Part shown: positions 1 through 8,595 of the stretch, piece after piece | Layout: every line of letters starts with the position of its first letter | How positions within the stretch are numbered: position 1 is the stretch's first letter | Source: a virus | Taxonomy: Duplodnaviria > Heunggongvirae > Uroviricota > Caudoviricetes | Virus record (IMG/VR): IMGVR_UViG_2778261121_000002 | Direction: 5' to 3' (one strand) | DNA length: 8,595 bases | Position numbers and translations under genes: made by a program | The notes under the pieces: generated by a model | What the model was told of the DNA's origin: nothing | Database searches by the model: none | The model's input: the letters and a program-made list of their open reading frames with translations, nothing else

Positions 1-22
1 ACAAATATCTCATCATGTTGTT

Positions 23-838
23 ATGACAAAATCCTCCGTCGGCACAAGAAGAATAAATTCTTTAGTAACACATGCTTACCGCATTAATTCTGTTTATCAA
101 TTATTGGAACATGTAAACAATATCGGCAAAGGTATCTGCGTAACACCTCAAAAAATTGAGAAATCTCATTGGACGCCAATTTATTCAGGAGATAGAAGAA
201 ATCTTGGATATTCGTTTGCCTTTAAAAACAGGCTATCGATAGAGATATTCCTTATTACATTAATTGACTACATAGACTCAGGAAAAATATCCTCGCTAGA
301 GGATTCCAAATATATAACAGAGGACATTAAATATCTTGATCTTCTATACAAAAAAGTCCATCCGACTCAAGAAGAAATCAGCTACGACCTCCAGAGAGAA
401 GAAGTTGAGGAATATATAGAGGGCGAAACAAGATTAATCCAGTCGCAACATCGTAGCCGCGTATCCGGGTTAAGGAATGACGTTCTGGCAAACGCAGACT
501 ACAGGTGTCAATTATGTTGCAGAACGATGTCGGAAATATACGGCAAGGAAATTGACGGCAAAGAAACGAAAACGCTGCTACACGCTCACCACATCGTCCC
601 ACTTTCACAAGGCGAAGATGCACGAAGCGTGAACCCAAAAACAGATCTGATTGCCGTCTGCCCTAGCTGTCACGCAATACTTCACATCAACGGCAACAAG
701 GAAGCTATACCACGCGAGCGATTTTATGAATTGCGCAAAAAAATTGTCGGCAACCTTCAAAAGCAAGAAAACATAGACATAATGAACCTTGCATGTGATG
801 AAATTAGCAAAAAAGAGAAGAACAAAAACGCCAATTAA
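23..838 (+). CDS. HNH-motif nuclease with McrA-like C-terminal domain; N-terminal ~150 aa unassigned; possibly 5'-partial
   Basis: 271-codon ORF. C-terminus reads CQLC...HAHHIVPLS...N...CPSCH, the canonical HNH (Cys-x2-Cys / His-His / Asn / Cys-x2-Cys-His) pattern. The frame is open from position 2 to the first ATG at 23 and no Shine-Dalgarno precedes 23, so the true start may lie upstream of the window. Confidence 0.7.
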   Translation: MTKSSVGTRRINSLVTHAYRINSVYQLLEHVNNIGKGICVTPQKIEKSHWTPIYSGDRRNLGYSFAFKNRLSIEIFLITLIDYIDSGKISSLEDSKYITEDIKYLDLLYKKVHPTQEEISYDLQREEVEEYIEGETRLIQSQHRSRVSGLRNDVLANADYRCQLCCRTMSEIYGKEIDGKETKTLLHAHHIVPLSQGEDARSVNPKTDLIAVCPSCHAILHINGNKEAIPRERFYELRKKIVGNLQKQENIDIMNLACDEISKKEKNKNAN

Positions 839-863
839 CGCTATCTACCTATAAATGTGAAAC

Positions 864-901
864 ATGCCCTCGACAATACCAGAAAGATTTGTCGAGGGCA
901 T
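864..901 (+). other. Perfect 13-bp inverted repeat (stem-loop) downstream of the HNH ORF
   Basis: atgccctcgacaa (864-876), 12-nt loop, ttgtcgagggcat (889-901). No clear U-tract follows, so it may be a weak terminator, RNA-stability hairpin or protein site. Confidence 0.4.
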
Positions 902-1243
902 AGGGCTTTCCCTATGTCTGAACGATTAAATGTTAACAGCAATCAAATATTTTGTATATGTTATTCTTCTGGTGGCACGACAAAATCATCGAACTTATTC
1001 TTTCGTCTCGAAGCAACTTGATTTCTTCTTCTGTTATACATTTGTCATAATCTGTTTGTTCAAAATGGCACAGTGTAACCGCGAATGGATAGCCGCTATT
1101 AACAATGCTAATGAGTATTTTTTATTCACCACATTCTTCATGAAACTTATTCCATAATCAATTTTTGTTGGAATGTACGGTTAGTCTGTCTACGCGTCAT
1201 AGAGATGTATATAATGACCAAAAAAGACTTAAAAAGGTAGACT

Positions 1244-1765
1244 ATGGTTAAAGACATCACCTACGGCATACCGGCTGAAGTATGGCCGCGAAACTACGAA
1301 CATGCTGAACGCACCTTGCTCTTCTGGCGGAGGGCTAAATTTCCTGTAAGAGTCACTCTCGAAGATGGCCAAGTGTTTTGCATGTACGTTTATGGTCTCA
1401 TGTCATCTCGTAACAAAGTTGACCTTTGTCCAACTCCATTTGACAAAGAAAATCGTATAAGGCTCCCACTTGAGCGCATTAGCACAATTGAATCAGGCGT
1501 AATTGATGGCATTGATTACGATTTCAAAGGGAGACTAACAATACACCCTGACTATGTAGACAACCAGCCATCACGTCGTGACTTTTTTAAGATATGTCGC
1601 AAGGCTTATCAAAACGGCCAATCTATAAGGGTCTACATGGCAGATGGCCGCGAAATTGAGGGAACGTCAGATGGCGTTGATGCCTGCCTAGTCACACTTA
1701 AGTTGAAAGACGGCAGAAAAATTCTTGTTTTCTTCGATTGGGTTGAACGAATTTTACCTTTTTGA
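1244..1765 (+). CDS. Hypothetical protein with two tandem Rof/YaeO-like repeats (putative modulator of Rho-dependent termination)
   Basis: 173-codon ORF with RBS aaaggtag 5-6 nt upstream and a TATAAT box at 1210-1215. Internal duplication (VRVTLEDGQ...SSRNKV...RIRLPLERIST versus IRVYMADGRE...VTLKLKDGRKI). The first repeat resembles E. coli Rof as I recall it (LTLELKDGEK...SRKNV...RELRLDKITS); this is from memory, not a search. Confidence 0.7.
   Translation: MVKDITYGIPAEVWPRNYEHAERTLLFWRRAKFPVRVTLEDGQVFCMYVYGLMSSRNKVDLCPTPFDKENRIRLPLERISTIESGVIDGIDYDFKGRLTIHPDYVDNQPSRRDFFKICRKAYQNGQSIRVYMADGREIEGTSDGVDACLVTLKLKDGRKILVFFDWVERILPF
1708..1758. repeat. 51-bp perfect direct repeat, copy 1 (3' end of the 1244-1765 CDS)
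   Basis: agacggcagaaaaattcttgttttcttcgattgggttgaacgaattttacc is identical at 1708-1758 and 2074-2124; flanking bases are also similar. Confidence 0.9.
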
Positions 1766-1768
1766 GTT

Positions 1769-2065
1769 ATGAAATCGATACTATTGACATCATTATTTTT
1801 AGTTTACTCAATTTCAGCCAATGCAAAGGATGATATCGCAATTATTCAGTCGCTGATGAATGACGTATGCTCAACGTCTCAGAATGTACCAGTTTGCATG
1901 TTTAAACTTTCAGCAGCTGTAAAACTAGGGATAAACATTGGTAAGACCGCTCAACTATGTGAACAAGTGGAAAATTATGAACCATGTGAATCGAACAACT
2001 CTTCTGTGCAGTTCGTTGATGCGTTATTTGACACCAATCGTAAGGCTGTAGAGTCAGTCCGATAA
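1769..2065 (+). CDS. Small secreted four-cysteine protein, paralog 1 (98 aa)
   Basis: N-terminal signal-peptide-like segment MKSILLTSLFLVYSISANA with an AxA cleavage motif. Mature part has four Cys in two pairs (C-x8-C ... C-x9-C). ATG lies 3 nt after the upstream stop with no Shine-Dalgarno, suggesting translational coupling. Confidence 0.65.
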   Translation: MKSILLTSLFLVYSISANAKDDIAIIQSLMNDVCSTSQNVPVCMFKLSAAVKLGINIGKTAQLCEQVENYEPCESNNSSVQFVDALFDTNRKAVESVR

Positions 2066-2131
2066 ATGTATGAAGACGGCAGAAAAATTCTTGTTTTCTT
2101 CGATTGGGTTGAACGAATTTTACCGTTTTAG
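2066..2131 (+). pseudogene. 21-codon in-frame remnant duplicating the C-terminus of the 1244-1765 protein
   Basis: ATG directly abuts the stop of the preceding gene (taaATG). Encodes MYEDGRKILVFFDWVERILPF, matching ...KDGRKILVFFDWVERILPF at the end of the 173-aa protein. Contains repeat copy 2. Confidence 0.5.
2074..2124. repeat. 51-bp perfect direct repeat, copy 2
   Basis: Identical to 1708-1758; lies immediately upstream of the second small secreted-protein gene. Confidence 0.9.
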
Positions 2132-2140
2132 GATATTGAT

Positions 2141-2440
2141 ATGAAAACTGTAGCAGCATTCACATTCTTAACTTTCATTTTTAGCTCTTCCGCATTTTCT
2201 CAAGAAAATAGCATTGAACGAGTGCAACGTGTCTCTACAGAGTTGTGTTCAAAGGCGGAAGACTACGATTTGTGCATGTTAGACCTAAGCATGGCTTTAG
2301 GCGCTGCATATCAAGATGGACTGATCGTTGCGGGATGCAAGTTGGGACTTGATGAGCCTTCGAAAGACAAATGCGAAAACTCGGAGCGTTTTCAGGAATA
2401 TATAATAAAAGAAATCAGGAACTATGCAAAAAAGATGTAA
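2141..2440 (+). CDS. Small secreted four-cysteine protein, paralog 2 (99 aa)
   Basis: RBS aggat 6 nt upstream. Signal-peptide-like MKTVAAFTFLTFIFSSSAFS. Four Cys in two pairs (C-x8-C ... C-x11-C), same architecture and size as paralog 1. Confidence 0.7.
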   Translation: MKTVAAFTFLTFIFSSSAFSQENSIERVQRVSTELCSKAEDYDLCMLDLSMALGAAYQDGLIVAGCKLGLDEPSKDKCENSERFQEYIIKEIRNYAKKM

Positions 2441-2453
2441 ATTCCTATAAGGG

Positions 2454-2484
2454 TAATAACCGGCTAAGTCCGGTTATTATTTTA
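2454..2484 (+). terminator. Rho-independent terminator closing the AT-rich cassette
   Basis: 10-bp stem taataaccgg / ccggttatta with loop ctaagt, followed by a T-run (ttttac). Confidence 0.65.
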
Positions 2485-2614
2485 CACGCCATTCATTTAA
2501 TACTCTTTCAATTCTACCCCGTATAAATATATAAGGTTATAAGCCGGAATTAATTATTTATTTAGGGAACACCTTCGACGATCTCGCTTTTATTTCTAGG
2601 ACTTTCATCCCTGC

Positions 2615-2661
2615 AAAAAAAATTAAAAAACGCTTGCAATCTTTTTTCTCATATCGATAAT
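2615..2661 (+). promoter_or_regulatory. Sigma70-type promoter with upstream A-tract
   Basis: A-tract 2615-2630 (aaaaaaaattaaaaaa), -35 TTGCAA (2634-2639), 16-bp spacer, -10 GATAAT (2656-2661). About 60 nt upstream of the 2722 start. Confidence 0.6.
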
Positions 2662-2721
2662 TGGACTCATCGAAAGCGAAATCGCTAACGACAATTAAAT
2701 TTTATACTAAGGATTGAAATC

Positions 2722-3372
2722 ATGGCTAACATTATCATTTCTAAAAAATCCATCATTGAAGCTGCTTCCATTGTATCCGATGAACTGCGCGAAAAAGCAG
2801 ATCTGGCAACTCAAACATATAACGAACATTATAAAAATGGTACGCACACTAAAGCAGACAAAGCAAATATGCAAGCTGCGACCACTAAACTTGCTTACTT
2901 CATCAACAACGTTGTAAACGCTGTAGAAGACGAAAAATTATGCTCTGTTTTCTACTATGCGATTAAAGCAAGCAAACAAGCGCCAGAAGTATTTTTCCGT
3001 GATGCTATGACTAATAGTTATTCACTGGAAAAACTGGTTTATCTGGTTAAATCCATTAAAGCTGGTAAATGTGTTTATTCCGTCGCTGATATGTCTGGAT
3101 CTCGTGTATTCGCTTTAATCGATATGATTAACGACGAGATCGACACGTTCACCAATGGCGCTGTTTTCGACTTAATGAATGAAGCTAAAAAAGCGTGTGA
3201 AATTAAATTGGACGTTGGCTATACTCAAGCCAACCAGTTGATCAATCTTTGCGAACGTCTTGGACTTGTTGAAAAAGTCAAAGGAATGGGAAGCGCCAAA
3301 GCTGGTACACAGCAATATCGCTTTATCAAGAATGATTTCTACAATTATTTAGCTGATGCTTTCAAAGCGTAA
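2722..3372 (+). CDS. Hypothetical protein (216 aa), first gene of a three-gene operon
   Basis: RBS taaggat 7 nt upstream of ATG. Long ORF with non-repetitive composition. No motif recognised by eye. Confidence 0.8.
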   Translation: MANIIISKKSIIEAASIVSDELREKADLATQTYNEHYKNGTHTKADKANMQAATTKLAYFINNVVNAVEDEKLCSVFYYAIKASKQAPEVFFRDAMTNSYSLEKLVYLVKSIKAGKCVYSVADMSGSRVFALIDMINDEIDTFTNGAVFDLMNEAKKACEIKLDVGYTQANQLINLCERLGLVEKVKGMGSAKAGTQQYRFIKNDFYNYLADAFKA

Positions 3373-3385
3373 TTAATGGAATCAT

Positions 3386-3405
3386 GCGCCCACTATGGGC
3401 GCTTT
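3386..3405 (+). promoter_or_regulatory. Intra-operon hairpin (attenuator or RNA-processing candidate)
   Basis: gcgccca-cta-tgggcgc followed by only ttt, then the RBS aaggag. The same 20-mer recurs at 3882-3901 as part of a terminator. Confidence 0.4.
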
Positions 3406-3420
3406 AAAGGAGCTTTAAAA

Positions 3421-3624
3421 ATGGTCAGCTATGACAAGATCCGCGCGGAATATCGCGCAAAGTATCGCGCTTACAAACTGGAATTAATCGATTATTTGAT
3501 CGCGCAACGCGACCAATTAAATTTTACGTTTTCTGATTTGCTTAACAGCAAGCGAGATTGCAAGCGCAAACGTGAATACTTACGTTTAAGCGCATTAATC
3601 GGAAAACTTCAAAATTCTATTTAA
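3421..3624 (+). CDS. Hypothetical small basic protein (67 aa)
   Basis: AAGGAG 8 nt upstream of the ATG at 3421. The longer ORF from 3376 lacks an RBS and overlaps the hairpin. Lys/Arg-rich sequence. Confidence 0.6.
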   Translation: MVSYDKIRAEYRAKYRAYKLELIDYLIAQRDQLNFTFSDLLNSKRDCKRKREYLRLSALIGKLQNSI

Positions 3625-3644
3625 TTTTTTTAAGGAGCTTAATC

Positions 3645-3875
3645 ATGTTTGTTCTTATCGCTGGCGTTAACGTCCATAACGAATATTATGTTAATCGCAT
3701 CGCTGGGATCGCTGGTTACGCTGGGCGCGCAGTCGCGCTTATAGATGAAACGACGCGCAAAATTGACTTATTGAGCGACCAGGAGCGAAAAAAAGCAGAC
3801 GTGAACGACGCTGATATATTTTTAATGTTAAAAGCGTTTGTAGAAATGGGATTTGAAATCAGTTTACATAAATAA
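3645..3875 (+). CDS. Hypothetical protein (76 aa)
   Basis: AAGGAG 7 nt upstream of ATG; followed directly by tandem terminators. Confidence 0.65.
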   Translation: MFVLIAGVNVHNEYYVNRIAGIAGYAGRAVALIDETTRKIDLLSDQERKKADVNDADIFLMLKAFVEMGFEISLHK

Positions 3876-3880
3876 AATCG

Positions 3881-3904
3881 AGCGCCCACTATGGGCGCTT
3901 TTTT
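3881..3904 (+). terminator. Rho-independent terminator 1 of the plus-strand operon
   Basis: 8-bp GC-rich stem agcgccca / tgggcgct with a 3-nt loop, then a run of six T. Confidence 0.75.
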
Positions 3905-3925
3905 CGTTTCCAATACTCCCACCAT

Positions 3926-3951
3926 AACGCGCCAATGATGGCGCGTTTTTT
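3926..3951 (+). terminator. Rho-independent terminator 2 (tandem)
   Basis: 9-bp stem aacgcgcca / tggcgcgtt, loop atga, then ttttttatt. Confidence 0.65.
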
Positions 3952-4053
3952 ATTGTCTTTAACTCACTCCAACAACATAAAAATAAGCGCAAAAAATAAC
4001 GCCATAGACGCGCTTTTATATCCTCGCCAGTATATACCCATTACTTAACATAT

Positions 4054-4074
4054 TAACGCGCTTAAAACGCGTTA
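4054..4074. other. Inverted repeat in structured non-coding region
   Basis: taacgcg (4054-4060), 7-nt loop, cgcgtta (4068-4074). Confidence 0.4.
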
Positions 4075-4123
4075 TATTGCGCTATAGAGTATGGTTAATC
4101 ATTGGCTTTTAGTCTTGCTTTAT

Positions 4124-4151
4124 GATCCGCGTTTATTTGTCGGCGCGGATC
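4124..4151. other. 8-bp inverted repeat carrying two GATC sites
   Basis: gatccgcg (4124-4131), 12 nt, cgcggatc (4144-4151). Confidence 0.45.
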
Positions 4152-4205
4152 GGCATTTCGTTTTGTTCCGTATCCGCTCGCGTATTATGTGCGCGTAATT
4201 TTTCA

Positions 4206-4240
4206 CATAATCACACCACTTAATCACGTATGTGATTATG
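4206..4240. promoter_or_regulatory. 9-bp inverted repeat plus a direct TAATCAC copy (operator-like)
   Basis: cataatcac (4206-4214) and gtgattatg (4232-4240), with a third taatcac at 4221-4227 between them. Confidence 0.4.
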
Positions 4241-4364
4241 CTACGAAAGAAATCTGGATGTCTCAGGTGACGAAAGTCATCATAATTTTCCCCGCTCACC
4301 TGTCCGACAACCGCTGGTTGGATTCCACCAGCTTCCCGATGTTTTTTCTACATAAAGGCGAATG

Positions 4365-4486
4365 CAGCCGTTTCCCGAAAAAATCCTGGCCGTTTCCCGT
4401 CGGCTCATGAATACGTTCCTCGCCGTTTCTGAAAATTTCCCTGCGGCAGCTGGTGGCTATAGAGAAAGGGCCGTTTCTGGCCCTCT
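4365..4486. repeat. Iteron array 1: four direct copies of CCGTTTC(C/T)
   Basis: CCG of each copy starts at 4368, 4390, 4423 and 4471 (spacings 22, 33, 48 bp). Copy 3 reads ccgtttctgaaaatttccc. Confidence 0.6.
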
Positions 4487-4492
4487 TCTCAG

Positions 4493-4975
4493 TTACACGC
4501 CATCAAGGATGTGGATGCGGTTGCTTGCGTATACATTCAGCATAAAGTTAGCGCAAAACAGTTTCCATGTATCAACGCCAGCGGTATACGTAATGTTTTT
4601 GCATTTAATTGCATTGTTGGCGATCCGCATCCCCTGCGATACTGCTTCATCGTCGGAAAATTTGAACGACGATTGAGTTTTAATCCAGACAGAAATCTGC
4701 GTAGCGAACTCAATCAGCTTGGACTGGCAGAATCGCCCGGAGCGCACCGGAAAGACGAACGTTCCGAATCCAGAATTTACCACATATGCTTTCTCAAATA
4801 CCCGCGAGTAACGACGATTGCCAATGATGTCGCGTGCAATAATGCATTTTTCTTGTGCTGACAGTTCTACCGTCTCATTGTCGCGCCATGCACCAAGTAC
4901 TCGTTTTTCAATGTCAGAGAACGTTACAGCGATATTGCCATGTGCGGGTGCGTTTACAGTAGCGATAAAATTCAT
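4493..4975 (-). CDS. Hypothetical protein (160 aa)
   Basis: RBS aagga 7 nt upstream of ATG (minus strand); conserved promoter/leader module A upstream. Confidence 0.75.
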   Translation of the reverse strand: MNFIATVNAPAHGNIAVTFSDIEKRVLGAWRDNETVELSAQEKCIIARDIIGNRRYSRVFEKAYVVNSGFGTFVFPVRSGRFCQSKLIEFATQISVWIKTQSSFKFSDDEAVSQGMRIANNAIKCKNITYTAGVDTWKLFCANFMLNVYASNRIHILDGV

Positions 4976-5049
4976 GATTGATTCCTTATCGTAAATAACA
5001 AATTGTTTTCTTGTTGGTGTTAATTATCGTTGTACGAATAAGGCGTCAA
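4976..5049 (-). promoter_or_regulatory. Conserved promoter/leader module A
   Basis: Minus-strand reading: TTGACG, 15 nt, GATAAT, then TAACACCAACAAGAAAACAATTTGTT..., RBS, ATG. The core GATAAT + 10-11 nt + AGAAAACA is shared with modules B, C and D. Confidence 0.6.
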
Positions 5050-5063
5050 AGTGGAAAGTTACG

Positions 5064-5135
5064 GTAGCCGGACGGGAACAGGTGGGTTTGTCGGTTGCCT
5101 AGAGGTAAGAGGTTGGTGTTTTTAGCCTGCGGGGA
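5064..5135. repeat. Dispersed ~70-bp repeat, copy 1
   Basis: cggtagccgg...aggtgggtttgtcggttgcct...agaggttggtgttttt aligns with cggtagcctg...aggtgggtcttttcggtagcct...agaggttggttgttttt at 8246-8310. Confidence 0.5.
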
Positions 5136-5178
5136 ACAGGATGGTCATTTAAGGCCACCAGCATTGGCAGCCTATATA

Positions 5179-5478
5179 TCATTGCTTTCGATGTGCTGCA
5201 ACGAACTCTTTCAACGTTTCTAGCGCATGATAAAGACCGACGATATTCGAGCCGTAGTCGATGCAAACAGGGGAAAGTGATGTCTTCCCGTCGTGCGATG
5301 AATATGCCGATGTGGTAGTTGCAGGGAAATCGTGGCGATAGCAAACCGCAGTTTTTGGGTGTCGCAGATACGCTATCCCTCTTTCAAGATCATAAATTGC
5401 GCGTCGCAGGTCATGCTCCTGCGCTCTGGTCAATTTTGCCATCGTAATACTCTCACTTAATGCGGCAAAGCCAGCCAT
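5179..5478 (-). CDS. Hypothetical protein (99 aa; alternative start at 5442 gives 87 aa)
   Basis: ORF downstream of the 5525-5716 gene on the same strand, probably co-transcribed. The ATG at 5478 has a poor RBS; the in-frame ATG at 5442 is preceded by gagag. Confidence 0.55.
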   Translation of the reverse strand: MAGFAALSESITMAKLTRAQEHDLRRAIYDLERGIAYLRHPKTAVCYRHDFPATTTSAYSSHDGKTSLSPVCIDYGSNIVGLYHALETLKEFVAAHRKQ

Positions 5479-5524
5479 GATTCAAGGAATACATTTTGTG
5501 CTTTTGGGGTAATGGTGAAATCAG

Positions 5525-5716
5525 TCATCGTGCCCCCATCTCCTGCAACTGTGCAACGGTGATATCTGGACACAGCCCGTCGATCCACACCCACACGTCA
5601 ATGATGCTGTCACCGGCTTCAAAATGGTGAAATGCACGCTCAAGCTGCTGATTGTTATCCACAGGCTCATTTGCTAGCTGCGCCCAGATTTGCTGTACTT
5701 GAGTAATAGTTTTCAT
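5525..5716 (-). CDS. Hypothetical small protein (63 aa)
   Basis: RBS agagga 6 nt upstream of ATG; conserved module B directly upstream. Confidence 0.65.
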   Translation of the reverse strand: MKTITQVQQIWAQLANEPVDNNQQLERAFHHFEAGDSIIDVWVWIDGLCPDITVAQLQEMGAR

Positions 5717-5775
5717 CTGCTTTCCTCTTGTTTTCTTGTTGTTGTAATTATCGCAGTGTAGATAAGGTAGAAAAC
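5717..5775 (-). promoter_or_regulatory. Conserved promoter/leader module B
   Basis: Minus-strand reading: TGcGATAAT (extended -10), then TACAACAACAAGAAAACAAGAGGAAAGCAG, ATG. The -35 is weak. Confidence 0.5.
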
Positions 5776-5789
5776 AAATTGTTATCGGG

Positions 5790-5821
5790 TATAAGAAAAT
5801 GGCGCGGTTTACGCGCCATTT
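5790..5821 (-). terminator. Rho-independent terminator after the 5830-6225 gene
   Basis: 10-bp stem aaatggcgcg / cgcgccattt with loop gttta; on the minus strand it is followed by ttttcttat. Confidence 0.65.
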
Positions 5822-5829
5822 AAAGAGGA

Positions 5830-6225
5830 TTAAGCGAATACGCTTTCAGGGATTAAGGTATCAGCAGGAATGCCGGAGGTAATACGCAGACCGTACTGGC
5901 CAATCCAGGTGGTGCTGGTGTTCAGGCTGGAGGCGAATACGGTGTTAACCATATTCATCATGGTTTCAAACACCTCTTCATCAACCTGGCGGAAGTAGTT
6001 CTCGATTTTCAGCAGCAGCGGGTCAGTTGCATCGAGAATGGACTGGTATTGAGTCGCGTACTCGCCGCCGGAGGCATCACCTTTACGCACGATCGTACTG
6101 GCCTGTACTTCGGCACCAGTTTCGGTGTTGTACGTAACAACGGTGATTTTTGCCACATTCTTACCTTCGGCGGTTTCAGAGGCATAGTAAACATCAACTG
6201 TCAGTTTTTCGCGTTTAACGGTCAT
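5830..6225 (-). CDS. Hypothetical protein (131 aa), stand-alone transcription unit
   Basis: RBS ggag 6 nt upstream of ATG; its own near-consensus promoter upstream and terminators on both sides. Confidence 0.8.
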   Translation of the reverse strand: MTVKREKLTVDVYYASETAEGKNVAKITVVTYNTETGAEVQASTIVRKGDASGGEYATQYQSILDATDPLLLKIENYFRQVDEEVFETMMNMVNTVFASSLNTSTTWIGQYGLRITSGIPADTLIPESVFA

Positions 6226-6257
6226 TTCACTCTCCGTAGTGTATTGGTTATTTTTCT

Positions 6258-6286
6258 ATTCTATGATCGTAAGTATGTACTTACAA
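6258..6286 (-). promoter_or_regulatory. Near-consensus sigma70 promoter with embedded palindrome
   Basis: Minus-strand reading: TTGTAA, 17 nt, TAGAAT. The -35 and spacer contain the inverted repeat gtaagta-ca-tacttac (plus 6269-6284). Confidence 0.65.
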
Positions 6287-6287
6287 T

Positions 6288-6317
6288 ACAAAAAAGCCCC
6301 GTAAGGATGGCGGGGCT
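6288..6317 (-). terminator. Rho-independent terminator after the 6352-6663 gene
   Basis: 7-bp stem agccccg / cggggct with a 9-nt loop; on the minus strand it is followed by ttttttgtatt. Confidence 0.65.
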
Positions 6318-6351
6318 GTCGTACGGTCGACTAATTACCACTTGCACATTA

Positions 6352-6663
6352 TCAGGCTATTGCCATCACTGATGCTCTCTGAATCTCTTGCTGGGCCACG
6401 CGGTTAACTTCCATCAAAGCCAGTTCGAGCTGATGTTCCGGCCACATTCTTTGAAATGCCACCCAGCCTTTTCCACGCTGGCGACGAACATTCATTACAT
6501 AACGAGTAAAGGTGTTTTTATCGAAAGACACCGCTGTTTCACGGAACAGACGAATAGAGGTTCCATTGGCAACGATGTCCAGCAAAGTTAATTGAGCAAC
6601 CAGCGCAGGCTTCTCTTTTCTCTTCTGGTCTTTGTCCAGACCAAGAACCAATGATTTTTTCAT
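6352..6663 (-). CDS. Hypothetical protein (104 aa)
   Basis: Start taken at the ATG preceded by RBS acggag. The upstream in-frame ATG at 6693 lies inside conserved module C and lacks an RBS. Confidence 0.7.
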   Translation of the reverse strand: MKKSLVLGLDKDQKRKEKPALVAQLTLLDIVANGTSIRLFRETAVSFDKNTFTRYVMNVRRQRGKGWVAFQRMWPEHQLELALMEVNRVAQQEIQRASVMAIA

Positions 6664-6728
6664 CACAACTCCGTAAACAACTTGTTTTCTCAATGGCGTA
6701 AATAATACCAGTAAGAAAACGGCTACAA
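6664..6728 (-). promoter_or_regulatory. Conserved promoter/leader module C
   Basis: Minus-strand reading: TTGTAG, 15 nt, TGgTATTAT, then TTACGCCATTGAGAAAACAAGTTGTTTACGGAG..., ATG. Confidence 0.55.
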
Positions 6729-6789
6729 AGCATATTGATCAGGTGCATGAGCGATATGCAGGTTCTTCCCTGCGGCTACAGATTAAGTT

Positions 6790-6808
6790 AAGCCAGCAAT
6801 GCTGGCTT
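6790..6808. other. 8-bp stem hairpin just downstream of the 6818-7147 gene
   Basis: aagccagc-aat-gctggctt. No convincing U-tract on the minus strand, so function is uncertain. Confidence 0.35.
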
Positions 6809-6817
6809 TGGTTGTGA

Positions 6818-7147
6818 TTACGCGAATACCTCAAGAAACTCCTGAACGTCCCAATGCTGGACGAGGTGAAGATAGACCTTAGAAATCACGTCATTTTCGC
6901 TATCGCATGTGAAGTAGTACTTCTGGCTGCGGTTGTATGTGTCCACACAAAATTCGCTCATATCCATAAAGTCAGCATCTTCACCCAGGTCGCTGATCAT
7001 CAAAGCAGGTGCGTCATCACGAGTCATCAGTTCCAGCACCCATCTTGAATTGATCAGAGTGGAAGACCAACCTTCTAACTCATAAAACTGATCAAACTCT
7101 TTTTGAGTTAATTTCTTGATTTGGTTGATGTCGATATTTGTAAACAT
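6818..7147 (-). CDS. Hypothetical strongly acidic protein (109 aa)
   Basis: Start taken at the ATG preceded by aagga + 7 nt. The upstream ATG at 7168 lies inside module D. Hand count: 21 Asp/Glu against 8 Lys/Arg. Confidence 0.7.
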   Translation of the reverse strand: MFTNIDINQIKKLTQKEFDQFYELEGWSSTLINSRWVLELMTRDDAPALMISDLGEDADFMDMSEFCVDTYNRSQKYYFTCDSENDVISKVYLHLVQHWDVQEFLEVFA

Positions 7148-7212
7148 AAAGCAATCCTTAAACAACATGTTTTCTTGATGGTGTTATTATCGCAATAACG
7201 CATAGGCGAAAA
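7148..7212 (-). promoter_or_regulatory. Conserved promoter/leader module D
   Basis: Minus-strand reading: TGcGATAAT, then AACACCATCAAGAAAACATGTTGTTTAAGGATTGCTTT, ATG. Confidence 0.55.
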
Positions 7213-7473
7213 AGGATTTTGTTCCGGTAAATGTGGTTTTGGCAGTGAGTTTTCAGGTTCAGTACCGAGTACACTTTTTACATTATTCTGATTTAGTGGC
7301 CGAAAGTGGCTGGTGGCAGAGTAATCCTCTCCCCAAAAACCTACTGAAATCGATTGTGACCCGTTGGCTGTCTGGCACAATTACGCTGTAGCTGGGCATT
7401 CAGAGGGAATCCAGCGGTAAGCAAGTCCGCCTACGTGAGCGCCTCTCTTCTTCCCGCACATTACAGGTGGGTA

Positions 7474-7646
7474 GCCGCAACTTTCCCTCTCGCTATACCG
7501 GTACGCCACCGTTCCTGAAACGGCATCGAGCCTTCTCCCGAAATCCACACAGGCAACTCGACCGTTTCCCTGAAAATCCCCAGCCGTTCCCCGAAGGCAA
7601 CCCAGCCGTTTCTGTAGCGGGATGCAACCTTTTCCCTGTATGGACG
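7474..7646. repeat. Iteron array 2: about seven direct copies of CCGTTTCCC(T)GAAAA-like units with 22-bp phasing
   Basis: Copies begin near 7476, 7509, 7531, 7562, 7584, 7606 and 7628 (spacings 33, 22, 31, 22, 22, 22), e.g. accgtttccctgaaaatcccc, agccgttccccgaaggc, agccgtttctgtagcgg. Confidence 0.65.
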
Positions 7647-7689
7647 AAGGCTGACCGTAGGGGTGTTACGGGGGATAAAATCAGGAGTT

Positions 7690-7724
7690 GAATAAATACG
7701 AAAAAGGAGGCGACACCCCTCCTT
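7690..7724 (-). terminator. Orphan intrinsic terminator on the minus strand
   Basis: 7-bp stem aaggagg / cctcctt with a 7-nt loop (plus 7704-7724); on the minus strand it is followed by tttcgtatttatt. No credible ORF lies upstream of it. Confidence 0.5.
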
Positions 7725-7756
7725 CCCTCCCCACTTATACATACCTGTCTTGTTCG

Positions 7757-7790
7757 CTATACATGTTGTGTTTTCTTCGTGTTTTATCTG
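7757..7790 (-). promoter_or_regulatory. Degenerate fifth copy (module E) of the conserved promoter/leader motif
   Basis: Minus-strand reading: GATAAA-ACACGA-AGAAAACA-CAACATG. It shares the AGAAAACA core but has different spacing and no downstream gene. Confidence 0.3.
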
Positions 7791-8245
7791 TTTCAACCTC
7801 TCTATAGGCGTTAATGCTCACTCCTTCCAGAACGTTCTATACGGCGACTATTTCTGTTGGTGAATTGGGTGTGTTGTTTCCCTGTCGGTGTATGTGGTTT
7901 CGTTAGTTTTGCGGTGGTTCTTCTATGGGGTGTTCTCGTCGTTTTGGTGATTGTTCTTCTCCGTGTATGGAGTAATAGCAGGTGGGCGATTGCTTTCGTT
8001 ATTGTGTTTGAGTTGTTTGACTGGAGTGTGTGGAAGGCTTTTGTAGTTATTCGTGTATTGGGTAATGGCATTTCCCGTGATTGTTATGTTTCGTGTCTTT
8101 TGGGATTGAGAGAAGCCTTGCGGTTACAGGCTTCGTTGGGGTTTCAGCGGTTCAGGTGTTTCTTCGCTGTTTGGGTAATGGCGTGTCGTGGGTATCGCGC
8201 GTATGAATGTTTTCGGATTGCCTGTGAAAGTTAGGTTGGTTGTCC

Positions 8246-8310
8246 GGTAGCCTGGGGAGAAGAGGTGGGTCTTTTCGGTAGCCTGCCATAAAGAGGTTGG
8301 TTGTTTTTGG
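8246..8310. repeat. Dispersed ~70-bp repeat, copy 2 (internal sub-repeat cggtagcctg twice)
   Basis: Aligns with 5064-5135; see copy 1. Confidence 0.5.
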
Positions 8311-8322
8311 AAATAGCATTTG

Positions 8323-8339
8323 TGTTATTTAGTTGTTTT
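8323..8339. repeat. 17-bp direct repeat tgttatttagttgtttt (second copy at 8554-8570)
   Basis: Identical 17-mer at both positions with similar flanks (ttat follows both). Confidence 0.45.
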
Positions 8340-8500
8340 GTTATGCCTGAAAATAAGTTGTTTATACGGTTGTGTAACGCAACGGGAGCGATTTTGAGCG
8401 TGTGTTTTTGTTGGTAGTGTGTTGGGTCGTCTGTGGTGAAAATTGGACGCTGTGGCGCTGTCTGCTGCGTAGAGTTACGGGTATAAGAAATGATGTGTGA

Positions 8501-8545
8501 AAACGTCAATTTTTTAGACCAAATCGGGTGAAAGCGTTGACGTTT
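8501..8545. other. 9-bp inverted repeat aaacgtcaa / ttgacgttt separated by 27 bp
   Basis: Perfect inverted repeat. The loop is too long for a typical terminator, so it is more likely a protein-binding dyad. Confidence 0.4.
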
Positions 8546-8595
8546 CGTTGATCTGTTATTTAGTTGTTTTCTTATTTGTATAAACAACCATAACC

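Follow-up and report, generated by a model that had tools for sequence, protein, structure and literature searches.

The window analysed here, an 8,595-nucleotide stretch of viral DNA (IMG/VR record IMGVR_UViG_2778261121_000002), contains a composite locus in which a FljA-like gene is followed by two small genes, g1 and g2, with a second copy of the fljA 3′ tail lying between them. The anatomy of this locus, the homology of g1 and g2 and the recombinational origin of the composite are documented below. Taken whole, the arrangement is probably best explained by two pre-existing alleles that were joined once and that would now form one operon serving as a periplasmic conversion module.

The window derives from an SSU5/Cyrano-like E. 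coli phage-plasmid and is 94% identical to phage Cyrano/pLF82 and to about 780 Enterobacteriaceae plasmids. The first gene of the operon (positions 1244–1765; all features are on the plus strand unless stated otherwise) encodes a 173-aa FljA-like protein ('repressor of phase-1 flagellin') with a full-length match to Pfam PF03614 (E 2e-79, profile positions 1–170 of 170) and a match to the transcriptional repressor family phrog_1444 (E 9.5e-97); its 3′ end is the source of the repeated tail. As in the fljBA phase-variation module of Salmonella, a repressor (here a full-length FljA homologue in the upstream position) sits within a short, terminator-ended operon. In contrast to that module, the flagellin gene and the Hin invertase are absent from the phage-plasmid locus, and variable small secreted-protein genes come after the repressor. 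Literature searches found no paper describing the pairing of fljA with a small secreted-protein gene and nothing relevant on FljA in phage-plasmids.

No plus-strand promoter-like site was found within positions 1244–2440, and a single terminator-like hairpin is located after g2 (2450–2483; 14-bp stem, 6-nt loop and U-rich 3′ side; folding energy −15.3 kcal/mol, z −2.9). This hairpin, which was missed by a simple terminator scan requiring at least five T, follows whichever gene is last in all states of the locus, and its position is conserved in the related loci L001–L007. From this layout, fljA, g1 and g2 most likely constitute one operon. The start of g1 lies 3 nt past the fljA stop and lacks a good Shine-Dalgarno sequence, and its translation is therefore probably coupled to that of fljA. 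The g2 gene is preceded by the Shine-Dalgarno sequence AGGA (2130–2133), 7 nt before its ATG, which overlaps the TAG stop of the fljA tail remnant; the same overlap is seen in the g2-only loci L003 and L007, where the stop is that of fljA itself. The window gave no matches to Rfam at gathering thresholds, nor any in a tRNA scan.

Positions 1707–1758 recur without mismatch at 2073–2124 (period 366 nt), and this 52-nt direct repeat exceeds by one base the 51 bp of the original prediction. The similarity extends to 64 nt at 94% identity (1707–1770 and 2073–2136), and self-BLAST of the window recovers it as 57 nt at 98.2% (E 1.5e-22), far ahead of the next best repeat pair (E 1e-4); g1 lies between the copies and g2 after the second. 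Copy 1 (1707–1770, with the perfect part at 1707–1758) is the genuine fljA 3′ end and terminates in ...CCTTTTTGAGTTATG, an ending that accompanies g1 in E. coli relatives. Copy 2 (2073–2136) is a g2-type fljA tail (...CCGTTTTAGGATATTGATATG); over 69 nt it matches, at 100% identity, the end of fljA in NZ_CP027369 (L003), an E. coli plasmid that carries g2 only. Immediately after g1, the bases ATGTAT (2066–2071) are the first six of the terminator spacer that g1-only plasmids have behind g1 (TAAATGTATAAGGGTAATAACCGG in L005), and the recombination breakpoint falls between 2071 and 2072. The resulting junction, TAAATGTAT joined to GAAGACGG, is common to all composites examined, and donor-like L003 reads AAGTTA followed by GAAGACGG at the breakpoint. 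Perfect identity between the copies is peculiar to this window, the other composites having two to three mismatches per 52 nt, and could be ancestral or have come about through gene conversion.

The second tail is retained as a 21-codon ORF (2066–2131; MYEDGRKILVFFDWVERILPF) composed of two spacer codons that run in frame into the end of a second fljA allele, namely its final 19 codons and its stop. The remnant is present as first described, in frame and with its ATG directly after the preceding stop (the TAA of g1), and its last 19 residues equal the FljA-like C-terminus except for a K to E change at the first of them. We consider it unlikely that this mini-ORF is functionally maintained, whether as a bridge that couples g1 to g2 or as a FljA C-terminal micro-protein. 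The abutment of TAA and ATG, the overlap of its stop with the g2 Shine-Dalgarno exactly as for the fljA stop in g2-only plasmids, and a reading frame that is open in all eight composites examined would fit such maintenance, but the ATG is pre-existing spacer, the good Shine-Dalgarno belongs to g2 itself, and no occluding structure was predicted when the RNA spanning the remnant and the start of g2 was folded (z −0.07). Moreover, the changes seen in the remnant among composites (W to L and E to D) are all non-synonymous and fall at residues that are invariant in FljA, and with two substitutions in 63 nt the openness of the frame is uninformative. Because the ATG is native to the g1 spacer and a frame match has a 1-in-3 chance of occurring, the mini-ORF is most likely a by-product; the same ATG, the separate AGGA of g2 and the exclusively non-synonymous changes render a coupling role unnecessary.

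The g1 gene (1769–2065) encodes a 98-aa precursor with a predicted Sec signal peptide, predicted to be cleaved between ANA and KDD after residue 19, and cysteines at positions 34, 43, 64 and 73, whereas g2 (2141–2440) encodes a 99-aa precursor with a predicted signal peptide, a predicted cleavage between AFS and QEN after residue 20, and cysteines at positions 36, 45, 66 and 78. The proteins match phrog_9536 (g1, E 2.5e-30) and phrog_27673 (g2, E 6.7e-63). Signal peptides were called by rules (n-region, KD, −3/−1 residues and lipobox): both N-termini have an MK n-region and a hydrophobic core (KD about 2.3–2.4, compared with 0.66 for the FljA control) without a lipobox, and both proteins show the charge, core, small −3/−1 residues and even number of mature cysteines of Sec-exported proteins. 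The signal peptide and the cysteine pattern are kept in all homologues. By BLASTP, g1 and g2 share 28% identity over 60 aa (E 3e-6), profile HMMs of their mature parts align at E 1e-7 to 1e-9, and all four cysteines line up with a spacing of C-x8-C-x20-C-x8/11-C. The earlier description of two secreted four-cysteine homologues with two cysteine pairs is thus correct, but the relationship is distant and the signal peptides are predicted. The dN/dS values of 0.28 for g1 (against L008) and 0.24 for g2 indicate purifying selection on both coding sequences; pairs with L028 and L005 were out of register and were left out. The g1 gene is unannotated in RefSeq records. A 102-aa form is annotated from Met20 and hence lacks its signal peptide. 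An 85-aa ORF on the minus strand (1902–2159) was dismissed, as it spans the composite-specific junction and could not be conserved in single-gene relatives.

Mature g2 was modelled as a three-helix bundle (AF2 pLDDT 85), which suggests a disulfide-stapled bundle with two local cysteine pairs for the mature part (about 79 aa). Structure searches with this model returned no specific or informative neighbour, and a search of the PDB by sequence with g2 gave no matches. An exhaustive HMM search of 1.84 billion representatives retrieved just 11 proteins with E of 0.001 or lower; four of them, long acidic repeat proteins that share the CxxxxxxxxC motif, were judged spurious. Scanned against Pfam, NCBIfam and PADLOC, g1 and g2 yielded only noise, including a PME_inhib match (16 bits) that falls on the signal peptide, and the PADLOC models matched none of fljA, g1, g2 and a 216-aa neighbour at E up to 0.1. 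A related-locus search with P0022 gave a match to the signal peptide only.

A relationship to the Vs protein of phage T4 emerges for g2. PF26829.1 ('ValRS_modifier') is precomputed on all full-length clusters of the g2 family, near-identical g2 homologues included, and g2 also matches phrog_1256 (Vs) at E 5.5e-5. Alignment to Vs with hhalign (probability 91.6%, E 8e-7) covers mature residues 22–67, spanning helix 1, the first cysteine pair and helix 2, and HMMs of the mature parts score against the Vs family at E 1e-5 to 1e-7. No precomputed Pfam match exists for g1, and its HMM score against Vs is marginal. Sequence comparison thus places g2 in the T4 Vs family, with g1 as a divergent branch that is tied in through g2. 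T4 Vs resembles g1 and g2 in being a small phage-encoded protein (about 100–115 aa) that begins with a signal peptide, contains four cysteines and is helical in its mature part. Unlike Vs, in which the pattern is C-x5-C...C-x10-C, g1 and g2 have a first loop of C-x8-C and a second cysteine pair that is placed elsewhere and does not align with Vs, and they lack the C-terminal motif SMVDRLVDSYNRGL that is invariant in 12 Vs homologues, the similarity residing mainly in the N-terminal half. The genomic settings also differ, the vs gene belonging to the T-even early region and g1/g2 to a temperate phage-plasmid, behind fljA. That g1 and g2 act as T4 Vs is annotated to do, namely as cytoplasmic modifiers of valyl-tRNA synthetase, would accord with the PF26829 assignment and with the importance of T4 vs for growth in minimal medium (bioRxiv 10.1101/2025.11.20.689424). 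We nevertheless deem this role very unlikely, given that the predicted cleavable signal peptides and paired cysteines of g1, g2 and T4 Vs fit the periplasm rather than the cytoplasm, and that the similarity stops short of the conserved C-terminal portion of Vs.

Comparison across related elements shows that the slot behind fljA is either empty or occupied by a g1-type or a g2-type gene, rarely by both, and that the same terminator hairpin always comes last. The slot is empty in Cyrano and SSU5; L005, L006, L015 and L046 carry g1 only, L003, L007, L014 and L072 carry g2 only, and L004, L008, L067–L071 and L075 are composites. The fljA-to-g synteny is kept even beside a FljA of 40% identity (L011/L012). 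In PLSDB, 111 records have a g1-type gene (108 from Escherichia), 151 a g2-type gene (138 Klebsiella, 10 Escherichia and 3 Cronobacter) and eight have both, whereas the 53 fljA loci of IMG/VR comprise 32 empty, nine g1-type, nine g2-type, three truncated and no composite loci. The composite is accordingly rare: besides this window it was seen in the eight PLSDB plasmids and one metagenome contig, and among 5426 complete E. coli genomes seven contain it. A copy number of 0, 1 or rarely 2 in relatives, and never more, does not agree with the proposal of a diversifying array. The slot instead resembles the allelic (idiomorph-like) moron slots of temperate phages, whose contents are exchanged through homologous recombination in the sequences on either side: highly diverged alternatives occupy one position between conserved flanks (here the fljA end and the terminator), with mosaic identity profiles. 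The difference is that an illegitimate join has here stacked two alleles and copied part of the flank on the left. An integron-cassette reading was rejected: g1 and g2 are not flanked by any inverted repeat, attC-like or otherwise, a scan of ten ORFs detected no integrase domain, and the gene boundaries are the fljA stop and the terminator spacer.

Since g1 and g2 each occur alone at this site with their own fljA ends, since g2 is Klebsiella-like and since a remnant of spacer follows g1, we conclude that two pre-existing alleles were joined once. Against Klebsiella locus L007, identity is 73% for fljA, 83% for the tail, 95.7% for g2, 71% for the spacer and 82% for the next gene, and dS with respect to Klebsiella is 0.07 for g2 and 1.2 for the next gene. 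The second tail and g2 are 100% and 99% identical to the fljA end and g2 of NZ_CP027369, respectively.

A composite that was ancestral, with the single-gene and empty states produced by deletion, is very improbable. Recombination between its 52-nt direct repeats would easily remove g1 and leave a fljA-g2 plasmid, and the tail of NZ_CP027369 is exactly what such a deletion predicts; indeed, g2-only E. coli plasmids of this kind could have descended by deletion from an early composite instead of being its parent. However, only eight composites are found among about 254 g-bearing PLSDB records and none among 18 in IMG/VR, and composites are limited to closely related E. coli elements with one junction, suggesting a young monophyletic group. 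Single-gene states, by contrast, occur in Klebsiella, Salmonella and Cronobacter and beside the 40%-identical FljA, and the intact spacer ATGTATAAGGG... of g1-only loci would require a precise second deletion. L014 and L072, which are g2-only and carry the fljA allele of the window, were considered as repeat-mediated deletions of a window-like composite and rejected, their tails matching neither tail of the window.

The original prediction had the locus arise by in situ tandem duplication of a unit consisting of the fljA tail and the small gene, followed by divergence into paralogues. Two such units are indeed present, head to tail with the 366-nt period and with homologous genes of near-equal length; it is the duplication and divergence that do not stand, and we judge them highly improbable. 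The tails are 100% identical but the genes only 28%, and each gene is found alone at the site across many lineages with its own linked fljA-end type and spacer, so that neither comparable divergence across the units nor one single-copy ancestor is observed. In addition, g2 is 96% identical to Klebsiella copies while its flanks reach only 71–83%, and the six nucleotides of terminator spacer kept at the junction imply that g1 was formerly the terminal gene. Short-read assemblers might in principle collapse or misjoin a perfect 52-nt repeat, but an assembly artefact has a negligible chance of being the explanation. The same arrangement and junction recur in the seven complete plasmids examined, which come from different countries and hosts, and in a metagenome contig of 108 kb, with independent point differences among the composites; in the eighth PLSDB composite, whose sequence lies outside the seven examined, the region is fully covered.

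In the joining of pre-existing alleles that we favour, g1 and g2 are long-diverged allelic forms of one small-protein family, and homologous exchange had recently transferred the g2 allele itself between elements of the Klebsiella and E. coli types. A single illegitimate join without microhomology fused two phage-plasmid DNAs, the left partner contributing sequence up to 6 nt past the g1 stop of a g1-carrying element and the right partner contributing sequence from position −60 of the fljA stop in a g2-carrying E. coli element. The product is fljA-g1-[fljA tail]-g2-terminator, with the 52–64 nt direct repeat arising in the process.

Export of g1 and g2, their disulfides and the operon structure are read from the sequence. 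With g1 coupled to fljA, g2 driven by its own Shine-Dalgarno and one terminator at the end, the operon might be expressed as a lysogenic-conversion module in which FljA shuts off translation of host flagellin while g1 and g2 bind an envelope or incoming-phage target in the periplasm. A periplasmic binder or inhibitor within such an operon is our best guess for g1 and g2, although a binder or exclusion function is put forward only tentatively, and the cytoplasmic role annotated for T4 Vs argues in another direction. In size, predicted Sec signal peptide and predicted disulfide-stabilised fold, both proteins are comparable to T4 Spackle, the lysozyme inhibitors (Ivy, MliC/PliC and PliG) and T6SS immunity proteins, which are likewise variable genes with presence/absence polymorphism on a mobile element. 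The proposed link to immunity or lysozyme-inhibitor families did not materialise in profile searches, where neither g1 nor g2 matched such a family, and neither a profile nor a fold match to Ivy, MliC/PliC, PliG or T4 Spackle was found. A broader and rather doubtful proposal is that Vs-like proteins, T4 Vs included, are periplasmic disulfide-stapled specificity factors for superinfection exclusion or envelope targeting that co-operate with FljA-mediated loss of flagella. On this view, an arms race or adaptation to the host (E. coli versus Klebsiella) would underlie the polymorphism between no gene, g1 and g2, the g1-g2 tandem would be a dual-specificity variant, and the 50-year-old label of 'valyl-tRNA synthetase modifier' would miss the main role.

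The finding is real but fairly ordinary, a modest evolutionary curiosity. It nonetheless offers a cleanly resolved case of accessory-gene reshuffling in phage-plasmids: alternative alleles move between Klebsiella- and E. coli-type elements through a conserved slot behind fljA, and one illegitimate join stacked two of them, leaving a diagnostic scar. The 52-nt repeat predicts recA-dependent loss of g1, and, of practical note, RefSeq annotation omits the 98-aa g1. If g1 and g2 are truly periplasmic exclusion or host-adaptation factors, they would offer a way into the unexplained T4 Vs family and a clue to the presence of a flagellin repressor in SSU5-like elements.

The window shares ~94% identity with Escherichia phage Cyrano (pLF82), and ~780 SSU5/pHCM2-type phage-plasmids of Enterobacteriaceae match it. 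The 173-aa ORF at 1244-1765 aligns with PF03614 ('repressor of phase-1 flagellin') over profile positions 1-170 of 170 (E 2e-79) and also matches phrog_1444. It is followed by g1 (98 aa, 1769-2065), which starts 3 nt past the preceding stop, by a 21-codon ORF encoding MYEDGRKILVFFDWVERILPF (2066-2131), with its ATG immediately after the g1 TAA, and by g2 (99 aa, 2141-2440), the same map that the original prediction had described. Downstream of g2 is a hairpin with a 14-bp stem and a U-rich 3' side (2450-2483; -15.3 kcal/mol, z -2.9), after which comes a conserved 216-aa gene (phrog_1513). Given that no plus-strand promoter-like site was found at 1244-2440 and that the spacings are 3, 0, and 9 nt, we infer that fljA, g1, the 21-codon ORF, and g2 form a single operon. 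Rfam and tRNA scans of the window gave no matches, and a literature search returned nothing on FljA in phage-plasmids. About 400 nt upstream of fljA, a 271-aa ORF (23-838) resembles HNH endonucleases (Pfam HNH, E 4.9e-5; several HNH phrogs); this region is variable, with 365-1095 common to few relatives only (L015 and the g2-only E. coli plasmid NZ_CP027369), and is possibly a homing endonuclease insertion.

The perfect repeat on which the original prediction was built is real: 52 nt at 1707-1758 are identical to 2073-2124, with a period of 366 nt and 94% identity when extended to 64 nt. It is by far the strongest repeat in the window (57 nt at 98.2%, E 1.5e-22 by self-BLAST; the runner-up has E 1e-4). 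Since the 173-aa ORF is homologous to FljA over its full length, the repeated segment corresponds to the last 19 codons of fljA and its stop.

By comparison of their sequences, g1 and g2 are genuine yet distant homologues, with 28% identity over 60 aa (BLASTP, E 3e-6), E values of 1e-7 to 1e-9 from HMMs of the mature parts only, and four of four cysteines aligned between the two families. Both have an MK n-region and a hydrophobic core (Kyte-Doolittle ~2.3-2.4, versus 0.66 in the FljA control), together with -3/-1 motifs (ANA|KDD in g1, AFS|QEN in g2); a lipobox is absent, as is any Cys ahead of residue 34. Signal-peptide features are present in every g1/g2 homologue, and a rule-based reading of them, rather than SignalP, suggests Sec export of both proteins. 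Purifying selection acts on g1 (dN/dS 0.28, window versus the composite L008) and on g2 (0.24 against a 56%-identical relative). In none of the composites or g1-only plasmids examined does RefSeq/PGAP annotate the 98-aa g1 gene, and it begins the common 102-aa form (L006:1267-1518) at Met20, precisely the predicted mature N-terminus, with loss of the signal peptide.

The interval from the fljA stop to the terminator hairpin occurs in four states among relatives: empty (Cyrano, SSU5), g1-type only (e.g., pSCMY1; E. coli commonly has a 102-aa form with 76% identity), g2-type only (E. coli NZ_CP027369 and most Klebsiella elements), and the composite g1-tail-g2. In PLSDB, g1-type genes occur in 111 records (108 Escherichia), g2-type genes in 151 (138 Klebsiella, 10 Escherichia, and 3 Cronobacter), and both types in 8. 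The 53 fljA loci in IMG/VR comprise 9 with g1-type, 9 with g2-type, none with both, 32 with neither, and 3 more that are truncated. Among 5426 complete E. coli genomes, 7 carry a composite, and one more copy is in a 108-kb metagenome contig. In the pSTEC388_1 composite (L071:1638-2024, NZ_CP041426; also cluster P0003), a 3'-end frameshift extends g2 to 128 aa through the terminator region.

The fljA ending is linked to gene type across genera, reading ...CCTTTTTGAGTTATG ahead of g1 and ...CCGTTTTAGGATATTGAT(A/G)TG ahead of g2, and TAA-AT(n)TATAAGGGTAATAACCGG... comes after the last gene in every locus state. The g1 stop is followed by ATGTATAAGGG in g1-only plasmids and by ATGTAT|GAAGACGG in all composites; at the composite junction, six bases from the start of the spacer run into position -60 of an fljA stop, with no microhomology. 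The second tail in the window matches the fljA end of NZ_CP027369 at 100% over 69 nt, and g2 matches its counterpart there at 99%. Against a Klebsiella element, the identity profile is mosaic (fljA 73%, tail 83%, g2 95.7%, spacer 71%, next gene 82%), and dS is 0.07 for g2 versus 1.2 for the neighbouring gene. Combined, these data indicate that g1 and g2 are long-standing alternative alleles of a single slot. g2 recently crossed between elements of Klebsiella type and of E. coli type, and one illegitimate recombination between a g1-bearing and a g2-bearing E. coli element then stacked the alleles and duplicated the fljA tail. That the composite is itself ancestral is at odds with its rarity, single junction, and spacer scar. 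The tandem duplication originally proposed as the source of the paralogues fails, since duplication followed by divergence cannot explain identical tails beside 28%-identical genes.

Only the window has tails identical over 52 nt; the other composites differ at 2-3 positions. This identity is either the ancestral state or the result of gene conversion, and local mosaicism does not let one be preferred: the window combines the fljA allele of the L008/L070 group with the g1 allele found in the L004 group. Recombination between the repeat copies is predicted to remove g1. Two g2-only plasmids with window-like fljA (L014 and L072) were considered as such products and rejected, as their tails differ.

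The anatomy and the nature of the proteins were read correctly at the outset and the mechanism of origin was not; retention of the 21-codon remnant for translational coupling is probably wrong as well. Its ATG is the spacer ATG already present before the fusion, which had a 1-in-3 chance of being in frame, and g2 has its own AGGA 7 nt before its ATG, a signal that g2-only plasmids use too, overlapped there by the fljA TAG. Folding of 2040-2175 revealed no unusual structure (z -0.07). The remnant is open in all seven plasmids examined, and its only substitutions are E to D (7/7; the same two base changes occur in L075, another composite) and W to L (5/7), at sites invariant in the compared fljA tails. 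So small a number of changes demonstrates neither selection nor drift. Most simply, the remnant is read as a by-product that might, incidentally, permit re-initiation.

Elsewhere in the window, the motif TGTTTTCTTGTTGGTGTTAATTATCG and the palindrome AACAAnTTGTT recur at 4982-5051, 5729-5798, 6664-6735, 7161-7215, and 7769-7795. On the minus strand, the motif immediately precedes several leftward ORFs (4493-4975, 5525-5716, 6352-6693, and 6818-7168), and it looks like a shared promoter or operator. Twin GC-rich hairpins (GCGCCCACTATGGGCGC then TTT; 3372-3405 and 3868-3901, 85% identical over 34 nt) come after the 216-aa gene and a 76-aa gene and are probably terminators of a shared type. Some 212 nt (3416-3627) are missing from most relatives; the 82-aa ORF at 3376-3627 matches phrog_6145, whose label, 'MIT family metal ion transporter', is implausible for a 67-82 aa protein. 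The region 7800-8595 is strongly skewed and G+T-rich (GC skew ~+0.44, AT skew ~-0.5), with dubious ORFs only and several short repeat families, e.g., TAGCCTG..GGAGAAGAGGTGGGT, related copies of which lie at 5065-5145.

The g1/g2 family has very few members: only a few clusters, all enterobacterial, came out of a word-indexed search of 5.8 billion proteins and of an exhaustive HMM search across 1.84 billion representatives. A distant member (P0026) also comes next after a 40%-identical FljA, so the pairing of fljA with these genes is old. The 43%-identical g2-like P0022 (101 aa; L009:1040-1345, L010:909-1214) lies away from any fljA, beside genes for a DNA pol III theta-like protein, DUF2913, Hha, and DcuC, placing the family outside the phage-plasmid slot as well; a scan of the genome collection with P0022 returned a signal-peptide match only. 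No lysozyme-inhibitor, immunity, or defence family was matched in Pfam (E up to 1) or PADLOC (E up to 0.1); in NCBIfam, the sole match was to a pectinesterase inhibitor, below threshold and over the signal peptide, and fold and sequence searches of PDB and BFVD gave nothing informative. AlphaFold2 models of mature g2 (pLDDT 79 with 8 sequences, 85 with 19) both contain helices 4-16, 22-43, and 62-78 and a short helix 55-59. Cys pair 1 maps across the H1-H2 turn and pair 2 in the H2-H3 connection, a placement on the predicted helices that suggests local 'staple' disulfides.

Precomputed Pfam matches assign g2-family clusters to PF26829, the phage T4 Vs family, named 'ValRS_modifier' by another tool, and g2 matches phrog_1256 ('valyl tRNA synthetase modifier', E 5.5e-5). 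Profile-profile comparison of the g family with 12 Vs homologues gave a probability of 91.6% (E 8.4e-7) over g2 mature residues 22-67, a match that is consequently not driven by the signal peptide; mature-part HMMs agree (10-18 bits). The relationship is partial: the invariant Vs C-terminal motif SMVDRLVDSYNRGL is missing from the g family, and the second Cys pair sits elsewhere. The family name would make g1 and g2 cytoplasmic ValRS modifiers, a reading at odds with the signal peptides that g1, g2, and even T4 Vs carry. T4 Vs (L013:5387-5734, minus strand, NP_049724), a protein annotated as valyl-tRNA synthetase modifier, begins with a signal peptide of canonical cleavable type, MTKILVLCIGLISFSASASA|DTS, ending …SASASA|DTS, and has four Cys in its mature region. 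Signal peptide and Cys are conserved in the 12 homologues, features that fit a periplasmic protein and sit oddly with a cytoplasmic partner.

Salmonella FljA blocks host flagellin translation. A tentative and rather doubtful functional model casts the fljA-g1-g2 operon as a lysogenic-conversion module, in which FljA would block host flagellin translation and g1 and g2 would act in the periplasm by binding or inhibiting a component of the envelope or of an incoming phage. Their polymorphism in presence and allele, and the host bias of g1 towards E. coli and of g2 towards Klebsiella, would then reflect host- or competitor-specific targets. g1 and g2 are Vs-like small secreted phage proteins in a recombining moron slot, an unannotated member and arrangement, whose interest is modest unless the proteins prove to be periplasmic specificity factors.

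Follow-up and report, generated by a model that had tools for sequence, protein, structure and literature searches.

A terminator-like hairpin repeated behind a conserved gene of SSU5-like phage-plasmids probably marks the junctions of small gene cassettes

The window, i.e. the whole stretch of 8,595 nt that was analysed, is part of an SSU5/pHCM2-like phage-plasmid. Its closest records are the Escherichia phages CMS-2020a, PhiR41_1 and Cyrano, and the 1.5-kb region of interest matches 769 PLSDB plasmids from Klebsiella, Escherichia, Enterobacter, Yersinia, Salmonella and other genera. The genes g1, g2 and g3, the junctions between them and the associated hairpins are listed in Table 1. A first-pass annotation of this DNA had described a single operon in which one hairpin is used twice. 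The operon stands as a plus-strand unit g1-g2-g3, although it holds three genes and not two as had been counted.

Table 1. Features of the g1-g2-g3 unit and of its hairpins in the window
Feature	Position	Strand	Description
Promoter-like site TTGCAA-16-GATAAT	2634..2661	+	Follows an A-rich tract; candidate promoter of g1-g2-g3; consensus match only, 9/12
g1, 216 aa, phrog_1513	2722..3372	+	Predicted N-terminal helical bundle and C-terminal winged helix
Internal hairpin copy	3386..3402	+	Arms GCGCCCA/TGGGCGC, centre CTA; exact repeat unit extends to 3405
T3 merging into the g2 leader	3403..3420	+	Shine-Dalgarno AAGGAG at 3407-3412; occupies the position of a terminator U-tract
g2, 67 aa, phrog_6145	3421..3624	+	Optional cassette gene, present or absent across relatives
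g2-g3 junction	3625..3644	+	T7 followed by AAGGAGCTTAATC, hairpin absent; this leader is otherwise found after a hairpin copy in relatives
g3, 76 aa, phrog_1585	3645..3875	+	Optional cassette gene
Terminal hairpin copy with T6	3880..3904	+	17-mer at 3882-3898, stem extendable to 3880-3900, T6 at 3899-3904; intrinsic-terminator-like
Second, related terminator hairpin	3926..3953	+	AACGCGCCA-ATGA-TGGCGCGTT followed by a T-run; -14.8 kcal/mol

The structure model of the g1 product has a pLDDT of 82.8, and the fold search returned weak matches (E-values of at least 0.02) to the winged-helix domains of MukE, TubR, RTP and PadR. The putative recognition region is the best-conserved part of this protein, whose family is limited to SSU5-like elements of Enterobacterales. 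No Pfam domains were found in g1, g2 or g3, and no reliable function is attached to their PHROG families. The diversity at first, second and third codon positions is 0.091/0.052/0.264 for g2 and 0.053/0.031/0.102 for g3. In both, the third position is more diverse than the first and the first more than the second, as expected of coding genes. A paralogue of g3, designated g3', replaces or precedes g3 in some relatives. The label 'MIT/CorA transporter' for g2 was ruled out by the size of its product, 67 aa. We also rejected a longer ORF (3376-3624) that would place the hairpin inside g2: its upstream ATG is confined to the E. coli clade, and it is the annotated 204-nt gene that bears a conserved ribosome-binding site.

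We observed the following regarding the hairpin. The 20-mer GCGCCCACTATGGGCGCTTT has two exact plus-strand matches in the window, at 3386-3405 and 3882-3901, in agreement with the first-pass annotation, and no third site was found in the window with up to three mismatches allowed. The internal copy lies, as had been reported, between g1 (stop codon at 3370-3372) and g2 (ATG at 3421) and is followed by three T; its 3' context reads TTT and then AAAGGAG. The terminal copy starts 6 nt past the stop codon of g3 (3873-3875). Similarity between the two repeats reaches upstream of the hairpin (34 nt at 85%, 3372-3405 versus 3868-3901), and their tails differ, the internal one being TTTAAAGGAG and the terminal one T6CGTTTC. 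It is scarcely credible that the two copies arose by chance or through faulty assembly. The shortness of the repeat is the one point in favour of such an origin; against it, none of 200 dinucleotide-preserving shuffles gave a match, and the two-copy arrangement recurs in several genera, in dozens of assemblies made independently.

The internal copy folds into a 7-pair stem and the terminal copy into a 9-pair stem (-15.5 kcal/mol, z = -4.0). The consensus terminator scan flagged the terminal copy and the hairpin at 3926-3947, and it did not flag the internal copy. Between g2 and g3 the window has no hairpin, the junction being unstructured (-1.1 kcal/mol); a copy is, therefore, not required at every junction.

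For comparison, 85 further loci were gathered by g1 homology alone, which avoids selection on the hairpin, giving 102 parsed loci in total with g1 identities of 61-100% at the amino acid level. A g1-homology scan of genome contigs yielded 5 loci, and one locus (L262) is an error-rich contig and uninformative. In 16 of 16 annotated relatives the 17-mer comes after g1, and the gene content downstream of it varies. The hairpin follows g1 in all of the 102 parsed loci long enough to show this position. Its distance from g1 stays at 9-13 nt where g1 identity falls to 47-61% and the flanks can no longer be aligned, and the canonical form still adjoins g1 homologues of 47-54% identity with flanks of this kind.

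The arms GCGCCCA/TGGGCGC are unchanged in 193 of 195 copies; in L173 and L174 the outer pair is changed from A:T to G:C with pairing kept. The 3-nt centre, on the other hand, is variable. It reads CTA in 158 and the inverse, TAG, in 22 of the 195 copies, and the rarer loop variants likewise come in inverse pairs (TTA/TAA, TTG/CAA and TCA/TGA). Among 75 distinct g1 alleles, the diversity is 0.002 for the stem and 0.27 for the loop, compared with 0.31 at third and 0.04 at second codon positions of g1, within which the longest invariant run is 8 nt. Invariance of the arms down to ~50% g1 identity, with no compensatory change in the seven core pairs, goes beyond structural need, and a sequence-specific reader is therefore possible.

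The motif is specific to this locus. In a complete 108-kb relative it occurs at the g1 locus only (two copies, up to three substitutions allowed), and ~34 other terminator-like hairpins of that genome have unrelated stems. The idea of a genome-wide standard terminator was, therefore, rejected. In the scan of viral contigs, 30 arm-carrying loci held a homologue of g1, g2 or g3; the CTA/TAG loop was shared by no more than 5 unrelated loci. No Rfam 15 family matched at its gathering score; the best one, Hrs1, matched on the minus strand with 32 bits against a threshold of 56.4, and this sub-threshold match spans both terminators. We found no description of the hairpin in the searchable literature.

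Next to the invariant stem, the T-tract follows a simple rule. In 91 of 91 cases the internal copies are followed by one to four T that merge into the next ribosome-binding site, and 102 of 104 terminal copies carry five to seven T, the remaining two having C+T6 and a stem longer by one G:C pair. On a d'Aubenton-Carafa-type score, which is a guide only (a formula after d'Aubenton-Carafa et al. 1990, combined with modern folding energies from ViennaRNA), the terminal copies reach +19 to +36, well over the threshold, and the internal copies -27 to +8, at or under it; the internal copy of the window scores -3.9. The distance from hairpin to ATG is 17-20 nt, and g2 of the window begins 18 nt downstream of the internal copy.

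Compared with the features of intrinsic terminators, the terminal copy has both the GC-rich stem-loop (~5-11 bp with a short loop) and the U/T-tract. The internal copy has no such U-tract and does not lie at the end of a transcription unit. The earlier description of the terminal copy as a full terminator is consistent with these sequence features, of which the stem with its T6 (3899-3904) carries the complete set, and this copy probably terminates transcription. The proposal that the internal copy is a partial terminator survives in a weaker form. Its short T-run agrees with the proposal. Between the 2634..2661 site and position 3645, the only further promoter-like site on the plus strand is a weak one inside g1 (3197-3225), and the consensus scan found none in 3372-3645. 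As there is neither a promoter site nor room for one before g2 and g3, transcription must cross the internal hairpin, and it follows logically that this copy would be a leaky terminator at most. Partial termination or RNA stabilisation at this copy is plausible on these grounds.

The hairpin at 3926-3947 has the GCGCC core in common with the main hairpin, and its loop flips likewise. Its position corresponds to that at which distant relatives carry a further canonical copy (in tandem in L115 and L220-223). Stem-disrupting substitutions occur in ~13% of loci for this hairpin versus 1% for the main hairpin; such a looser stem is as would be expected of a backup terminator.

Hairpin copies (HP) border optional small genes and number one to three per locus. 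The most frequent architectures are g1-HP-g2-HP (30 loci), g1-HP-g3-HP (21 loci), the g1-HP-g2-g3-HP of the window (19 loci) and the bare g1-HP (12 loci). They are followed by g1-HP-g3'-HP (6 loci), g1-HP-g2b-HP-HP (4 loci), g1-HP-g3'-HP-g3-HP (3 loci) and g1-HP-g2-g3'-HP (3 loci). Of the eight subsets that {g2, g3', g3} allows, the 102 parsed loci contain seven, always in the same order; the missing array is g2-g3'-g3. The arrays may have arisen by insertions or by differential loss from an ancestor with a fuller set, and this constant order would favour loss and replacement. All g3 homologues in viral contigs (35/35) sit downstream of g1, and mobility of the cassettes to other loci was discarded as a possibility on this account.

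Comparison of the relatives revealed that the borders of exchange coincide with the hairpin. Left of the first hairpin, four loci (L007, L140, L182 and L189) share 82-83% identity with the window; right of it, and also past the last hairpin, the figure is 92-96%. In comparison with SSU5-type loci, the left side of the four is instead the more similar one (~90-92%, versus 52-76% for the right side). At the junctions of the relatives, one cassette type is joined to different downstream backbones and one post-hairpin leader precedes different genes; all that every junction shares is the hairpin and the T-run/AAGGA or AATC flanks next to it. Plasmid pAVS0747-B (L010) is, bar two SNPs, the predicted product of recombination between the two repeats of the window. 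It sits in the E. coli clade, where every other relative carries cassettes. In the window's own clade, the g2-g3 junction has a leader that is elsewhere found after the hairpin, with the hairpin itself lost. In another locus (L175), both copies bear one rare loop variant in opposite orientations. This shared variant points to a copy-to-copy conversion and, together with the frequent loop flips, to template switching at a DNA hairpin as the probable event. These alignments show that a single conserved hairpin marks the 3' end of g1 as well as the cassette borders, and that the end points of exchange and deletion fall there.

For homologous recombination of the RecA type, the shared stretch is short, at 17-20 nt or, counting the common T-run and AAGGA, ~30 nt. 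RecA-like and exonuclease genes are encoded by elements of this type.

The only expression data that we came across are published gene-level RNA-seq values for Cyrano in E. coli LF82 (PMC9928086, S1 Table). The arrangement in this phage is g1-HP(T4)-g3-HP. Cyrano g1 and g3 are at the detection floor in LB lysogens and rise only at 6 h in macrophages, alongside the capsid gene (PMC9928086). From the S1 Table of PMC9928086, the g3/g1 ratio is ~0.4-0.5 at 6 h in macrophages, at low counts; this is compatible with partial attenuation, short of proof. A guess from codon usage and promoter, that g1 is highly expressed in lysogens, was abandoned, because CYRAN_113 does not rise above the detection floor when LF82 is grown in LB. 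Our search of the literature for a pHCM2 transcriptome gave nothing useful.

We propose that g1 ends in a Rho-independent terminator whose stem is this hairpin, that recombination has reiterated the hairpin as a cassette junction and that only the last copy terminates; we assign to this explanation a probability of roughly 0.7. The stem would end g1 in SSU5-like phage-plasmids and, in this lineage, is also the junction where the small promoterless genes g2, g3 and g3' sit, each cassette consisting of a short T-run, a ribosome-binding site, an ORF and a hairpin. Recombination between copies, either in one genome or between co-resident relatives, would add, swap and delete cassettes. Homology-driven recombination or template switching would both generate and homogenise the copies, and those of the window would be exact because recombination between them keeps them identical. 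The last copy alone would retain five to seven T and terminate, with the terminator at 3926-3953 as a backup. The internal copy with its T3 would be read through by RNA polymerase, since there is no other promoter from which g2 and g3 could be transcribed. Its effect would be limited to reducing downstream transcription or shielding the 3' end of a processed g1 mRNA, the latter following cleavage in the AU-rich leader. The outcome would be expression of g1 above that of g2 and g3.

The internal copy might, however, be kept mainly as a regulatory device, being either a tuned partial terminator or an RNase-processing or 3'-stabilising hairpin that sets g1 above g2/g3; the identity of the copies would then reflect selection for function and not recombination history. 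We regard this as a tentative alternative that deserves to be taken seriously. The copy is kept before the first cassette in all 91 of the 91 cassette-bearing loci, its stem is as invariant as that of the terminal copy, and its T-run is shortened but never zero. The Cyrano g3/g1 ratio of ~0.4-0.5 is in line with such a role, and so is the leader, which is AU-rich and single-stranded, a typical context for RNase E. A tuned set-point, on the other hand, is difficult to reconcile with internal tails that vary from T1 to T4 and scores that range from -27 to +8, and a whole clade has retained its genes without a hairpin at the g2-g3 boundary. Moreover, the mosaic breakpoints and the deletion derivative show recombination at the hairpin whatever its regulatory role. 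Regulation by the internal copy and recombination at the hairpin are complementary and do not exclude each other.

The invariance of the arms could also mean that the 7-3-7 palindrome is a sequence-specific DNA or RNA site for a protein of the phage-plasmid, one candidate being g1, and this protein, when bound, would serve as roadblock, regulator or recombination cofactor. We consider this improbable, and we rate in the same way the more specific proposal that g1 and the hairpin are a protein/site pair controlling read-through into the cassette array or its recombination. Invariant arms around a free 3-nt centre are the signature of a dimer site, but any strong terminator stem would show the same signature, and in L173 and L174 the change of the outer pair from A:T to G:C keeps the pairing. 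The constant spacing of 9-13 nt behind g1, kept down to 47-61% identity, would suit a protein site. The strict T5-7 of the terminal copies and the location of these copies after stop codons fit termination. The model of g1 has a C-terminal winged helix whose putative recognition region is best conserved, but the fold matches are weak (E-values of at least 0.02), and there are no sites near promoters or elsewhere in the 108-kb genome. Stem substitutions in 1% of main-hairpin copies versus ~13% for the neighbouring terminator would suit a protein site, though a relaxed backup terminator accounts for this contrast as well. It is less probable still, to the point of being very unlikely, that a dedicated cassette system, integron- or IS200/IS605-like, uses the hairpin for recombination, with a specific enzyme that reads the folded single strand and inserts or excises the small genes. 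Promoterless ORFs that each end in one shared hairpin, the variation in copy number from one to three and the loop flips, taken as the mark of a DNA hairpin active in template switching or recombination, would agree with such a system. In conflict with it, the gene order is never permuted and the cassettes occupy one locus only, the site (17-21 nt, perfectly paired) is unlike attC, and no integrase or transposase lies beside the hairpin in the window. Some crossovers, furthermore, fall in the shared T-run/AAGGA or AATC flanks and have no fixed point, which fits homology-driven exchange.

We compared the hairpin with known systems. It resembles intrinsic (Rho-independent) terminators, including leaky intra-operon ones, in its GC-rich stem of 7-9 bp, its short loop and its place right after a stop codon; the terminal copy shares the T6 with them, and the internal copy is like a weak terminator with a truncated U-tract. 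It differs from them in that one stem is reused one to three times per short operon and is frozen across genera, and in that the internal copies are systematically without a U-tract. Intercistronic stem-loops and REP elements are known to stabilise upstream mRNA, as in malE-malF. A stable hairpin between cistrons could, like these, block 3'-5' exonucleases and raise the level of the upstream product. Unlike REP/BIME elements, however, the hairpin is perfectly paired over 17-21 nt and occupies a single locus in the element, with no dispersed repeat. The attC sites of integrons are imperfect palindromes of 55-140 nt with R/L boxes and extrahelical bases. The present arrays are similar to integrons in that promoterless ORFs are each followed by a palindromic site and the content is variable; they differ in having a perfect palindrome of only 17-21 nt, a fixed order and a single locus. 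No integron integrase, attI or Pc was found near the array among the window ORFs, and the integrase of a relative is ~50 kb away from the array. In the lambda nut boxB, the loop is conserved and read by N, whereas the loop described here is variable (0.27) and flipped in 22 of 195 copies. An identity with attC, REP or boxB was rejected, as each fails a defining feature.

Classical phage morons have their own promoter and are expressed in lysogens. The cassette genes are similar to these in being small accessory genes between conserved genes with a terminator at the end. They differ in lacking a promoter, and LF82 lysogens keep the unit silent. A working definition of morons is given in PMC9928086.

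The promoter-early stem-loops (PeSLs) of T4-type phages mediate modular shuffling (Arbiol et al. 2010, PMC2839356; Comeau et al. 2014, PMC4122927). A PeSL is a repeated motif composed of a terminator stem-loop and a sigma-70 early promoter, and flanks small non-essential ORFs (PMC2839356, PMC4122927). As with PeSLs, end points of insertion, deletion and replacement between relatives coincide with the hairpin. In contrast to PeSLs, neither copy has promoter-like hexamers beside it, the hairpin being joined instead to a T-run and a Shine-Dalgarno leader. It is also restricted to one locus, with two copies in the 108-kb relative, whereas PeSLs are dispersed across hyperplastic regions. Of the described systems, PeSLs come closest to the hairpin in evolutionary role, and it is best described as a locus-specific analogue of a PeSL, and not as a PeSL.

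Judged from the sequence comparisons, cassette history at a recombination-prone terminator appears to be the main reason for the double use of the hairpin. This would be a compact natural case of a regulatory hairpin doubling as a recombination junction. For annotation it carries a caution, namely that an intra-operon 'terminator' hairpin may reflect cassette history and not a tuned regulator. In phage-plasmids of the SSU5/pHCM2/pMT1 type, which are common in clinical Enterobacterales and are known carriers of resistance genes, a single terminator stem would bound a small plug-in slot for accessory genes. It suggests a route by which a conserved gene may acquire promoterless genes downstream of it, with retention of the hairpin, loss of the U-tract and expression of the new gene by read-through. 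If the slot proves exploitable, it would offer a defined site at which gene gain and loss in these elements could be followed or engineered.

We observed that two compared loci carry copies of the canonical hairpin (a 17-mer having the arms GCGCCCA/TGGGCGC and a 3-nt centre). In L175 (IMGVR_UViG_2880329822_000001), both hairpin copies have the same rare two-base loop variant in opposite orientations, ATCAT and ATGAT, which is evidence that one copy was converted to the other with inversion. The canonical 17-mer, with the loop TAG, is also present in an unrelated phage contig, L054 (IMGVR_UViG_3300033075_000927; 2146-2202), where homologues of g1, g2 and g3, the plus-strand genes associated with the hairpins in the window, are absent. 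There it is located directly upstream of a ribosome-binding site and an ORF, and a similar hairpin with the same core, CTGCCCATAGTGGGCAG, lies ∼23 nt ahead of it.

The second terminator, a related hairpin with a T-run that follows the terminal hairpin copy, also has a variable loop. At window 3926-3953, and at the same position in the relatives, this loop flips between ATGA and TCAT, TTGT and ACAA, or TTGA and TCAA. Its stem has single disrupting substitutions in ∼13% of the loci, and in the distant relatives L115 and L220-223 another canonical hairpin copy occupies its position. A sub-threshold match to the Rfam sRNA Hrs1 (32 bits, gathering score 56.4) covers both terminators on the minus strand (3888-3954); the tandem arrangement of the hairpins most likely accounts for it.

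In the segment 3403-3420, which immediately follows the internal hairpin copy, the RNAfold structure has two UUUAAA stretches paired with each other on either side of the Shine-Dalgarno sequence of g2. This weak AU helix, as modelled, could modulate g2 translation. The AlphaFold model of the g1 protein (gene 2722-3372; pLDDT 82.8, pTM 0.75) predicts a helical bundle at the N-terminus followed by a winged helix at the C-terminus, and its Foldseek matches in the PDB were weak (MukE, TubR, RTP and PadR-type domains; E at least 0.02). In the published RNA-seq of LF82 lysogens of the relative Cyrano, g1 is silent.

Adjoining the hairpin array, there is a 64-nt direct repeat of 94% identity (1707-1770 and 2073-2136). 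The first copy forms the 3' end of a Flag1_repress-type regulator gene (1244-1765) and the second comes after the ORF 1769-2065; this ORF and 2141-2440, both flanked by the repeat, have signal-peptide-like N-termini. The arrangement resembles a further case of gene insertion or duplication in which the junction is repeated.

Other features of the window, with their coordinates
Feature	Window coordinates	Details
271-aa ORF with HNH endonuclease domain	23-838	PF01844, E = 5e-5
Repeated leaders, families D1 and D6	4997-5051, 5729-5755, 6676-6730, 7161-7215, 7769-7795	minus-strand genes
Two iteron-like repeat families	4368-4404 and 7562-7620; 5065-5145 and 8248-8301	

Most of the HNH ORF is unaligned in the closest relatives, whose matches begin at 789-1250; the ORF is probably a strain-specific insertion. 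The iteron-like families, D3 (CCGTTTCCCG...) and D4/D5 (TAGCC.GG...AGGTGGGT), are each found at two sites ∼3.1-3.2 kb apart, and may be protein-binding arrays. Each small minus-strand gene in the window is preceded by a repeated 30-55-nt D1/D6 leader, and some of these genes, e.g. CYRAN_109 and CYRAN_111, are expressed in the LF82 lysogens. These leaders are a reiterated promoter/5'-UTR cassette, and the part of the window that carries them looks like a hyperplastic region.

What the first reader, a model, noticed from the sequence alone, without database searches (positions are those of the whole stretch)
3955..4365. Inverted-repeat-rich non-coding region adjacent to iteron array 1
About 400 bp without credible ORFs holds several perfect inverted repeats (4054-4074, 4124-4151 with two GATC sites, 4206-4240 with an extra direct TAATCAC) and lies immediately upstream of the iterons. 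This combination resembles an origin or control region more than a simple spacer.
Basis: inference. Interest (0 to 1): 0.5.

Follow-up and report, generated by a model that had tools for sequence, protein, structure and literature searches.

The report
Hairpin-rich spacer between convergent phage-plasmid operons
The inverted repeats are real, but they lie in the fast-changing middle of a non-coding gap where two opposing gene blocks of an SSU5/pHCM2/pMT1-type phage-plasmid end, and they look like transcription stop and control hairpins rather than a replication origin.

Summary
Region 3955-4365 has no conserved ORF and holds 7 perfect inverted repeats, against 0.8 expected by chance.

The window comes from an E. 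coli SSU5-family phage-plasmid (pLF82 / phage Cyrano type). The finding sits inside a 617-bp gap between convergent genes. That gap keeps its position and length (574-664 bp) in relatives from E. coli, Klebsiella, Salmonella (pHCM2), Yersinia pestis (pMT1) and others.

The conserved parts lie outside the finding:
- two + strand terminators (T1, T2);
- a - strand terminator (T3);
- an array of GCCGTTTCY direct repeats plus the terminator of the 160-aa gene.

The finding is the least conserved stretch of the gap. Its richness in inverted repeats is specific to the pLF82-like lineage and comes partly from an inverted duplication of a conserved 14-nt box.

The plasmid origin is 37 kb away, next to repA, and has all the classic marks. 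This region has none of them: no AT-rich stretch, and DnaA boxes, GATC and IHF sites at chance level.

Best reading: a shielded transcription-control spacer made of terminator-type hairpins, an operator-like palindrome, and possibly a structured - strand RNA. This is an inference. Interest is modest.

The parts
3645..3875 (+). 76-aa gene (phrog_1585, unknown function). Last gene of the + strand block that ends at the gap.
3881..3899 (+). T1: intrinsic terminator hairpin AGCGCCCA-CTA-TGGGCGCT followed by TTTTTTCGTTTC. Invariant in all 23 non-redundant relatives. The same hairpin is repeated after neighbouring small genes in related loci.
   Evidence: -15.5 kcal/mol
3926..3947 (+). T2: second intrinsic terminator, AACGCGCCA-N4-TGGCGCGTT followed by TTTTATTG. 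The stem is conserved and the loop is free to vary.
   Evidence: -14.8 kcal/mol
3976..4003 (-). T3(-): - strand terminator-type hairpin GGCGU-N8-GCGCU (3986-4003) followed by UAUUUUU (tail down to about 3976). Conserved in 11-13 of 13 deep lineages. It overlaps the first ~50 nt of the finding.
4035..4049 (.). Conserved box GTA(T/C)ATACCCATTAC. Function unknown.
4054..4074 (-). In other lineages it reads AAAACGCG-N6-CGTGTTTT + TTATTG on the - strand, with a G.U pair possible only on that strand. In the window the U-tail is weak.
4124..4151 (+). Terminator-like on the + strand. The right arm is not conserved outside the E. coli lineages.
   Evidence: -17.4 kcal/mol on +, -13.8 on -
4175..4195 (.). 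Conserved box CGCTCGCGTAT plus hairpin H4 (CGCGTA-TTA-TGTGCG, then TAATTTTT). In other lineages this is a longer two-part hairpin, CGCGTA..CACGT-N6/7-ACGTG..TACGCG, with conserved stems and a variable loop.
4184..4240 (.). Cluster of four copies of the CACATAAT/TAATCAC motif in orientation <- -> -> <-. The box TTCACATAATCACA (4202-4215) is conserved in most lineages. The inverted copy belongs to a ~27-nt insertion specific to the window lineage. Operator-like.
4264..4302 (-). IR CAGGTGA-N25-TCACCTG. Other lineages carry a different imperfect IR (GGGGCTG..CAGCGCC) at the same place. Within the lineage, pair 4268/4298 goes T-A -> C.A (G.U on the - strand) -> C-G.
4313..4332 (+). H6 hairpin GCTGGT-N8-ACCAGC, followed 8 nt later by a T6 run. 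Specific to the window lineage.
4344..4359 (.). Conserved box TTTTCTACATAAAGGC, immediately left of the direct repeats.
4363..4456 (.). Direct-repeat ('iteron') array 1: GCCGTTTCY at 4367, 4389 and 4422, with 22- and 33-bp phasing, plus the conserved box TTCCCTGCGGCAGCTGGTGG (4437-4456). Nearly invariant across the family. Outside the finding, but its immediate neighbour.
4462..4487 (-). Tr: - strand intrinsic terminator of the 160-aa gene. Its hairpin contains a fourth copy of the repeat (4470-4478).
   Evidence: -17.7 kcal/mol
4493..4975 (-). 160-aa gene (phrog_1641). Found only in this phage-plasmid family. The predicted fold has no significant match.
7508..7636 (.). Direct-repeat array 2 (RCCGTTYCY, 22-bp phasing). 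It lies just downstream of a - strand terminator (7727-7701), the same layout as array 1. Together the two arrays hold 8 of the 11 copies of the motif in the 108-kb genome.
2722..3372 (+). 216-aa gene (phrog_1513). Predicted N-terminal helical domain plus C-terminal winged-helix domain. Candidate DNA-binding protein for the conserved repeats, by inference only.

Best explanation
Region 3955-4365 is the variable middle of a conserved, non-coding 0.6-kb junction where two convergent gene blocks of an SSU5/pHCM2/pMT1-family phage-plasmid end.

Layout of the junction:
- Transcription from the left is stopped by two tandem terminators, T1 and T2.
- Transcription from the right is stopped first by Tr, the terminator of the 160-aa gene. 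Any - strand RNA that passes Tr, or starts beyond it, is stopped by T4(-) and T3(-), which lie at the left edge of the finding.
- Next to Tr sits a conserved array of phased 9-10-bp direct repeats. It is most likely a binding array for a phage-encoded DNA-binding protein. The winged-helix protein encoded at 2722-3372 is a candidate.

(i) 4054-4074 is the local version of the family-wide T4 hairpin.
(ii) 4124-4151, 4179-4195, 4264-4302 and 4313-4332 are lineage-specific stable hairpins. They are either terminator-like elements or hairpins of a structured - strand RNA.
(iii) 4184-4240 is an operator-like palindrome cluster, created by inverted duplication of the conserved box TTCACATAATCACA.

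Together they most likely act at the level of transcription, by termination or insulation, RNA structure, and binding of a regulator. They do not act as a replication origin.

Shown: the anatomy, the conservation pattern, the absence of origin marks, and the position of the true origin. Inferred: that the - strand is transcribed, that the palindrome is an operator, and which protein binds the direct repeats.
For: Identity and context:
- The window matches pLF82/Cyrano-type phage-plasmids at 94-96% identity.
- The gap lies between convergent genes in every relative examined, with a length of 574-664 bp.

Conservation:
- Conserved runs across 18 deep lineages cover T1, T2, T3 and the repeat block. 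Inside 3955-4365 there are only short conserved islands.
- A consensus RNA fold is strong only for T1/T2.

Terminators:
- Terminator-like hairpins number 11, against 2.5 +/- 1.8 expected.
- T1, T2 and T3(-)/T4(-) recur in other lineages.
- Tr and its twin Tr2 each sit just before a repeat array.

Inverted repeats:
- IR richness is specific to the window lineage.
- The window's central cassette derives from the family version by a deletion plus a ~27-nt insertion carrying an inverted copy of the conserved box.
- The palindrome is unique in the genome.
- In 28 lineage members, IR arms vary less (18 of 109 sites) than other sites (85 of 302).
- All 4 variant events in 4206-4240, and the T-A -> C.A -> C-G path at 4268/4298, keep pairing on the - strand.
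- The three sigma-70-like promoter matches in the gap are all on the - strand.

Not an origin.

No conserved ORF.

Against: - There is no transcript evidence of any kind.
- Promoter matches are at chance level overall (3 found, 4.0 +/- 2.2 expected). None is predicted in the pMT1 or Klebsiella versions.
- The G.U-strand test is weak. T2, a + strand terminator, also shows two '- strand type' events.
- H4 in the window pairs better on the + strand. H3, H4 and H5 have T-rich tails on the + strand. The transcribed strand is therefore not settled.
- Within-lineage diversity of the region (0.055) is no lower than third-codon-position diversity in two of the three flanking genes.
- The Klebsiella clade lacks the conserved box altogether.
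- Nothing links the winged-helix protein to the repeats except proximity and matching degrees of conservation.
Confidence: 0.45

Rival explanations
1. A discrete small non-coding RNA gene. A roughly 150-400-nt structured RNA would be made from the - strand. It would start either near the repeat array or at the conserved box TGTGATTATGTGAA, which reads as an extended -10 element on the - strand. It would end at T4(-)/T3(-) and act in trans or as an antisense regulator.
For: - The - strand terminators T3/T4 are conserved, although the 160-aa gene already has its own terminator Tr.
- The family T4 hairpin pairs via G.U only on the - strand.
- Variants in 4206-4240 and 4264-4302 keep - strand pairing.
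- All sigma-70-like matches in the gap are on the - strand.
- The short conserved islands fall where a promoter, a 5' hairpin and terminators of such an RNA would lie.
Against: - No Rfam family matches, in the window or in 5 other lineages.
- There is no family-wide consensus structure between 4023 and 4343.
- No promoter is predicted in other lineages.
- The Klebsiella clade lacks the putative promoter box.
- A Yersinia pestis RNA-seq study reported two pMT1 sRNAs (PMC3770706). Both map elsewhere.
Confidence: 0.2
2. A second (lytic) replication origin or a copy-control site. An unknown phage initiator would bind the GCCGTTTCY repeats and open the hairpin-rich DNA next to them. The terminators would protect the site from transcription.
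For: - Phased direct repeats (22/33 bp) occur only in two arrays in the whole genome.
- The site is shielded by terminators on both sides.
- The element encodes its own helicase, primase, Pol III alpha, SSB and UvsW/UvsY-type proteins, and no lytic origin is annotated.
- A winged-helix protein is encoded nearby.
Against: - There is no AT-rich unwinding stretch: maximum AT is 0.64, against 0.74 at the repA origin.
- DnaA boxes, GATC and IHF sites are at chance level.
- There is no GC-skew turning point.
- No recognisable initiator gene is adjacent. The 160-aa protein has no Rep-like fold.
- The DNA next to the repeats is the least conserved part of the gap.
Confidence: 0.1
3. Largely functionless spacer, or the remnant of a decayed gene. 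Only the flanking terminators and the repeat array would be functional. The inverted repeats of the window lineage would be by-products of a local inverted duplication and of drift in AT/CG-rich sequence.
For: - Cross-lineage identity is only about 55-62%, with many indels.
- IR richness is absent in several lineages: 0 IRs in three of them.
- Five of the seven IRs stem from one duplicated motif.
- Diversity is no lower than at synonymous-type (third-codon) sites in two of the three flanking genes.
Against: - The gap length is kept within 574-664 bp in all relatives.
- Conserved islands exist, and hairpins with conserved stems but free loops recur.
- IR arms vary less than non-arm sites in the lineage, 16.5% against 28%.
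- There is a compensatory path at 4268/4298.
Confidence: 0.2
4. A DNA-level cis site of another kind: a dispersed centromere (partition site), a packaging site or a recombination site. It would be recognised through the direct repeats and palindromes.
For: - Two similar repeat arrays lie 3.2 kb apart, each shielded from transcription.
- ParB-like genes lie about 5 kb away.
- One of the winged-helix matches of the 216-aa protein is TubR, a centromere-binding protein.
Against: - The ParA gene and the terminase genes are far from here.
- No partition ATPase or GTPase is adjacent.
- The TubR match is one of many equal-scoring winged-helix hits.
Confidence: 0.07

Closest known systems
Convergent-operon junctions with tandem and back-to-back Rho-independent terminators (general bacterial and phage gene organisation)
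   Same: GC-rich hairpins with T tails close both converging transcription units: T1 and T2 on +, Tr, T4 and T3 on -. T1 and T2 show conserved stems with free loops. The count is well above chance.
   Different: About 450 bp of extra non-coding DNA, carrying a conserved direct-repeat array, lies between the two sets of terminators. A plain terminator junction does not need this.
Iteron-type plasmid origins, e.g. P1 oriR/incA and the RepFIB-type origin of this same element
   Same: Phased direct repeats next to hairpin-forming DNA, and a pair of GATC sites. Two separated arrays recall P1 incC/incA.
   Different: There is no adjacent rep gene, no DnaA boxes above chance, no AT-rich stretch and no GATC cluster. 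The repeats have a 9-10 bp core and are unrelated to the 21-bp RepA iterons, which sit 37 kb away with all of these marks.
Repressor operators of temperate phages (dyad-symmetric 14-20 bp sites overlapping promoters)
   Same: An 18-bp perfect palindrome, TAATCAC-GTAT-GTGATTA, with extra half-site copies nearby. It overlaps a predicted - strand -10 element (CATAAT, 4240-4235).
   Different: It is a single site in the genome. It is present only in the pLF82-like lineage. The cognate protein is unknown, and the promoter prediction is at chance level.
Small regulatory RNAs of plasmid prophages, e.g. P1 c4 and P4 CI (recalled from general knowledge, not tested here)
   Same: A non-coding, hairpin-rich stretch of a few hundred nt that ends at terminators, in a phage that lives as a plasmid.
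   Different: There is no sequence or covariance-model match to any Rfam family. There is no transcript evidence and no family-wide conserved structure.

Membership tests
Iteron-type theta replication origin (P1 oriR / RepFIB type) | Tandem direct repeats (iterons) with helical phasing | tested here: met
   GCCGTTTCY occurs at 4367, 4389 and 4422 (22- and 33-bp spacing), with a copy in Tr at 4470. This is 11 matches in the window against 3.4 +/- 1.9 expected. They lie next to the finding, not inside it.
Iteron-type theta replication origin (P1 oriR / RepFIB type) | Cognate initiator (rep) gene adjacent to the iterons, and the same iterons used by it | tested here: not met
   repA lies at Cyrano 60633-61688, 37 kb away, with its own 21-bp iterons CTCTCTATAGTGGATA. 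The motif here is absent from that region. The neighbouring 160-aa protein has no Rep-like fold.
Iteron-type theta replication origin (P1 oriR / RepFIB type) | DnaA box(es) | tested here: not met
   Only one box with one mismatch in the gap (4199-4207). The window total of 9 compares with 10.4 expected.
Iteron-type theta replication origin (P1 oriR / RepFIB type) | AT-rich unwinding stretch | tested here: not met
   The highest AT content of any 120-bp window in the gap is 0.64. The genome's richest windows reach 0.72-0.78, including 0.74 beside repA.
Iteron-type theta replication origin (P1 oriR / RepFIB type) | Cluster of GATC (Dam) sites, as in P1 oriR and oriC | tested here: not met
   2 GATC in 617 bp. 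The window has 23 in 8595 bp, against 29.9 expected, so there is no enrichment.
Iteron-type theta replication origin (P1 oriR / RepFIB type) | Autonomous replication or incompatibility of the cloned fragment | not testable with these tools
   Needs cloning into a conditional vector and a trans-complementing host.
Rho-independent (intrinsic) terminators | GC-rich stem-loop followed by a T/U run on the transcribed strand | tested here: met
   Consensus scan hits at T1, T2, 4123-4152, 4179-4195 and 4266-4281 on +, and at 4003-3986 on -. That is 11 hits against 2.5 expected. Hairpin energies range from -8 to -17 kcal/mol.
Rho-independent (intrinsic) terminators | Conservation of the hairpin (stem kept, loop free) at the same place in relatives | tested here: inconclusive
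   Met for T1, T2, T3(-) and T4(-)/IR-A. Not met for 4124-4151, 4179-4195 and 4266-4281, which are lineage-specific.
Described RNA families (Rfam 15) | Covariance-model match at or above the gathering score | tested here: not met
   The best hit in the gap is Hrs1, 32 bits against a gathering score of 56.4, over the T1-T2 hairpins. Nothing matches in the gap of five other lineages.
Repressor operator | Dyad-symmetric site of 14-20 bp | tested here: met
   TAATCAC-GTAT-GTGATTA at 4221-4238, and CATAATCACA/TGTGATTATG at 4206-4240.
Repressor operator | Overlap with a functional promoter and a cognate DNA-binding protein | tested here: inconclusive
   A - strand promoter match (GAGACA-18-CATAAT, 4264-4235) overlaps the right arm, but such matches are at chance frequency. 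No cognate protein is identified. The palindrome is unique in the genome.
Plasmid centromere (parS/parC type) | Repeat array adjacent to a partition ATPase operon | tested here: not met
   The ParA gene lies at Cyrano 29307-29975, about 70 kb away along the linear Cyrano record. No ATPase or GTPase gene flanks the arrays.

The most novel reading that the evidence does not exclude
The shielded 0.6-kb gap forms one undescribed cis-acting system together with three other elements: the two genome-unique GCCGTTTCY repeat arrays (4367-4478 and 7508-7636), the two 31-nt repeat arrays (5062-5150 and 8245-8306), and a family-specific winged-helix protein. The system would belong to SSU5/pHCM2/pMT1 phage-plasmids and could be, for example, their lytic replication origin or a repeat-controlled regulatory RNA switch. 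On this reading, the hairpin-rich segment 3955-4365 is its working DNA or RNA part.
Probability: 0.15. Interest if true: 0.6.

Novelty: new member of a known kind. Interest (0 to 1): 0.33.

Why it matters
This element family includes Yersinia pestis pMT1, Salmonella Typhi pHCM2 and E. coli pLF82. About 4% of complete E. coli genomes carry it (239 of 5426). It can also carry resistance genes.

The gap is left unannotated in nearly all records examined, and no paper in the searchable library describes it.

Showing that it is not the plasmid origin prevents a wrong annotation. The conserved, transcription-shielded repeat arrays next to it are a concrete and cheap target for finding how these phage-plasmids control their lytic genes or their lytic replication.

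The inverted repeats themselves are ordinary hairpin and operator-type features.

Tried and rejected
1. Known RNA family: Rfam at permissive thresholds, on the window and on five relatives, found nothing in the gap.

2. Small conserved protein: ORF positions are not conserved. tblastn similarity appears equally on both strands and only over conserved DNA blocks. PHROG searches of the gap ORFs gave no hits.

4. Published transcripts: the two pMT1 sRNAs from Yersinia pestis RNA-seq map elsewhere. The Cyrano paper and a Klebsiella phage-plasmid paper say nothing on this region. One 2026 preprint could not be opened.

5. Other elements carrying the same repeat pair: a scan of viral contigs returned only SSU5-type contigs, plus about as many odd-spacing hits as my own rough estimate of chance matches.

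6. A genome-wide 9-mer search for a shared promoter or box motif gave only noise.

7. The central cassette as a mobile insert from another phage: it occurs only in the four E. coli SSU5-type phage records.

8. Family-wide RNA consensus fold of the central part: essentially zero energy.

9. Link between the window-type cassette and the N-terminal allele of the 216-aa protein: co-occurrence is perfect (30 of 30 against 0 of about 60). It may be a single ancestral event, and the variable part is not the predicted DNA-binding domain, so it is not used as evidence.

10. Tus Ter-site and sigma-54 promoter resemblances were checked by eye and dismissed.
Full report
**What the window is.** The 8.6-kb window matches E. 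coli plasmids of the SSU5 / pHCM2 / pMT1 phage-plasmid family at 94-96% identity. The closest annotated relative is pLF82, also deposited as phage Cyrano, OV696614. Matches to the gap studied here occur in 784 plasmid records. The hosts are Klebsiella, Escherichia, Enterobacter, Yersinia, Salmonella, Citrobacter and Cronobacter. The gap is also present in 239 of 5426 complete E. coli genomes, always on a plasmid.

**Where the finding lies.** Region 3955-4365 lies inside a 617-bp gap (3876-4492) between two convergent genes.
- On the left is a 76-aa gene on the + strand (3645-3875).
- On the right is a 160-aa gene on the - strand (4493-4975).
- Both are family-specific genes of unknown function.

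In Cyrano coordinates this gap is where a gene block of about 99 kb meets an oppositely oriented block of 5.5 kb. The same gap, with the same flanking genes, occurs in every relative examined. Its length is 574-664 bp, and almost no record annotates it. Where PGAP does call something, it calls small ORFs on opposite strands in different records.

**Check of the observation.**
- The region holds 7 perfect IRs with arms of at least 7 bp and loops of 3-30 nt. Dinucleotide shuffles give 0.78 +/- 0.91, and none of 500 reached 7.
- As RNA, the region folds better than shuffles on either strand, with z = -4.8 on + and -3.0 on -.
- No ORF is credible or conserved.
- The direct repeats begin at 4367.

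Two GATC sites is the chance expectation. Five of the seven IRs arise from one small cluster of a repeated motif at 4184-4240.

**What is conserved and what is not.** I collected the gap from about 100 loci, reduced them to 23 sequences below 96% identity, and aligned them. Four things are conserved across 18 deep lineages:
- the T1 hairpin (3881-3899), which is invariant;
- the T2 hairpin (3926-3947), with its stem kept and its loop free;
- a - strand terminator-type hairpin, T3 (3986-4003);
- the block 4363-4470, which holds the GCCGTTTCY repeats and the box TTCCCTGCGGCAGCTGGTGG, followed by the - strand terminator Tr of the 160-aa gene.

Inside 3955-4365 only short islands are conserved: CGCGTTTT, TACCCAT, TCGGCAAT, CGCTCGCGTAT and CTCCCGCT. 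So the finding is the least conserved part of a conserved gap.

A family-wide consensus RNA structure is strong only over T1/T2 and is essentially nil between 4023 and 4343.

IR richness is a property of the window's own pLF82-like lineage, which has 6-8 IRs. Other lineages have 0-4, and three have none.

The window's central segment (about 4186-4340) is a remodelled version of the family sequence.
- A two-part hairpin present elsewhere, CGCGTA..CACGT-N6/7-ACGTG..TACGCG, is deleted.
- A ~27-nt insertion adds an inverted copy of the conserved box TTCACATAATCACA.
- This creates the 10-bp IR at 4206-4240 and the 18-bp palindrome TAATCAC-GTAT-GTGATTA.
- This cassette occurs only in E. coli SSU5-type elements, and the palindrome is unique in the 108-kb genome.

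- 4054-4074 is the local version of a hairpin found at the same place in other lineages. There it is a - strand terminator-like element (T4: AAAACGCG-N6-CGTGTTTT, then TTATTG) with a G.U pair possible only on the - strand.
- 4124-4151, the GATC repeat, is a strong hairpin (-17.4 kcal/mol on the + strand). It is followed by a T-rich tail on the + strand. Its right arm is not conserved outside the E. coli lineages.
- 4206-4240 is the lineage-specific palindrome cluster described above.

**Is it an origin?** The element's initiator gene repA is 37 kb away. It is surrounded by a textbook origin.
- It has at least 15 iterons of 21 bp (CTCTCTATAGTGGATA) on both sides of the gene.
- It has TGTGGATAA DnaA boxes and GATC-bearing repeats.
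- It has one of the AT-richest stretches in the genome.

The finding region fails each of these tests.
- DnaA boxes are at chance level.
- GATC sites are at chance level.
- There is no IHF site.
- Maximum AT content is 0.64.
- There is no GC-skew turning point.

The GCCGTTTCY motif is unrelated to the RepA iterons. It occurs 11 times in the whole genome, and 8 of those copies lie in just two arrays. A plasmid origin is therefore excluded. A lytic origin is not excluded, but it has nothing in its favour beyond phased repeats in a transcription-shielded place.

**The wider architecture.** A second array of the same repeat (7508-7636, 22-bp phasing) lies 3.2 kb to the right. It is also conserved in other lineages. 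Like array 1, it sits immediately after a - strand terminator (7727-7701). About 600 bp to the right of each array lies an array of unrelated 31-nt repeats (5062-5150 and 8245-8306). These are again the only copies in the genome. The repeat arrays thus sit at boundaries between - strand transcription units.

Array 2 lies upstream of the next - strand gene (6818-7168). Array 1 lies upstream of the finding region, which has no ORF and ends at T4(-)/T3(-). This parallel is why I favour a transcription-level role. I also think a - strand RNA over the finding region is plausible, made either by read-through of Tr or from a start near the array.

**Evidence on strand and selection within the lineage.** I compared 28 distinct pLF82-type sequences.
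- IR arms vary less than other positions of 3955-4365: 18 of 109 sites against 85 of 302.
- All four variant events in 4206-4240 are transitions that leave a G.U pair on the - strand.
- Pair 4268/4298 shows T-A in the window, C.A (G.U on the - strand) in 18 sequences, and C-G in 4. This is a compensatory path.

Against this, several points stand.
- T2, a + strand terminator, shows two events of the same kind.
- Hairpin 4179-4195 pairs better on the + strand.
- Several hairpins have T-rich tails on the + strand.
- Promoter-like matches (three, all on the - strand) are no more frequent than chance. None is found in the pMT1 and Klebsiella versions.
- Overall diversity of the region within the lineage (0.055) is no lower than third-codon-position diversity in two of the three flanking genes. 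Recombination confounds this comparison.

The strand question stays open.

**Candidate binding proteins.** The 160-aa neighbour has no detectable relatives outside the family and no significant fold match.

The 216-aa protein encoded at 2722-3372 lies in the operon that ends at T1/T2.
- It is predicted (pLDDT 81) to have an N-terminal helical domain and a C-terminal winged-helix domain.
- Pfam hits, all below threshold, are to winged-helix families.
- Its C-terminal half is almost invariant across the family, as is the repeat core.

That makes it a reasonable candidate for the repeat-binding protein, but this is inference only.

**Literature.** I found no description of this region.
- The Cyrano paper gives gene-level expression only.
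- Yersinia pestis RNA-seq reported two pMT1 sRNAs, and both map elsewhere.
- Other phage-plasmid papers do not treat it.

**Verdict.**
- The 'origin' reading is not supported.
- A 'control region' reading is plausible.
- The most likely account is a transcription-shielded spacer holding terminator-type hairpins, a lineage-specific operator-like palindrome and possibly a structured - strand RNA. It lies next to a conserved protein-binding repeat array.
- The inverted repeats themselves are ordinary features. The unexplained, genome-unique repeat arrays beside them are the more interesting object.

Noticed in passing
window 7508-7636 (and 7727-7701): A second array of the same RCCGTTYCY repeat with strict 22-bp phasing. 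It sits just downstream of a - strand terminator and is conserved in other lineages. Cyrano annotates a 134-aa hypothetical ORF (CYRAN_104) at about this position (my coordinate-offset estimate, not checked by alignment). The corresponding window ORF has no PHROG match and is probably spurious.
   Followed up: partly
window 5062-5150 and 8245-8306: Arrays of 31-nt direct repeats (CGGTAGCC..AGAGGTGGGT; 3 and 2 copies). They are the only copies in the 108-kb genome. Each lies about 600 bp to the right of a GCCGTTTCY array. The first lies in the upstream region of the 160-aa gene.
   Followed up: partly
window 7800-8595: About 800 bp with extreme strand asymmetry: GC skew up to +0.46 and AT skew down to -0.54, so the + strand is G+T-rich. 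It contains several 20-28-nt repeats. Its ORFs have no PHROG match. It may be a long non-coding region.
   Followed up: no
window 1707-1770 and 2073-2136: A 64-nt direct repeat at 94% identity. The first copy spans the end of the Flag1_repress-type regulator gene and the start of the next ORF. The second lies just upstream of ORF 2141-2440. It looks like a duplicated gene junction or leader.
   Followed up: no
[not shown]
   Followed up: partly
window 3881-3899; related loci such as L009 465, 735, 1006: The exact T1 hairpin GCGCCCACTATGGGCGC recurs after each of two or three successive small genes in many relatives. This suggests a duplicated gene-plus-terminator cassette.
   Followed up: no
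window 23-838: An HNH endonuclease ORF present in only a few relatives. Most matches to the window begin at 789-1250. It looks like a mobile insertion.
   Followed up: no
L003 5269-5392 (Y. pestis pMT1): A strong Rfam match to the STnc490 Hfq-binding RNA (152 bits), next to the IS1541 (IS200-family) transposase inserted near this region in pMT1.
   Followed up: no

Follow-up and report, generated by a model that had tools for sequence, protein, structure and literature searches.

Paired direct-repeat arrays, conserved as putative protein-binding sites, in phage-plasmids of the SSU5 type

The alpha protein of P4 binds both ori and crr, in which type I iterons (TGTTCACC) are contacted by its winged-helix domain, and G38P of SPP1 similarly binds both oriL and oriR. 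Centromeres of types Ib and II, such as parC of R1, parC1 and parC2 of pB171 and the omega sites of pSM19035, sometimes comprise two arrays, and in the prophage N15 the centromeres are dispersed and may lie far from the par genes. A P1-type parS is known in pMT1. Phage lambda, in turn, carries CGTTTCC in the R3, R2 and R1 sites of cosB, and ATGAAAATTTTCC in I1. Here we describe two arrays of short direct repeats that share features with several of these systems.

The arrays were found in a stretch of 8,595 nt (called the window throughout, and meaning the whole of the DNA analysed), whose sequence matches identify its source as an SSU5/pHCM2/pLF82-type phage-plasmid of E. coli. E. coli, Klebsiella, Salmonella Typhi (pHCM2) and Yersinia pestis (pMT1) frequently harbour such phage-plasmids, which increasingly carry resistance genes. 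The part of the window between 3900 and 7800 matched 166 plasmid records over at least 80% of its length, at about 97% identity, as well as the phages Cyrano (pLF82), CMS-2020a and PhiR41_1. The top match to the whole window (93.7%) was NZ_CP027369.1, a complete relative of 109,641 bp, which served as an independent genome for the motif scans and in which the arrays lie at 43.1 and 46.2 kb. In annotated relatives the region contains hypothetical genes only, with no feature over either array, and in the records examined the RepB replicon is the only annotated cis-acting site. We found no earlier description of the arrays in the searchable literature, nor one of a lytic origin, a pac site or a centromere for the E. 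coli, Klebsiella or Salmonella members; the only iterons discussed for such plasmids are those of RepA/RepB (PMC6735626).

Array 1 lies within a 590-bp noncoding gap with convergent transcription units on either side. Its parts, in window coordinates, are the following.

4345–4466, plus strand: conserved block that makes up array 1; this phylogenetic footprint also takes in non-repeat text, for example TTCCCTGCGGCAGCTGGTGG
4365–4380, plus strand: copy 1, CAGCCGTTTCCCGAAA, the best-conserved unit and the sole one kept in the most divergent relatives (L091, L092)
4387–4402, plus strand: copy 2, TGGCCGTTTCCCGTCG, 22 bp past copy 1
4414–4420, plus strand: degenerate copy CGTTCCT, read from the sequence, at a position not conserved in other genera
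4420–4435, plus strand: copy 3, TCGCCGTTTCTGAAAA, 33 bp past copy 2 (34 bp in other genera)
4436–4441, plus strand: degenerate half-phase copy TTTCCC, 11 bp past the core of copy 3 and within the nearly invariant TTCCCTGCGG
4468–4483, minus strand: intrinsic terminator hairpin of the 160-aa gene, assigned from its fold and a compensatory stem change

The octamer CCGTTTCY occurs at 4368, 4390, 4423 and 4471, always on the plus strand and at spacings of 22, 33 and 48 bp, exactly as listed in the preliminary description of this DNA. Six matches were observed in the window, where 0.57 would be expected, and none of 200 shuffles reached six; the relaxed form CCGTTYCY picks up 7509 and 7584 in array 2 as well. 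The core of the copies is asymmetric and 9–10 bp long, (G/A)CCGTTTCC(C). Whereas the strong copies stand at offsets of 0, 22 and 55 bp, the distances between TTTCC cores across the array, strong and weak ones together, are 22, 21, 11 and 11 bp. Since these spacings are multiples of about 11 bp, the sites should lie roughly on one face of the helix. In other genera, GGTTCCCC is found 12 bp past copy 2, in place of the CGTTCCT at 4414.

The original count of four copies needs to be amended. The three at 4368, 4390 and 4423 are conserved, but the fourth (4471–4478) forms the loop of a terminator, and the motif is not conserved there. The hairpin in question, GGGCC-GTTTCT-GGCCC, begins 9 nt beyond the stop codon of the minus-strand 160-aa gene, has a predicted energy of −17.7 kcal/mol (z = −4.48, minus strand) and is followed by TTTCTCT. 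It was missing from the list produced by a consensus terminator scan; in Klebsiella, Salmonella and Enterobacter, however, its stem reads GGGGC/GCCCC, a compensatory change, with the 8-mer unmatched. With the copy at 4471–4478 assigned to a terminator loop, the functional array 1 would thus consist of three strong and two degenerate copies.

An exact Chi sequence (GCTGGTGG) also falls into the conserved block, at 4449–4456 (plus strand). We rejected it as a part of the element, as it is not conserved in SSU5, pMT1 or NZ_CP027369.1. Further exact copies lie at 4325–4332 (minus), 5155–5162 (minus) and 7309–7316 (plus), so that the sequence is dense here, with four copies in 8.6 kb; NZ_CP027369.1 (109.6 kb) has 21 of them, and a Klebsiella locus of 14.8 kb (L006) has 11.

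The second array and the neighbourhood of both comprise these features.

2722–3372, plus strand: gene of a 216-aa ORFan protein (helical hairpins at the N-terminus, winged helix at the C-terminus), a candidate binder of the arrays
3880–3947, plus strand: two intrinsic terminators at the end of the plus-strand operon, which would shield array 1 from rightward transcription
4493–7168, minus strand: six-gene block that separates the arrays, made up of small genes and variable among relatives
7506–7640, plus strand: array 2, paralogous to array 1 by sequence, with six units (7506, 7528, 7559, 7581, 7603, 7625)
7701–7727, minus strand: terminator immediately 'upstream' of array 2, 70–90% conserved together with its flank (7660–7740)

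The last four units of array 2 are exactly 22 bp apart. The proposal that both arrays belong to one family and stand in direct orientation was borne out, the two being 3.1 kb from each other. Their likeness exceeds the 8-mer (40 of 49 bp are identical within a Klebsiella genome, including DNA upstream of the first unit), and on these sequence grounds we regard the two as paralogous. Their orientation is identical in all 41 loci that carry both arrays. The distance varies from 1.6 to 4.35 kb, which argues against a device of fixed geometry. The arrays do bracket minus-strand genes (4493–7168), and the idea that they mark the boundaries of a module fits the anatomy, as the flanked block differs in content and length between relatives, over the same range of 1.6–4.35 kb. 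In two loci (L036, L045) the block is down to about 1.5 kb and still includes a homologue of the 160-aa gene. The 99-aa ORF is the only one of the six block genes with no PHROG match; the families matched by the other five are of unknown function. Each array sits just beyond a minus-strand terminator, and array 1 is adjoined by the two plus-strand terminators as well; thus, both appear to be shielded from transcription.

Several other repeats were observed in and around the block. Most block genes are preceded, on the minus strand, by a promoter-like element of the TTGACG-N17-TAATTA type with a CA-rich, G-poor leader (ACACCAACAAGAAAACAA...), at 4976–5060, 5717–5800, 6664–6735 and 7148–7230. 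These elements recall the mobile promoter/stem-loop cassettes in hyperplastic regions of T4-type phages, and the CA-rich leaders could be targets of the FljA-like RNA-binding protein, whose gene is close by. The palindrome AAACAAnTTGTTT occurs at 4997–5007, 5773–5783 and 6676–6686, with a variant at 7161–7175. The 109.6-kb NZ_CP027369.1 contains 13 copies of it (0.2 expected), all intergenic and near the starts of the genes for the DnaB-like helicase, type Ib parA, terS, block genes, HD/metG, S24/toprim and nrd. This palindrome, which differs from the CCGTTTCC arrays, has the look of an operator or promoter element used throughout the genome. A further family, GGTAGCC(N3-5)GGGAACAGGTGGGT / GGTAGCCTGGGGAGAAGAGGTGGGT, is present at 5065–5087 and 5123–5145, where the 160-aa gene is separated from the 99-aa gene, and recurs at 8240–8300, in the GT-rich region; GGGAAC, complementary to the array core, is part of this repeat and runs in the opposite orientation.

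That GT-rich region is a noncoding stretch of about 0.9–1 kb to the right of array 2 (7740–8595, running past the window), in which G and T strongly predominate on the plus strand (GC skew reaches +0.46, and AT skew falls to −0.54). Klebsiella, Salmonella and SSU5 share the composition of this stretch but not its sequence; counterparts were seen at 11200–12100 in L006, 12400–13300 in L007 and 11800–12700 in L012. The stretch could be prone to R-loop formation, encode a long CA-rich RNA on the minus strand or serve as a substrate for recombination. On the other side, the plus-strand operon left of array 1 encodes a UvsW-like helicase, the FljA-like protein, the 216-aa protein and small proteins. 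An HNH endonuclease ORF at 23–838, 271 aa long here and annotated with 377 aa in NZ_CP027369.1, is present in few relatives only, between conserved plus-strand genes, and probably entered as a mobile insertion. A direct repeat of about 55 bp (1709–1765 and 2077–2130) doubles the 3' end of the FljA-like gene (Flag1_repress, E = 2e-79). Since this repeat flanks a small, secreted-looking ORF (1769–2065), a cassette insertion of the latter is suggested; a second, similar ORF lies at 2141–2440.

If the octamer were a frequent word in these genomes, the clusters would mean little. In NZ_CP027369.1, both strands taken together, it has nine matches: array 1 has four of them (within 104 bp) and array 2 has one, the other four being scattered over coding sequences. 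At the background rate of that genome, 0.0045 matches are expected per 122 bp, and the probability of finding at least three is about 1.5e-8. A 16-bp weight matrix derived from the copies of the window was also scanned over the 109.6 kb of this genome, and all eight scores of 14 or more fell inside the two arrays. Strong matches being confined to the arrays rather than spread at similar density over the genome, the repeat observation stands.

Records of about 770 plasmids and 12 phages, those of SSU5 and Y. pestis pMT1 among them, contain array 1, and none of them annotates it. By genus, the plasmid records belong to Klebsiella (312), Escherichia (219), Enterobacter (91), Yersinia (55), Salmonella (49) and others, among them Citrobacter and Cronobacter; the concern that the motif might not be conserved in related elements is met by its retention across these genera. 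In four relatives from outside E. coli (Klebsiella, Salmonella and Enterobacter), the block 4350–4470 is 75–84% identical, compared with 31–55% in the noncoding DNA just upstream. Among 51 distinct sequences most positions of array 1 are at least 95% conserved, including the first three copies and the non-repeat text mentioned above. Array 1 is intact in pFra/pMT1 of Y. pestis, where array 2 and much else were lost through a deletion and the insertion of IS1541. As pMT1 is still a stable plasmid without array 2, the pair is not essential for plasmid maintenance.

In distant relatives, array 1 drifts in copy number and spacing: copies are 24 and 12 bp apart in L090, L091 has one good and two poor copies, L092 a single one, and pfekpn2511-2 two copies separated by 37 bp. 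A similar motif nevertheless stands at the same place in relatives whose homologue of the 216-aa protein is only 48% or 31% identical, and at the matching position of the very distant, AT-rich L152, GGGAAAAC(G/T)TTCCCTTTC and GGCGTTTT(T)GAA occur twice each. A scan of viral contigs returned 77 stretches, nearly all of them SSU5-like, and one other genuine array (L035). A scan of genome contigs for three copies at 22 bp yielded 53 unrelated tandem repeats or iterons from other phyla, none from Enterobacterales, with one informative match (L106). In L035 (IMG/VR contig 3300046714_000194), the CCGTTTCC(C) cluster lies at 1632–1760, beside a gene for a RepA/DnaB-like helicase, and in L106 (Sphingobium sp. 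AS12) at 3294–3345, directly after a REP_ORF2-G2P rolling-circle Rep gene. Both are independent iteron-like uses of the 8-mer at 22 bp, and hence analogies, not homologies.

Comparison of sequences thus identifies array 1 as a genuine, selectively maintained cis-acting DNA element with three strong and two weak copies in the same direction. A site at the DNA level is favoured over an RNA structure, because array 1 folds no better than shuffled sequences (indeed worse, z = +0.85 and +1.12 for the two strands), no Rfam match was obtained on the arrays even at E ≤ 1 (weak ones were confined to 3222–4076), and no tRNA overlaps an array. The only structured part of the array 1 region is the terminator hairpin. 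We infer that array 1 is a set of phased putative binding sites for a family-specific protein.

The suggestion that the two arrays form the origin and incompatibility locus of a plasmid replicon has to be abandoned. The RepB-family initiator is encoded about 35 kb away, at 81.46–82.67 kb of NZ_CP027369.1, and has its own, unrelated iterons, at least 14 copies of TATGCTGTCAGCGGT on both sides of the gene, in a layout like that of P1 and RepFIB. The arrays differ from these iterons and were rejected as a part of that replicon; they are a feature of SSU5/pHCM2/pLF82/pMT1-type phage-plasmids that lies outside it. A classical theta origin was rejected as well. Direct repeats at about two helical turns are present (22 and 33 bp in array 1, 22 bp in array 2), but the flanking genes gave no match to a Rep or initiator family in Pfam and PHROGs, the only Rep being the distant RepB. 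According to nearest-neighbour duplex stability, no AT-rich unwinding element adjoins either array; they are local stability maxima, and the weakest 60-mers of the window lie elsewhere. No DnaA box was found within 1 kb of the arrays and no IHF consensus near them, matches to both being at chance level. Whole-genome GC skew was uninformative about an origin, since it is monotonic and dominated by gene orientation.

Two proteins deserve consideration as the one that binds the arrays. The model of the 216-aa ORFan is a confident one (pLDDT 81.6), in which long helical hairpins form the N-terminal part and a helix-strand-helix-helix-wing unit the C-terminal one; we detected no enzymatic domains in the protein. 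Its family is tiny, with 102 clusters, all from SSU5-like contigs, and 23 matches among 1.84 billion representatives. Homologues with as little as 31% identity retain the putative recognition helix, YTQxNQ(L/x)I, in which T168 and Q169 are invariant, and a local inversion in L092 has not separated the gene from array 1. Searches of PDB sequences with the 216-aa protein and the 160-aa neighbour of array 1 gave no match, and the model of the latter protein (pLDDT 58.7) was unusable. The other candidate is a 117-aa ribbon-helix-helix (RHH) protein with a basic N-terminal tail, whose gene follows that of a 222-aa ParA-like ATPase in a type Ib-like par operon (4757–3730 of NZ_CP027369.1). Its core is 91–99% identical across genera, and the strand IKSRTMS and the helix FTRSDVIRAAI are invariant at 49% overall identity. 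We saw no repeat array beside the par operon of NZ_CP027369.1 and no copy of the motif in the par promoter. Of two distant RHH homologues (H156 and H157), one is fragmentary and the other, in a Providencia plasmid, has no adjoining repeat array either. Yersinia was not among the genera listed in the RHH search, though pMT1 keeps array 1.

The best explanation in our view, though a tentative one, would be that a family-specific protein, likeliest the 216-aa ORFan, coats both arrays, marks or pairs the ends of the variable island and serves DNA handling. According to this scheme, a sequence-specific DNA-binding protein encoded by the element would coat each array cooperatively, the best candidate being the neighbouring 216-aa protein with its coiled-coil and winged-helix parts, and the helical N-terminal half of this protein could also link one complex to the other. 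The ends of a hypervariable small-gene island would thereby be marked, and perhaps paired, by the nucleoprotein complexes, each of them guarded by a terminator against incoming transcription. Their role would be one of DNA handling, such as pairing, partition-like positioning or control of lytic replication, and not operator control of one promoter. In favour of this scheme we count the confinement of the motif, the footprint and its retention across genera and beside diverged homologues of the 216-aa protein, the paired orientation and paralogy of the arrays, the poor RNA folding, the terminators, and the winged-helix model with its conserved recognition helix and a gene contiguous with array 1. 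Against it stand the loss of array 2 from the stable plasmid pMT1 and the drift in copy number and spacing (22+33, 24+12 or 37 bp, or a single copy), and against the 216-aa protein as the binder, the RHH protein, a candidate that is equally conserved.

Among other explanations, the arrays might be a replication origin of the lytic cycle, or an origin with an auxiliary site, where a phage initiator bound to both would recruit the element's own replisome. This is unlikely in our estimation, although several observations point that way. Short direct repeats every 22 bp are the classical geometry of iterons; the element encodes a DnaB-like helicase, a primase and Pol III alpha of its own, and the operon that ends at array 1 includes the UvsW-like helicase; the searchable literature describes no lytic origin for these elements; the conserved 0.9–1 kb after array 2, by its GC skew, is of the kind that favours R-loops; and the unrelated arrays of the same 8-mer in L035 and L106 lie beside replication genes. 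However, the features missed in a theta origin (unwinding element, DnaA box, IHF site, a Rep or initiator match nearby) are missed here too, the arrays being the most stable DNA of their regions, while the main cluster of replication genes is 40–60 kb distant and the copy number and spacing of the repeats are plastic among relatives. Phased repeats in variable number, in GC-rich DNA devoid of an unwinding element, would fit better to dispersed centromeres of the type Ib par system, coated by RHH dimers and segregated in complex with ParA. The ParA-like ATPase and the basic-tailed RHH protein do form an operon in NZ_CP027369.1, neither that operon nor the gene of the Providencia homologue has an array of its own, and the DNA-reading strand of the RHH protein is invariant across lineages, as is the motif. 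We still judge such a function quite improbable: some 39 kb separate the arrays from the par operon (3.7–4.8 kb), the parA promoter is devoid of the motif although binders of type Ib usually autoregulate there, array 1 persists in pMT1 while Yersinia is missing from the genera listed for the RHH protein, and the arrays are insulated by terminators and not embedded in a promoter.

Transcription itself could be what the arrays control, if they acted as operators or roadblocks, possibly looped, for a repressor that silences or insulates the flanked island. They bracket a transcription unit with a terminator abutting each, and CYRAN_109, a gene of the block, is expressed in the lysogen together with several of its neighbours (PMC9928086). 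Nevertheless, the promoter-like element closest to array 2 is about 280–420 bp away from it, array 1 is located downstream of the last gene, the block promoters already bear another palindrome, AAACAAnTTGTTT, and the distance between the arrays ranges from 1.6 to 4.35 kb, so we consider this role doubtful to a marked degree. A cosB- or pac-like packaging site for the small terminase subunit was brought to mind by the resemblance to lambda I1, and that resemblance proved textually right, as the window has ccgtttctgaaaatttccc and lambda I1 has atgaaaattttcc. The core 7-mer is that of R3, R2 and R1, phased repeats are the typical target of small terminases, and terS has no repeat array of its own. 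Yet all copies here are direct, and no IHF consensus was found near the arrays. TerL is of the Terminase_6N/Terminase_3 type, TerS has no Pfam or Nu1 match, and the terminase genes are 11–14 kb off, on which grounds we rejected a lambda cosB. Moreover, no cosN-like element was found, and two sites in the same orientation 3 kb apart would be harmful to a cos phage. In the virome ERR8973296, the coverage of Cyrano was no higher than plasmid contamination (PMC9928086). A packaging role is a very unlikely one. It is least plausible of all that the repeats have no function, having arisen by chance or by a hitch-hiking duplication or being a decaying remnant. Decay to a single copy in the remotest relatives and the loss of array 2 tolerated by pMT1 are what one would expect of such repeats, but a sharp footprint against the flanking noncoding DNA, column conservation of at least 95% over 51 distinct sequences, persistence in several genera, even where the neighbouring protein is down to 31% identity, and a chance probability of about 1e-8 speak to the contrary.

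Returning to the coating of both arrays by a family-specific protein, a bolder and rather unlikely extension is that the arrays and the 216-aa ORFan make up a hitherto unrecognised cis/trans pair, peculiar to phage-plasmids of the SSU5 type. Its function might be that of a lytic origin with an auxiliary site, of a centromere detached from par, or of a looped boundary insulating the hypervariable island; in the last case, the insulated genes would be small and possibly anti-defence. If such a pair exists, its protein family would have no known relatives. The finding would be routine if the arrays proved to be regulator sites of a simple kind. An unannotated and highly conserved pair of putative binding-site arrays is a concrete candidate for a missing function in these elements, and it gives a handle on two ORFan proteins.

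As for the known systems, the likeness to lambda cosB (R3-I1-R2-R1) lies in the identical CGTTTCC core and in TGAAAATTTCC of the window, which resembles TGAAAATTTTCC of lambda; on the other hand, all copies are direct here, unlike the inverted R2 of lambda, no cosN or terminase gene is adjacent, and there are two arrays per genome. With oriR-repA-incA of P1 and with RepFIB the locus shares direct repeats at about 22 bp and two arrays that flank coding DNA. A replicon of that kind is, however, located elsewhere in the element (RepB with its TATGCTGTCAGCGGT iterons), and small ORFans instead of a Rep lie between the CCGTTTCC arrays. Short phased direct repeats in variable copy number, in GC-neutral DNA without an unwinding element, recall centromeres, though the arrays are 39 kb from the parA/RHH operon and outside its promoter. 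In P4, alpha is a primase-helicase with a known role, whereas at our locus the candidate is the 216-aa ORFan and no unwinding element adjoins the repeats; the likeness to P4 consists in two clusters of asymmetric octamers a few kilobases apart in a phage-plasmid-like element, with a winged-helix protein as the candidate binder.

What the first reader, a model, noticed from the sequence alone, without database searches (positions are those of the whole stretch)
5064..5135. Roughly 70-bp dispersed repeat family shared between the gene block and the GT-rich tail
5064-5135 and 8246-8310 align over cggtagcc...aggtgggt...cgg-t(t/a)gcct...agaggttggt(g/t)gttttt, and copy 2 contains an internal duplication. 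Dispersed intergenic repeats in direct orientation can be recombination substrates, binding sites, or small mobile repeat elements.
Basis: seen in the sequence. Interest (0 to 1): 0.5.

Follow-up and report, generated by a model that had tools for sequence, protein, structure and literature searches.

The report
Paired triplet repeat arrays in phage-plasmid
The two similar stretches are real: each is a row of three ~30-bp repeats with a conserved 23-bp core, found at the same two places in every SSU5/pHCM2/pMT1-type phage-plasmid, and they look most like docking sites for an unidentified DNA-binding protein, not like mobile or recombining repeats.

Summary
The window is part of an SSU5/pHCM2-like phage-plasmid of E. 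coli. The "70-bp repeat" is a ~30-bp unit with a 23-bp bipartite core, TWGCCTG-N5-A-NN-AGGWKGGT. Three tandem copies sit at each locus: B1 at 5065-5145 and B2 at 8218-8301, all in one orientation. That is six matches against 0.03 expected by chance.

In phage Cyrano (108 kb) the unit forms arrays only at these two loci. Both arrays are kept in E. coli, Klebsiella, Salmonella (SSU5), Kluyvera and Buttiauxella elements. B1 is also kept in Yersinia pestis pMT1. Core positions are nearly invariant, the middle varies, spacing is always 28-31 bp, and unit number ranges from 2 to 4.

- There is no RNA structure.
- The units are unrelated to the RepA iterons.
- They show no mobile-element features.
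- The longest exact B1/B2 match is 11 bp, and no B1xB2 deletion was seen.

B1 lies between a conserved RNA hairpin and the putative promoter of a conserved 160-aa gene. B2 lies in a conserved, untranslated GT-rich region. The arrays bracket a hypervariable block of small genes.

Best reading (about 40%): arrays of protein-binding sites with a regulatory or architectural role. The main rival is a C-rich Rho-loading module. The binding protein was not identified.

The parts
5065..5087 (+). B1 unit 1, TAGCCGGACGGGAACAGGTGGGT. This is the unit nearest the putative promoter of the 160-aa gene.
   Evidence: PWM and pattern hits. Orthologous unit present in all 77 related loci.
5095..5117 (+). B1 unit 2, TTGCCTAGAGGTAAGAGGTTGGT.
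5123..5145 (+). B1 unit 3, TAGCCTGCGGGGAACAGGATGGT.
   Evidence: (family D5). This unit is truncated in phage SSU5 by a different neighbouring insert.
8218..8240 (+). B2 unit 1, TTGCCTGTGAAAGTTAGGTTGGT.
8248..8270 (+). B2 unit 2, TAGCCTGGGGAGAAGAGGTGGGT.
   Evidence: Duplicated in some relatives, giving 4-unit arrays (L013, L025).
8279..8301 (+). B2 unit 3, TAGCCTGCCATAAAGAGGTTGGT.
5153..5172 (-). Conserved stem-loop directly next to B1 (GGCYRCCA-N4-TGGTGGCC on the minus strand). It marks the edge of the conserved block.
   Evidence: Present in all lineages. It shows compensatory C-G to U-A changes and several G.U wobbles that pair only on the minus strand. It has no U-tract.
5023..5049 (-). 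Putative sigma-70-type promoter of the 160-aa gene: TTGACG at 5049-5044 and GATAAT at 5028-5023, with a 15-nt spacer.
   Evidence: Conserved across lineages and shared with other minus-strand small genes (D1/D6). It was NOT flagged by the consensus scan, so it is inferred.
4493..4975 (-). Conserved 160-aa gene (PHROG 1641, function unknown) bracketed by A1 and B1.
4368..4483 (+). A1 array: four CCGTTYCY units (4368, 4390, 4423, 4471). The last unit overlaps the minus-strand terminator hairpin of the 160-aa gene (4483-4468).
   Evidence: (D3). Part of the block 4356-5173 conserved in 769 plasmids.
7509..7650 (+). A2 array: CCGTTYCY units at 7509, 7562, 7584 and 7606, plus a degenerate unit at 7628 (22-bp period).
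   Evidence: (D3). Conserved in SSU5, Kluyvera and Buttiauxella.
7730..8217 (.). Non-coding spacer between A2 and B2, GT-rich on the plus strand and CA-rich on the minus strand.
   Evidence: Composition. Frame-breaking indels between lineages. RefSeq annotates nothing here. A minus-strand terminator lies at 7727-7701.
8302..8595 (.). Conserved non-coding flank to the right of B2. It contains two copies of TGTTATTTAGTTGTTTT and the conserved blocks GGTATAAGA and AAAACGTCAA.
   Evidence: (D11).

Best explanation
The two arrays are cis-acting rows of binding sites for one sequence-specific DNA-binding protein, encoded by the phage-plasmid or by the host. Each ~30-bp unit offers a bipartite site: TCGG-TAGCCTG, about 8 variable purine-rich bp, then AGGTGGGT-CTTTT. 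Three units spaced roughly three helical turns apart would place the bound proteins on about the same face of the helix and favour cooperative binding.

B1 sits directly upstream of the putative promoter of the conserved 160-aa gene, with unit centres roughly 50-110 bp upstream of the -10. It is insulated from the upstream genes by an RNA hairpin, so it probably acts as an upstream operator or activator array for that gene. B2, 1.4-4.5 kb away in a conserved untranslated control region, would be the distal partner. Occupying both arrays could bridge or loop the intervening hypervariable block of small, individually promoted genes.

Shown: the repeat anatomy, its conservation, its restriction to this family and its position. 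Inferred: protein binding, the regulatory role and looping. The binding protein is unknown.
For: - Significance and anatomy: 6 units against 0.03 expected; alignment z of about 13.
- In 77 distinct 23-nt units (127 when 8 nt of flank on each side are included), T1, G3, C4, C5, T6, G7, A13, A16, G17, G18, G21, G22 and T23 are nearly invariant. Positions 8-12, 14, 15 and 20 vary.
- In orthologous columns of 56 distinct B2 sequences, the majority-base fraction is 0.92 for core positions (0.98 for units 2-3), 0.75 for variable positions and 0.72-0.86 for the flanks.
- Unit spacing is 28-31 bp in 122 of 125 unit-to-unit intervals (the others 26, 32 and 60 bp), with 2-4 units per array.
- Units evolve independently. 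Pairwise identity is 12-18 of 23 both within and between arrays.
- No RNA structure: MFE z between -0.8 and +0.3 on both strands, and alifold energy near 0.
- In Cyrano the unit forms arrays only at these two loci.
- The arrays are conserved in Klebsiella, SSU5, Kluyvera, Buttiauxella and pMT1 while adjacent DNA is replaced.
- B1 always lies between the hairpin and the conserved -35/-10 of the 160-aa gene.
- The region covering B2 (CYRAN_103) is at the detection floor in the Cyrano lysogen transcriptome, which favours a DNA-level role (PMC9928086, supplementary table).
Against: - No binding protein was identified. The neighbouring proteins have no recognisable DNA-binding domain. The 160-aa protein has no structural neighbour. 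The 103-aa protein gives only weak, non-specific fold hits.
- B2 has no conserved promoter at the position B1 has, so a simple upstream-activator model does not cover both arrays.
- The units are not dyad-symmetric, unlike most operators.
- B2 is missing from pMT1 and from at least one natural variant, so any B1-B2 cooperation is dispensable.
- The promoter next to B1 is inferred from conservation and was not called by the consensus scan.
- The pyrimidine-rich, G-poor minus strand fits an RNA-level reading equally well.
Confidence: 0.4

Rival explanations
1. RNA-level module for Rho-dependent termination. Read on the minus (coding) strand, each array is about 90 nt of unstructured, C-rich, G-poor RNA with three pyrimidine tracts (ACCCACCUCUUCUCCCC...). 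Rho loads there and stops transcripts leaving the upstream genes. The 3' end is then trimmed back to the adjacent U-tract-less hairpin, which insulates the next promoter.
For: - Minus-strand composition of B1 and B2 is C 38-40% and G 14% (C/G about 2.7), and the whole of 7841-8542 is a C>G region.
- The predicted RNA is essentially unstructured: -10 kcal/mol for 91-94 nt, with z near 0.
- B1 directly follows a hairpin that pairs as RNA on the minus strand only (wobble and compensatory changes) and lacks a U-tract. From my knowledge of Rho-dependent 3' ends, this is the usual architecture.
- The variable positions stay pyrimidine on that strand.
Against: - Rho loading sites are degenerate, whereas here specific positions, including conserved purines (CAGGCUA), are nearly invariant across genera, and the 28-31-nt period is strict.
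- Other small genes in the block end in ordinary intrinsic terminators and need no such module (sequence at 5826-5797 and 6320-6290).
- The B2 region is not detectably transcribed in lysogens.
- No conserved canonical promoter feeds B2.
Confidence: 0.2
2. Part of a composite cis-acting site used in the phage (lytic) life cycle, such as recognition arrays for a lytic replication initiator or for the packaging machinery, working together with the A arrays and the other repeats of the GT-rich non-coding region.
For: - The ~1.4-kb region is non-coding, silent in lysogens and packed with several direct-repeat families: A with a 22-bp period, B with a 30-bp period, and GTAATGGC.
- It is conserved in 839 plasmids but absent from pMT1, which I know as a plasmid without a phage cycle (my background knowledge).
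- A and B occur only at these two loci in the genome.
- The A core CGTTTCC resembles the lambda cosB R sites. This is from memory only.
Against: - There are no DnaA boxes or AT-rich unwinding element and no genome-wide skew switch here.
- The terminase genes are 9-14 kb away, and the helicase/primase module is about 60 kb away.
- B1 is kept in pMT1.
- B2 is lost in a natural variant.
- Contig ends near the region are explained by an assembly break next to metG, not by genome termini.
Confidence: 0.13
3. Passive recombination anchors. The arrays have no function of their own and persist as conserved linker sequence at which related phage-plasmids exchange the variable gene block, or at which B1xB2 crossover deletes it.
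For: - Homology to Klebsiella elements ends right at the hairpin beside B1.
- At least seven unrelated sequences abut that point in relatives.
- In SSU5 the junction falls inside B1 unit 3.
- The B1-B2 distance ranges from 1.4 to 4.5 kb.
Against: - The longest exact B1/B2 match is 11 bp. That is below the ~25 bp I recall as needed for efficient RecA recombination.
- No deletion product was found in 56 loci.
- Position-specific conservation with a variable middle indicates selection on the motif itself.
- The shared promoter/5'UTR modules in front of each small gene offer longer and better homology for exchange (D1/D6).
Confidence: 0.08
4. RfaH-recruiting ops-like elements. Many units read CGGTAGnnTG, which matches positions 3-12 of the ops element (GGCGGTAGnnTG, from memory). 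Three tandem copies would load the host antiterminator RfaH on RNA polymerase.
For: 48 of 127 distinct extended units contain CGGTAGnnTG. The hosts are all Enterobacterales, which use RfaH and ops (the ops consensus is from memory).
Against: - ops acts on the non-template strand. Here the motif lies on the template strand of every neighbouring annotated gene.
- None of the 127 units has the full 12-mer.
- Half of the units lack the CGG prefix.
- No plus-strand operon lies downstream.
Confidence: 0.03

Closest known systems
Tripartite operator regions OL and OR of lambdoid phages
   Same: Two arrays of three adjacent protein-binding sites lie a few kb apart on a temperate phage genome and flank a block of accessory or immunity genes. 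One array is next to a promoter. Such arrays are known to cooperate by looping.
   Different: Lambda operators are 17-bp near-palindromes spaced about 24 bp apart, they overlap divergent promoters, and OL and OR are mutually inverted. Here the units are asymmetric, have a 30-bp period and are in direct orientation. Only B1 is near a promoter, and it lies upstream of it rather than over it. No repressor is known.
Plasmid and phage iteron arrays (for example P1 oriR/incA, P4 ori/crr)
   Same: Tandem direct repeats in helical register, present as two separated clusters on a phage-plasmid. Array copy number varies.
   Different: The RepA iterons of this element have a different sequence (ACTATAGTGGAT type) and flank repA about 35 kb away. 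No initiator gene adjoins B1 or B2. B2 is dispensable in pMT1.
Rho-dependent terminators (rut sites, for example lambda tR1)
   Same: A C-rich, G-poor, unstructured stretch of about 90 nt on the coding strand lies just downstream of a gene end and a U-tract-less hairpin.
   Different: rut sites are not built from strictly periodic units with invariant positions conserved across genera.
RfaH ops / JUMPStart element
   Same: Shares the 10-nt string CGGTAGnnTG. Occurs in tandem copies and in enterobacterial hosts.
   Different: The motif is on the wrong strand relative to all local genes, the first two G of ops are missing, and the motif is only part of a longer conserved unit.
res sites of Tn3-family resolvases
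   Same: Two copies in direct orientation, each with three protein-binding subsites spread over about 85-120 bp.
   Different: The res subsites are dyad-symmetric and unequal in length, and a resolvase gene adjoins them. None of this applies here, and no excision products were seen.

Membership tests
Rep-protein iterons of the plasmid replicon | Same sequence as the repeats flanking the rep gene, and located at the origin | tested here: not met
   The repeats around Cyrano repA (60.1-62.4 kb) are of the ACTATAGTGGAT type. B and A motifs are absent there.
Rep-protein iterons of the plasmid replicon | Tandem direct repeats in constant helical register | tested here: met
   Spacing is 28-31 bp in 122 of 125 unit-to-unit intervals (the others 26, 32 and 60 bp).
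Rep-protein iterons of the plasmid replicon | Required for plasmid maintenance | tested here: not met
   B2 and the GT-rich region are absent from all 55 pMT1 records and from variant L079. B1 was not tested.
Lambda-type tripartite operators | Three sites per array, two arrays kb apart on a temperate element | tested here: met
   3+3 units, 3.1 kb apart in the window and 1.4-4.5 kb apart in relatives.
Lambda-type tripartite operators | Each site is a near-palindrome for a dimeric repressor | tested here: not met
   The units are asymmetric. Only 3-4 bp (GCCT/AGGT) are self-complementary.
Lambda-type tripartite operators | Sites overlap the regulated promoters | tested here: not met
   B1 lies upstream of the putative -35 with a 15-nt gap (B1 starts at 5065; the TTGACG ends at 5049). 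No conserved promoter lies at B2.
Lambda-type tripartite operators | A cognate repressor binds the sites | not testable with these tools
   This needs EMSA, footprinting or ChIP.
Rho-dependent terminator (rut) | About 80 nt of C>G, unstructured RNA on the transcribed strand | tested here: met
   C 36-35 against G 13 in 91-94 nt. MFE is about -10 kcal/mol, with z near 0.
Rho-dependent terminator (rut) | Located in a transcribed, untranslated stretch downstream of a gene | tested here: inconclusive
   B1 follows a gene end and an RNA hairpin. The B2 region is at the expression floor in lysogens, and no canonical promoter was found.
Rho-dependent terminator (rut) | Termination depends on Rho | not testable with these tools
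   This needs Term-seq with and without bicyclomycin.
RfaH ops element | 12-nt GGCGGTAGnnTG | tested here: not met
   0 of 127 units have the 12-mer, and 48 of 127 have positions 3-12. The consensus is from memory.
RfaH ops element | On the non-template strand downstream of an operon promoter | tested here: not met
   The motif strand is the template strand of all neighbouring genes.
Small mobile repeat (MITE/REP-like) | Many dispersed copies, terminal inverted repeats or a palindromic unit, variable insertion sites | tested here: not met
   Two arrays per genome at fixed orthologous positions. Inverted-repeat and fold analyses were negative. Arrays are absent outside the family in IMG/VR.
Structured non-coding RNA | Stable or covarying secondary structure, or an Rfam match | tested here: not met
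   No Rfam hit at either locus. z-scores are near 0 and alifold energy near 0.
Tn3-type res site | Three dyad-symmetric subsites with an adjacent resolvase, and excision between direct copies | tested here: not met
   The units are asymmetric. There is no recombinase in the window. No deletion products were seen.

The most novel reading that the evidence does not exclude
The B arrays, together with the A arrays that sit ~570-670 nt to the left of each of them in nearly all related loci checked, form a family-specific nucleoprotein scaffold. This scaffold would bracket and co-regulate (by looping or insulation) a hypervariable bay of small early or anti-defence-type genes in SSU5/pHCM2/pMT1 phage-plasmids. 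It would be bound by a still-uncharacterised small protein encoded inside the bay. One candidate is the basic 103-aa protein, whose predicted sheet-plus-helix fold weakly resembles AP2 and integrase arm-binding domains. That would make it a new regulator/operator system with no sequence relative outside this family.
Probability: 0.15. Interest if true: 0.6.

Novelty: new member of a known kind. Interest (0 to 1): 0.38.

Why it matters
SSU5/pHCM2-type phage-plasmids are common in clinical E. coli, Klebsiella, Enterobacter and Salmonella, and they gave rise to Yersinia pestis pMT1. More than 750 sequenced plasmids carry these arrays. Their regulation is almost unstudied, and nearly all genes around the arrays are 'hypothetical'. 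A conserved, family-specific cis-element that marks both edges of the most variable gene block gives a concrete handle for three things:
- finding the regulator of that block;
- defining module boundaries in comparative genomics;
- detecting and typing these elements and their fragments.

If the function turns out to be Rho loading or simple insulation, the result is ordinary.

Tried and rejected
- Segmental duplication. The interiors of the two A...B blocks share nothing at DNA or protein level.
- A units as inverted B units. One A2 unit scores 18 with the B PWM on the opposite strand, and one 26-nt inverted match has E=0.32. This is not conserved in relatives, so it was dropped.
- Plasmid-origin iterons. 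Rejected, because the RepA iterons differ.
- RNA element. No Rfam, tRNA or fold signal.
- CsrB-like GGA sponge for the A arrays on the minus strand. Not pursued, because expression there is low in the published transcriptome.
- RfaH ops. The motif is on the wrong strand.
- Lytic origin. No DnaA boxes, unwinding element or skew switch.
- Genome termini inferred from contig ends. Four metagenome contigs from one sample start at one homologous position just outside the window, in the region next to metG. I read this as an assembly break rather than a physical genome end, but that is an inference, not a test.
- The single-unit scan of species-representative genomes was too degenerate.
- Literature searches found no description of these repeats.
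- The antibiotic-resistance insertion hotspot of SSU5-like elements is a different locus, near PhoH and the DNA ligase.

Full report
**Source.** The window matches SSU5/pHCM2-type phage-plasmids. Escherichia phage Cyrano (pLF82) matches at 94.6% identity, and 784 PLSDB plasmids from Klebsiella, Escherichia, Enterobacter, Yersinia, Salmonella and others also match. In Cyrano the region lies between the methionyl-tRNA synthetase gene and the UvsW-like helicase and ParB-like genes. It is far from repA (about 61 kb) and 9-14 kb from the terminase genes.

**Checking the observation.** The alignment of 5064-5135 with 8246-8310 scores 48. Two thousand shuffles gave 14.6 +/- 2.6 and none reached 48. 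The second locus is the best match for the first anywhere in the window.

The repeat finder and a position weight matrix show a shorter real unit. It is a 23-bp core repeated three times at each locus with a 28-31-bp period. The units are at 5065, 5095 and 5123 (B1) and at 8218, 8248 and 8279 (B2), all on one strand. The degenerate pattern TWGCCN10AGGNKGGT finds exactly these six sites against 0.03 expected. The 'internal duplication in copy 2' is simply the tandem structure that both loci share.

**Restriction and conservation.**
- In the 108-kb Cyrano genome the pattern hits only the two arrays plus one isolated match inside metG.
- I fetched 77 IMG/VR loci through the adjacent 160-aa gene (67-100% protein identity). 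Every one has B1 110-170 nt upstream of that gene. Most have B2 1.4-4.5 kb further on.
- The same holds for Klebsiella phage pJN2-26, Salmonella phage SSU5, and Kluyvera and Buttiauxella contigs.
- A two-unit pattern scan of all IMG/VR contigs returned 70 stretches. Every one I checked is SSU5-like, either on a contig already recovered through the 160-aa gene or confirmed by comparison with the window, except one chance hit inside a coding repeat.
Its only multi-hit loci were on Kluyvera and Buttiauxella contigs.

**Anatomy of the unit.** Among 77 distinct 23-nt units (127 when 8 nt of flank on each side are included), positions 1, 3-7, 13, 16-18 and 21-23 are nearly invariant. Positions 8-12, 14, 15 and 20 vary but stay purine-rich. 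The spacer is also biased: TCGG before the unit and (C/G)TTTT after it.

In orthologous columns of 56 distinct B2 sequences, the majority-base fraction is 0.92 for core positions (0.98 in units 2-3). It is 0.75 for variable positions and 0.72-0.86 for the flanks. Spacing is 28-31 bp in 122 of 125 unit-to-unit intervals (the others 26, 32 and 60 bp), and arrays have 2-4 units, with clear single-unit duplications. Units within an array are no more alike than units of different arrays (12-18 of 23 identical), so there is no homogenisation.

**Context of B1.** The following is read on the minus strand, which is the coding strand here. The gene upstream of B1 differs between relatives: at least seven unrelated sequences abut the same point. 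Then comes a stem-loop that is conserved everywhere. It shows compensatory C-G to U-A changes and several G.U wobbles that pair only on the minus strand, so it works as RNA. It has no U-tract.

B1 follows directly. After it come a conserved TTGACG and GATAAT, a conserved leader containing the palindrome AACAANTTGTT, and the 160-aa gene. The consensus promoter scan did not call this promoter, so it is inferred from conservation. Downstream of the gene are a terminator hairpin and the A1 array of CCGTTYCY units. The whole block 4356-5173 is the unit of conservation. It is found nearly full-length in 768 of 769 matching plasmids, including 55 Yersinia pestis pMT1 records.

**Context of B2.** B2 lies in a ~1.4-kb region that RefSeq leaves unannotated. 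That region is GT-rich on the plus strand and is the strongest local skew in Cyrano. Its indels between lineages break any reading frame. To its left are a minus-strand intrinsic terminator (7727-7701) and the A2 array. To its right are further conserved blocks.

This region occurs in 839 plasmids but in no Yersinia record. It has also been partly replaced, with loss of B2, in IMG/VR locus L079. In the published Cyrano lysogen transcriptome, the ORF call that overlaps B2 (CYRAN_103) is at the detection floor, while the 160-aa gene (CYRAN_111) is moderately expressed (PMC9928086).

**What the arrays are not.**
- *Not plasmid-origin iterons.* The repeats around repA have a different sequence.
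- *Not structured RNA.* There are no Rfam or tRNA hits, MFE z-scores lie between -0.8 and +0.3 on either strand, and alifold energies are near zero.
- *Not a segmental duplication.* The interiors of the two A...B blocks share nothing.
- *Not mobile repeats.* There are two fixed positions per genome and no terminal repeats.
- *Poor recombination substrates.* The longest shared exact run is 11 bp, and no locus shows a B1xB2 deletion. Loci that lack B2 within reach either have a longer intervening block or the L079-type replacement.
- *No classical origin features nearby.* There are no DnaA boxes and no AT-rich element.

**Most likely mechanism.** The pattern is two short invariant blocks separated by a tolerant stretch, repeated in strict register. 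It is conserved at orthologous positions while neighbouring DNA turns over, and it has no RNA structure. This is what arrays of sequence-specific protein-binding sites look like.

B1's place just upstream of a conserved promoter and behind an insulating hairpin suggests an upstream operator or activator array for the 160-aa gene. B2 would be a distal array of the same sites. The closest analogy is the pair of tripartite operators OL and OR of lambdoid phages, which cooperate by looping. However, the units here are asymmetric, direct and differently spaced, and no repressor is known. I put this explanation at about 0.4.

**Main rival.** On the coding strand both arrays are about 90 nt of unstructured RNA with C 38-40% and G 14%. 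B1 follows a U-tract-less RNA hairpin. That is the usual look of a Rho-dependent terminator whose 3' end is trimmed back to a protective stem-loop. Three things argue against this reading:
- the position-specific invariance, which includes conserved purines;
- the strict period;
- the transcriptional silence at B2.

I put it at about 0.2.

**Lesser rivals.**
- A lytic-cycle cis-site acting together with the A arrays: 0.13. The absence from pMT1 and the density of repeats count for it. The lack of origin features, the distance from the replication and packaging genes, and the retention of B1 in pMT1 count against it.
- Passive mosaic anchors: 0.08.
- RfaH ops-like elements: 0.03. CGGTAGnnTG occurs in 48 of 127 units, but on the template strand of all local genes.

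**Search for the binder.**
- Of ten neighbouring proteins, only the FljA-like regulator has a family assignment.

**Novelty.** Searches of the held literature found no description of these repeats. The element is a new, family-specific member of a familiar class, tandem cis-acting site arrays. Its function and partner are unknown. Interest is moderate.

Noticed in passing
window 4368-4483 and 7509-7650: A second repeat family (A) has the core CCGTTYCY, a 22-bp period and sits on the plus strand only. It gives 8 hits against 0.72 expected. In Cyrano it occurs only at these two loci, and in nearly all related loci checked each array lies ~570-670 nt to the left of a B array. On the minus strand the units read (C)AGGGAAAC. 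The core resembles the lambda cosB R sites, from memory only.
   Followed up: partly
window 4976-5051, 5717-5800, 6664-6730, 7148-7215: Each small minus-strand gene is preceded by a shared promoter/leader module: GCGATAAT, about 10 nt, then AAGAAAACAA-N-TTGTT. The operator-like palindrome AACAANTTGTT is at 4997, 5773 and 6676. Related copies lie at 8323-8374 and 8554-8590. This looks like a common repressor-controlled early-gene cassette design.
   Followed up: partly
window 5153-5172 (minus strand): A stem-loop beside B1 is conserved in all lineages. It has compensatory changes and G.U wobbles that pair only on the minus strand, and no U-tract. It is probably an RNA 3'-end or insulator element. 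Several variants happen to contain a Chi octamer.
   Followed up: yes
window 7730-8595: A conserved non-coding GT-rich (plus strand) region is present in 839 plasmids, unannotated in RefSeq and absent from Yersinia pMT1. It carries the strongest local GC/AT skew of the Cyrano genome and has no GATC between 7091 and 8549. A GTAATGGC-like motif recurs about five times. Cyrano's two ORF calls here are probably spurious.
   Followed up: partly
window 5179-7147; loci L007-L083: The block of small genes between B1 and A2 is hypervariable. The B1-B2 distance ranges from 1.4 to 4.5 kb, and at least seven different genes abut the hairpin. The minimal variants L078 and L082 keep only the 103-aa gene. 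All products are of unknown function.
   Followed up: partly
window 1707-1770 and 2073-2136: A 64-nt direct duplication (94% identity) of the 3' end of the FljA-like regulator gene brackets a 98-aa secreted-type protein gene (1769-2065). A paralogous 99-aa gene follows at 2141-2440. This is the footprint of a tandem gene duplication or insertion.
   Followed up: no
window 4325, 4449, 5155, 7309; whole Cyrano genome: Chi octamers (GCTGGTGG) are about 10-fold enriched in the phage-plasmid: 25 against 2.6 expected. Four fall in this window.
   Followed up: partly
locus L206 (NZ_CP102995.1, 5720-6100): A ~380-nt fragment of the GT-rich region, including a two-unit B2 array, is trapped between IS elements in a Klebsiella IncFIB/IncHI1B plasmid. 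Fragments of this kind may explain part of the 119 extra Klebsiella records that match the B2 region but not the B1 block; only this one record was examined.
   Followed up: partly
locus L084 (SSU5) 4082-4160; locus L205 (pMT1) 8318-8776: In SSU5 the third B1 unit is truncated by a plus-strand 'repressor-like' gene insert. In pMT1 an IS1541 and a rearrangement replace everything beyond one cassette, removing A2, the GT-rich region and B2.
   Followed up: partly
window 3372-3405 and 3868-3901: Two copies of the terminator-like hairpin GCGCCCACTATGGGCGCTTT (85% identity over 34 nt) follow two consecutive plus-strand genes. A weak sub-threshold Rfam hit (Hrs1, E=0.004) overlaps 3888-3954 on the minus strand.
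   Followed up: no
window 23-838: An HNH-endonuclease ORF at the left end is present in only a few relatives. Most alignments start at 789 or 859, so it is probably a homing-type insertion.
   Followed up: no

Follow-up and report, generated by a model that had tools for sequence, protein, structure and literature searches.

The DNA analysed here (8,595 nucleotides, called the window below) carries on its minus strand a gene for a 131-amino-acid protein, accompanied by terminators, a predicted promoter and a 16-bp palindrome (Table 1). The 700 bases around this gene matched 228 plasmid records, nearly all of them from Escherichia, of approximately 100-112 kb and typed as non-mobilizable, and the same bases also match phages Cyrano, CMS-2020a, PhiR41_1 and SSU5, as well as Klebsiella relatives. 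Since both plasmid records and phages of the SSU5 type are matched, the source of the window is, as judged from these matches, an SSU5-like phage-plasmid of E. coli. The window corresponds to 94.4-102.4 kb of the Cyrano genome in reverse orientation, and orthologues of the 131-aa gene are CYRAN_107 in Cyrano and SSU5_114 in SSU5. The family of the encoded protein has no function assigned, and the protein is annotated as hypothetical in all records.

Several other features of the window deserve a mention. A full-length homologue of FljA, the phase-1 flagellin repressor, is encoded at 1244-1765 on the plus strand (Pfam Flag1_repress, E = 2e-79) and is kept in both Cyrano (CYRAN_114) and SSU5 (SSU5_121); a regulator of flagellin expression residing on a phage-plasmid could change host motility or H antigen. 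An HNH endonuclease domain (Pfam E = 4.9e-5) was recognized in the 271-aa protein encoded at 23-838 on the plus strand, for which weak PADLOC matches to HNH and type IV methyl-directed restriction models were obtained. At the opposite end, the region 7600-8595 includes approximately 900 nt of extreme strand bias, with plus-strand GC skew reaching +0.46 and AT skew of -0.39, the minus strand being A+C-rich and poor in G and T. Open reading frames called there (e.g. 8231-8587, the equivalent of CYRAN_103) resemble low-complexity artefacts, and the RNA-seq level of CYRAN_103 is at the detection floor. An Rfam gathering scan across the window gave zero matches.

Table 1. Elements of the transcription unit of the 131-aa gene (window coordinates)
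Feature	Position	Strand	Description
Upstream intrinsic terminator	6317-6290	-	AGCCCCG / 9-nt loop / CGGGGCT followed by T6; terminates the upstream gene (6352-6693)
-35 hexamer TTGTAA	6286-6281	-	From promoter scan; its last 4 bases are the first 4 of the dyad
16-bp dyad GTAAGTA-CA-TACTTAC	6284-6269		Covers the last 4 bases of the -35 hexamer and 12 of the 17 spacer bases
-10 hexamer TAGAAT	6263-6258	-	Follows the -35 hexamer after a 17-nt spacer
Predicted transcription start	~6251	-	Deduced from the position of the -10 hexamer
Shine-Dalgarno sequence GGAG	6235-6232	-	6 nt before ATG; GGAG kept in relatives
131-aa open reading frame, ATG start	6225-5830	-	phrog_2473
Downstream intrinsic terminator	5821-5791	-	Stem AAATGGCGCG/CGCGCCATTT, loop TAAAC, then TCTTAT

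The original prediction, a 131-aa gene with the promoter TTGTAA-17-TAGAAT, terminators on both sides and an inverted repeat overlapping the promoter, proved accurate as to the anatomy of the locus, as all these elements are present on the minus strand. The centre of the dyad lies approximately 25 nt 5' of the predicted transcription start. Both flanking hairpins have the properties of intrinsic terminators, namely a GC-rich hairpin that is followed by a T-rich tract and is more stable than shuffled sequences: the upstream one folds at -16.5 kcal/mol (z = -4.3) and the downstream one at -15.2 kcal/mol (z = -5.9). A simple terminator scan missed them both, due to the 9-nt loop in one case and the T-run lying partly inside the stem in the other. 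A hairpin with a T-tract occupies the position of the upstream terminator also in SSU5, Klebsiella and Kluyvera. In a group of related loci (L035-L040) the stem of this hairpin differs in sequence (GCCCACC/GGTGGGC), which indicates that its structure, and not its sequence, is conserved. The downstream terminator of SSU5 and Klebsiella has the stem kept and the loop variable. With hairpin terminators on either side and a conserved promoter of its own, the separately bounded single-gene unit is real.

The promoter hexamers resemble TTGACA and TATAAT and are separated by a distance within the 16-18 nt typical of sigma-70 promoters. To call this promoter near-consensus was nevertheless an overstatement: TTGTAA-17-TAGAAT agrees with the consensus at 9 of 12 positions, and the window contains 15 such matches against 19 expected by chance, so that this match alone is no better than chance. 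Its score with a position weight matrix (PWM) was 9.9 bits, the 95th percentile of random 100-nt windows being 7.4. What raises the promoter and the dyad above chance is their conservation in relatives and the recurrence of the dyad throughout the genome. We compared upstream regions from E. coli plasmids and viral contigs, SSU5, two Kluyvera contigs, a Klebsiella phage-plasmid and L035-L040, which gave 19 distinct variants from at least four genera, with protein identity down to 42% (L035-L040); a scan of genome contigs for related loci added the two Kluyvera loci only. TTGTAA was found in 18 of the 19 variants, the remaining one having TTGTAG, and the 17-nt spacing and a -10 hexamer of the form TAnnAT (TAGAAT, TAAAAT, TAATAT, TAGTAT or TACAAT) were kept in all 19. 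The 5 nt between the dyad and the -10 hexamer vary freely and differ in nearly every variant. Conservation of the -35 hexamer, the spacing and TAnnAT across these variants upholds the prediction that the 131-aa gene has its own promoter, and a real promoter of the sigma-70 type, located directly after the terminator and followed by the predicted start, is thus very likely.

This arrangement is absent from the distant homologues L121-L123, in which the upstream region is a different one. Prophages of approximately 50 kb also encode a homologue 36% identical to the 131-aa protein (L041, 2501-2932, with its neighbours). It has no promoter of its own there and sits in an operon between a gene for an HNH endonuclease and the genes for the small and large terminase subunits, at the head of the packaging operon.

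A 7-bp inverted repeat alone is unremarkable, and the window includes 28 short inverted repeats. The dyad at the promoter of the 131-aa gene is a zero-mismatch copy of RTARGTA-NN-TACYTAY, it is the single match in the window even when up to 2 mismatches are allowed (0.01 expected), and it extends to 10-nt arms with 90% complementarity. An initial search of the complete Cyrano genome with up to 3 mismatches gave 30 matches, nearly all intergenic, vs approximately 5.5 in shuffled sequences. The motif, RTARGTA and its complement 2 bp apart, was fixed by scanning gaps of 0-10 between the half-sites. At gap 2 and with at most 1 mismatch, the whole Cyrano genome holds 25 matches vs 0.1 in shuffles, and its intergenic DNA taken separately 21 vs 0.03 (200 dinucleotide-preserving shuffles); the respective numbers are 31 vs 0 for SSU5, where the positions are orthologous, and 36 vs 0.2 for the Klebsiella phage-plasmid. 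As many as 23 of the 25 Cyrano matches are intergenic, intergenic DNA making up 13% of the genome. Gap 6 gave 16 matches in Cyrano, mostly the same sites with the register shifted by 4 bp, and each of the other gaps gave 0 or 1 match; gaps 2 and 6 are the sole enriched ones also in SSU5 and the Klebsiella relative. The search for the dyad elsewhere in the genome, proposed together with the original prediction, was thus positive, with 25-36 copies in each of three related phages, and it changes the meaning of the element: instead of being an operator specific to the 131-aa gene, the dyad is a single copy of a motif spread over the phage genome. A scan of viral contigs for the exact dyad gave, among the matches listed, scattered single ones, which were uninformative. 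Both the motif and the regulon that it would define appear undescribed, as no description was found in a limited literature search.

Among relatives, changes in the dyad of the 131-aa gene are confined to the R, Y and N positions, with one exception (L021). The two spacings of half-sites are also met at the orthologous promoter, which has the 7-6-7 arrangement in L035-L040 and 7-2-7 elsewhere, the left arm remaining fixed on the -35 hexamer. Two other descriptions of the element were rejected. A 20-bp palindrome model (ATARGTAAGTACTTACYTAT), obtained by PWM refinement, did not separate from shuffles at 14 or more matches out of 20, and it was superseded by the result of the gap scan, with 7-2-7 as the core and 7-6-7 as the second register. 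The host TyrR box is TGTAAA-N6-TTTACA with a G-N14-C frame; the dyad of the 131-aa gene alone fits it, as TGTAAG-N6-CTTACG (9/12), and most copies start with ATAAGTA and lack the G. Cyrano contains also a long inverted repeat, CCTGCTTCTGTATATA ... TATATACAGAAGCAGG around an AT-rich centre, in three copies (approximately 31160-31215, 78085-78140 and 108340-108379), which is distinct from the 16-bp dyad.

Units for capsid, tail, lysis, replication and nucleotide metabolism are preceded by dyads, and further perfect copies in Cyrano precede the tail gene CYRAN_12, CYRAN_31, the tRNA region, a gene for an SbcD-like protein and thyX. Roughly a quarter of the Cyrano intergenic gaps of at least 30 nt contain a dyad (19/78), and their distribution is uneven: 18 of 56 gaps in the core region (1-85.8 kb) and 1 of 19 in the accessory region (85.8-105 kb). 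The only dyad of this accessory region of approximately 20 kb is that of the 131-aa gene, and the neighbouring genes use a different, shared upstream cassette. This cassette of 26 nt (GCGATAATnACAnCAnCAAGAAAACA) occurs in the window at 5729-5754 and 7168-7193 on the minus strand (2 copies, chance expectation 0), and Cyrano has two copies as well (95780 and 97919). A small gene follows each copy, with its ribosome-binding site just 3' of the cassette, and near 6675-6700 there may be a degenerate copy. The cassette looks like an extended -10 element (TGcGATAAT) with a shared leader, i.e. a second type of promoter used by the neighbours of the 131-aa gene.

The positions of dyads relative to promoters were assessed by a simple PWM search around 22 Cyrano dyads, the promoter positions being predicted ones. 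At approximately 10 sites the spacer or the -35 region is taken up by the dyad, as in front of the 131-aa gene, and other dyads are located at or just after the likely start. Wherever a sigma-70 promoter was predicted, the dyads fell between approximately -35 and +20, and never 5' of the -35 element. A protein bound within these limits would block the polymerase, and the range does not correspond to any fixed position of an activator. Moreover, four Cyrano dyads end 11-17 nt before a start codon with the ribosome-binding site in between, which cannot be a position of an activator. A dyad-symmetric site placed over the -35/-10/start region, as expected of an operator acting by occlusion, is what we found at the 131-aa gene, and both its recurrence at other promoters and its conservation were seen in Cyrano, SSU5 and Klebsiella. 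Some dyads have a stop codon on one side and a GC hairpin on the other and are not accompanied by any obvious promoter, and many are found 0-20 nt 3' of the stop codon of the upstream gene.

A palindrome does not necessarily have a protein partner, and it might arise as a chance by-product of an AT-rich spacer with 4-nt periodicity, or act as a hairpin in RNA or DNA. The strand of the dyad indeed folds as a 9-bp hairpin (-8.2 kcal/mol, z = -2.9), and short inverted repeats are common in the window. A stem should, however, leave a trace in the variation of its arms, and covariation between the arms of the dyad was sought in the Cyrano and SSU5 copies with none seen. For the pair 1/16 in Cyrano the counts were 8 A-T and 4 G-C against 7 A.C and 3 G.T (Fisher p = 1.0), and with pairs 1/16 and 4/13 tested, the non-pairing combinations (A.C, G.T) were as frequent as the pairing ones, accounting for about half of the sites; in SSU5 the association between the arms was, if anything, negative. 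The arms vary independently within R and Y, and this indicates two half-sites read by a protein and not a stem. Enrichment of the dyad by hundreds-fold over composition-matched shuffles and the conservation of its specified positions also speak against a by-product without a partner, and in the case of the hairpin, the dyad lies 5' of the predicted start and hence outside the mRNA of the 131-aa gene itself. We therefore regard an origin without a protein partner as highly improbable. The dyad is rather, very probably, a selected protein-binding site, placed where a bound protein would block RNA polymerase.

Expression of the units headed by dyads can be followed in the RNA-seq data for the E. 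coli LF82/Cyrano lysogen, available as gene-level counts (PMC9928086 S1 table). In overnight LB culture, CYRAN_107 reached 17 FPKM vs the phage median of 9.8 (1.7x), with the cut-off for 'moron' genes at 49, and it is outside the 13 autonomously expressed genes (PMC9928086). Inside macrophages at 6 h, which is not a clean induction experiment, its level was log2 7.2, i.e. +3.4 log2 over the 6 h culture (approximately 10-fold), which ranks 11th among 123 genes, and a rise is shared by the major capsid gene, by tail genes and by other units headed by dyads. In this one data set with low counts, the first genes 3' of dyads were expressed in culture at a lower level than other genes, a group that includes plasmid-maintenance genes expected to be on (p = 0.002), and the former rose more in macrophages (median +1.76 vs +0.77 log2, p = 0.0006). 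For predicted promoters scoring at least 8.5 bits, units with a dyad (n=7) had log2 levels of 2.3-4.3 in LB and those lacking it (n=6) had 5.6-12.5, the two ranges showing no overlap. The description of the 131-aa gene as strongly expressed is thus not established, as approximately 17 FPKM were recorded in the plasmid state. As to its description as repressible, the gene is near-silent in the lysogen and rises approximately 10-fold together with many other phage genes, lytic ones included, and repression would be the presumed cause.

As to the protein that could bind the dyad, our best candidate is CYRAN_45, a 128-aa helix-turn-helix (HTH) protein encoded beside the integrase. It gives a weak match to Pfam HTH_19, and its level in the lysogen is 96 FPKM (PMC9928086). 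All E. coli and Klebsiella phage records obtained by tblastn against the phage collection contain a homologue of CYRAN_45, and at an overall identity of 56% its HTH segment is conserved. The gene of this putative repressor is preceded at 28-56 nt by a conserved dyad, ATCGGTAAG(T/C)ACTTACC, in both Cyrano (42603-42622; L030) and the Klebsiella relative (phage GArcari-2022b, 16836-16851; L246), which suggests autoregulation. On the other hand, homologues of CYRAN_43-46 (the integrase, the putative repressor and the two genes beside them) are absent from the first 100 kb of SSU5 (L124 and L125, 1-100000), and SSU5 retains 31 good dyads despite this absence. Either the loss of the module from SSU5 was recent, or the dyad is read by some other, conserved core factor. 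Half-sites at two spacings (7-2-7 and 7-6-7) are also odd for a rigid dimer.

Dispersed operators of temperate phages are a familiar kind of system, and the closest functional analogue of the dyads would be the operators of the P1 C1 repressor. It was shown that C1 binds 22 operators widely dispersed over the P1 genome, each being a 17-bp asymmetric sequence, ATTGCTCTAATAAATTT (PMC8546580). As in P1, we deal here with a phage-plasmid whose lytic functions are split into many units that would be separately repressed, with approximately 20-36 dispersed copies of the motif, and the dyads overlap promoters where these were predicted. Unlike the C1 operator, the motif found here is a symmetric 16-bp dyad of unrelated sequence, and because of this difference in symmetry and sequence it is not a member of the P1 C1 operator family. 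The structural genes of P1 are driven by Lpa-dependent late promoters and not by C1 operators, whereas the dyad precedes also capsid, tail and lysis units. These Lpa promoters have an inverted repeat near -22 and a standard -10 element, lack a -35 element and depend on the activator. The inverted repeat in front of the 131-aa gene is similarly placed between the -35 position and the -10 hexamer, with its centre in the low -20s, but a -35 hexamer at the optimal spacing is conserved there and many other dyads are found at or after the likely start. With this conserved -35 hexamer, and with offsets between the dyad and the -10 element ranging from -30 to +30, assignment to the Lpa-type late promoters was rejected.

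Operators of lambdoid CI and Cro, which are 14-18 bp dyads bound over the -35/-10 region by dimeric HTH repressors, offer another comparison. The 16-bp dyad likewise overlaps the core promoter, and for the binder there is a candidate of the small XRE-like HTH type, encoded beside the integrase and with a dyad before its own gene. Lambdoid operators, however, cluster at two control regions, with later genes controlled by antitermination, whereas the sites described here are scattered over approximately 100 kb and have half-sites at two spacings differing by 4 bp. KorB of the IncP plasmid RK2, a ParB-family CTP-dependent clamp, recognizes a 13-bp palindromic site, OB, present in about a dozen intergenic copies at variable distances from promoters, and provides global silencing. 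The dyad resembles OB as an intergenic palindrome dispersed over a replicon at variable distances from promoters; a ParB-type binder and action at a distance are features of KorB.

Taking these data together, we consider it probable, though with a modest degree of confidence, that the 131-aa gene belongs to a lytic regulon which is kept off in the plasmid state by a phage-encoded dimeric protein acting as a repressor at an operator present throughout the genome, both the binder and the repression being deduced indirectly. According to this model, the unit would be monocistronic, consisting in order of a terminator, a sigma-70 promoter, a short leader, the 131-aa gene and a second terminator, with the promoter firing at approximately 6251. 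The dimeric protein, possibly the small HTH protein of the CYRAN_45 type encoded beside the integrase, would occupy core promoters through the dyads and would keep the units headed by them off while the element replicates as a plasmid. Upon induction, the 131-aa gene would be released with other members of the lytic regulon, being the only dyad-controlled unit in the accessory region.

A dyad that overlaps the promoter of the 131-aa gene and occurs once in 8.6 kb might suggest a dedicated regulator controlling this gene alone, and such was the impression given by the window; with 25-36 copies per genome at orthologous intergenic positions in three relatives, we find this hardly credible. Activation in place of repression has more in its favour. 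A phage factor of the lytic cycle, similar to Lpa of P1, could bind the spacer or the -35 region and switch the promoters on. In approximately 10 cases out of the 22 in Cyrano, a hexamer similar to the -10 element, often TATCAT or TATCTT, begins 13-21 nt 3' of the first base of the dyad, and the centre of the dyad is then near -22 to -26. Several of these sites have no good -35 element. Retention of all the dyads in SSU5, which has no homologue of the putative repressor within its first 100 kb, would also agree with a positive role, and so would the fact that the units rising in macrophages are those headed by dyads. Nevertheless, the 131-aa gene and the best-scoring sites have good, conserved -35 hexamers at the optimal 17-nt spacing, so no activator would be needed there, and the geometry between the dyad and the -10 element is not fixed. 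At least 4 dyads have the likely start on one side and the ribosome-binding site on the other, a location that an activator site at -22 could not have. Finally, predicted promoters of equal strength are active in the lysogen when they lack the dyad and silent when they have it. In the light of these facts, activation through the dyad seems to us unlikely, although it deserves attention.

The main task of the binder could also be other than promoter control, for example coating or bridging of DNA in the manner of ParB, KorB or nucleoid proteins, or the dyad could be a signal for module boundaries or recombination. Palindromes of 16 bp are typical of sites for ParB-family proteins, the phage encodes two ParB-like proteins (CYRAN_119 and CYRAN_120), and a dyad is located 17-21 nt before the gene of the first. 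The frequent occurrence of dyads within 20 nt after the stop codon of an upstream gene, and in some cases before a GC hairpin, would fit this possibility as well. However, the association with units that are silent and then rise, and with predicted core promoters, would not be expected of a purely architectural site, and no obvious HTH was seen by eye in the ParB-like proteins. We judge such a function to be quite improbable, and repression of a lytic regulon through dispersed operators remains our preferred explanation.

Taken alone, a small phage gene with a repressible promoter would be ordinary. Phage-plasmids related to SSU5 are common in E. coli, Salmonella and Klebsiella, and their regulation is essentially uncharted; the dyad provides a concrete map of which units are co-regulated, and it points to a candidate repressor gene. 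The 131-aa gene, an orphan of the accessory region, would belong to the lytic programme, and its function could then be sought among fewer possibilities. A bolder proposal, which we put forward only tentatively as one that may well prove wrong, is that the dyads constitute the DNA code of an undescribed master switch of phage-plasmids of the SSU5/pHCM2 type, in which one protein reads a 4-nt-periodic (nTAn) array, accepts both 7-2-7 and 7-6-7 arrangements, and keeps approximately 20-35 units, the 131-aa gene among them, together as one on/off regulon. These phage-plasmids are widespread in Enterobacteriaceae and can carry resistance genes. If true, the switch would represent an unusual mode of recognition and would offer a direct handle on the lysis-lysogeny circuit of this family.

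Follow-up and report, generated by a model that had tools for sequence, protein, structure and literature searches.

Two conserved clusters of 22-bp-spaced direct repeats in SSU5/pHCM2/pMT1-type phage-plasmids as candidate iteron-type sites

The locus and the element that carries it

The window considered here, that is, the whole stretch of 8,595 nucleotides that was analysed, belongs on sequence similarity to an E. coli phage-plasmid of the SSU5/pHCM2/pLF82 type. Its identity to E. coli members of the SSU5/pHCM2 group of phage-plasmids, among them phage Cyrano (pLF82, OV696614) and a large number of IncFIB-typed plasmids with a length of about 110 kb, is 94-96%. In LF82, Cyrano is present at 5.5 copies per cell (PMC9928086). 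More weakly, the window also resembles sequences of Klebsiella, Enterobacter, Salmonella (pHCM2 and SSU5) and Yersinia pestis (pMT1). When the array region alone is used for the comparison, 713 PLSDB plasmids match it. The non-coding region around array 1 is carried by plasmids in 240 of 5426 complete E. coli genomes, and among these genomes it was never found on a chromosome. Phage-plasmids of the SSU5 type encode their own replisome, and no lytic origin is annotated in the family.

From left to right, the locus starts with a plus-strand gene cluster that includes the family-specific gene of p216 (2722..3372, plus strand; 216 aa). This is followed by a non-coding spacer (3876..4367), conserved and about 500 bp long, which leads from the p216 gene cluster to a first repeat cluster, array 2 (4368..4444, plus strand). 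Just past array 2 there is a terminator-like hairpin (4462..4490, minus strand), and beyond it a small operon of six genes on the minus strand (4493..7168), whose products have 160, 99, 63, 131, 113 and 116 aa. The operon lies between array 2 and the larger cluster, array 1 (7509..7649, plus strand), which is followed by a conserved block (7650..7699) and an intrinsic terminator (7700..7727, minus strand). No description of these arrays was found in the literature searched.

Architecture of array 1

Array 1 is composed of six iteron-like units, each built on the core CC(G/T)TT(T/C)C(C). The cores start at positions 7509, 7531, 7562, 7584, 7606 and 7628, with steps of 22, 31, 22, 22 and 22 bp, and the unit at 7531 is degenerate (CCTTCTC). 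The conserved part of each unit is limited to this core of 7-9 bp.

A sequence-only reading of this DNA had placed at 7474-7646 about seven copies of a GAAAA-like unit, in strict 22-bp phase and in a non-coding region. A phased array of direct repeats does lie there: autocorrelation over 7474-7646 has its peak at lag 22, with 44% identity and z = 5.1. The shuffled-sequence control proposed together with that reading stays far below this value, since at most one in 1000 dinucleotide shuffles equals the lag-22 peak at any lag between 5 and 60, and the two-copy pattern CCKTTYC-N15-CCKTTYC, present four times in the window, occurs in none of 200 shuffles. Other details of the description have to be relaxed. 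The units number six and not seven, the stretch 7474-7508 containing only the relic AACTTTCCC; the 31-bp step makes the phasing looser than strict; and the GAAA(A) part is found in a minority of the distinct units (about 21%, against 2% in the background). Tandem Repeats Finder made no report over array 1 because the units are too degenerate.

A second array and the distribution of the core

A second cluster, overlooked in the earlier reading, has the same core in the same orientation. The three units of array 2 start at 4368, 4390 and 4423, with steps of 22 and 33 bp, and its units 1-2 form with units 3-4 of array 1 a couple of near-identical 44-bp pairs.

For genome-wide counts of the core, the complete 108-kb genome of Cyrano was joined from three pieces. 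A degenerate regular expression of the core gives 40 matches in it, and the only clusters among them are the two arrays, with 6 and 4 matches, which are located at about 95-99 kb. Five same-strand pairs of cores have a distance of 18-26 bp, and in all five it is exactly 22 bp. A single core site upstream of CYRAN_31, which adjoins the helicase gene, was considered and set aside: it is a lone site and could be there by chance.

The repeats are a signal in the DNA

Three to four of the six reading frames across array 1 are stop-free in every relative, the set of open frames changes even from the window to Cyrano, at an identity of about 94%, and the indels in the alignment of array 1 are not multiples of three. 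In the best matches listed out of 240 E. coli plasmids, PGAP has no feature over 7170-8595. Small hypothetical CDSs (CYRAN_104 and SSU5_109) are drawn over array 1 in the records of Cyrano and SSU5; they are not conserved and, given the silence of PGAP and the shifting frames, they are probably spurious. A validated gene enclosing the array in related genomes would have spoken for a repeat in a protein, and only these non-conserved hypothetical CDSs were met with. On the side of RNA, RNAalifold on the minus strand of array 1 gives a covariation term of +2.56, which is a penalty and lends no support to a structure, and Rfam and tRNA scans of the array region are empty. Moreover, both arrays are located 3' of terminators in the minus-strand sense.

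The earlier claims that the region is non-coding and that the signal belongs to the DNA and not to a protein repeat therefore hold: the cores are invariant and the spacers free, all units lie on one strand, and neither a frame nor an RNA structure is conserved. An artefact or by-product, namely a repeat in the product of a real CYRAN_104 or SSU5_109 gene, a structured RNA or plain chance, could draw on the annotation of those CDSs and on the GGA-containing motifs that the units carry on the minus strand. It is nevertheless highly improbable, in view of the period of 22 bp, which is not a multiple of three, and of the results just given on frames, RNA, terminators and shuffles. Coding repeats and RNA can be regarded as effectively excluded.

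Conservation across the family

The 22, 31, 22, 22, 22 layout of array 1 is common to Cyrano, SSU5, pHCM2 and Enterobacter, and in Klebsiella array 1 has four copies with steps of 22, 22 and 22 bp. Array 2, with steps of 22 and 33 or 34 bp, is present in Cyrano, SSU5, pHCM2, Enterobacter, Klebsiella and pMT1, the last of which retains array 2 only. The first unit of array 2, GCCGTTTCCCGAAAA, is invariant in all six aligned lineages, pMT1 included. In the alignments of orthologous arrays the invariant columns are the cores, and the spacers vary.

Through the neighbouring p216 gene, 84 loci of the family were collected, yielding 101 distinct arrays. Both arrays are found wherever a family locus extends far enough, and array 2 is found in nearly all of the 84. 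Exactly 22 bp separate neighbouring cores in 209 of the 302 steps of these 101 arrays; all of the arrays are made of direct repeats, and none of them lies on the opposite strand. Clusters of CCGTTTCCCGAA occupy both syntenic places in lineages whose p216 is 52-61% identical (L010 and L204-L208) and also in the far relatives L211-L213, which have 38% GC and a p216 of 33-37% identity. In all these diverged lineages the copies are fewer and the spacing is changed; in the most distant ones steps of 24, 26, 10, 12, 7 and 17 bp occur.

Array 1 is one of two paralogous clusters, of putative iteron-type sites, that exist throughout the SSU5/pHCM2/pMT1 family, and the two clusters are a genuine conserved cis-element.

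Terminators, spacer and operon around the arrays

In the minus-strand sense, the terminator 7727-7700 is immediately upstream of array 1. It is composed of a 10-bp stem followed by a T run, and it is conserved in the alignment. The block between this terminator and array 1, GACCGnAGGGG...GTTACGGGGGAT-AAAA...TTGAAT, shows the strongest conservation of the whole region in the array 1 alignment; nothing else there matches Klebsiella by BLAST, and the block is still recognisable in the far relative L211.

The hairpin next to array 2 lies just past the stop codon of the 160-aa gene and bears in its loop an additional CGTTTC core at 4471. In pHCM2, Klebsiella and pMT1 a T-rich tail comes after the orthologous hairpin; the tail in the window is weaker, and the terminator scan made no call for it. 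On its other side, array 2 is preceded by the spacer, which contains strong plus-strand terminators at 3880-3900 and 3926-3947, a hairpin formed by a GATC-bearing inverted repeat (4123-4152) and the box GCGCTTAAAAC at 4058, still conserved in far relatives. As many as five plus-strand hairpins stand ahead of array 2 within 3880-4300, and the scan total was 11 terminator-like hairpins where 1.1 were expected. In the window the GC content of the spacer is 0.37-0.43, and L211 with 0.35 is likewise AT-rich; in the pHCM2, Klebsiella and L205 lineages it amounts to 0.51-0.52. Array 2 sits at a point of convergent transcription, behind terminators and with no gene downstream. Chi sites are found near both arrays; there are 25 of them in the 108 kb, a frequency that makes them common genome-wide. 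The motif CTATAC(C/G)G has no enrichment near the arrays.

The content of the small operon varies across the family, its minimal form being p160 and p113. Searches of Pfam, PHROGs, NCBIfam, PADLOC and PDB sequences gave no functional family for p160, p131, p113, p116, p99 or p63. Array 1 is always upstream of this operon, at about 300 bp from p113 in the minimal forms. No sigma-70 consensus promoter was detected in 6700-8595, and promoters read by hand (TTGAC-N17-TTATAC near 8510-8480, and blocks at about 7450-7500) were rejected, since they lack the canonical -10 positions or are not conserved. In lysogens of LF82 the operon is weakly expressed, according to RNA-seq data (PMC9928086).

The arrays could be operators or upstream-activator sites: p216 or p113 bound to array 1 would switch the minus-strand operon on or off, and for array 2 the task would be to control a minus-strand transcript that is not annotated, or to be the other anchor of a repression loop. 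The position of array 1, the weak expression in lysogens and the missing consensus promoter between array 1 and the operon, which suggests that an activator may be needed, all agree with such a role. However, array 2 has no gene downstream and yet is the better conserved of the two, being kept also in pMT1, and six sites over 140 bp are unusual for a simple operator. The case of p113 is also weak. Its predicted fold, a four-stranded sheet plus a helix, weakly resembles AP2 and integrase arm-binding domains, but its basic and Trp residues vary in those distant lineages where the DNA core is kept, and the gene is not detectable in L211-L213; for these two reasons p113 was downgraded as a binder. 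We regard control of transcription by either array as possible, though rather doubtful.

p216 as a candidate binding protein

The depth of conservation of the cores leads us to infer that some protein binds the arrays, and p216 would be the best candidate. About 1 kb separates its gene from array 2, which lies downstream, and no other neighbour of the arrays is as well conserved; in the far relatives L211-L213 p131 is the only other one that can still be detected. An AlphaFold2 model (pLDDT 79) predicts a helical hairpin and a C-terminal winged helix. The matches of this fold are modest and generic for winged helices, with TubR among the weak ones. The predicted recognition helix has the signature TQxNQ in all lineages, including homologues at 31-33% identity, and is therefore conserved as deeply as the DNA core. 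The family is a restricted one: only 23 representatives of p216 were found among 1.84 billion proteins. No sequence homology to Rep, O, DnaD or to entries of Pfam, PHROG and NCBIfam was detected, and PADLOC and PDB sequence searches assigned no function to it. In lysogens grown in LB, expression of p216 (CYRAN_113) does not rise above the background or floor level of the LF82 RNA-seq table (PMC9928086). This silence is compatible with a lytic role and tells against one in plasmid maintenance.

The deep invariance of the core could equally be explained by a host protein. The core is invariant across Escherichia, Salmonella, Klebsiella, Enterobacter and Yersinia hosts, even in lineages whose phage proteins next to the arrays share only about 30% identity, and a conserved protein of the Enterobacterales could have been recruited to such sites for bending, silencing or replication. 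Against this, the core matches to our knowledge no consensus of an E. coli regulator, no further clusters of the core exist in the 108-kb element, the region is confined to plasmids in the E. coli genomes surveyed, and the recognition helix of p216 has been kept as well as its putative target. We consider recruitment of a host protein distinctly unlikely.

Partition was among the functions put forward in the earlier reading. In the centromeres parC of R1, parC1/parC2 of pB171 and the TubR-bound tubC, short phased direct repeats are bound cooperatively on one face of the DNA. The arrays described here share the phased short repeats, they flank an operon as parC1 and parC2 of pB171 do, and their candidate binder is a predicted winged-helix protein, as TubR is. 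The arrays could be centromere-like or ParB-type loading sites, used for segregation or condensation by a partition adaptor or by two proteins encoded about 5-6 kb away, CYRAN_119 and CYRAN_120, which are conserved in the family and match the N-terminal domains of Spo0J, ParB and Noc. Many units also have a partial dyad, GTTTC-N2-3-GAAA, similar to the parS half-sites GTTTCAC/GTGAAAC, and insulation from transcription is typical of centromeres. On the other hand, no NTPase or adaptor operon adjoins either array, and unlike in the systems just mentioned there is no adjacent gene for ParA, ParM or TubZ. No ParB-type HTH was detected in the two ParB_N proteins, and all units are direct repeats on one strand. 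The arrays are kept whatever the partition system, for instance in Cyrano, whose small ParA is located at 29.3 kb, and in pMT1, whose partition system we take to be the P1-type parAB. Finally, p216 is at floor level precisely in lysogens, where partition would be needed. A partition site is thus conceivable but finds no support in an adjoining operon, and we hold it to be unlikely.

Comparison with known systems

Binding by the small subunit of terminase was another of the earlier proposals. The units contain the heptamer CGTTTCC, which is the core heptamer of the lambda cosB R-sites bound by gpNu1. Sites of this kind, or a pac site, are very improbable here. The distance to the terS gene is about 13 kb for array 1 and about 9 kb for array 2, TerL is a T4-type Terminase_6N and therefore of another type than in lambda, and TerS has neither Nu1 nor any other Pfam domain. 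The vicinity contains neither cosN nor terS, and an IHF site is missing as well; in addition, there are two separate arrays, and their units are all direct repeats, whereas the R-sites of lambda have mixed orientation. The match of the heptamer, which had already been presented as possibly coincidental, is best treated as a coincidence.

A similar conclusion applies to the RepA protein of the element itself. Two clusters some kilobases apart recall incC and incA of P1, and the arrays might be extra iterons of the IncFIB/P1-like RepA, forming an incA-like locus for copy-number control. The iterons of RepA in Cyrano, however, are CTCTCTATAGTGGATA with a spacing of 21 bp; they lie on both sides of repA at 60.1-62.3 kb, about 35 kb from the arrays, and they are accompanied by GATC and DnaA-box-like elements. 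The two sequences are unrelated and there is no core site at repA, so that this possibility is hardly credible. Both terminase binding and RepA iterons are effectively excluded.

A closer parallel was found when IMG/VR was scanned for three cores in a 22-bp register. The scan recovered, besides the SSU5 family, unrelated lambdoid phages with similar arrays (contigs L053, L130, L028, L034, L058 and L085). Their arrays, of the type TGCCGTTTCCATTCGGCA in 3-5 copies, form part of initiator genes that encode 290-375 aa. HTH_36, DUF1376 or Phg_2220_C domains are present in some of the initiators that the scan brought up, and for relatives of the genes with TGCCGTTTCC-type repeats the annotation reads replication protein O or replication initiation protein. 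Since arrays with a 22-bp period occur in phage initiator genes, this geometry, and even the core, are those of iterons of phage origins. In fact, the lambdoid iterons, which belong to relatives of mEp390 and of Providencia phage PSTRCR_117lys, share with the arrays described here the exact 22-bp period and a near-identical core, TGCCGTTTCC. They differ in their position within an O-type or DnaD-like initiator gene, the present arrays being two in number and intergenic, and in the form of the unit, which in the lambdoid phages is an 18-bp dyad, TGCCG-N8-CGGCA, and here is fixed only in the 7-9 bp core. No homologue of the lambdoid initiators was detected among the ORFs of Cyrano or of the window (phmmer, E up to 10), and an O-like initiator was therefore discarded as the partner of the arrays.

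With regard to the general layout, comparable systems are oriR/incA of P1, ori/crr of P4 and oriL/oriR of SPP1, in each of which one initiator acts on two separated iteron clusters. Also in the present case two clusters of the same orientation are a few kilobases apart; one of them has a candidate initiator gene beside it, the other is distal, and handcuffing or looping would be the logical mode of action. Unlike in those systems, the neighbouring protein is not a homologue of Rep, alpha or G38P, no DnaA boxes are present, and a P1-like RepA replicon with its own iterons exists elsewhere on the element.

A model for array function

Several direct repeats at about two helical turns are what characterises an iteron-type origin, and both arrays have them. 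DnaA boxes or IHF sites are common in such origins without being universal; across six lineages no DnaA box TTATCCACA (at most one mismatch) and no IHF consensus is conserved near either array. Cumulative GC skew rises monotonically across Cyrano and gives no origin signal, and the helicase and primase genes of the phage are about 65 kb from array 2. These findings tell against an origin, and so do the convergent transcription at array 2, the AT-richness of its spacer in some lineages only, the altered spacing in the most distant lineages and the modest fold matches of p216. Among the three functions offered by the sequence-only reading (origin iterons, partition sites and terminase sites) the first fits best, with the correction that the arrays are not the iterons of the known RepA/IncFIB replicon. 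We propose that they are iteron-type sites of a replicon or control module that is independent of RepA and probably active in the lytic cycle, and we assign to this proposal a probability of roughly 0.4.

The mechanism could be as follows. A sequence-specific protein, for which p216 is the candidate, would recognise the core of 7-9 bp, CCGTTTC(C). Because 22 bp correspond to about two helical turns, the bound molecules would lie on the same face of the DNA, where cooperative binding and formation of an oligomer would be possible. In its order (p216 gene, terminators, hairpin-rich spacer, array 2) this part of the locus resembles a rep-ori cassette. The role of array 1 would be that of an auxiliary cluster at a distance, like incA of P1 or crr of P4; it could loop to array 2 and enclose the small operon. 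The terminators on the incoming side would shield both complexes from transcription. The outcome would presumably be replication or its control: the arrays may form a second replicon or control module, independent of RepA, at the time when helicase, primase and polymerase of the phage take over.

A more specific version of this scheme may also be considered. The arrays and p216 together might be the hitherto unannotated lytic origin of the family and its replication-mode switch; p216 would represent a new family of initiators, made of a helical hairpin and a winged helix and unrelated to Rep, O, DnaD and DnaA. The distal cluster would loop out a small early operon, and the adjacent 0.8-kb untranslated stretch, which is poor in G, would be a Rho-type barrier or an R-loop element. 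Taken as a whole, we judge this version to be speculative and doubtful.

Significance for SSU5-type phage-plasmids

Phage-plasmids of the SSU5 type are common in clinical Enterobacteriaceae, and they include pHCM2 of S. Typhi and pMT1 of Y. pestis. In this family a conserved and insulated pair of arrays adjoins a family-specific protein with a predicted winged helix. If the proposal outlined above is right, these elements would offer defined targets, namely two fragments of about 150 bp and the 216-aa protein p216, for mapping the switch from low-copy replication by RepA to lytic replication by the replisome of the phage itself.

Genes at the left end of the window

The left end of the window carries several genes. 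A 271-aa ORF (23-838) contains an HNH nuclease region, with weak matches to the HNH part of IscB as well as to the models for HNH and type IV restriction in PADLOC. This ORF was found in very few relatives and is therefore probably a mobile or defence insertion. Two small paralogous ORFs (1769-2065 and 2141-2440), with signal-peptide-like N-termini and several cysteines, are present in some relatives and absent from others, and thus look like morons. Upstream of the gene for p216, the family-specific 216-aa protein, lies a gene (1244-1765) for an FljA-like "repressor of phase-1 flagellin" that matches the family over its full length (PF03614, E = 2e-79). This gene is kept across all the relatives of the group; its counterpart in the related phage-plasmid Cyrano, CYRAN_114, is expressed in lysogens (PMC9928086).

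ParB/Noc-like genes and replicon outside the window

About 5 kb to the left of the window, a trio of Cyrano genes (CYRAN_119-121; L001:1226-3236) encodes two proteins with ParB/Noc-like N-terminal domains followed by a small ABC/SMC-like ATPase. In one of the two ParB/Noc-like proteins the GERRxRA box is replaced by GEHRWRA. The trio is kept in the family, pMT1 included. The RepA replicon of Cyrano (60.1-62.3 kb; L005:10150-12350) has its own repeats: repA is flanked on either side by copies of CTCTCTATAGTGGATA, about 20 in all, spaced at 21 bp. The replicon also contains GATC-rich and DnaA-box-like modules, which are duplicated.

Non-coding regions beside the arrays

The intergenic spacer to the left of array 2 (3880-4300) is rich in hairpins, with 11 terminator-like sites observed against 1.1 expected, and it includes an inverted repeat with an 11-bp stem and one GATC per arm (4123-4152). 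A box, GCGCTTAAAAC, is found at 4058; its form in distant relatives is GCGCTTAGAAT, which occurs three times in the far relative L211.

To the right of array 1, positions 7800-8595 display an extreme strand asymmetry that continues beyond the window end. The plus strand is G/T-rich, with a GC skew of +0.26 to +0.54 and an AT skew of -0.27 to -0.58, and the orthologous segment is the top-skewed 800 bp in the entire 108-kb genome of Cyrano. The box GGGTAATGGC occurs twice in this stretch, at positions 8060 and 8173; distant relatives have 4-5 copies. In public phage records, hypothetical CDSs (CYRAN_103 and CYRAN_104 in Cyrano, and SSU5_109) cover the skewed region and the array, which is non-coding; these CDSs show no conservation and are probably spurious. 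CYRAN_103, in the skewed stretch, is silent in LB RNA-seq (PMC9928086), and among the matches listed, the best of 240 E. coli plasmids, PGAP annotates nothing over 7800-8595. Because the stretch, when read on the minus (sense) strand, is C-rich, G-poor and untranslated and has a terminator (7727-7700) at its end, it would be well suited to act as an R-loop element or as a barrier at which Rho loads.

Comparable arrays in lambdoid phages

Lambdoid phages that are otherwise unrelated carry arrays with a core near-identical to that of the window arrays. In six IMG/VR loci (L053, L130, L028, L034, L058 and L085), 3-5 TGCCGTTTCCATTCGGCA units per array follow each other in exact 22-bp steps inside O-like or DnaD-like initiator genes, and these lambdoid arrays are likely origins of replication.

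Follow-up and report, generated by a model that had tools for sequence, protein, structure and literature searches.

The right-hand end of the analysed window (the whole 8,595-nt stretch of DNA, whose source is an SSU5/pHCM2-type phage-plasmid of E. coli) carries a non-coding block of about 750 bp in which both the nucleotide sequence and the G+T-rich composition of the plus strand appear to be kept by selection. As a tentative reading, held at less than even confidence and drawn from sequence features, we propose that the block specifies a leftward untranslated, structure-free, C-rich and G-poor RNA acting as a Rho-entry (termination) zone or an insulating leader. Should the block indeed be such an insulator, or alternatively the leader of an origin, that keeps expressed cargo genes apart from the repressed lytic programme, both the stability of the prophage and the safe uptake of new cargo would be controlled there. 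It would also offer a clear example from nature of selection that acts on nucleotide composition, treating G and T as interchangeable, and not on a fold or a code. Phage-plasmids of this type are common in clinical Enterobacteriaceae, and resistance and other cargo genes are found at the hot spot adjoining the block.

Composition and distribution of the block

The plus strand of 7800-8595 has a G+T fraction of 0.692 versus 0.495 for positions 1-7740. An earlier note on this DNA had described the strand as roughly 80% G+T; the sharp departure from the rest of the window stands, but 80% corresponds to the peak (82%) rather than to the mean (69%). In 100-nt windows the block ranges from 0.66 to 0.82 (peak at 7851-7950), with a GC skew of +0.34 to +0.46, an AT skew of -0.25 to -0.54 and a GC content of 43-47%; the skew rises sharply at ~7850 and extends to ~8579. 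A sliding-window scan of the closest complete plasmid (NZ_CP082122, 108,374 bp, 97.6% identical; 500-bp windows) gave a mean G+T of 0.500 (sd 0.034). The block, at 0.742, is the most skewed 500 bp of this 108-kb replicon (~7 SD above the mean), and the best window elsewhere reaches 0.592; the skew is thus a local feature, without equal in the replicon, and does not extend over tens of kb, in keeping with the exceptional asymmetry noticed earlier.

Since the plus strand is G+T-rich, a leftward (minus-sense) RNA of the block is C/A-rich (about 40% A, 33% C, 15% U and 12% G). Its C/G ratio exceeds 1.5 in every 78-nt window across 758 nt (median 2.55), a run three times longer than the next-longest on either strand of the replicon (251 nt). 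This run delimits the block:

7822-8579, minus strand: keto-skewed non-coding block (C/G run at plasmid 73761-74518; window coordinates converted and possibly off by a few bases)

The block is present in 839 plasmid records (PLSDB), including those from Klebsiella, Enterobacter, Salmonella and Citrobacter, in 12 phage records and in 246 of 5,426 complete E. coli genomes (4.5%), where it is plasmid-borne every time. Its composition is a constant feature: among 43 aligned loci from seven lineages the block is 64-74% G+T in all, and the minus-sense C/G ratio is 1.6-2.4 in nine lineages. No CDS was placed under it by PGAP in the RefSeq matches inspected, it is described nowhere in the literature that our searches on SSU5, pHCM2 and phage-plasmids brought up, and three small proteins from its neighbourhood had no usable match among PDB sequences.

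Selection on sequence and composition

Between the seven lineages, nucleotide identity of the block is 62-73%, compared with 30-44% at third codon positions of the flanking genes, and its conservation is on a par with that of the neighbouring proteins. The composition is maintained against the direction of recent change. Within lineages, GT->AC changes outnumber AC->GT changes (134 vs 70, p = 9e-6), while the per-site rates in the two directions are roughly equal and there is no excess of C>T; new mutations erode the skew, yet the skew is equal in all lineages. Furthermore, G<->T exchanges make up 29-35% of the fixed differences but only 16% of the polymorphisms (Fisher p = 1e-4), and 6-10% in the left flank. 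As exchanges between G and T are preferentially fixed, the keto composition itself appears to be under selection. Invariant alignment columns are 75% G+T versus 59.5% for the variable ones.

Absence of coding capacity and of conserved structure

The block is non-coding. Six-frame ORF comparison and analysis of start/stop conservation of small ORFs revealed no conserved ORF, start or stop in any frame; stop codons break every frame in most lineages, the indels include lengths of 1, 8, 11 and 15 nt (not multiples of three), and the period-3 peak of the periodicity spectrum is no higher than many others. The earlier note had regarded the TTG-initiated ORFs of this tail as artefacts of composition and had named a conserved coding gene as the observation that would contradict it. 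No such gene was found, and the plus-strand TTG-initiated ORF of 125 aa (7857-8234) and the minus-strand ORFs are unconserved in other lineages; long open frames occur here because stop codons are rare in such a composition.

A long structured non-coding RNA, also suggested earlier, was not borne out. Rfam gave no match in 7400-8595 of the window even at E <= 1, nor in the SSU5, Klebsiella and Cronobacter loci at E <= 0.1. The predicted minimum free energy of the minus-sense RNA is -127 kcal/mol over 781 nt (z = -1.3; the single-sequence z-scores for the block are -1.3 and +0.3), and consensus folding (sliding RNAalifold) yields 0 to -9 kcal/mol per 160 nt, surpassing column-shuffled alignments in one window only. 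A single window/strand test out of 34 fell below z = -3 (8311-8452, minus strand, z = -3.2), the core staying above -2 on both strands, and no covariation signal was detected in the block.

Repeats, operators and promoter-like modules within the block

The dispersed repeats reported for the tail are real and conserved, and they are accompanied by operator- and promoter-like elements (entries given without a strand have none assigned):

7957-7984: 28-nt repeat TTCTYCGTGTATGGRGTAATGGC, copy 1 (family D2), core GAGTAATAGC
8047-8074: 28-nt repeat, copy 2 (family D2), core GGGTAATGGC
8160-8187: 28-nt repeat, copy 3 (family D2), core GGGTAATGGC
8245-8306: two tandem 31-bp units (D3), CGGTAGCCTG-N8-AGGTKGGT, near-invariant in all lineages
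8323-8344, minus strand: half-operator repeat D4a, minus-sense ATAACAAAACAACTAAATAACA
8350-8364, minus strand: copy of a phage-wide palindromic operator, AAAATAAGTTGTTTA (SSU5 version AAAACAACTTGTTTA)
8372-8377, minus strand: weak and variable -10-like hexamer (TTACAC; SSU5 version TATATT), 7 nt upstream of the operator
8375-8390: near-invariant block of the alignment, TAACGCAACGGGAGCG
8480-8509, minus strand: leftward promoter-like TTGACG-N18-TATACC; hexamers conserved in 9/9 lineages, spacer varies
8499-8546: conserved inverted repeat GAAAACGTCAA-N27-TTGACGTTTC, its arms carrying two back-to-back -35-like hexamers
8537-8564, plus strand: rightward promoter-like TTGACG-N16-TTTAGT (TTGACA-N16-TTTATT in SSU5)
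8554-8575, minus strand: half-operator repeat D4b; its surroundings match the plasmid's own nrdB promoter/operator module at 92% identity

Altogether the block holds 3-6 co-oriented GTAATGGC cores (SSU5-type lineages have six co-oriented GTAATGG cores), with motif spacings of 41-142 bp and no helical phasing. The tandem 31-bp units have a paralogue at about 5063-5125 of the window (E = 1e-7), just upstream of another promoter. Further proteins probably bind at the conserved repeats, both the GTAATGGC cores and the tandem 31-mers; we know of no binder for the repeated core in its minus-sense form, GCCAUUAC. One candidate was rejected: CGGTAGCCTG matches 10 of 12 positions of the RfaH ops element, but it does so on the plus strand with only minus-strand genes downstream.

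The palindromic operator, which can also be written AAAACAAnTTGTTTT, occurs in five copies in the window versus 0.24 expected. It precedes at least 12 minus-strand genes, and the copy in the block (8350-8364) has the same layout, with neither a Shine-Dalgarno sequence nor a conserved ORF following it. A scan of the block for consensus sigma-70 promoters found none, and the internal modules have -10 elements that vary or are weak.

Flanking elements and direction of transcription

The following elements lie to the left of the block:

7159-7173, minus strand: operator of the next leftward promoter (-10 GATAAT at ~7186-7191), predicted to drive the gene at 6818-7147
7309-7316, plus strand: Chi site GCTGGTGG, conserved in most lineages
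7509-7641: flanking array of about six GCCGTTTCCC-type repeats at ~22-bp spacing, C-rich on the plus strand
7701-7727, minus strand: hairpin resembling an intrinsic terminator, with a 10-bp stem and a TTTTT U-tract, at the block's leftward end

The orphan minus-strand terminator previously placed at 7690-7724 is thus recovered as a terminator-like hairpin, although its position is 7727-7701. A hairpin occupies this place in eight of nine lineage representatives; the U-tract accompanies it in some only and is missing in several lineages. On the right-hand side, the first ORF lies on the minus strand in 30 of 34 loci and belongs to at least nine unrelated families, these variable cargo genes ending 100-150 bp from the block and pointing into it. 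Three features, namely the promoter/operator modules, the way the cargo genes face and the hairpin, indicate leftward transcription, either out of the tail, as proposed earlier, or through it, as the most likely activity here.

Published RNA-seq values for the phage Cyrano in LF82 give up to about 590 FPKM for the right-hand cargo gene CYRAN_102, and 0-14 FPKM for the next same-strand ORF, which covers 8231-8587 (the table holds no value for 7745-8231, and strand-specificity is unconfirmed; PMC9928086, S1 Table). Across the cargo/block junction these per-ORF values, again of unconfirmed strand-specificity, drop from about 590 to about 2 FPKM. A near-zero RNA signal fits termination followed by decay and a silent DNA element equally well.

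The iteron-like repeats recur at 22-bp spacing in two paralogous arrays. Because the array is C-rich on the plus strand, it is the most R-loop-prone stretch for a leftward RNA: the nearest-neighbour hybrid energy of the zone (~7360-7700) is -0.13 to -0.18 kcal/mol/bp for minus-sense RNA, which makes it the most hybrid-favourable 200-300 bp of the whole plasmid, and the same zone is singled out in five of six lineages. The block itself is mildly favourable for minus-sense and unfavourable for plus-sense RNA. An R-loop formed by a plus-sense (G/U-rich) transcript was accordingly discarded as unfavourable (+0.02 to +0.10 kcal/mol/bp). A role in Chi-dependent RecA loading was also rejected, because, given the established polarity of RecBCD, the orientation of the conserved Chi site at 7309 would not leave the G+T strand as the preserved 3' tail.

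A proposed Rho-entry zone or insulating leader

Leftward transcription could reach the block from two sources, namely read-through from the variable cargo genes and the block's own operator-bearing promoter-like modules (at ~8575, 8480-8509 and 8350-8377). In either case the resulting RNA would be untranslated and essentially unable to fold. Untranslated, C-rich, G-poor and unfolded RNA is the textbook loading substrate (rut) of the host factor Rho, and a leftward RNA of this kind makes a Rho-entry/termination zone or leader, in our view, the likeliest mechanism. A rut site calls for a C-rich/G-poor RNA of at least about 80 nt, with low secondary structure and no translation; the block would yield 758 nt of such RNA, with folding of the minus-sense strand at z = -1.3, and is untranslated (no conserved ORF, no Shine-Dalgarno sequence after the internal operator). 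Backed by the hairpin terminator at 7701-7727, a long zone of this type would stop leftward transcripts and have them rapidly cleared before they enter the iteron-bearing region and the repressed early operon to its left. In this way, the regulated genes of the phage would be shielded from the expression of the cargo hot spot in the lysogen.

The resemblance to rut regions generally known from lambda tR1 and trp t', and to Rho silencing of horizontally acquired DNA, lies in the untranslated, C-rich, G-poor and poorly structured RNA, in the position directly downstream of expressed genes, and in the abrupt loss of RNA signal without a canonical intrinsic terminator at the junction. On the other hand, about 80 nt with little conservation of sequence are enough to load Rho, whereas the block is ~ten times longer, A-rich (no known requirement of Rho, to our knowledge), strongly conserved and furnished with repeats and operator/promoter modules. 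Rho alone explains neither the length of 750 nt nor the near-invariant motifs. Other phage-plasmids and satellites have immunity systems built on leader RNAs (P1 c4, P4 CI RNA and N15 CA RNA). These, too, are non-coding leaders of plasmid prophages under repressor or operator control, and their control point is termination inside the leader; however, those RNAs are small, processed and structured, with complementary repeats, while the block has no conserved structure and almost no internal complementarity.

Alternative readings

Rather than ending in the leader, the leftward transcript could serve a lytic origin of the R-loop type, as a pre-primer or activating transcript in the manner of ColE1 RNA II or T4 oriF/oriG, a possibility that we regard as unlikely. 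According to this model, a repressor-controlled leftward promoter would make a G-poor, inert leader of about 650-770 nt, the transcript would then enter the zone at ~7360-7700 (C-rich on the plus strand), and its now G-rich RNA would form a persistent hybrid to be processed into a primer. The order of promoter, several hundred non-coding nucleotides and hybrid-favourable zone is that of RNA II, oriF (uvsY) and oriG. The leftward direction of the promoter/operator modules, the two paralogous 22-bp iteron-like arrays and the hybrid energies given above agree with it, and the phage encodes RNase HI and a UvsW-like helicase together with a gp32-family SSB, RecA, primase, a DnaB-like helicase and DnaE. 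What speaks against it is the hairpin terminator standing between leader and hybrid zone, and the lack of both an AT-rich unwinding element and a DnaA box; the model also leaves the sequence conservation and the repeats inside the block without a reason. Moreover, RNA II folds extensively and is under antisense-RNA control, in contrast to a leader selected to be free of structure.

The block might instead act at the level of DNA, as a nucleoprotein site (for regulation or immunity, for recombination or the exchange of cargo at a hot spot, or as a partition-like array), its skew arising from many G/T-rich protein-binding motifs packed in one orientation. This, too, we consider improbable, even though the GTAATGGC cores, the tandem 31-mers, the operator and half-operators, and the inverted repeat with its back-to-back -35-like hexamers are what such a site would contain. 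The greater G+T content of the invariant columns, the little or no RNA signal in lysogens, and the cargo junction and Chi sites adjoining the block are likewise consistent with it. Yet the variable columns are still G+T-rich and G<->T exchanges are preferentially fixed, and therefore composition is favoured over particular motifs. The motif spacings lack helical phasing, and we know of no mechanism of double-strand binding that needs strand asymmetry over 750 bp.

Another doubtful option is that the block represents an undescribed kind of phage RNA, ~0.7 kb long, early, structure-free and C/A-rich. Such an RNA could be the leader or pre-primer of an R-loop lytic origin (T4-like replication in a plasmid prophage) or a decoy for Rho or another reader of single-stranded RNA during takeover, with a lack of G and U, not a fold, as the trait under selection.

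Distinctly less probable is a trans-acting sponge or decoy, that is, an abundant early, unstructured, C/A-rich RNA titrating a single-strand RNA-binding factor in lytic growth (the proposed targets being Rho, a host defence sensor or the element's own FljA-like RNA-binding protein). The promoter-like modules and the terminator would bound a discrete RNA of about 0.65-0.85 kb, short motifs recur in it in an unstructured context, and an FljA-like gene lies within the same window. The known sponge RNAs CsrB/RsmZ and CrcZ are likewise long and non-coding, with a short motif repeated in single-stranded context, but the CsrA (GGA), Hfq (ARN, AAnAAnAA) and CrcZ-type motifs occur in the block at the level set by its composition. 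With these motifs unenriched, sponging of Hfq or CsrA, or in the manner of CrcZ, was rejected. A decoy for FljA fared no better, as the fliC 5'UTR (sequence confirmed) shares only a 9-mer, ACCCAATAC, with one repeat copy. Nor does the RNA appear to be an antisense transcript: its best match to rRNA (22 bits) equals the shuffled mean, the resemblance of the repeat core to 'GGGTAACGGC' of 16S is at chance level, no chromosomal match was found in 5,426 E. coli genomes at E <= 1, and there was no significant reverse-strand match within the plasmid. In addition, such an RNA is undetected in the published Cyrano values.

A physical genome end or packaging site, an oriT or single-strand initiation site, a protein-coding gene and a structured non-coding RNA, taken together, are very improbable, being suggested by the unusual composition and the repeats only. 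In addition to the unconserved ORFs and the missing Rfam matches, the location of the block argues against a terminus or packaging region, one of the possibilities raised in the earlier note: more than 200 circular plasmids and the phage records Cyrano, SSU5 and PhiR41_1 all carry it internally, and the terminase genes are ~13 kb away. The same note's initiation zone of transferred DNA is unsupported, given the typing of 811 of the 839 plasmids as non-mobilizable, the absence of an annotated relaxase on the replicon, and single-stranded DNA folding at chance level (-29 to -37 kcal/mol on either strand, versus -87 for a control stretch; z = -0.55 and -0.78). An iteron-type plasmid oriV was also discarded, given the GC content, the absence of a DnaA box within the block and the distance to the initiator gene (RepB family, plasmid 1-1095, about 35 kb from the block round the circle).

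Finally, a keto skew is the classical signature of single-strand deamination, but a mutational footprint of this type (a plus strand often displaced in replication or transcription and collecting C->T and A->G changes, like the vertebrate mitochondrial H strand) is hardly credible here despite the sharp left edge of the skew, being largely refuted by the polymorphism spectrum: per-site C>T on the plus strand (0.03-0.12) is no higher than G>A (0.09-0.14), AC->GT and GT->AC rates are similar, recent mutations erode a skew that is stable across lineages, and it is strongest in invariant columns. The replication- and transcription-associated keto skews of leading strands and of the mitochondrial H strand have the same polarity (G>C and T>A on one strand), but the skew of the block is far stronger than theirs, is confined to 750 bp, is carried mainly by conserved positions and finds no support for such an origin in the polymorphism spectrum.

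The element and its genomic setting

The last 1.2 kb of the window matched 222 plasmids at 93-98% identity, mostly 'IncFIB', non-mobilizable replicons of ~105-115 kb from E. coli and Shigella, as well as the phages Cyrano, CMS-2020a and PhiR41_1. At lower stringency, the G+T-rich stretch at ~7822-8579 (hereafter the block) was recovered in 839 plasmid records (Klebsiella, Escherichia, Enterobacter, Salmonella, Citrobacter, Cronobacter) and in phage SSU5 (~69% identity). Judged by these plasmid and phage matches, the window is a piece of an SSU5/pHCM2-type phage-plasmid. In NZ_CP082122 (108,374 bp), the complete plasmid that matches best, the block is spanned by ~1.55 kb without a PGAP gene, bounded by a minus-strand gene (window 6818-7147) and by another ending ~100 bp beyond the window end. 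Among the element's products is a T4-like set of replication and recombination proteins (UvsW-like helicase, gp32-family SSB, RecA, RNase HI, primase, DnaB-like helicase, DnaE, ligase); a RepB-family plasmid initiator lies ~35 kb from the block round the circle and the terminase genes ~13 kb from it. The former map position excludes the plasmid oriV, and the latter contradicts the genome terminus suggested in the earlier note; another of its suggestions, a single-strand initiation zone of transferred DNA (oriT/ssi), fails on plasmid typing and on ssDNA folding, where either strand of the block reaches under half the energy computed for an ordinary stretch in the window.

A unique, unstructured non-coding block

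The extreme local skew noted earlier was confirmed. In 500-bp windows of the 108-kb plasmid (mean G+T 0.500, sd 0.034) the block stands at 0.742 and the maximum elsewhere is 0.592. The earlier figure of ~80% G+T holds for 100-nt peaks (up to 82%) but not for 7800-8595 as a whole (69.2%, versus 49.5% in the rest of the window). The GC skew of the block is +0.34 to +0.46 and its AT skew -0.25 to -0.54.

Both strands carry long open frames because stop codons are rare in such a composition. As the earlier note had supposed, these are artefacts: they differ among lineages, no start/stop pair is conserved across lineages (short ORFs included), and indels between lineages include 1, 8, 11 and 15 nt, which together rule out a protein-coding gene. 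The proposal of a long structured non-coding RNA also found no support. Rfam gave no match for the window or for any of three further lineages, there was no folding better than shuffles on either strand (z = -1.3 minus-sense, +0.3 plus-sense), and a sliding consensus fold across nine lineages showed no signal in the core when set against alignments with shuffled columns; minus-sense consensus energies were low, between 0 and -9 kcal/mol per 160 nt.

Conservation and selection

We gathered 43 homologous regions from plasmids and phages with annotation, from 39 IMG/VR contigs and from genomes of Kluyvera and Buttiauxella, forming seven lineages with pairwise identity as low as 53-76%. G+T was 64-74% in all 43 (650 bp left of a conserved anchor). 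Comparison of the E. coli, SSU5 and Klebsiella lineages gives 62-73% identity for the block, against 30-44% for third and 50-83% for first and second codon positions of two neighbouring conserved genes, so that the block is under about as much constraint as protein-coding sequence. The repeats reported in this tail are real, and the alignment reveals the following near-invariant features:

Near-invariant island GTGTATGGAGTAATGGCAGGTG, accompanied by additional GTAATGGC cores in the same orientation (three clear copies in this sequence, six in SSU5-type lineages)
8245-8306: two tandem 31-bp units, CGGTAGCCTG-N8-AGGTKGGT
8375-8390: island TAACGCAACGGGAGCG
Right-hand 100 bp of the block: contains the inverted repeat GAAAACGTCAA / TTGACGTTTC

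The tandem repeat has a paralogue at 5063-5125, just upstream of the promoter/operator of the gene 4493-4975. Its core, CGGTAGCCTG, agrees at 10 of 12 positions with the RfaH ops element; it sits on the plus strand, with no genes following there. We found no description of the block in Rfam, RefSeq annotation or the papers that our searches retrieved.

Deamination of a single-stranded plus strand is expected to leave an excess of C>T and A>G on that strand. In three well-sampled lineages, per-site C>T (0.03-0.12) was not above G>A (0.09-0.14), and per-site AC-to-GT and GT-to-AC rates were alike within lineages. Young variants in fact erode the skew (134 GT-to-AC versus 70 AC-to-GT, p = 9e-6), an imbalance not seen in the left flank (56 versus 43), yet the skew is the same in all lineages; a deamination scar is thus largely refuted. 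G/T transversions are the commonest class fixed between lineages (29-35%) but make up only 16% of polymorphisms (Fisher p = 1e-4 and 2e-3 versus fixed) and 6-10% in the left flank, and G+T amounts to 75% of invariant and 59.5% of variable columns. Together, the polymorphism spectrum, the G/T fixations and the column composition indicate purifying selection against A and C on the plus strand, under which G and T can partly replace one another. A complementary strand or RNA of C and A, unable to self-pair, would be the simplest trait fitting this pattern. Overall, we hold with high confidence that the block is real, unique, conserved, non-coding and unstructured, with a selected composition.

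Evidence for leftward reading

Three independent lines, namely the orientation of the variable genes to the right (cargo), an operator copy and a hairpin, point leftward, and we consider it likely that the block is transcribed in this direction. The features concerned are:

~100-150 bp right of the window end (10250-10300 and 3390-3424 in L001 and L003, two of the loci compared): conserved junction GGCGATCAACGG...GTGACCGCCAATGTCAAC, left edge of the cargo hot spot
4995-5009, 5771-5785, 6674-6688, 7159-7173, 8350-8364: 15-bp palindrome (T/A)AAACAAnTTGTTTT, five copies versus 0.24 expected in the window
8323-8344 and 8554-8575: half-operator copies, one with context 92% identical to the nrdB module

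In 30 of 34 loci the minus strand carries the first ORF right of the block; these ORFs represent at least nine unrelated families and end 100-150 bp from the block at the junction. The GTG-initiated ORFs of the other four loci are probably spurious. By this arrangement the cargo hot spot would always be transcribed into the block. Across plasmids, at least nine unrelated minus-strand genes end at equal distance from the junction; in the E. coli plasmid, metG, DUF5983 and type I R-M genes follow further to the right.

The palindrome occurs 12 times in the plasmid (at most 1 mismatch; 0.05 expected), and its sites across NZ_CP082122 are put at 12-18 in all. Nearly all copies are preceded, at 6-12 nt, by a -10-like hexamer and followed, at 10-40 nt, by a minus-strand start codon, and the genes behind them include a DnaB-like helicase, nrdB, a ParA-like gene and the neighbour of the large terminase gene. 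This motif, which appears to be undescribed so far, probably serves as the operator for a master regulator of the element. The copy at 8350-8364, inside the block, is conserved in all lineages with the same leftward layout and is followed by neither a Shine-Dalgarno sequence nor an ORF. The only sigma-70-like arrangement kept in 9/9 lineages is TTGACG-N18-TATACC (8509-8480), with a variable spacer. The minus-strand terminator-like hairpin seen earlier is real and is placed at 7727-7701; a hairpin is there in 8/9 lineage representatives, with a good U-tract in only some.

In published RNA-seq of Cyrano in E. coli LF82, the cargo gene CYRAN_102 reached up to ~590 FPKM, whereas CYRAN_103, the next same-strand ORF (window 8231-8587), had 0 FPKM in LB and at most ~14 elsewhere (PMC9928086 S1 Table). 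Transcripts thus seem to disappear right where the block begins, at a place that lacks a canonical intrinsic terminator.

A possible Rho-entry zone and its alternatives

The minus-sense RNA of the block has C/G > 1.5 in every 78-nt window across 758 nt (median 2.55); elsewhere in the replicon, counting both strands, no such run exceeds 251 nt. An untranslated, unstructured, C-rich and G-poor RNA carries the sequence hallmarks of a Rho loading (rut) region, which favours a long Rho-entry and termination zone or leader. Such a zone, with the hairpin at 7701-7727 as backup, would remove read-through from the expressed cargo genes, and any leakage from the block's own regulated promoters, before such transcripts run into the array of repeats at 7509-7641 and the operon under operator control further left. 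Fast degradation would be expected for an unstructured 3' end as well, in line with the zero read count. This specific Rho-insulator mechanism is put forward tentatively. Rho alone leaves the length, the A-richness and the invariant motifs unexplained, and one or more further proteins probably bind within the block as well.

A serious alternative is a ColE1/T4-like R-loop origin with the block as its G-poor leader (pre-primer). The features concerned are the following:

7509-7641: GCCGTTTCCC-type repeats, ~6 copies at ~22-bp spacing, within ~7360-7700
4367-4480: paralogous GCCGTTTCCC-type array, 4 copies at ~22-bp spacing
4325-4332 (-), 4449-4456 (+), 5155-5162 (-), 7309-7316 (+): Chi sites GCTGGTGG, four versus 0.15 expected

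Because its plus strand is C-rich, ~7360-7700, just left of the block, is the most RNA:DNA-hybrid-favourable 200-300 bp for a leftward RNA in the whole plasmid and in 5/6 lineages, and the phage-encoded RNase HI and UvsW-like helicase fit such an origin; however, the hairpin intervenes between the block and this hybrid-prone zone. A plus-sense R-loop is thermodynamically disfavoured. Both arrays lie at the leftward end of a transcription unit, adjoin a Chi site and are the most R-loop-prone stretches for leftward RNA; either is a candidate lytic origin or cis-replication region. The 108-kb plasmid has twenty Chi sites, the 7309 copy being conserved in most lineages. An array of protein sites acting at the DNA level would account for the motifs and the silence in lysogens, but not for the G/T interchangeability or the skew of variable positions, and a sponge RNA, though possible, is without positive support. 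We regard it as unlikely that the block is something less familiar, an origin pre-primer or decoy RNA; the best description is an untranslated leader or termination zone of a phage-plasmid that is unusually long, conserved and selected for its composition.

Other features of the window

Two back-to-back terminator hairpins lie between convergent gene blocks (3888-3954); their sub-threshold Rfam match to the sRNA Hrs1 (32 bits versus a gathering score of 56) is most likely due to chance. The HNH endonuclease gene at the left edge (23-838, plus strand; Pfam HNH, several PHROG HNH families) may be a mobile insertion, as the reference plasmid has different small genes at this position. Phase-1 flagellin is repressed post-transcriptionally by FljA, and a full-length homologue of this protein is encoded at 1244-1765 (plus strand; Pfam Flag1_repress, E = 2e-79), suggesting that the phage-plasmid may silence host fliC; the block and the fliC 5'UTR have only a 9-mer in common. 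The adjacent plus-strand ORFs 1769-2065 and 2141-2440 (~98 aa each, several cysteines), with the signal-peptide-like N-termini MKSILLTSLFLVYSISANA and MKTVAAFTFLTFIFSSSAFS, may encode paralogous secreted proteins.
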